Below are positions 1 to 27,021 of a DNA stretch of 27,021 bases, piece after piece. Within the stretch, counting starts at the first letter, position 1, and the number at the start of each line of letters is the position of its first letter. Origin of the DNA: a virus (lineage: Duplodnaviria; Caudoviricetes); the IMG/VR virus record IMGVR_UViG_3300020533_000018, positions 1-27,021 of that record. One strand, written 5' to 3'. The notes under the pieces were generated by a model. The model did no database searches and had not been told where the DNA came from. It worked only from the letters and a program-made list of their open reading frames with translations. Made by a program: the position numbers and the translations under genes.

Positions 1-2
1 AC

Positions 3-785
3 CAGTTCCCACAGGAAACAATAGACCAACTATTCCCGAGAACAAGGCACAAGATAATTTGCGACTATAACCCCGCATTAGGATTAGAACACTGGCTCGA
101 CCCTTATATTGAAAAATACCCACCGCTAATAACAACATATAGAGATAACCCTTATTTGACCACCGCACAGATAGAGGATATTGAAAGTAGGAAGCACAAT
201 GATTATTGGTGGAAAATTTATGGAAGTGGAGAAAGGGCAACAAGGGAGGGTGCTATATTTACGAATTGGACTATTGGAAATTTTAACAATTCGCTTCCTT
301 ATGCTTATGGTCAAGATTATGGATTCAGCATTGACCCGACAACATTAATAAAAGTTGCTGTTGATGAAAAAACAAAAACTATATTTGCAGATGAATTACT
401 TTACTCAAGTCAAGGGATGGGAACGGATGCTATTCTACAAGCGAATAAACAACTGATTAGCAAACCAACTGATTTGATTATCGGAGATAATTCAGAGCCG
501 AGACTAATTGACGATTTAAAGCGAAAAGGATTAAATATAATTGGATGCGAAAAGGGACAAGGTTCGGTAAGTGCAGGCATTACTAAAATGCAAGATTATG
601 CATTAGTAATAACTGAACGAAGCCATAACTTAAAAAAGGAATTATCTAATTATCTTTGGAATGATAAGAAAGCAGGAATACCGGTTGATGCCTTTAATCA
701 CGGAATTGACTCACTTAGATATAGTTTTCAACATTTGACCAAACAAAAATACGCTACTACTATAAAACGAAATTCACTAATATGA
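3..785 (+). CDS. terL: Terminase large subunit (PBSX-like), C-terminal part, 5'-truncated by the window edge
   Basis: The frame of ORF 156..785 is open from base 3 (QFPQETIDQLFPRT...IICDYNP...TYRDNPYL). It carries the nuclease motifs GQDYGFSIDPT and DAFNHGIDSLRY. Confidence 0.93.
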   Translation, partial: QFPQETIDQLFPRTRHKIICDYNPALGLEHWLDPYIEKYPPLITTYRDNPYLTTAQIEDIESRKHNDYWWKIYGSGERATREGAIFTNWTIGNFNNSLPYAYGQDYGFSIDPTTLIKVAVDEKTKTIFADELLYSSQGMGTDAILQANKQLISKPTDLIIGDNSEPRLIDDLKRKGLNIIGCEKGQGSVSAGITKMQDYALVITERSHNLKKELSNYLWNDKKAGIPVDAFNHGIDSLRYSFQHLTKQKYATTIKRNSLI

Positions 786-1228
786 TAACCTCAAGTATAG
801 GAACTCAAATAATTCAAATACCAACTTCATGGCATGATGTGCCATTTGAAAGATTTATTAACTGGATGGATTGCGAAACAGCATTGGAACAAGTTAGTTG
901 TTTACTCGATGTTTCAAAAGACCAATTAGAGCGACTCAATAGCGAATCTTTAGCTTCGATTATGTTAGCTACTTCATTCATGAGTGAATTGCCCGATGCT
1001 TATGTAGCTGAAGAAAATAAAGTCGATATTGGAAAAGAATCCTATGGTAAAGTTGAAGTTGCAAAGGCTCATTTAATTGCAGCGGAAAAACCATTTAAAG
1101 CAATGATACCTATACTAAAAGTATATACGGATGTGGACTATTCAAAGCTACCAACTACCATTTCATATCCTTTGGCTGCTTTTTTTTTGAACAGTTATCA
1201 CGATTTTTTGACAAGTACAAGCGATTAA
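782..1228 (+). CDS. Putative tail assembly chaperone, short (G-like) form
   Basis: 148 aa ORF with ATGA-type overlap to the terL end region. It has an IPTSWHDV motif and a T9 slippery run near the 3' end (1180-1188). Function is inferred from the G/GT-type frameshift architecture. Confidence 0.6.
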   Translation: MITSSIGTQIIQIPTSWHDVPFERFINWMDCETALEQVSCLLDVSKDQLERLNSESLASIMLATSFMSELPDAYVAEENKVDIGKESYGKVEVAKAHLIAAEKPFKAMIPILKVYTDVDYSKLPTTISYPLAAFFLNSYHDFLTSTSD

Positions 1229-1455
1229 ACGACTATAAGCCCACACAAGCGGAGGTGTTGGCAGATGTGGATAGGTTTAAAAAGTTTGGCGCTAAAATGA
1301 CCATTAAAACCATTGGTGAAAAGTATCACAAAACAATGAGTGAAGTAATGGCTTTGCCAGCGGAGGAAATATATGAAGTCTTATTAATGGACTTTGAGGA
1401 AAGTATGTACAAAAAAGACCTTGAGGAGGCGTATCGGATGCTTCAAAAAAAATAA
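782..1455 (+). CDS. Putative tail assembly chaperone, -1 frameshifted long (GT-like) form, about 224 aa
   Basis: The -1 frame after GCT TTT TTT TTG reads FEQLSRFFDKYKRLNDYKPTQAEVLADVDRFKKFG... with no stop into ORF 1255..1455. Confidence 0.7.
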
Positions 1456-1487
1456 GGCTAACAAAATAAAACGCTATTAAAATTGAT

Positions 1488-1495
1488 TACTTTTG
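1488..1495 (+). promoter_or_regulatory. Bacteroidota-type -7 promoter box TActTTTG
   Basis: Matches the TAnnTTTG consensus, lies in an intergenic gap, and sits 4 nt before ATG 1500. Confidence 0.65.
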
Positions 1496-1499
1496 TAAA

Positions 1500-1943
1500 A
1501 TGTACAAAGATTTTGTCGATACCATAAAAGAGATAGCCTTTGATATAAATCCGAATGGTACTTTTTATCATGGCAGAGTATCGGATGCAAACTTAGCTAT
1601 CGAAAAGCAACCTTTACCACAAATTCATTTATATCCTTTTACAATTAGCAGAGCCGACCAAAACCAAGCGGTTGATACTATACCTAACGTATTAATAGCG
1701 TTAATTTTTCAAGATACTCCGCACACAAATGATGAAGACAGACTCGAGATAATCAAGCAGGCAGATATAATGCAAAGAAGATTAGAGCAATGGCTAATTG
1801 CTAAAAATGTTCAATATACAGGTTACCAAGCAGAGCCATATTTTAAGCAGTTCAACGGAATCACAAGCGGAATGTTCGTGAGGTTTAATGCTAAAGTAAT
1901 TTCAACAGTTGTCGATTGTTTACCAACTTCTGAAATAATATAA
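1500..1943 (+). CDS. Putative tail terminator / tail completion protein
   Basis: 147 aa with alternating alpha/beta pattern and an 'LPQIHL' motif reminiscent of gpU/gp17-like terminators, in structural context. Confidence 0.45.
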   Translation: MYKDFVDTIKEIAFDINPNGTFYHGRVSDANLAIEKQPLPQIHLYPFTISRADQNQAVDTIPNVLIALIFQDTPHTNDEDRLEIIKQADIMQRRLEQWLIAKNVQYTGYQAEPYFKQFNGITSGMFVRFNAKVISTVVDCLPTSEII

Positions 1944-1944
1944 A

Positions 1945-2427
1945 ATGGACTTTAACGAATATTTAAATAAATTAGGATTAGAGTTAACTGATAGGTTAGT
2001 TAAAGATATTCAGACTAAAAGAGTTACTAAGTATGGAGCTGTTAATGCTTCAGGGCGTTTGGCTAAGTCGGTTCGTTACGATGTTAAGAACTCTACTTTA
2101 ACTGTTTATGCCGAGCAATATATCGGTGCTTTAGAGTTTGGTAGAAAACCTACAACAAACGGCAACAAACCTGGCAAACTTAAAGATGTAATTAGGCAAT
2201 GGATTGATGAAAAAGGTATAACACCTAAAGATGGAATTAGTAAAGATTCATTAGCTTTTTTGATTACTCGAAAAATACACAGAGAGGGTACAACTATTTG
2301 GCAGCAAGGCGGCTCTGATTTGGTGAGCGGAATATTCAATGATGCTTTAACAAAAGAAATCGAAAATGATTTTTACAATTTGATTGCAAGTGAAGTTAGT
2401 AGTGACGTTTTAAAAATAGCAGCATAA
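1945..2427 (+). CDS. Putative neck/tail completion protein (HK97 gp10-like)
   Basis: Motifs ASGRLAKSV, EFGRKP and LAFLITRKIHREGT are typical of this basic virion morphogenesis family. Confidence 0.6.
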   Translation: MDFNEYLNKLGLELTDRLVKDIQTKRVTKYGAVNASGRLAKSVRYDVKNSTLTVYAEQYIGALEFGRKPTTNGNKPGKLKDVIRQWIDEKGITPKDGISKDSLAFLITRKIHREGTTIWQQGGSDLVSGIFNDALTKEIENDFYNLIASEVSSDVLKIAA

Positions 2428-3269
2428 TGCCAATTCAAAAAAATTATAGCCAAATAAGGAGTCCACGTCAATGGGTAAGTGCTTACCAACCTATTAATTA
2501 TTTATTTGATGCACCAACTGAATTAGGTAATTTTGGCGTTAGCTTTGGCAATTTAGTAGTAACATCTGGCGTATTCATGAATTCAGTTACGTTACTAAAA
2601 ATAGGCGATTTAGTTTACATTACAGCAGGAATTTATAAAGGATATCACACGATTAAATCAGTAGGAACTTATGTCTATTCAGGAGGAACACCAATATTAG
2701 TAAGTTACACTTTAAATACTGTTTATACCGTTGCTGACACTGCTAGGGATATAAAGTACATGCAACCGCCTGTGTTTTCGGTTTATAAAGGATGGCAAAC
2801 AGGTGAAGTGCCAATTGGAGTTAGTCCGAATCCATATCCTTTTTTAAAAGTTGCTGATTTTTCACCTGAGGGAAATAGAGATGGGTTTTTAGAAGTTAAT
2901 ATTTCAGGATATGTTCAATCTGCATTATTGCCAATAGTGCCGCCAAAAAAAGGACTTATATTTTTCGGTGCTGACAATGGATATAATTTATATATGCCAT
3001 TCAGAGTAGTATTTTCAACTGTAGTTTCGAGTAAAACGTATTTGACAATACATAAAGCACTTTGTGCTGGAATTGATACTGAAGATTTATTTTCAAAATA
3101 TGTAAGCACAAAACAATATTTGGCAGAATCAATAGCAATCTCAAGTTGTTTAACTAAGTTTGCAACTTATATTAATGGTTCGATTTTAACAACGTACAGA
3201 TTTGAGAGTCAATCAATACCAAGAAGTACATTTAATGACAGATTTAATTCAAGATTTTTAAATACATAA
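2427..3269 (+). CDS. Putative tail/virion structural protein
   Basis: 280 aa, beta-rich, coupled to neighbours in the tail module. Confidence 0.45.
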   Translation: MPIQKNYSQIRSPRQWVSAYQPINYLFDAPTELGNFGVSFGNLVVTSGVFMNSVTLLKIGDLVYITAGIYKGYHTIKSVGTYVYSGGTPILVSYTLNTVYTVADTARDIKYMQPPVFSVYKGWQTGEVPIGVSPNPYPFLKVADFSPEGNRDGFLEVNISGYVQSALLPIVPPKKGLIFFGADNGYNLYMPFRVVFSTVVSSKTYLTIHKALCAGIDTEDLFSKYVSTKQYLAESIAISSCLTKFATYINGSILTTYRFESQSIPRSTFNDRFNSRFLNT

Positions 3270-3273
3270 CAAT

Positions 3274-3900
3274 ATGAGTAAAATAGCAGTACAAGCATTA
3301 TCAGACAGTCTATTCCCAGACATTGGATCAGAAATCACACCAGCCGATTTAAGGGCATTTAATAACGCTTTAATAGACGATTACCAAGAGGAGATACAGC
3401 AACTTACAACGGCTGAAATTAATGCTTTAACGCCACCAATTGGATTGTTAGTGTATAATACCGATTTGGCTAAATATGGATACCATAATGGAGTTGCATG
3501 GAAATACTTTTTAACTGAAACGCCTGTTGCGTTAATTCAAACTATCAAAGTGACTGTAACGAGTGCGGAGATTTTAGATAGCCATGATAATCCAGTTGAA
3601 TTATTGCCAGCGCCAGGGGTTAATTCATTTTACCAAATAATTAACATAACTATTAAAAGAAGTTTTGACACAACAGCATACGATACAAATGTAGACGGAT
3701 ATTTAACGGTAAATTCACAAAATATTGGTAGTCTTTTAGATTTGTCTTTTACTCAAACAAGCTATTCTTTTCAAACTGAATCGGGATATGTAGATGACAT
3801 AGAAAACCAAGGTTTATTTTTTACTACCTTAACTGGCAATCCTGAAAATGGTGATGGCGAATTAGTTTTTTATATTACATATCAGATACTTGAACTGTGA
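3274..3900 (+). CDS. Putative fibre/decoration virion protein
   Basis: Motifs EITPADLR and LTTAEINAL..GLLVYNTD are of the kind seen in phage fibre proteins. The C-terminus is beta-sandwich-like. Confidence 0.45.
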   Translation: MSKIAVQALSDSLFPDIGSEITPADLRAFNNALIDDYQEEIQQLTTAEINALTPPIGLLVYNTDLAKYGYHNGVAWKYFLTETPVALIQTIKVTVTSAEILDSHDNPVELLPAPGVNSFYQIINITIKRSFDTTAYDTNVDGYLTVNSQNIGSLLDLSFTQTSYSFQTESGYVDDIENQGLFFTTLTGNPENGDGELVFYITYQILEL

Positions 3901-4637
3901 AAATAGTTTACAAGTCATATAATGTTTGTGCTACAAATGGAACTATTAGTGAGCCGTTAGATGGGTTTACAGGTACGCCACGTACATTATTAGGAGTATG
4001 GAACGGGAATGCTTATGAACCCGTGCCAGCATGGTTTATATGGACAGGAACTACCTATACATTTAATTTGGCTGCATGGTTTACATGGACAGGGACAAGC
4101 TATATATATAATCCAGGAGTAACTATAGGCACGACCGTAATAGGATTTTCAGCAGGCGGCATAGAATATCTTATAATTATTAATAAGAGTAGTGTATGCG
4201 CAGCAGCAACTATTCCATATACTCCTGAATGCTGTACTGGATTAAATATTGTTTGGCTTAATAGAGAGGGCGGTTATCAAAGTTTTTTATTCGGTGGGAA
4301 AAGAGCGATTTACGAAATAACTGATGGGGAAGCAGAAACATTTAAAACTCAAAACCTAACTTTAAAAAATTTAAGTTTAAAAGATGTTTACCGAGCTGTG
4401 GTGGTAAATACAGGCGTAATAGATAGGGAGTTATTATCGGTATTAGAATCTTTACGAAATTCAATACAAGCGTGGGTTTACGATGAAGAATTGCCCGACT
4501 ATTTAAACTTTGAAGATAGGTTCACTCCAATTATAGTTGACAGAGAGAGCATGATTGTTAGAGATACAAGAGAAAGGATAGTTGAAAGAACATTTAGATT
4601 TTTGATAGCTAAAGAGTTAAATATACAAGGTCAGTGA
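3897..4637 (+). CDS. Putative tail tip (distal-tail-like) protein
   Basis: The WLNREGGYQSFLF motif resembles that of Bacteroidota phage tail proteins. GTGA overlaps occur at both ends. Confidence 0.5.
   Translation: MKIVYKSYNVCATNGTISEPLDGFTGTPRTLLGVWNGNAYEPVPAWFIWTGTTYTFNLAAWFTWTGTSYIYNPGVTIGTTVIGFSAGGIEYLIIINKSSVCAAATIPYTPECCTGLNIVWLNREGGYQSFLFGGKRAIYEITDGEAETFKTQNLTLKNLSLKDVYRAVVVNTGVIDRELLSVLESLRNSIQAWVYDEELPDYLNFEDRFTPIIVDRESMIVRDTRERIVERTFRFLIAKELNIQGQ
4029..4093 (+). repeat. Intragenic tandem duplication, 45-nt period
   Basis: GCATGGTTTATATGGACAGG (4029) and GCATGGTTTACATGGACAGG (4074) are 19/20 identical. They encode AWFIWTGT and AWFTWTGT. Confidence 0.8.
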
Positions 4638-6622
4638 TTCGATTAGTAATAAATGGAGTTGATGCGGACGTATTCCAAAATGAAACTATTATTGGTGAGT
4701 ATGCTATTGCACCGATAGGAGACATATCAAAAAGAGTAGGTGCGAGGTCAATTTCATTTAAGCTACCAAAGACGGCAAACAATAGAGCAATTTTTCAAAG
4801 CTGCGAAGTGGTCACATCCGCTTCAAATATACCATACCAAAGACTTGATTGCCGTTTATACGTTGATGGGGTTGATATGAATATGCGGTTTTGTACTTTA
4901 GAAAAAGTCGATGGATATTATAATATAAGAACCTATGGAACTAATGTTAGCTTTTTTGATTTATTAAAAGACAAATTGCTTTCGGCTTTAAATTATTCAG
5001 ATTACAATGGATTTTACAATGCAGAAAGGATAGGCACTACAAATAACAATGACATAGTATTTCCTATAGTAGACTTCAACAAAGACAGCCCAAATGCATA
5101 CGTTTCGGTTGGAGCTACAATGAGTAGCGAAACAATGCTACCAGCGTTTAAAGTAAATTCAATACTAAATAAAATATGTAATGCTGCAGGATACACATTA
5201 CAAAATAATATACAAACGCCAAATCTTATAATTCCTTGCAATGGAAAAAAGGTAAGGGATTATGACGGGAGTAAATACTTAGGAAGATTTTTACCATTGA
5301 CAGGAGGACCCGCAACTGTGCCATTAACATTTACTTTTGACCCTTTTTATAGATTTGATTACGCTGCATCTTTATTAACCTCAAAAACATATTGGATTGA
5401 TTCAACTGTAACTACAAGACCGAGAACAGTAATGGGCAATTTTACTTCACCCTATAATTTTAGAAATCTTTGTTTTGCAGATGAAGTATCAATAAATTTT
5501 ACATTGAATTTTAAAGTAGTACCATCTTCAAGAGCTGTTTTATTAATAGAAGTTATAACAAGTAGTCAAACAAAAACATATACAAGAAATATACCATTAG
5601 GAATCACAACCTATTCAATTACTGATTTTATAGAAGTAAAAAAGGGGGGGAATGGTGAATGCGGAATGAGCATAAGATTTTCTACTCAAAGTGGGGGCGC
5701 AATATCATTATATATGGATTCCGCTACAAACTTTAACATCACAAGTTGCACTATACTTAATCCTTTAGACATAAGAACAAAACAACAGGCAAGAGAATTT
5801 GGGGGCTTTAGATATTTGACCCCGTCTACTATGCTACCTAATTTAAAGCAAGGTGATTTTATCAAAAGCTATCTTAAGTTATTTTCGGGTGTGATAACAG
5901 TGGATGAAAATACTAAAGTGGTCAAATTAAACCAATTTAACGACATTAGAAATAATATAAATAATGCAATTGACTGGAGTGGCAAAGTTGATTTTACAGA
6001 TGACTACATTACTGATTTTGAATTGGATTATGCGCAAAACAATTTTTTAAAATATAAAGATGACGATTCAGTAATAAAACCAGTTGGTACGGATTATAAC
6101 GCTGTAATTCAAAATGAAAATCTTCCTGTAAATAAAGATTTGATTTCTGTGGATTTTTCCGCCACTGAAAATGTTAATAGGTTTTCTTATACATTCCCAG
6201 TTAATCAAATTAAGATTTACGAAAATGGAGACATTGCCAATGATGTTAATATGAGAATATTGATATTAGAATTAAGAAATTCTCCAATGTTTGTTAGAAA
6301 TAGTTCCGATGTGCTTTCAGGGAGCTCCTATCAGATAGTTTCCAATGTTCCATTTACAAGATTCATTGATACTAATTATACAAATAACCTAGGCTTTGGA
6401 TTTAACATATTTAATAATTATTACACGTACATAATTAGCGTTATAGATAAGTATAAAATAATTGAATTGAATGTTAGATTGAATTTAAGCGATGTATCGA
6501 ATTTGGATTTTTTAAAGCCCGTTTATATCAGAGAACTGGATACTTATTTTTATGTGAACAAAATAAAATTTGACTATACATCTAAAAATAGCAGTGTAGT
6601 AGAACTTATAAAATTATTATAA
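4634..6622 (+). CDS. Putative baseplate hub / tail tip protein
   Basis: 662 aa. N-terminal SISFKLPKTANNRAIF, IDWSGKVD and C-terminal LDFLKPVYI..YFYVNKI..VELIKL match a hub-like pattern. It lies directly upstream of the tape measure gene. Confidence 0.6.
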   Translation: MIRLVINGVDADVFQNETIIGEYAIAPIGDISKRVGARSISFKLPKTANNRAIFQSCEVVTSASNIPYQRLDCRLYVDGVDMNMRFCTLEKVDGYYNIRTYGTNVSFFDLLKDKLLSALNYSDYNGFYNAERIGTTNNNDIVFPIVDFNKDSPNAYVSVGATMSSETMLPAFKVNSILNKICNAAGYTLQNNIQTPNLIIPCNGKKVRDYDGSKYLGRFLPLTGGPATVPLTFTFDPFYRFDYAASLLTSKTYWIDSTVTTRPRTVMGNFTSPYNFRNLCFADEVSINFTLNFKVVPSSRAVLLIEVITSSQTKTYTRNIPLGITTYSITDFIEVKKGGNGECGMSIRFSTQSGGAISLYMDSATNFNITSCTILNPLDIRTKQQAREFGGFRYLTPSTMLPNLKQGDFIKSYLKLFSGVITVDENTKVVKLNQFNDIRNNINNAIDWSGKVDFTDDYITDFELDYAQNNFLKYKDDDSVIKPVGTDYNAVIQNENLPVNKDLISVDFSATENVNRFSYTFPVNQIKIYENGDIANDVNMRILILELRNSPMFVRNSSDVLSGSSYQIVSNVPFTRFIDTNYTNNLGFGFNIFNNYYTYIISVIDKYKIIELNVRLNLSDVSNLDFLKPVYIRELDTYFYVNKIKFDYTSKNSSVVELIKLL

Positions 6623-9249
6623 TGGCAGAAGTTGAAGTATTTAAAATAGATATACAACCAGTAGTTAGTGAGCTTGCTAAATTAGGTTCTGAATTAGAGA
6701 AAGCAAGGGCGAAGTATCAAGAAACCAAAAATTCTCAAACTGAATATTCAGAGGATGCAATTAGGGCTAAAGCAGAGGTAAATGTATTAAGCAAAGAAGT
6801 AAACGCTTTGACTAATGTATTGACTAACCAACAAAAGGGATTAGGGGAACTTAAAAAAGCTACTGAAGCAAATATTGATATAACAAAGATTCAAAACAAT
6901 ACAATTGAAACGAATAGAAAGTTGTACAATGCCTTATACAATCAACAGTTAAGAAATCCGAGTCCAATAGTTGAAAAACAGTTAAAGTCCTTAAGTGATA
7001 CATTAAAAGACCAGGAAAAGAAATTAGGCGATACAAGGCGAAGCGTTGGCGATTATCAAGGTGGGATAGTTGCCGCTGCAAAAGAATTAAATGTATTTGG
7101 AGTTTCTGCAGGTCAATTAAAAAGCGGATTAGATGCAGCTAAAACAGGATTTCAAGCAGCAGGTGGTGGAGTTAAGGGATTTAGCGCAGCATTAGCAGCA
7201 ACTGGAATCCCAATAATAATAATGGCAATGCAAGGGCTTATTAATGTGTTTCAAAACTTTAAACCAATTGCAGATGCAGTAGAGGAAACCACAACAGCAT
7301 TAGCAGCAGGATTTAGAGCATTAGTTACAGGGGGTTCAATAAAAGATGCAGTTAATCAATCATTGGATTTACTTAATGTAATGCGTGATTTGGAGGATAC
7401 TCAAGCCGCTTATAATTTACAAATTGAAAAGCAACAAGGCAATATTGATAAATTAATAATACAATCAAAAGACAGGACTAAAACAGAGGAGGAACGTACT
7501 GCATTACTTGAAAAAGCAGAACAACTTGAAAAAACATTATATGATAATTCAGTAAAGAGAAACGACCAATTATTAAGAGAGCAAAAAAAGGCTTTAGTTG
7601 ATAAATTAGATATTTCAGAAACAGAATTAAAAATATTAGCAGAGGGTACGAGCAAACAATCATTAGCATTAAGAGAAAGACTTGAAAAGCAAAAAGGTTT
7701 AACAGATGAAGAGTTAGCCACATATCAAAAAACATTGCAAGACAGAGCAAAGTTAGATAATGAAAGCGGTAAGTTTTTGGAGAAAGTAGTTAATGCTAAA
7801 AACAAGTTGATTGAGAAAGAAGAAGCCGCTCAAGAAAAAGCACAGGCAGAACGTGAAAAAAGAGAAGCGAAGCAACAAGCGGCAAGGGAAAAACAATTAG
7901 CAGAGGAACAAAAGTATGCAGATAATTTAACGGCTTTATCGGATGCTTTTTTATTAACAGAACGTGAAAAATTAGAACGTAGCTTTGAAGTTAAATTTGA
8001 ATCAATAACTGGCAACAGCAAAAAAGAAGTTGAATTAAGAAACGCTATTGAAAAACAAAAAATAGCAGCACTTGAAAAGTTTGACCAAGATGCTGAAAAG
8101 AAACGGCAAGAAAACCGAAAGAGAATTGAAGCGGAAATAATAGCTAACAATGCTAAAGAGTTTAACGCTCAAATAGAAGCTAATAAAAGGAGTTTGGATT
8201 TAGAACTCCAACAAGTCGATTTGTCTTTGGGAACGGAAAAAGAAAAAGCAGCAAAAAAAAGAGAGTTAAACTTAGATTTTCTTGAAGAGCAATTAGAATT
8301 AACTGAACAATATTTAGGTGCGGATGGGGTAATTACTCAAGCGGAAATGCAAGGCATTCAAAAGCTACGAAATGAAATATCTTTACTAAGAAAAGACGCA
8401 ACTGCAAAAAAAGAGGGTGACTCAAGCTTTGGTAAGTCTTTAGGATTAGATGAAGATGGGATAAAAGAAGCGCAAAATGCATTATCAGAAATAAGTAAAG
8501 CAGTAGAAGCGGTGACGGGTATTATAAACATGGTTTATGAAACCAGGTTGAACAATATTGACAATACAAAGAATGCCGAAATAGATGCGATTAATCAAAG
8601 CACAGTAAGTGAGGAAGAAAAAGCAATAAGGATACAAAAGGCTGAACGTGATGCTGCAAATGCTAAATATCAAATTCAGTTAAAGCAATTTCAAGCCAAT
8701 AAAGCGACTTCAATAATTCAAACCATAATTAATACGGCTCAGGCAGTTATCGCTCAATTTGCCAATCCAGTGCCATTTGCGGGGGCTATATTGTCGGCAC
8801 TTGCAGCGGCAACGGGAGCTGCACAAATAGCAGTCATAGCTTCACAGCCTGCGCCACCAAAGCCAGCATTTGCAACAGGTGTAATCGGATTAGAGGGTGC
8901 GGGAACGGCAACAAGTGATTCAATAGATGCTAAACTTTCAAGAGGTGAATCTGTAATGACAGCAAGAGCTACTGAAAGATTCGCACCGATATTAGCGCAA
9001 ATGGAGTTAGCAGTAGGCAATAGACCTAACTTCCAAATGGGCAATAAAAGATTTGCAACAGGATTCATTCCTACGGGCGATGGGGGTTACTCAACACGAA
9101 ATGCGGGGAGTGATTTAATGGCACGCAATGCAACTGAAAAAGCAATGATGCAAGCGGTGTCAGCAATGCCAGCACAAAAATTAGTACTTGAGGAGTTTAG
9201 AAACTTTGAAACAAACGTGGATAAGTCCGTTGCTATTTCGGAACTTTAG
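6622..9249 (+). CDS. Tail tape measure protein
   Basis: 875 aa, Ala/Glu/Lys-rich coiled coil with hydrophobic segments, RRSVGDY, and C-terminal FATG..GAGTATSDSIDAKLSRGESVM. Confidence 0.9.
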   Translation: MAEVEVFKIDIQPVVSELAKLGSELEKARAKYQETKNSQTEYSEDAIRAKAEVNVLSKEVNALTNVLTNQQKGLGELKKATEANIDITKIQNNTIETNRKLYNALYNQQLRNPSPIVEKQLKSLSDTLKDQEKKLGDTRRSVGDYQGGIVAAAKELNVFGVSAGQLKSGLDAAKTGFQAAGGGVKGFSAALAATGIPIIIMAMQGLINVFQNFKPIADAVEETTTALAAGFRALVTGGSIKDAVNQSLDLLNVMRDLEDTQAAYNLQIEKQQGNIDKLIIQSKDRTKTEEERTALLEKAEQLEKTLYDNSVKRNDQLLREQKKALVDKLDISETELKILAEGTSKQSLALRERLEKQKGLTDEELATYQKTLQDRAKLDNESGKFLEKVVNAKNKLIEKEEAAQEKAQAEREKREAKQQAAREKQLAEEQKYADNLTALSDAFLLTEREKLERSFEVKFESITGNSKKEVELRNAIEKQKIAALEKFDQDAEKKRQENRKRIEAEIIANNAKEFNAQIEANKRSLDLELQQVDLSLGTEKEKAAKKRELNLDFLEEQLELTEQYLGADGVITQAEMQGIQKLRNEISLLRKDATAKKEGDSSFGKSLGLDEDGIKEAQNALSEISKAVEAVTGIINMVYETRLNNIDNTKNAEIDAINQSTVSEEEKAIRIQKAERDAANAKYQIQLKQFQANKATSIIQTIINTAQAVIAQFANPVPFAGAILSALAAATGAAQIAVIASQPAPPKPAFATGVIGLEGAGTATSDSIDAKLSRGESVMTARATERFAPILAQMELAVGNRPNFQMGNKRFATGFIPTGDGGYSTRNAGSDLMARNATEKAMMQAVSAMPAQKLVLEEFRNFETNVDKSVAISEL

Positions 9250-9406
9250 AAATTGTTTGTTCGATTTCCTTGATAGTTGCTTTTCTAATAAACTCACTTT
9301 CTTTTATTCCAGTGTTGAAAATAATAGAGTTGAGTTTAGAATCCCAATAAGGGGGCAATGTTGTTTTCCTTTGTTTAGAGAAATTTGGGTTTTTCTTTTT
9401 ATCCAT
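9233..9406 (-). CDS. Putative ribbon-helix-helix (CopG/Arc-like) DNA-binding protein, 57 aa (not in ORF track)
   Basis: Manual translation gives MDKKKNPNFSKQRKTTLPPYWDSKLNSIIFNTGIKESEFIRKATIKEIEQTISKVPK, a strand-helix-TGIKESEFIR-helix pattern. It has an AAAACAAAAC leader. Confidence 0.7.
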   Translation of the reverse strand: MDKKKNPNFSKQRKTTLPPYWDSKLNSIIFNTGIKESEFIRKATIKEIEQTISKVPK

Positions 9407-9569
9407 GTTTTGTTTTGATTGCTACTGAAAGTATAACAAGAAACAAAAGTCGTGAAATTTCGCCCCATTCTAAAGGATTAGGACTAAATGAAATAAAAGA
9501 TGAAGTGAAGTAAGCTACCGAAAAAAAGGTTATGTAATAGCCTATAAGATACTTAATAGAGTGCTTCAT
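9399..9569 (-). CDS. Small membrane protein, 56 aa, two hydrophobic segments (not in ORF track)
   Basis: Manual translation gives MKHSIKYLIGYYITFFSVAYFTSSFISFSPNPLEWGEISRLLFLVILSVAIKTKHG. Its stop overlaps the start region of the RHH gene. Confidence 0.6.
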   Translation of the reverse strand: MKHSIKYLIGYYITFFSVAYFTSSFISFSPNPLEWGEISRLLFLVILSVAIKTKHG

Positions 9570-9574
9570 AATTT

Positions 9575-9610
9575 TTAGCCTTAATTGTTTTTTAAATAGT
9601 TAGCCTTAAT
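9575..9610. repeat. Direct repeat TTAGCCTTAAT x2 (putative operator)
   Basis: Exact 11-mers at 9575-9585 and 9600-9610 in the divergent intergenic region. Confidence 0.7.
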
Positions 9611-9622
9611 CAAAATACTTCA

Positions 9623-9630
9623 CAAATATA
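9623..9630 (-). promoter_or_regulatory. -7 box TAtaTTTG for the minus-strand operon
   Basis: CAAATATA on + reads TATATTTG on -, upstream of the minus-strand ATG at 9569. Confidence 0.55.
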
Positions 9631-9634
9631 GCAA

Positions 9635-9642
9635 TATTTTTG
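9635..9642 (+). promoter_or_regulatory. -7 box TAttTTTG for the head operon
   Basis: Consensus match 4 nt before GTG 9647. Confidence 0.65.
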
Positions 9643-9646
9643 TATT

Positions 9647-10798
9647 GTGAAAAAAGAAAAAATTTACATTAACGGTTATATAGGTTCTGATTCCTTTTTT
9701 AATGAATCATCATTTTCACTTGCCGACTTAAACCACAAGTTAGATAACTTAAGCAGCGCAACAGAAATTGATGTTTTTATTAATAGCGGTGGCGGTTCGG
9801 TTACTGAGGGATTCGCAATATATGACCGCTTAATGGCTTTTGACGGCACGATAAATACTTATGTGAATGGTATGTGTGGTTCTATTGCTACTGTTATTTA
9901 CCAAGCGGGTAAAAAGGGCAAAAGATATATGTACTCAAACTCTGAATTTTTTGTACACAATCCATTTTGGCAACCGACAGCACCCGACCCAATGGAAGCG
10001 AAAGATTTAGAACTATTGCATGAGGATTTGAAAGCAGCGGAAAACAAGATTAAAAACTTTTATTCTGAAATAACTGGAAAATCAGTTGAGGATTTAACTC
10101 CATTACTTGACCGACAAACAACACTTTCAGCAAAAGAAGCAATTGAAAACGGATTTGCAGATCAAGTAGCTGGTGGAGAAGTAAAGGCATTCACAAAATA
10201 CAAGATAGCGGCATATTTAATTAACAATAAACAAACAAAAATGGCAGACACAAAAGAATTACAAGCAGAGTTAACAGGGATAAAAGGATTCCTTGCAAAA
10301 CTTACAAAGAAACTATTTAAAAACGCTATGGTAGAAACAACAGATGGGGTAACAGTTTACTTCGATGCAGATGCTGTAGAAGTTGGAACGGCTTTATTCA
10401 CAGATGAAGCGATGACAGTACCGGCACCTGACGGCAATCACACAGTAGGTGAAAGCACCTTTGTTGTGTTAGACGGTGTAGTAGTTGAAATCATTGCAGT
10501 AGAAGAGCCAGCAGACGTTGAGGCTTTGAACGCTAAGATAGCAGAATTGGAAGCGGCATTAGTTGCTAAAGATGAAATCGTAAACGAAAAAGAAACTTTG
10601 CTAAATGAAACCAAAGTAGAGTTGCAAAACTTTGCGGGTGAAATCAAAAAGTTTGAAGCGTTATTAGTAACGGGACAAAATTTCAAAGCAGAGGGCAACC
10701 AAAATAGCGGTCGCAAACCAGCAAAAGAAGAAGTTGCTAAAACAGCAATGGAACTTTTGGCAGAAAAGAAAAAGGCAGAAAGAGAATCAAAGAAATAA
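9647..10798 (+). CDS. ClpP-type (S14) prohead protease fused to a scaffold domain
   Basis: Motifs INSGGGSVTEGFAIY, CGSIAT (catalytic Ser), FFVHNP (His) and LSAKEAIENGFAD, followed by an acidic/coiled-coil C-terminal half. Confidence 0.92.
   Translation: MKKEKIYINGYIGSDSFFNESSFSLADLNHKLDNLSSATEIDVFINSGGGSVTEGFAIYDRLMAFDGTINTYVNGMCGSIATVIYQAGKKGKRYMYSNSEFFVHNPFWQPTAPDPMEAKDLELLHEDLKAAENKIKNFYSEITGKSVEDLTPLLDRQTTLSAKEAIENGFADQVAGGEVKAFTKYKIAAYLINNKQTKMADTKELQAELTGIKGFLAKLTKKLFKNAMVETTDGVTVYFDADAVEVGTALFTDEAMTVPAPDGNHTVGESTFVVLDGVVVEIIAVEEPADVEALNAKIAELEAALVAKDEIVNEKETLLNETKVELQNFAGEIKKFEALLVTGQNFKAEGNQNSGRKPAKEEVAKTAMELLAEKKKAERESKK
10241..10798 (+). CDS. Nested in-frame scaffold protein (internal start), 185 aa
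   Basis: An in-frame ATG is preceded by TTAACAATAAACAAACAAAA, the same leader type as the major capsid gene. It sits at the protease/scaffold boundary. Confidence 0.65.
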   Translation: MADTKELQAELTGIKGFLAKLTKKLFKNAMVETTDGVTVYFDADAVEVGTALFTDEAMTVPAPDGNHTVGESTFVVLDGVVVEIIAVEEPADVEALNAKIAELEAALVAKDEIVNEKETLLNETKVELQNFAGEIKKFEALLVTGQNFKAEGNQNSGRKPAKEEVAKTAMELLAEKKKAERESKK

Positions 10799-10804
10799 AT
10801 TTTT

Positions 10805-10826
10805 AAAACAAACAAACAAACAAACA
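10805..10826 (+). promoter_or_regulatory. (AAAC)n translation-initiation leader of the major capsid gene
   Basis: AAAACAAACAAACAAACAAACA directly before ATG 10827, with no Shine-Dalgarno. Confidence 0.6.
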
Positions 10827-11822
10827 ATGAACGCAGTTACATCATTACCCGAAAACAACTCGATAGCATACGAGCTATTTTATGCACCGCTTTTGAATGA
10901 CCCAAAAGTAAACGCACTTCCTTTTAATGTTCACATTGGTAAAATTGGAAAAGAATTGTATTTCGATTCTATTTTCACAGCTAATCCAACTTTGAAAGAG
11001 GCTTGTGGATGGGAATACCAAGAAGGAACTCCAATTACTAAAAAAGCACTTTCACCAGTTGAAATTGAACTTTCTTTTCAACAGTGTTATACTGACTTCG
11101 TTAAGTCTGTATTTGGTGACAAACTTCCTGACGGTTGGAGAAAAGGCGAACTTTATCCTGAATTGATTTCTCGAATAGTTGAAAAGCAATCAAACTCTCT
11201 TAACAATGGTTTGTTACTTAGAACATTCTTAGCATCTTCAGGCAACGCAACTCCATTTCTTTCAGGCGCTAATGGAGTTTATGCATCACTTTTGGCGGGT
11301 GTTTCTGCAAATGATGGTACAGTTGATGCGGGAAGTATTTCTGATAATGATTTGCTACCAGCAAACATCGAAGCTACAATGTTTAAAATCTACGATGCAC
11401 AAACAGATGAATTGTTGCAAATCCCTGATGAGCAAAAAGTATTAGTTGTAACTCGTACAGTAGCAAAAGCATGGAAGCGTTATTTGCAAACTCAAACAGG
11501 GTTGACTTCTATAATCCAAACTGATTACATCACTAAAGGAATCAACGAACTTTCTTACAACGGAATACCTTTCTATGTAGTTGATTTTGTAGACAGAGGA
11601 TTGAAATTGTATGATACTACAGGTTCACCTGCATCAACAGTAAGTCCAAACAGAGTTATTCTTACAATCGGTGCAAACCATGATATTATGTTGGATGGAA
11701 CAGGATTCGAAATGATTGAGCCGTTCTATGATAGAAAAGACGATATTGTTTACAGCCCTGCATCTGCAATGGTTGACTATGTATACCGTTTTGGTTTCTA
11801 TAACGTAATCGCAGGATTCTAA
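10827..11822 (+). CDS. Major capsid protein, 331 aa (start corrected from 10734)
   Basis: Position after the protease/scaffold gene, size, strong leader, ACGW and QQC motifs, LSYNGIP, and a downstream hairpin. Confidence 0.8.
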   Translation: MNAVTSLPENNSIAYELFYAPLLNDPKVNALPFNVHIGKIGKELYFDSIFTANPTLKEACGWEYQEGTPITKKALSPVEIELSFQQCYTDFVKSVFGDKLPDGWRKGELYPELISRIVEKQSNSLNNGLLLRTFLASSGNATPFLSGANGVYASLLAGVSANDGTVDAGSISDNDLLPANIEATMFKIYDAQTDELLQIPDEQKVLVVTRTVAKAWKRYLQTQTGLTSIIQTDYITKGINELSYNGIPFYVVDFVDRGLKLYDTTGSPASTVSPNRVILTIGANHDIMLDGTGFEMIEPFYDRKDDIVYSPASAMVDYVYRFGFYNVIAGF

Positions 11823-11831
11823 ATATTTAAT

Positions 11832-11852
11832 AGGGGGTTAATAGCCCCCTTT
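11832..11852 (+). terminator. GC-rich hairpin after the capsid gene (weak terminator or stability element)
   Basis: AGGGGGTT-AAT-AGCCCCCT with only a short T tract. Confidence 0.55.
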
Positions 11853-11873
11853 AACCTTATAAAATAAAATAAA

Positions 11874-12443
11874 ATGGCAAATTGCTTAGACGATATAAGA
11901 AGCATAGGAATCAGTTGTGAAGCTGAAAATCAAGTTGGTGGAGTAGATAAAAGAATTTGGTTGACTCAAAAAGGGCAAATTTCATCTTATACAAAAGATG
12001 TCAACGGCTATGTGAACACAATCACAATGGCTGCTAATGGTTCGACAACTTATAAATTAGCAACTATTACTTCAAAGAAAAACAAAAACAGCGGAGCAAT
12101 TGAAGGAGTAGTTGGTGATAATGTAAACCTTGTTAAGCATACAGTGATATTCAAGATTTACCCTGAAAACCCAGCACAAAAAATAGCAATCGAAAAATTA
12201 GTAAATGCTGATGAAATGGTAGCTTTTTTGCAAACGGAAAACGGGCAAATACTTGTTTACGGATTGGACAAAGGAATGGAGATGTCGGCACTTGCAGGCG
12301 GAACTGGAACTGCTTTACAAGATGACACTTCGATAACTTTCACAGCAGCGGGTGACCAAACTACACTTCCTGACTATTTCTTAGTTACTGATTTGGCGGG
12401 TTCGATAGCTTATTTGAATGCTATTTCTGCTCCAGTAGCATAA
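11874..12443 (+). CDS. Major tail (tube) protein
   Basis: 189 aa, beta-rich, with an N-terminal C...C..GGV motif and VYGLDKGM. It has an A-rich leader and is followed by a terminator. Confidence 0.7.
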   Translation: MANCLDDIRSIGISCEAENQVGGVDKRIWLTQKGQISSYTKDVNGYVNTITMAANGSTTYKLATITSKKNKNSGAIEGVVGDNVNLVKHTVIFKIYPENPAQKIAIEKLVNADEMVAFLQTENGQILVYGLDKGMEMSALAGGTGTALQDDTSITFTAAGDQTTLPDYFLVTDLAGSIAYLNAISAPVA

Positions 12444-12459
12444 GTTTTAATTTAGATAG

Positions 12460-12490
12460 AAAAAAGCTCACATTATTGTGGGCTTTTTTT
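12460..12490 (+). terminator. Rho-independent terminator (potentially bidirectional)
   Basis: AAAAAAGCTCACA-TTAT-TGTGGGCTTTTTTT. Confidence 0.85.
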
Positions 12491-12497
12491 ATTTTTG
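12490..12497 (+). promoter_or_regulatory. -7 box TAttTTTG for the glycosyltransferase/portal operon
   Basis: Consensus match 4 nt before ATG 12502, overlapping the terminator T tract. Confidence 0.55.
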
Positions 12498-12501
12498 CTC
12501 T

Positions 12502-12819
12502 ATGGTAACTATTCAATTCTTAGAAAAGGTTTATGAAGACGTTGTTAGTAAGTCCTATTATGACGTTCCAATTACACATTTAGCATTTTATTATAAAGAA
12601 ATTTATAGTAAAGAATTAAACACTAAGTGCAGCAGTTGCTTAATAGATGCCCATTTGTCAATAAAAAAATATTATCGTGAAAATATCGGTAAATTTGATG
12701 TCGAAAATGCTGAATACGAAAAGCATAAAAAATATAAATTAAAATTAGCACTAATTGAGTTCCAAAAATCAGAACACTTTGAGATTTGCGAATGGATAAA
12801 AAACAGAATCAATGGTTAA
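12502..12819 (+). CDS. Hypothetical protein with CxxC motif, 105 aa (start corrected from 12478)
   Basis: KCSSCLIDA motif and a C-terminal UVR-like helix pair (EHFEICEWIKNRI). The upstream GTG lies inside the terminator. Confidence 0.7.
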   Translation: MVTIQFLEKVYEDVVSKSYYDVPITHLAFYYKEIYSKELNTKCSSCLIDAHLSIKKYYRENIGKFDVENAEYEKHKKYKLKLALIEFQKSEHFEICEWIKNRING

Positions 12820-13450
12820 GACAATAGTAACACGCTCGGCAAATGAAAAATTATACACGCTTGCTAAAGGACTTTGGCAAAGCGATAATAATTTTATTCA
12901 GTGTAAGCAGTTTCAAGGATATAACGGTGCTTTAGATTATCTTTTGCATTTGTTTACTCATAACTTTTCAGGCATTATAGTAAATGCAGATGAGGATTTT
13001 TTCATTGTCAATGAATATTTATTAGACAATGTAATAAACACAATGGTAGAAAAGGGTTATGCTTACTGCGGAGTTCCTGACGGGGGTATAATTAGCCACA
13101 GAAATAATTCTGTTTTCAATGTTAATCCTTTTTTCAATGTGTTTAATGTGGATTTGATTAAAACAAAAATAGCTTTATTCGACAATTCAAAACAATATCA
13201 GTACGCAAATAAAGTTGAGAAGAATGGAAACTTAAACGAACCATTTGCAGGATTCTTATACTGGCTGTATGATAATTTCTTGGGTGCTAATTTCACCGAT
13301 ATAGAAAGCACAGATGGGGTTAGTACAATAATTAAGATTAACGACAGACCGATGGGCATACATTCATGGTATAGCAGAGAATATGGCAAAGATGTAGCGC
13401 AAACTGAAAGAATAGACAGGTGTTATGAATGGGCATTAATTAACCGATGA
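12812..13450 (+). CDS. Putative GT-A fold glycosyltransferase
   Basis: IIVNADEDFFI (DxD after a hydrophobic strand), YAYCGVPDGG and late HSWYSR, adjacent to two other GTs. Confidence 0.65.
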   Translation: MVKTIVTRSANEKLYTLAKGLWQSDNNFIQCKQFQGYNGALDYLLHLFTHNFSGIIVNADEDFFIVNEYLLDNVINTMVEKGYAYCGVPDGGIISHRNNSVFNVNPFFNVFNVDLIKTKIALFDNSKQYQYANKVEKNGNLNEPFAGFLYWLYDNFLGANFTDIESTDGVSTIIKINDRPMGIHSWYSREYGKDVAQTERIDRCYEWALINR

Positions 13451-14055
13451 AAATTATCATACCATATAGGAACAGAGAATCGCATTTAAAGCGGTTTGTA
13501 GAGCATTACAAAGGCTTTGATATATTGGTAGTAGAACAAGCCAACAGAAAGCTATTTAATAGGGGAAAACTGTTTAATGTGGGTTTTAATGAAACAAAAG
13601 ATAATCAAGTTTGTTTTCATGATGTGGATTTGTTAGCTCATAATTTAGACCATTACTCAAAACCGATAAAAGGGGCTTATCACTTTTCAGGCTTATGTGA
13701 GCAATTTAATTATAAAGTACCTTATGAAACTTGCTTTGGTGGAGTTACTGCTTTTGATTCAGATTCATTTTTAAAATGCAACGGATTCAGCAATGATTTT
13801 TGGGGTTGGGGTGGTGAAGATGATGACTTATTCAATAGAACTATTTTAGCAGTAATAGAAACTAAGTTTGAGCAACATAGATACTTTTCTTTAGCACACG
13901 AAAAACAGCCTATTACAGACCAATATAAAGTAAATAAACACTTAGTGTTAGCAACAGGACAAACATGGCTAAAAAGCGGTTTAAATAGCATGAATTATGA
14001 AATATTGAAAAGAGATACTATATTTGGAGTTGAAAGAATTTTAGTAAACATTTAA
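13447..14055 (+). CDS. GT7-like (beta-1,4-galactosyltransferase family) glycosyltransferase
   Basis: Full motif set: IIIPYRNR, FNRGKLFNVG, FHDVDL, FGGV and NGFSNDFWGWGGEDDD. Confidence 0.93.
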   Translation: MKIIIPYRNRESHLKRFVEHYKGFDILVVEQANRKLFNRGKLFNVGFNETKDNQVCFHDVDLLAHNLDHYSKPIKGAYHFSGLCEQFNYKVPYETCFGGVTAFDSDSFLKCNGFSNDFWGWGGEDDDLFNRTILAVIETKFEQHRYFSLAHEKQPITDQYKVNKHLVLATGQTWLKSGLNSMNYEILKRDTIFGVERILVNI

Positions 14056-14063
14056 TTAACTAT

Positions 14064-14387
14064 ATGAATTTTTCAAAGTACAAACTAAAAGACGGTATTG
14101 GCGAACTTGTTTTTAGAGATGGTAATAGGACTATTATCACTATTAATGCTGATAATATCACAGATGAAAAGGTAGAAATTGCCAAACTCAATAATAGAGG
14201 GCATTGTTTTGTTGAATTAAGCGCAATCAAAAAAAAAAGCAATCCGTTAAATATCCAGTCGCTGGAGTCGTTATCAACCTTGAACGAAGTGCCGACAGGC
14301 GAAAATCTTTCTTTGCCAGCGCAGCCAAACAAGAGGGATGTTTTGGTTACGAAAAAGAAAGCGGGCAGACCACCGAAATCGAAATAA
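14064..14387 (+). CDS. Small protein, 107 aa, with basic AT-hook-like tail; N-terminal partner of the frameshifted GT25
   Basis: ORF contains the A10 run at 14229-14238 and ends KKKAGRPPKSK. Confidence 0.7.
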   Translation: MNFSKYKLKDGIGELVFRDGNRTIITINADNITDEKVEIAKLNNRGHCFVELSAIKKKSNPLNIQSLESLSTLNEVPTGENLSLPAQPNKRDVLVTKKKAGRPPKSK

Positions 14388-14881
14388 TACAAGCCGTTGA
14401 CGGCAAAGAGATTAAAAGCAAAATAGCAGGCGTTACTGATAATGAGTACGCTTGTATTCAATCGCATTTAAAGGCTTTAAAATATGCAAAGAAACAAGGC
14501 TTTGAGTGTGTTGCTATCTTTGAAGATGACATACTTTTTACAGATACTTTTAGTAAAGATTTTCAGCTTTACTTATCGGAACTTCCATATAATTTCCATA
14601 TCCTTTATTTAGGCGGTTCGTTTGGTAGACCTCCGCAATATTATGACAAGTTTTTCACCAAACAAGTCTACACATGGGGCGCATTTGCTTACGTTGTGCA
14701 TAAGAGAGCATATAATAAATTAATTAATTTATTAAGTAAGGCTAACAAAATAGTTGATGCTATGTATATTGACTACCAAAAACAATATCTTTGCATTAAG
14801 CCGAATAAAAAATTGGTGATACATCCACAAGGTGTTTCAACTATTAAAGAAAAGTTTGTAAACTATCAGAATATTGTATGA
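14216..14881 (+). CDS. GT25-family glycosyltransferase domain with no canonical start; predicted as a -1 fusion from ATG 14064 (about 272 aa)
   Basis: The frame is open from 14216 (after TGA 14213) to 14881 and reads GVVINLERSADRR...IQAVDGK...EYACIQSHLKAL...VAIFEDDILF...ILYLGG...GAFAYVV. The ORF track caught only the last 61 aa. The stop overlaps the portal ATG. Confidence 0.9.
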   Translation: MKRNQKKKQSVKYPVAGVVINLERSADRRKSFFASAAKQEGCFGYEKESGQTTEIEIIQAVDGKEIKSKIAGVTDNEYACIQSHLKALKYAKKQGFECVAIFEDDILFTDTFSKDFQLYLSELPYNFHILYLGGSFGRPPQYYDKFFTKQVYTWGAFAYVVHKRAYNKLINLLSKANKIVDAMYIDYQKQYLCIKPNKKLVIHPQGVSTIKEKFVNYQNIV

Positions 14882-16008
14882 GTAAATTCAAAAAAACATC
14901 AAAAGTACATTTTAGGAATATACTCCCTACAACTTTCGAGAACAAAGCATTAGGCTATCATAAATTTGGGTGGAATGATAACTTGCCTTTAGAGATAATC
15001 GACATTATAAACAATTCAGGAACGGCAAAAAAAGCAGCTAAAAAATATGCAGAGTACATAGAGTCCGATGGATTCGTAAGTGAACAAGCATCTTTTTTTA
15101 AAGTGAATGAAAAAGAAACGGCTGATAAATTACTTTCAAAATCTGCTTTATCTTTTGCTTATATGGATTGTGCGGTGTTTCATATTTCAAGATTAGGCAA
15201 TGGTAGAGTTGGAAAAGTTACATTAATGCCGTTCCAAAAGATTAGAAAGTCTTTAGATGGGAACTGGATGTATAATCCGACTATTGGACTTGAGAAATTA
15301 GATAAAAATGCATGGATTAAGTTGCAAGATTTTCAGGGCGAAGTAGCAAGTTTTGAGGCTATGACTAAAAACATCACAGATTTTAATTCTAATGGCGAAA
15401 TTTATTATGTGTTTGACGGCAATCCTTTTGATTCAGATGTTTATGCAATACCTGATTTTTTAGCGAGTATTGAAGATGTAAAGACTTCGTCCGAACTTTC
15501 TAAAATGGATTATGAAGCGGTTTTAAATGGTTTTAATTTAGGTGGTGTTATGACTTTCTTTGGCGTTGATGACAACGAAAAAGGCGAAGACGGATTAACG
15601 GATAGGCAACGAATAGAGGGCGAAATGGTGCAGTTCACAGGCATGAAAAAAAACAAAGACGGGTTAACTTCACGTTTTGCGGTATTGGTGAACTTTGCTG
15701 AAATGGCGGAGCAAGCTCCAATATTTTCAGGCAATGACCCAAAACCAATTTTAGAAGCAAGTAATTCAAAAAGAGATATAATAGAGAGAGCCGTTTGTAG
15801 ACTTTGGGGCGTGCATCCAGTATTATTAGGATATGCAGAGGCGGCTGTTTTAGGCAATGATAACGCTATTAAGCAGGCAATGGCAATGCTTAGGCAAACA
15901 GTTAATCCAGTTCAAAGATTAATTACACAAGCGTTTAAAAATATGTTTGGCGGTCAAATAGATTGGACTGTTTCTGAATTTGGTATAACTAAAGAGATTG
16001 TAAAATGA
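14878..16008 (+). CDS. Portal protein
   Basis: 376 aa with KFGWNDNLP, YAIPDF and WGVHPVLLG..VLG...QTVNPVQ motifs resembling HK97-type portals. Confidence 0.8.
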   Translation: MSKFKKTSKVHFRNILPTTFENKALGYHKFGWNDNLPLEIIDIINNSGTAKKAAKKYAEYIESDGFVSEQASFFKVNEKETADKLLSKSALSFAYMDCAVFHISRLGNGRVGKVTLMPFQKIRKSLDGNWMYNPTIGLEKLDKNAWIKLQDFQGEVASFEAMTKNITDFNSNGEIYYVFDGNPFDSDVYAIPDFLASIEDVKTSSELSKMDYEAVLNGFNLGGVMTFFGVDDNEKGEDGLTDRQRIEGEMVQFTGMKKNKDGLTSRFAVLVNFAEMAEQAPIFSGNDPKPILEASNSKRDIIERAVCRLWGVHPVLLGYAEAAVLGNDNAIKQAMAMLRQTVNPVQRLITQAFKNMFGGQIDWTVSEFGITKEIVK

Positions 16009-16637
16009 TAAACAACCTATTTGCATGGATTGGGATTATGGATATAACTCCGATACTTGCACTTTCGCCAAATACGGATGAAAGTGATTTGAAACTTCAC
16101 GTTATTGATGCTCAAGAAATCGAGCTGCAAAACTTAATTCAAATTGAATTATACCAAGCCATAAACGAAGCAGTAAAAGCTAATTATTCGCAGTTTAAAA
16201 ATGGTCGCACTTATGAAGAGGGTGCGAAAGTATTTTATAATTCTGCTTATTACATAGCTTTAGAACAAACAACAACAAGTCCAGAAGATGCTGAATTTTG
16301 GACTTCGTATGAGTTAATGGATTTCTATTACAACTTTGTTAAAAAATGGTTAGCAACGGCAACTGTAGTGCGTTATTTGCCGTTTCATGGATTGCACGTT
16401 ACGCAATTTGGATTAGAAGAATATACACAGGAAGGATTCGGACAAGTATCTGATAAAAGACGTGCTGAAATGTTGCAAAATTTCAAAGGCAAATCAGATG
16501 TTTACAGAACAAGAATGTTAAACGAATTAGACAGGGTTAAAAGCACATTTGACGGAGTTAAGTATGAAGTTGAATTATGCAGAGCGAGAAAAAAAAGAAA
16601 TCAATTCACAGTATTAGGAATAGGAAATGGCAGATAA
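16005..16637 (+). CDS. Putative head-tail adaptor with inserted CBM5/12-like module
   Basis: Follows the portal. The helical body (IDAQEIELQNLI..ELY) is interrupted by FKNGRTYEEGAKVFYNSAYYIALEQTTTSPEDAEFW. Confidence 0.55.
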   Translation: MINNLFAWIGIMDITPILALSPNTDESDLKLHVIDAQEIELQNLIQIELYQAINEAVKANYSQFKNGRTYEEGAKVFYNSAYYIALEQTTTSPEDAEFWTSYELMDFYYNFVKKWLATATVVRYLPFHGLHVTQFGLEEYTQEGFGQVSDKRRAEMLQNFKGKSDVYRTRMLNELDRVKSTFDGVKYEVELCRARKKRNQFTVLGIGNGR

Positions 16638-16980
16638 AATAAGAATACCAATTGGCACAGACCACACTTTGAAATTTGCTTTAGCAGTAAATTCAGAGCC
16701 GTTAGATTTAACTGAAGTTGAAGAAATTGAAGTTAAAGTCTATCAGAAGAAAAGTAATATTTTAGCTAATTTTTTGCTATCTGATAATGAAGTAGAAATA
16801 ACGTCTTTTATTAATGGGCAATGTGAATGCTTTTTAGCAAAAGAAAGCATTACTAATATACCTACTGGAAAATTGTTTATTCAGATTTCAGTAGATGTGC
16901 CAAATGAAAACTTTGATAGCGGCTTTGAGCGATTAATATTAACAGAAACAGAAATAGGTGAACTTGTTGCAATAGCATGA
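16627..16980 (+). CDS. Putative BppU-like fibre-anchoring Ig-fold protein
   Basis: 117 aa all-beta pattern (GTDHTLKF..PLDLT..GKLFIQI), upstream of the fibre gene. Confidence 0.5.
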   Translation: MADKIRIPIGTDHTLKFALAVNSEPLDLTEVEEIEVKVYQKKSNILANFLLSDNEVEITSFINGQCECFLAKESITNIPTGKLFIQISVDVPNENFDSGFERLILTETEIGELVAIA

Positions 16981-19091
16981 TTATAGAAATTAATATTAAT
17001 TTTTCAAATCAGGTTTTAGATATCGAAGCTAATTCAGTATCTGAAATAAATATTGATTTTAAAACTACACAAGTTCGAGTGAGTGCGGTTGGTGCGTTGC
17101 AGTTTGGAGGGTCAACTCAAGGCGGAGTCGGTGAATGGGGTTATATTACAGGCGATATTGAAAACCAAACGGATTTAATAGACTACATTGAAAATAATAG
17201 CGGAGGTATAGAATCGGTAACTGGTGATATAGTAGACAATACAGACCCTGCAAATCCAATAGTTAACACGCCAACATTTAATGAAGTACTTGCGGAGGAC
17301 AATGAAACAGATGGTCAAGATATTTCAATTAGCGATGGTGACCAAATACAATTTGACAATTACTCAAGAATAAGAAAAGGGGCAACAGATGCAGGATTAG
17401 GAGGTCAAAAAGGCGTTGCATTAGTTTGCTCAATAGATTACGAATTAAAATGGGAAGCTGGTAGGCAATATGTAATGCAGCAAGACGGCTTTACAATTCG
17501 TGAAGTTAGCCATAATTTTACAGTCACTCCAACTGTAAATGACGATGATACTAAAGGCTTTGTTCAAGATAGCAGATGGATATTAGACGATGGAACTGTT
17601 TATGTTTGCTCTGATGCGACAACAGGCGCAGCAGTTTGGGGTGCAATTACAAATGGAACAGTAACTTCGGTAGGGTTAACAATGCCAAGTGCATTTACTG
17701 TTGCAAATAGTCCTATTACTTCAAGTGGTGATATAGCGGTAACGGGTGCAGGATTAGTTAGTCAATATGTAAGGGGAGATGGTACGTTAGCTAATTTCCC
17801 AGCATCAACAGGCGGAGGCGCTTCGCAATCATTTTATTTGAATGGTTCGGTTTCGCAAGGTACTTTTGGAGGAATAGCATTTAAGGAAATGGACAGAGTA
17901 CCAATATTAGGTGCGGGAACTGATTTCACTATAAACACCAACGGATACATTCAATCTTTTATAACGGATGCAAATGTTCCTAATCAATTAGAAATACCAG
18001 CAGGAAATTGGAACTTTGAAACCTATTTTAGTGCTTCGAGTGGAGGGGGTTCGCCATCTTTTTATGTAGAATTATACAAATGGAACGGAACGACATTATC
18101 TTTAATTGCATCTAATTCAGCAAATCCTGAAGGCATTACAAATGGTACAGTTACTGATTTATATATAAGTGCTTTAGCAGTTCCACAAACAGCATTATTA
18201 GCAACTGATAGATTAGCTATTCGTATCTATGTAAACAATAGCGGTCGCACGATTACTTTGCACACTGAAAATAATCACCTTTGCCAAGTTATTACTACAT
18301 TTTCAACAGGCATAACTGCATTAAATGGATTAACCGACCAAGTGCAAAATTTATCAGTTGGAACAAGCGGAACTGATTTTGCGATTAGTTCAATAAGTCC
18401 AACGCACACATTTAATTTACCAACAGCAAGTGCATCAAATAGAGGAGCTTTAAGTTCCGCAGACTGGACAACTTTTAATGGCAAACAAGATACAATAACA
18501 GTTAATAATGTAGGAACTTTAGTAAATGGTTCGGCTGCTGCTACTCCAAATGACACCGATTTAGTTGCAACAGTTGAAAGTAGTGTACTAAAGAAAATAA
18601 CTTGGACTAATGTAAAGGCTTTTTTAAAGACTTATTTTGATACTATTTACCAAGCAAATACTTTTTTATATATAACAACGGGAAACCAAACAACAACAAG
18701 TGGAATAGGCTCACCTGTTAATATAACAGGCTTATCTATGACATTGTTGCCAAACAAGAGATATTTTATTTTTGGACAGTTTATGCTGCTTGGCGTTAGT
18801 GGTGGAACAAGAGTTGGAATAACTATACCGTCTGGCGCAACCGCAAAAGTGGGCAACATGGGAAGGACAACAAGCAGTACTGCATTTGCAAGTGCTGTTA
18901 TATCAACAGGGGGGTTAATCATTGCCAATTTAGCAGGTTTAGGTGGCGTTGATTCCTTTATTGATATAAAAGGCGAAGTAACAACAGATATTAATGGGGG
19001 TACTTTAAATTTTACTTTTGCAAGTGGTTCAACTGGCAATCTTTCAACTATATATCAGCAAGGAACATTTATAGAAGTAAAAGAAATATGA
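16977..19091 (+). CDS. Tail fibre / receptor-binding protein
   Basis: 704 aa, Gly/Thr/Ser-rich and mosaic, with fibre-type motifs GTVTSVGLTMP, QYVRGDG and RGALSSADWTTFNGKQD. Confidence 0.75.
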   Translation: MIIEININFSNQVLDIEANSVSEINIDFKTTQVRVSAVGALQFGGSTQGGVGEWGYITGDIENQTDLIDYIENNSGGIESVTGDIVDNTDPANPIVNTPTFNEVLAEDNETDGQDISISDGDQIQFDNYSRIRKGATDAGLGGQKGVALVCSIDYELKWEAGRQYVMQQDGFTIREVSHNFTVTPTVNDDDTKGFVQDSRWILDDGTVYVCSDATTGAAVWGAITNGTVTSVGLTMPSAFTVANSPITSSGDIAVTGAGLVSQYVRGDGTLANFPASTGGGASQSFYLNGSVSQGTFGGIAFKEMDRVPILGAGTDFTINTNGYIQSFITDANVPNQLEIPAGNWNFETYFSASSGGGSPSFYVELYKWNGTTLSLIASNSANPEGITNGTVTDLYISALAVPQTALLATDRLAIRIYVNNSGRTITLHTENNHLCQVITTFSTGITALNGLTDQVQNLSVGTSGTDFAISSISPTHTFNLPTASASNRGALSSADWTTFNGKQDTITVNNVGTLVNGSAAATPNDTDLVATVESSVLKKITWTNVKAFLKTYFDTIYQANTFLYITTGNQTTTSGIGSPVNITGLSMTLLPNKRYFIFGQFMLLGVSGGTRVGITIPSGATAKVGNMGRTTSSTAFASAVISTGGLIIANLAGLGGVDSFIDIKGEVTTDINGGTLNFTFASGSTGNLSTIYQQGTFIEVKEI

Positions 19092-19270
19092 TAGGAGTAA
19101 AAGCCATAGAAATCAATGGGGCAAAAGAGCCAAAGGAAATTCCAAATACAAAGTTTGGAAATCATTTCGATGGTGAAAAGTTCTATTTTTTTGAGAGTGA
19201 AGAAGAGCGAAAAGCATTTTATGATGAGTTAATTAAAAACCAACCGATAGAAGATGAGATTGTGGAGTGA
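19088..19270 (+). CDS. Small hypothetical protein (possible fibre chaperone)
   Basis: 60 aa with ATGA overlap to the fibre stop. Confidence 0.55.
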   Translation: MIGVKAIEINGAKEPKEIPNTKFGNHFDGEKFYFFESEEERKAFYDELIKNQPIEDEIVE

Positions 19271-19520
19271 TTTATATGCGACTTTTTCAACAGAAAAAAG
19301 TTATTTAAGTTCAAAGAAAATTGAACGCTTTGTTTCATTTACCAGTGCGACATTGATAATCGTAATTTATGCTACATTAAGACTTTGTTGTGTGGCGTGT
19401 GTAAATGGATTTGACACTGGTTCTATTGTTTTATTAAGTTCGACATTGTATGGCTATGGAGCGTACAATTCATTTTTATTGCGAAAAGAAAAAAACGACA
19501 CGAATGAAAACCAGTCATGA
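19254..19520 (+). CDS. Putative holin
   Basis: 88 aa with an SSKK motif, two hydrophobic segments and a charged C-terminus, upstream of the endolysin. Confidence 0.65.
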   Translation: MRLWSDLYATFSTEKSYLSSKKIERFVSFTSATLIIVIYATLRLCCVACVNGFDTGSIVLLSSTLYGYGAYNSFLLRKEKNDTNENQS

Positions 19521-19761
19521 AGTAAATATACCAACTTCAATTTTGTTGGCAATTATTAGCTTTTTTTTAGTAAAGACTTATAATCGAGTTGAGGAAATTT
19601 CAAGTAGACAATACGAATTTGAAAAGCGAATAACAAGAATGGAAACAAAGTTATTTGGCGAAAATATGCCAAAGGAAAAGCAAATATGCTTTCCAAAGGT
19701 TTACGCTGTTTTGAGTTTTGGGAAAAAGAAAAGGGACTCCGATGTGGAATCCCAATCCTAA
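19504..19761 (+). CDS. Single-TM coiled-coil protein in the lysis cassette (holin/antiholin-like); start likely 19504
   Basis: MKTSHEVNIPTSILLAIISFFLVK followed by heptad pattern ...EKRITRMETK. Confidence 0.55.
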   Translation: MKTSHEVNIPTSILLAIISFFLVKTYNRVEEISSRQYEFEKRITRMETKLFGENMPKEKQICFPKVYAVLSFGKKKRDSDVESQS

Positions 19762-19794
19762 CCAAAAACCAAATGAAAGGACAAATATAAGAAA

Positions 19795-20301
19795 ATGAAA
19801 TTAAGTACAAATTTTTCTTTATCGGAATTTACAGCATCCGAAACGGCAATGAAAAATGGATTTGCCGAACAATACAACCCGCCTTTAGAAGTAGTTAACA
19901 ATTTAAAGAAGTTAGCAGAAAACTTAGCCGAACCAATAAGAGCAAAATTTGGCTCATTCAGCCCGACAGTAGCTTACCGATGCAAACGAACAAATGATAA
20001 GGTAGGGGGTGCATCAAAGAGCGAACATTTAAGAGGGCAAGCATTTGATGAAACATTTATAAAAGACAAAGTAAATATATCTGGTCAAGTATTTTTATGG
20101 CTTTTAAATTCAGGATTAAAATGGTCGAAATTGATTTGGGAGTTTGGCGATGACAATAATCCACGTTGGCTACATATAGGGTACGATGAAACGAATTTGA
20201 ATAATGAGATTTTAATAGCAAAAAAGAATACCTTTGGCAAAACTATTTACATAAATTATAAAGGCTCAAATTTAGAAACCAAACACAAAGCAAATGCGTA
20301 G
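19795..20301 (+). CDS. Endolysin, peptidase M15 family
   Basis: Motifs LSTNFSLSEF, YRC, VGGASKSEHLRGQAFD (SxH..D) and WLHIGY. Confidence 0.9.
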   Translation: MKLSTNFSLSEFTASETAMKNGFAEQYNPPLEVVNNLKKLAENLAEPIRAKFGSFSPTVAYRCKRTNDKVGGASKSEHLRGQAFDETFIKDKVNISGQVFLWLLNSGLKWSKLIWEFGDDNNPRWLHIGYDETNLNNEILIAKKNTFGKTIYINYKGSNLETKHKANA

Positions 20302-20911
20302 ATTAAATTACGACCTTTTAGCCTTATTAGGCATTACTTTATTACTTGGCTTGTTGCTGGGTGCTTATATAACAAATGAACTTAAAATATGCGATTCTGT
20401 TGTTTATTCAAAGGTTGAGTATAGAGATTCGATAGTAGTGAAAGATACGATTACTATAACCTTAATAAAAGGCAAACCAACGAAAGTAAAAACTAAACCT
20501 TTTACCGATACGACAAATAATGTCTTGACAAATAATGTCAATTGCCTTGACACTAATTATTTTGAAACCTTTAGTTTTCATCCTGATTCATTTAGAGCAA
20601 GAATGACAGCAACGGTAACGGCAAATGAAATAATAGATGTATCGGTTGAGTTTAAAAACTTGAAACCCGATATTATAAAGATAGTTGAACGGACTAATAC
20701 AATCGAAAAGAAACAATCATTAGTTAAAGTTTATGCTGGGCTTTATGGAGGGGTGGCTTTAAAAGGGCAAACGCTGGCAAATTACAGAGGCGGAGTAGCT
20801 TTTGATGCAATTATATCAGATAAGCATTTAGTAGGCTTAAATGGCGGTATAAATAACAATTTACAACCTGAAATTGGTATAAGATTCAGCCAAAAAATAA
20901 GATTCAAATGA
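20294..20911 (+). CDS. Putative spanin-like lysis accessory protein
   Basis: N-terminal TM helix, extended linker and C-terminal amphipathic Gly/aromatic beta strands, directly after the endolysin. Confidence 0.5.
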   Translation: MRRLNYDLLALLGITLLLGLLLGAYITNELKICDSVVYSKVEYRDSIVVKDTITITLIKGKPTKVKTKPFTDTTNNVLTNNVNCLDTNYFETFSFHPDSFRARMTATVTANEIIDVSVEFKNLKPDIIKIVERTNTIEKKQSLVKVYAGLYGGVALKGQTLANYRGGVAFDAIISDKHLVGLNGGINNNLQPEIGIRFSQKIRFK

Positions 20912-22140
20912 CTTTAAAACAACTGATTCAGGAAAACCCTCAAATACAGGGTGAAAGTCAACGTGCTTATGCTCGAAGATTAGCAGCATTTGGGGTGGGA
21001 ACTTACAACTCATTAAGATGTGCTATCCAATCTGAAATGGTCACAGTCAAACAAACGCTCAAAGGCAGTGAAATAGTTGGCGAAGTTCAAAAATTAGTCA
21101 CTCCGAGTATTGATATTCCTGACAATTTCGCAATAAAAAGAATATCCACTAACATAAACAGTCAACAACAGTGGGTAATTGCAGAGCCTGAAAAGAATCG
21201 GGAACTAACTATTGAAGAAATCAAAGAATGCCTAAAGGAATTAGACTTTAGCAAAATAAATAAGGTTTACACTAAAGTACCGGTTGTAAAGTCTGACAAT
21301 GTGTTGAGAGTAATTATAACGGATGTTCACGTTGGTATGGAAACTAATGAAGACGGGAACGGATTATATGGTGAGGTGTGGAACGAAAAAGTTTTAACTG
21401 AAAGGGCAGGTATAATTTGCACCAAAATTGCACAATTCACAAAAAGTAAACAGTATAAAGAAATTCACTTAATTAATTTGGGTGACTTCATGGACGGATG
21501 GGATGGGCAAACAGTCCGCAAAGGTCATAACCTCCCGCAAAACATGGACAATAAAAAGGCGTTCAAAGTGGGGGTCAATTTTTTTGTTGAATTATTTGCG
21601 AAATTGTCAACATTTAACTTGAAAATAGTAGTTCATTCGATTACTAATTCTAACCACTCGAATGACTTTGATTATATCGTAAATTATTCAGCTAAAGAGA
21701 TTCTGAAAGCTAAGTACGGAAATATCGAATACAACATTTATCAGCGATTTATAGGGCATTACATCATAGGAAAACACGCTTTTATCCTATCACATGGCAA
21801 AGATTCAAAGAACCTTAAATTCGGATTTAAACCGATACTGGACGCAAAGCAAAAAGATAAAATTAAAGAGTACATCAAACACCATAACTTAGATAAGTAT
21901 TATTGCACGTTTGAAAAAGGCGATACACACCTCCAACTCATAGATAACATGACTATTGATAATTGCGATTACCATAATTACTTGGCGCTTTCTCCTGCAA
22001 GTGAGTGGGTTCAAACTAACTTTAGCAAAGGTCGCTCTGGATTCAACATTATGGAAGTCAATTTGAATGAAAACGAAAAAGGATTAACAACTTTCTATTT
22101 TGACTGGCAAAAACCAAAAGACTATGACTTTGGCAGTTAA
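20908..22140 (+). CDS. Calcineurin-like metallophosphoesterase with N-terminal HTH-like extension
   Basis: Motifs DVHVG, GDFMDG, SNH, SHG and GDTH. Confidence 0.8.
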   Translation: MTLKQLIQENPQIQGESQRAYARRLAAFGVGTYNSLRCAIQSEMVTVKQTLKGSEIVGEVQKLVTPSIDIPDNFAIKRISTNINSQQQWVIAEPEKNRELTIEEIKECLKELDFSKINKVYTKVPVVKSDNVLRVIITDVHVGMETNEDGNGLYGEVWNEKVLTERAGIICTKIAQFTKSKQYKEIHLINLGDFMDGWDGQTVRKGHNLPQNMDNKKAFKVGVNFFVELFAKLSTFNLKIVVHSITNSNHSNDFDYIVNYSAKEILKAKYGNIEYNIYQRFIGHYIIGKHAFILSHGKDSKNLKFGFKPILDAKQKDKIKEYIKHHNLDKYYCTFEKGDTHLQLIDNMTIDNCDYHNYLALSPASEWVQTNFSKGRSGFNIMEVNLNENEKGLTTFYFDWQKPKDYDFGS

Positions 22141-22342
22141 TTTTTGTTGGATATTTTTTGTTGAAGATGATTCAGGCGAAAGAATTAATATCACTGTAAT
22201 GTCGGACACTTACCCTAATGCTATTACTAAGATAAAAGGGATGGGAATACCCTATCTAAAAACGTGGTCTAATGTGAATGATGCTCTTAAATTAGTCGAG
22301 ATATACGAGACCGAAACAGATGAAGAGTACTTAGGGGAATAA
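22124..22342 (+). CDS. Hypothetical protein (start likely 22124)
   Basis: ORF overlapping the previous stop and ending before a terminator. Confidence 0.55.
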   Translation: MTLAVNFCWIFFVEDDSGERINITVMSDTYPNAITKIKGMGIPYLKTWSNVNDALKLVEIYETETDEEYLGE

Positions 22343-22361
22343 ATAAATTTCGTTATTTTAT

Positions 22362-22388
22362 AAGGGTTGCAGAGATGCGACCTTTTTT
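22362..22388 (+). terminator. Rho-independent terminator ending the late region
   Basis: GGTTGCA-GAGA-TGCGACC followed by TTTTTT. Confidence 0.85.
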
Positions 22389-22398
22389 ATTTTAGATA

Positions 22399-22407
22399 TG
22401 TGGATAA
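22399..22407 (-). promoter_or_regulatory. Perfect DnaA box (TTATCCACA)
   Basis: TGTGGATAA on the + strand, in the late/early intergenic gap. Confidence 0.5.
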
Positions 22408-22417
22408 CTTTTTGCTG

Positions 22418-22454
22418 TATTTATTTTTGATTATCAGAATTAAATATACTTTTG
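22418..22454 (+). promoter_or_regulatory. Early promoter 1 (TActTTTG at 22447-22454)
   Basis: Consensus -7 box. The 37-nt block is 30/37 identical to 23628-23664. Confidence 0.75.
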
Positions 22455-22483
22455 TGTCATTATTAACCTCAAAAACAAAACAA

Positions 22484-22717
22484 ATGAAAGCGAAAGTAAA
22501 CACAAAAAGCAACTACAAAGGATTAAATGGTCAGTGGTTAGAAGTAAAAGAAATTGTTGGAACAAGAGTAACCTGCATTGTAACATTTGCGGAATTTGGA
22601 AAACAAAGTGTAGATTTTACTTTAAAAGAAGTTACTGAATTGGATACAACCAAATCAGTAGAAACTAACCTTAACCCAATTTTTGAACAAGCATTAAAAC
22701 CTTTTTGCATAAATTAA
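22484..22717 (+). CDS. Small early protein, 77 aa (SH3/KOW-like pattern; start corrected from 22367)
   Basis: ATG follows the leader AAAAACAAAACAA. The upstream TTG lies in the terminator. Confidence 0.7.
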   Translation: MKAKVNTKSNYKGLNGQWLEVKEIVGTRVTCIVTFAEFGKQSVDFTLKEVTELDTTKSVETNLNPIFEQALKPFCIN

Positions 22718-22772
22718 TACTATGGGGCGCAGCATCCTACACTGCATTTTTTAAAACCTAAAAACAAAACAA

Positions 22773-22931
22773 ATGACAAACGAAGAAAGAAAGCAATTAA
22801 CGGAGTACATTAAAACGAATTTAAGCACTTCTCAAAAGATGTGGGAAAATGAAGAATCCCACGCTAAAATAATCGGAATGCTGGAAGGAACTTTAAAAAG
22901 CATTTTAATCCATTTAGAAATTAACCATTAA
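22773..22931 (+). CDS. Small early protein, 52 aa (not in ORF track)
   Basis: MTNEERKQLTEYIKTNLSTSQKMWENEESHAKIIGMLEGTLKSILIHLEINH, with the same AAAAACAAAACAAATG leader. Confidence 0.75.
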   Translation: MTNEERKQLTEYIKTNLSTSQKMWENEESHAKIIGMLEGTLKSILIHLEINH

Positions 22932-22942
22932 AACCAAAACAA

Positions 22943-23152
22943 ATGACAGCACAATACATTATTTTCGGAATCATTTTAACCATTGTTTTTGGCTCTTTAC
23001 TTGCACTATTCACTAAGTTAATTCTAATTGAATTGCGTGAATGCGACAAATCAGAACTTGAACCAATGGGAACGAAAACGTGTGAAAATTCACAACAATT
23101 AGAATTTAACACTTGGGCAAATTATATTCACTCTCACAATCGCACAAAATGA
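22943..23152 (+). CDS. Small membrane-anchored early protein
   Basis: N-terminal TM helix and AAAACCAAAACAAATG leader. Confidence 0.7.
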   Translation: MTAQYIIFGIILTIVFGSLLALFTKLILIELRECDKSELEPMGTKTCENSQQLEFNTWANYIHSHNRTK

Positions 23153-23346
23153 AAAAAAGAGAAATCACAGGACTTGCTAAAATAGTAAGGACTTCAAAAA
23201 AAGGCTCAAAAGTAATTGTAGCAGCCTATCTCAAAGGCAAAGAACTTATTGATACCTTTTCCGAAATGGCTTATTTGTACGGCAAAGAAACCTTAGAAAT
23301 ACAGCCTATCAATGAGGTTGAGCATTTTCATCACCAATTAAATTAA
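23149..23346 (+). CDS. Hypothetical protein (start likely 23149)
   Basis: ATGA overlap with the previous stop. Confidence 0.65.
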   Translation: MKKREITGLAKIVRTSKKGSKVIVAAYLKGKELIDTFSEMAYLYGKETLEIQPINEVEHFHHQLN

Positions 23347-23390
23347 ACACAATCGTATATTAACGTATCAAATCATCTCAAAATTAAACA

Positions 23391-23627
23391 ATGAAAAAAA
23401 AGACTCCAGAAAAAATGCTCGAATTGAGCGCAAAGACAATTTCTTTAATCAGAAAAAACCGCAGCGTAAAACTCAAATTAATGGTCGCTAATGAGTGCAG
23501 TGAGGGTACTCTGCAACGCTGGTTAGATAACAATGACCAACAATTAACACAAGCGACCAACCTTAATATAATCATGCACTACATCGACATTCAGGAGCAT
23601 GAAGTATTGACTGAAAAAAAAGTTTGA
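23391..23627 (+). CDS. Putative HTH DNA-binding protein
   Basis: LMVANECSEGTLQRWL resembles an HTH recognition motif. Confidence 0.6.
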   Translation: MKKKTPEKMLELSAKTISLIRKNRSVKLKLMVANECSEGTLQRWLDNNDQQLTQATNLNIIMHYIDIQEHEVLTEKKV

Positions 23628-23664
23628 TATTTATTTTTAATTATCAAAAAAGAATGTATTTTTG
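23628..23664 (+). promoter_or_regulatory. Early promoter 2 (TAttTTTG at 23657-23664)
   Basis: Consensus -7 box in a homologous copy of 22418-22454. Confidence 0.75.
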
Positions 23665-23683
23665 AATACTAAACCAATAAACA

Positions 23684-23941
23684 ATGAAAAAAACAGACTA
23701 CGAATTTACCTTTGAGGGGTACAACTTTATGGCTACATTTAAGGTATATCCAAATGGAGTATCAGTAACAGAATTATTACTTGAATCAGGAATTGATGAC
23801 GAGTTAATACCAGTTACGGATTTACAGCGAATTTATCTTATTGAAAATCATTTAGCCGAAAAGTTCAAAGCAGAGATTGAAGAGATGCAAGAAATGGATG
23901 AGCTGGATATTGATGACATGAAATACCACGCTAACAAATGA
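23684..23941 (+). CDS. Acidic hypothetical protein
   Basis: 85 aa, D/E-rich, with an A/C-rich leader. Confidence 0.7.
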   Translation: MKKTDYEFTFEGYNFMATFKVYPNGVSVTELLLESGIDDELIPVTDLQRIYLIENHLAEKFKAEIEEMQEMDELDIDDMKYHANK

Positions 23942-24042
23942 GATTCTGTAACTACTTTTGCTCGTTGGGTTGGATTGCTCAATTAGCTATTTACTTTTTA
24001 TTATTCACCGCTGTTATTTTAGTAGCAGCATTAATCAAATAA
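23938..24042 (+). CDS. 34-aa hydrophobic peptide (not in ORF track)
   Basis: MRFCNYFCSLGWIAQLAIYFLLFTAVILVAALIK. It has an ATGA overlap and fills the gap before erf. Confidence 0.6.
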   Translation: MRFCNYFCSLGWIAQLAIYFLLFTAVILVAALIK

Positions 24043-24047
24043 ACCAA

Positions 24048-24596
24048 ATGAAAACAAGTCAAACAATCACCAAAATTTCAACCGCCTTATTAAAGGCTCA
24101 ATCTGAAATGGGAACGGCATCTAAAGGTGCTGCAAATCCATTCTTTAAAAGTAAATATGCAGACTTAAACGCTATTCGAGAGGCGTGTATGCCAGCATTA
24201 TTAGCTAATCAAATAACATTGTTGCAGCCTACTATTTCTATTGACGGCAAAAACTATGTAGAAACCATTTTGATTCATGAGAGTGGCGAATGGCTTTCTT
24301 GCGAAACTGAAATAATCTATTCAAAGGTAAATGATGCGCAATCGCAAGGTAGCGGAATCACTTATGCAAGACGTTATGGAATGCAATCATTCTTAAATGT
24401 TGGAGCGGATGACGATGACGGCAATAAAGCATCTATGCCAGCAAATGACCCTATATTAATCGAAATTCAAAAGAAGCTATCTAAATGTAATAACCTTGAC
24501 GAATTAGGCATATTATACGATTCTTTACTTCCAGTTGAGCAAAACAAATCAAAAGCATTATTCACTAAACGTAAAATAGAACTAAATGGAAAATAG
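24048..24596 (+). CDS. erf: ERF-family single-strand annealing protein (start corrected from 23958)
   Basis: Motifs NPFFKSKYADL, LIHESGEW, GSGITYARRY and DDDG. Confidence 0.93.
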   Translation: MKTSQTITKISTALLKAQSEMGTASKGAANPFFKSKYADLNAIREACMPALLANQITLLQPTISIDGKNYVETILIHESGEWLSCETEIIYSKVNDAQSQGSGITYARRYGMQSFLNVGADDDDGNKASMPANDPILIEIQKKLSKCNNLDELGILYDSLLPVEQNKSKALFTKRKIELNGK

Positions 24597-25317
24597 GAAT
24601 GGAATGTTTACTGCAAGTAGAATAGGAGATTTACTGGCAGCGGGAACGGGCAAAACCGCACTCAATTATATCTTTGAGATAGCTGAAAACTTAAACGGAT
24701 TAAAAAAAGAAGTTAGCACCAAACCAATGTTACATGGTATAGTTAACGAAGTGACGGCAATAGAGATATTGACTTCGATTCACGGAGGCGAACCAAACCA
24801 AAAATTCTATAAAGTCAATGACAAGTTAGGGGCTACTCCTGATGCTATTTTAGAGGGCAAATGGATTGCGGATTCTAAGTGTCAATACTCAATATTCAAT
24901 TACTTTGAACAATGCGATAAATTAGCTAAAAAGTACTATCTTCAATTACAAGTTCAAATGATGGCTTTGAAAGTTGATTATGGCTATCTGATTAACTACT
25001 TAACTAAACCTGAAGAATTTGGACAGGATGACTGGAGCGAATACCCTTTCCCTTTAGAAGAAAGATTTTTTATTCATGAAGTCCCAAAAGATGAGGAAAT
25101 TTGGGACAAGATTTTAGCGACTTGCGAAGAAAAATATCCTTTAATCGGGTTTGCGGATGAGTTGCTAAGGAACGCTAAAGTAATGGATGATGACGAGTTT
25201 TTTTATATGCAATTTGTGAGTAAAAAAAGGTATCAAAAGCTAAAGGACATTAACTGGGTGAACTGGGATGGAGAAGTAATTATTAACGATAAAACAGCGT
25301 GGATATGCAAACAATGA
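24586..25317 (+). CDS. YqaJ/lambda-exonuclease family nuclease
   Basis: Motifs FTASRI, HGIVNE, GATPDA, DSKC and YYLQLQVQM, adjacent to erf. Confidence 0.85.
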   Translation: MENRNGMFTASRIGDLLAAGTGKTALNYIFEIAENLNGLKKEVSTKPMLHGIVNEVTAIEILTSIHGGEPNQKFYKVNDKLGATPDAILEGKWIADSKCQYSIFNYFEQCDKLAKKYYLQLQVQMMALKVDYGYLINYLTKPEEFGQDDWSEYPFPLEERFFIHEVPKDEEIWDKILATCEEKYPLIGFADELLRNAKVMDDDEFFYMQFVSKKRYQKLKDINWVNWDGEVIINDKTAWICKQ

Positions 25318-25676
25318 CAAACATACATCTAAAAATCTGTGATTACTTAGGCAAGGCAAAAGAAATTGATATTGATACTCTTAAAAATATAATCGCTAAA
25401 CATTGCGGAGTTGAAGCGGATGTGTTTACAACTAAAGACCGCCAAAGAGAAAAACTATTGCCACGTTACATCTTCATGAAAGTGATGTATAAGTACTCTA
25501 AACTAAGTCTGAAACAAGTTGGTAAGTTAGTTGGTAATAGAGACCATACAACTGTAATAAATGGGCTTGCGCAGCTTAATAATCTTATGACTTATGACTA
25601 CGAAAGGGGTGTATTCAGGGAAGTAATGGCTGAACTAAAAAATAGATATACGTTAAAAACGCATTTTAAAGCATGA
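25314..25676 (+). CDS. DnaA C-terminal (domain IV) HTH-like protein
   Basis: PRYIFM...LSLKQVGKLVGNRDHTTVING matches the DnaA domain IV signature. ATGA overlap at 25314. Confidence 0.85.
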   Translation: MTNIHLKICDYLGKAKEIDIDTLKNIIAKHCGVEADVFTTKDRQREKLLPRYIFMKVMYKYSKLSLKQVGKLVGNRDHTTVINGLAQLNNLMTYDYERGVFREVMAELKNRYTLKTHFKA

Positions 25677-25957
25677 CACCAAGGCAAAGAGACTGGAACT
25701 ATATTTTTTTTCTGAATGAGGTTAAAAAGGCTTGCAAAAAAGGTGAAAGACCATTGATGAATCATTTGTGCAAAGGATTAGGAATATCAAGAAACATTCA
25801 GATAGTACTGCAAAACAATGGAGTTATTAAGAGAGTTAATTTTGCCAAATATGAATGGATTAAAGATATAGAACTTGAAAAATTGCATAAAGAAATTACA
25901 TTGTATAATCGTAATTTAGCGACAAGGAAAAGAGAGCGTAAAAAGTTAATCAGATAG
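25673..25957 (+). CDS. Basic hypothetical protein (possible winged HTH)
   Basis: ATGA overlap and the pattern LCKGLGISR..LQNNGVIKR. Confidence 0.6.
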   Translation: MTPRQRDWNYIFFLNEVKKACKKGERPLMNHLCKGLGISRNIQIVLQNNGVIKRVNFAKYEWIKDIELEKLHKEITLYNRNLATRKRERKKLIR

Positions 25958-26043
25958 TGGCGAGTATTAATTAACGTTTTGCGTGTATGTTATATCATTC
26001 ATTAACCTAAATTATTTCCGATAAGGTATGAAAAGTCATTCAG

Positions 26044-26159
26044 ATAACGGCTGTGGGTTTGTGCAGTTTTTAAACGAATTTTGATATGACAACAGATGAA
26101 GCGATATGTATAGGTAACTTTATAGAAGCAATGGAAAAATTGCACAAACCCATTGTTAT
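26044..26159. repeat. attC-like imperfect inverted repeat
   Basis: ATAAC..TGGGTTTGTGCAGTTTTT (26044-26071) pairs with AAAAATTGCACAAACCCA..GTTAT (26135-26159). The inner arms match 17/18. Confidence 0.8.
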
Positions 26160-26283
26160 AAGAATGTGCTGGCTCGATGTAAGTGAACTCCAAACGAGTG
26201 CTGCATTAGTTTGGATGGAAGAACCACAGGATGATGATTCTTGTTCAACGGGAAAGAGCGTTGGCAGCCAGCATTTCTTATAA
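26086..26283 (+). CDS. Hypothetical 65-aa ORF running through the palindromes
   Basis: Starts in the loop of repeat 1, and its stop TAA is part of the CTTATAAC core. Confidence 0.4.
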   Translation: MTTDEAICIGNFIEAMEKLHKPIVIRMCWLDVSELQTSAALVWMEEPQDDDSCSTGKSVGSQHFL

Positions 26284-26284
26284 C
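26155..26284. repeat. Second inverted repeat sharing the GTTAT core with the first
   Basis: GTTATAAGAATGTGCTGGCT (26155-26174) pairs with AGCCAGCATTTCTTATAAC (26266-26284). Confidence 0.8.
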
Positions 26285-26316
26285 TACTTTATACACGCAA
26301 CTAAACACTTAACTCT

Positions 26317-26574
26317 ATGTATATCAACGAAAATGAATTAGAATGTGTTGTTAATTACCAACATTTTACAGACCTATACAGCCAAATTGTCGATGATTGC
26401 CGACAATGCAGAACAGAAGCTAAATTAAGTCAAACGGATTTAGCGGAGATGTTTGGAGTTAATCGCTGGCGAATTGTTGAATTTGAGCAAAAGAAGAAAA
26501 TGGACTGGCAGATACTTTTTTTAGCATCCGAAAAATTAGGAATTGAAATATTTTTAACACATAAAATCAATTAA
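26317..26574 (+). CDS. XRE-family HTH protein
   Basis: RTEAKLSQTDLAEMFGVNRWRIVEFE. Confidence 0.85.
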   Translation: MYINENELECVVNYQHFTDLYSQIVDDCRQCRTEAKLSQTDLAEMFGVNRWRIVEFEQKKKMDWQILFLASEKLGIEIFLTHKIN

Positions 26575-26575
26575 A

Positions 26576-26821
26576 ATGACACAAAAACAAGCGATTTTTA
26601 ATGCCTTACTTTCGGGCGAAGTTCTAACAACTTTAAAGGGAGTGAAAGAATTTGGAACGGTCAAGCTACCAACTCGAATAGATGAACTGGAATTGAAACA
26701 CAAATTTTATTGCAACCGAAAATTAATTAAATTCAAGACAAGATACGGAACTTCAGGCTATTACTTTGAATACCAAATGAGGTCTAATGACAGAAAAAAA
26801 TTGAAAAAATGTATAAAGTAA
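26576..26821 (+). CDS. Winged-HTH protein (HTH_39-like)
   Basis: TQKQAIFNALLSGEVLT..EFGTVKLPTRIDEL. Confidence 0.7.
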   Translation: MTQKQAIFNALLSGEVLTTLKGVKEFGTVKLPTRIDELELKHKFYCNRKLIKFKTRYGTSGYYFEYQMRSNDRKKLKKCIK

Positions 26822-27021
26822 AAAGGGTATCCAACAAACTAATTGCCTACGATGAAACTGGCAATCAAATCGAGAATCTGAAATCGGACTTTGAATTTGA
26901 TTTTGCGGACTTAAAAGGAGTTAAGCTATCGGAAGTTACAGATTGTAACCGACTGCGCCAAATGACATTTAAATTCCGATTTAGTAGCGGATTAAGGAAT
27001 ACTATTGAAAATCGAATTAAA
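26809..27021 (+). CDS. Hypothetical protein, 3'-truncated by the window edge
   Basis: ATG 26809 is open to the end (MYKVKRVSNKLIAYDETG...). Confidence 0.6.
   Translation, partial: MYKVKRVSNKLIAYDETGNQIENLKSDFEFDFADLKGVKLSEVTDCNRLRQMTFKFRFSSGLRNTIENRIK

Follow-up and report, generated by a model that had tools for sequence, protein, structure and literature searches.

Recoding that gives two proteins from one gene is already known as a class from Thermus thermophilus dnaX, Citrobacter rodentium tssM, Shigella spa13 and lambda G/GT. The first three have in common with the locus described here a homopolymer of at least nine bases (A9 in dnaX, A11 in tssM) and two protein variants with a common N-terminus, and the relevant passages of the literature describe the ratio of the tssM variants as mattering for function (PMC4256274; for the class also PMC1088944 and PMC5009743). 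The lambda gpG/gpGT pair is similar in being a phage -1 shift in which a shared N-terminal part receives, in a minority of products, an extension at a set ratio, as described in part of PMC5009743. Among the joined genes of the SEA-PHAGES collection, 2397 of 2476 are tail assembly chaperones (PMC10885494), and annotated phage recoding is generally regarded as ribosomal. Mycobacteriophages Che8 and Rita likewise carry several glycosyltransferase genes per genome, and capsid glycosylation is reported for them in the corresponding part of PMC11256854.

The locus described here was found in a stretch of 27,021 nucleotides of uncultivated phage DNA (IMG/VR record IMGVR_UViG_3300020533_000018), which is referred to as a whole as the window. 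The window is a virion module with genes for the terminase large subunit, tape measure, Clp-type head protease, a GT7 glycosyltransferase, portal and endolysin as well as recombination genes, and features whose window coordinates are joined by two dots below lie on the plus strand. Within it, the gene for a small phage protein appears to be linked, by a conserved run of 9-10 A residues, to a GT25 glycosyltransferase frame that lacks a start codon and lies at -1.

The A run and the start-less GT25 frame

The zero-frame ORF (14064..14387) encodes 107 aa with a predicted folded N-terminal domain, a linker and a predicted basic tail of the form KKxGRPxKSK, which reads KKKAGRPPKSK at the C-terminal end. 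The GT25 frame (14216..14881) lies at -1 relative to this ORF, opens after a TGA at 14213-14215 and runs for 221 codons, and its first ATG, GTG or TTG is a GTG at 14696, codon 161, past the EDD motif. Entry would be at the A10 run at 14229..14238, longer than any other run of A or T in the window, where a -1 shift would give a fusion of 272 aa with the junction SAIKKK/KQSVKYPVAG. The small ORF, the A10 run, the start-less frame from 14216 and the length of the predicted fusion had all been given in an initial annotation of the sequence, and all were confirmed. The frame resembles the GT25 family (PF01755; beta-1,4-galactosyltransferase 8xlz, COLGALT1) in its above-cut-off profile match (61.1 bits for PF01755 against a gathering cut-off of 24), its EDD motif, with FEDD invariant in 17/17 aligned GT25 sequences, and a predicted GT-A fold (pLDDT 73, pTM 0.77), for which the best Foldseek match, at an E-value of 1.7e-9 and a TM of ~0.6, was to beta-1,4-galactosyltransferase.

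Scans with a GT25 alignment yielded 74 viral, 80 metagenome and 39 genome loci, of which the 54 with at least 52% identity and a 5' region were analyzed together with the window; outside this set stand three close loci, L108, L109 and L175, whose contigs begin inside the glycosyltransferase, and 136 matches that are distant or short. With seven duplicate records removed, 48 distinct loci were left; contig ends truncate L048 and L105, the latter perhaps a repeat of L040. Every one of the 48 has a zero-frame ORF of 105-119 aa, a run of nine (32 loci) or ten (16 loci) A residues, a GT25 frame at -1 and an extensive overlap; A7, A8 or A11 occurs at the site in none, and none is in the fused in-frame state. 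This layout spans 10 clades, between whose representatives identity is 33-62% for the ORF and 47-78% for the glycosyltransferase. Relative to the zero frame, the run occupies register 0 in 4 loci, register 1 in 37 and register 2 in 7, indicating that it is the DNA run that is preserved, with differing residues on either side.

Other coding sequence from the 10 clade representatives (48,675 nt) contains 13 A7 and 5 A8 but no A run of nine or more, and Lys-Lys tracts are written with at least nine A residues in 0 of 81 cases elsewhere compared to 48 of 48 at the site. The other runs of at least nine in these 82,956 nt number four, two being chaperone-type T9 runs and two lying just upstream of capsid genes. 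Non-coding A9 runs immediately ahead of the presumed capsid start occur at L009:284 and L050:558. An INL-motif search at the DNA level, blind to the A run, returned 63 matches, comprising 38 known loci and 25 non-glycosyltransferase sequences, none of them a new locus. The layout in 48/48 loci supports the programmed -1 shift put forward in the initial annotation, and we hold with high confidence that programmed recoding at the A run is real.

The position of stop codons in the GT frame provides additional detail on how it is entered. A GT-frame stop lies within 5 nt of the A run in 30 of the 48 loci and overlaps the first A of the run in 21, so near that the frame can be entered only at or past the run. 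No ATG, GTG or TTG precedes the INL motif in 47 of the 48 loci, the exception being an in-frame TTG upstream of the run in L008. A pattern of P-[IV]-x-x-hydrophobic across the five or six GT-frame residues ahead of INL is present in 11/11 representatives, while its zero-frame reading varies, and this conservation in the GT frame points to translation from the A run. It is very improbable that GT25 is instead started independently at a near-cognate codon, either the ATT at 14216 or the ATC of INL, with the A run incidental. The ATC is present in 48/48 loci, a GGAG lies just upstream in the clades of the window and L009, L008 has its TTG, and one database protein (P0023) begins MFINL; however, the zero-frame Ser codon also fixes this ATC, beginning there would lose most of the predicted first strand, the conserved GT-frame residues lie before it, 21 loci have a stop overlapping the run, and the invariant 9-10 A residues would be left unexplained. 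Initiation at the ATT, which the initial annotation had raised, is not conserved, as this first codon occurs in 3/48 loci, all from the clade of the window. Speaking against entry at the run, P0023 and a second database entry, P0032 (MKKKY), both known at the protein level, have annotated starts close to it. Gene callers cut GT25 short at internal starts, so genes of this kind are being missed.

Homopolymers are error-prone in some sequencing methods, and an assembly error or a decaying pseudogene could in principle mimic a split frame. Conservation refutes this reading, to which we give practically no credence: the frame relation is the same in 48/48 loci and in contigs of 7 runs from 7 studies, apart from an eighth run (X3) that may be the source of this DNA, and the glycosyltransferase motifs are intact. 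The relatives keep the run and both frames and are neither plain fusions nor decayed genes, and the tract length in contigs, a point on which the initial annotation could have failed, also went in its favor. Contigs from 8 among 21 listed runs, which mask rare variants, show no indel at the A run; the sole indels in these 8 runs are a compensating pair at 14194-14198, and A9 arises by substitution in three. L043 and L048 are two ends of one contig with A10 and A9 alleles, respectively, which suggests that two strains were co-assembled.

The initial annotation had also listed phase variation, in which replication slippage turns the fusion on in some genomes. A9-A10 tracts can be replication-unstable, according to part of PMC3711429, P0032, a single 151-aa sequence, may stem from a run one base shorter, and contigs hide rare variants. 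As the main mechanism it did not hold up, with 0/48 loci in the fused state, and we consider it a poor candidate with little chance of being correct. A9 and A10 alleles differ from one another by substitution rather than indel, a fusion-length protein is absent among 16 GT25 clusters (121-387 aa), and the longer relatives of the small ORF, in a weak search, show none either. In addition, GT25 is strongly conserved even though its genomic state is always "off", and the same device is used by the essential terminase.

Selection on the overlap and the route into the second frame

The dual-coded stretch (14239..14387) comprises ~50 codons, which encode the zero-frame tail together with the first strand, first helix and an inserted loop of GT25. 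As the model places strand 1 at residues 15-20, within this overlap, the enzyme needs the dual-coded part. Synonymous variation is lowered in both frames: in the GT frame it affects 41/266 columns in the overlap compared to 252/865 outside (Fisher p 5e-6), and in the zero frame 30/245 columns in the tail compared to 91/281 in the N-terminal domain (p 3e-8), each with 6 clades pooled, and because the clades are related by descent and the columns of the alignment depend on one another, these p values overstate the certainty. With codons resampled under fixed GT residues, 2-20% of trials per clade left the zero frame free of stops across the overlap, while in the real sequences it is open in 10/10 clades. 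Indels in the overlap between clades preserve both frames, and a basic, K/R-rich GR or GP motif occurs near the zero-frame end in 10/10 clades. This sequence evidence supports selection on both frames in the overlap, in agreement with the view of the initial annotation that both are functional and that one N-terminal domain is made with two alternative C-termini.

Two further -1 sites were found in the same phages. The first is a T9 run at 1180..1188 in the window, which joins an ORF at 782-1228 to a -1 frame at 1099-1455, a pair (782-1455) that from its layout we take to be tail-assembly-chaperone-like. A T9 run, or T10 in one case, joins this pair by -1 in the window, in L107 and in 4/4 other records searched (L281-L284), which amounts to 6/6 of the clades inspected. 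The pair follows the terminase rather than lying between tail and tape-measure genes, and in L107, at about 1000-1500, the chaperone-like gene is on the opposite strand beside a GT7 fragment, which suggests an inversion or a chimeric assembly. The second is an A9 run that divides the start of the terminase large subunit from its Walker A frame, such that a -1 shift is needed, in 4 of 13 loci (at positions 386-394 in L275, L277 and L280, and in the more distant L292); its place corresponds to about 330 nt ahead of the first base of the window. The terminase is in frame without any run in the other 9 of 13 (L276, L278, L279 and L286-L291), and the gene with and without the run is a natural control.

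The explanation that we find best overall, to which we give slightly better than an even chance, is RNA polymerase slippage that yields two products, one of them a capsid-bound glycosyltransferase fusion. Host RNA polymerase would add one A to a fraction of transcripts at the run, and the output would be mostly the 107-aa protein with its basic tail, along with a minority of the 272-aa enzyme fusion, with the slip rate setting the number of copies that bear glycosyltransferase. The GT25 fusion would then glycosylate the virion, probably together with the neighboring GT7. The same 9-10-base device would serve two other products, both seemingly of low abundance: the large terminase in some lineages, and the chaperone-like extension.

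We infer that the -1 shift happens and that it does so mainly during transcription, and we favor slippage by the host RNA polymerase as the reasonably likely route on the basis of the nine-base floor and the two further 9-10-base sites. The relevant portion of PMC5009743 describes efficient slippage of bacterial RNA polymerase on 9 A or T residues and a hybrid of 9-10 bp, and nine is the common threshold of selection against A/T runs in the part of PMC1088944 that addresses them. For ribosomes, PMC4363877 reports cell-free experiments with E. coli components in which sliding was robustly productive on A11 but yielded little on A9 or A10.

Programmed -1 ribosomal frameshifting on A_AAA_AAA, with the mRNA unchanged as in lambda gpG/gpGT, would give the same 272-aa fusion, and the junction peptide, SAIKKKKQSVKYPVAG, is identical from the transcriptional and ribosomal routes. 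We see it as a possible but less probable source of the shift, and both routes may act. A zero-frame heptamer A_AAA_AAA is present in 48/48 loci, of which 5 additionally contain A_AAA_AAG and 6 contain A_AAA_AAC, the terminase site includes the classic A_AAA_AAG, and phage chaperone sites are described as ribosomal in part of PMC5009743. The direction of the shift is -1 at all 48 loci and at both further sites; a constant direction among orthologues is named as a sign of ribosomal frameshifting in section 10 of PMC3711429, and the varying direction taken as a heuristic for transcriptional slippage was not seen. The dual-coded overlap itself fixes the direction, however, so this comparison has little power here. 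A ribosomal slip would be satisfied by seven A residues in one register, yet fewer than nine are found in no locus, while A7 or A8 occurs 18 times elsewhere, and the T site likewise has a floor of nine. There is no conserved 3' structure (z of -1.8 to +1.5 in 10 clades), and a Shine-Dalgarno-like word lies within 20 nt upstream of the run in only 1/48 loci.

Some known -1 frameshift sites need no stimulator. The small hairpin at 14254..14266 that the initial annotation had pointed out downstream of the run is indeed predicted to form; as a candidate stimulator it was rejected, being no more stable than shuffled sequences (z -0.93) and absent in other clades.

The shared N-terminal domain and its possible function

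A fold is predicted for about residues 1-56 of the small ORF, the N-terminal domain that the two products would share. In the AlphaFold model, pLDDT is 73-85 at residues 1-50 and ~62 in the linker, with everything past the first ~50 residues modeled as low-confidence coil. The ORF matched no Pfam or PHROG family at E <=0.01. For the N-terminal domain, the best Atlas scores were 0.79 and 0.77, the latter being to DUF7302 and a lead only; the best Foldseek match to viral models, at an E-value of 1.5e-3, was an uncharacterized protein, and VIA-align returned no match with Z >=2 among 48,161 chains. A profile search of the family against 1.84 billion representatives found 23 proteins at E <=0.001, and the full-length homologues retrieved have, at the protein level, a Lys-Lys tract at the same place. 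Neither the small ORF nor the presumed capsid protein has a match among 50,697 GenBank phage records, in which GT25 finds only three distant ones at ~29% identity.

A GT7 galactosyltransferase-like gene (13447..14055; PF02709, PF13733) is found at the same position in 8 of 11 listed representatives. An ORF of 212 aa beside it (12812-13450), with a DED motif and no Pfam match, is present in most clades and may encode a third glycosyltransferase, judging from its sequence. Size, and a location following the Clp-type protease gene, are the grounds for presuming that 10827..11822 encodes the major capsid protein. Of its seven homologues three hit phrog_1623 "virion structural protein", at a best E of 1.4e-7, and sequence comparison gives it no solved or cultured relative. 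Complex prediction for the N-terminal domain with this protein scored 0.54 compared to 0.00 for the best control, a verdict of "weak support", with at least 75% contact agreement between runs and a partner pLDDT of at least 77. Of 157 solved complexes, 116 attained the mark used for such predictions, as did 2 of 215 mismatched pairs; a score no higher than 0.60 lay behind this for just 18 of the 157, and for both mismatches. These models lend weak support to binding of the presumed capsid protein, a positional label, by the shared N-terminal domain, and to that extent to the docking on the virion that the initial annotation had suggested.

In P0059, P0060, P0047 and L106, the complete small ORF is preceded by another glycosyltransferase or glycosyltransferase-like gene that is fused to it in frame. 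The P0059 type carries a GT2 domain (Pfam E 1.7e-6), with 8 of 15 listed members at 341 aa; the P0060 type, of which P0047 is a relative, carries a glycosyltransferase-like domain (E of 0.036 only), with 12 of 13 at 364-371 aa; and L106 has an open frame upstream of the small ORF in addition to its A9 run and GT25. These repeated upstream fusions, in a search that sees in-frame cases only, suggest that the small ORF may be a glycosyltransferase-targeting tag. In-frame upstream genes are seen in P0059, P0060, P0047, P0048, P0045 and L106:2-499, and the small ORF retains its own Met. A slip in L106 would yield a triple fusion of glycosyltransferase-like domain, N-terminal domain and GT25. In the distant homologue P0058, a CxxC segment weakly similar to the window ORF at 12502-12819 (pairwise E 2e-4) is fused before the N-terminal domain.

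The shift could also be real and serve mainly stoichiometry or coupling, keeping GT25 low and letting fewer ribosomes reach the start of the portal gene (14878..16008; PF04860, phrog_11226), with the N-terminal domain a mere carrier and an enzyme whose target might be glycans on the host surface instead of the virion. We consider this a minority possibility, compatible with either slip mechanism. The portal ATG overlaps the GT25 stop (ATGA) in the window, and a GT stop overlaps the start of the next gene in this manner in 45 of the 46 loci where the stop is seen, but ATGA overlaps are common in this genome. The terminase site, whose zero-frame product has fewer than 20 residues, is on that account a pure down-tuning device; selection on the zero-frame tail of the small ORF and the repeated fusion of other glycosyltransferases to the same small protein argue against such a role at the GT25 site. 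More broadly, we propose only tentatively that in these lake siphophages RNA polymerase slippage is a genome-wide dial for minor virion products, taking in the GT25 fusion with its ~50 dual-coded codons, the tail-chaperone extension and the large terminase, and that the small protein is a capsid-binding glycosyltransferase tag.

The sequencing runs that contain this stretch bear mostly freshwater or lake metagenome labels. Two related short contigs occur in Chitinophagales and Spirosomataceae bins and one in an alphaproteobacterial bin, from which a host in the Bacteroidota is a tentative guess. A Bacteroidota promoter box was not enriched in the window (17 found compared to 17.2 expected) and was left out of the host assignment.

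Comparison with known systems and significance

A recoded phage glycosyltransferase pair was not found in print, in a search of titles and abstract openings from a collection with few subscription journals. This phage family offers a conserved recoding site that would supply an enzyme, along with a long overlap that appears selected in two frames. It is a direct test case for whether dsDNA phages exploit slippage of the host RNA polymerase, and a possible path by which glycosyltransferases are delivered to the virion.

Set against the systems described at the outset, the locus differs from each in several respects. Unlike the GT25 family members 8xlz and COLGALT1, the phage enzyme is encoded in a frame without its own start codon, and at the place where the basic tail is read in the other frame it contains an inserted loop whose length varies. 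Compared to Che8 and Rita, the host group is different, no recoding is mentioned in the portion of PMC11256854 that concerns those phages, and glycosylation of the phage here is a prediction. In contrast to lambda gpG/gpGT, the GT25 pair has a long dual-coded overlap, an enzyme as the extension, a nine-base floor and a run that occurs in three registers. Finally, unlike dnaX, tssM and spa13, the site lies in a phage virion operon, the zero frame continues for ~50 selected codons and a whole enzyme would be added, with slippage as the probable mechanism.
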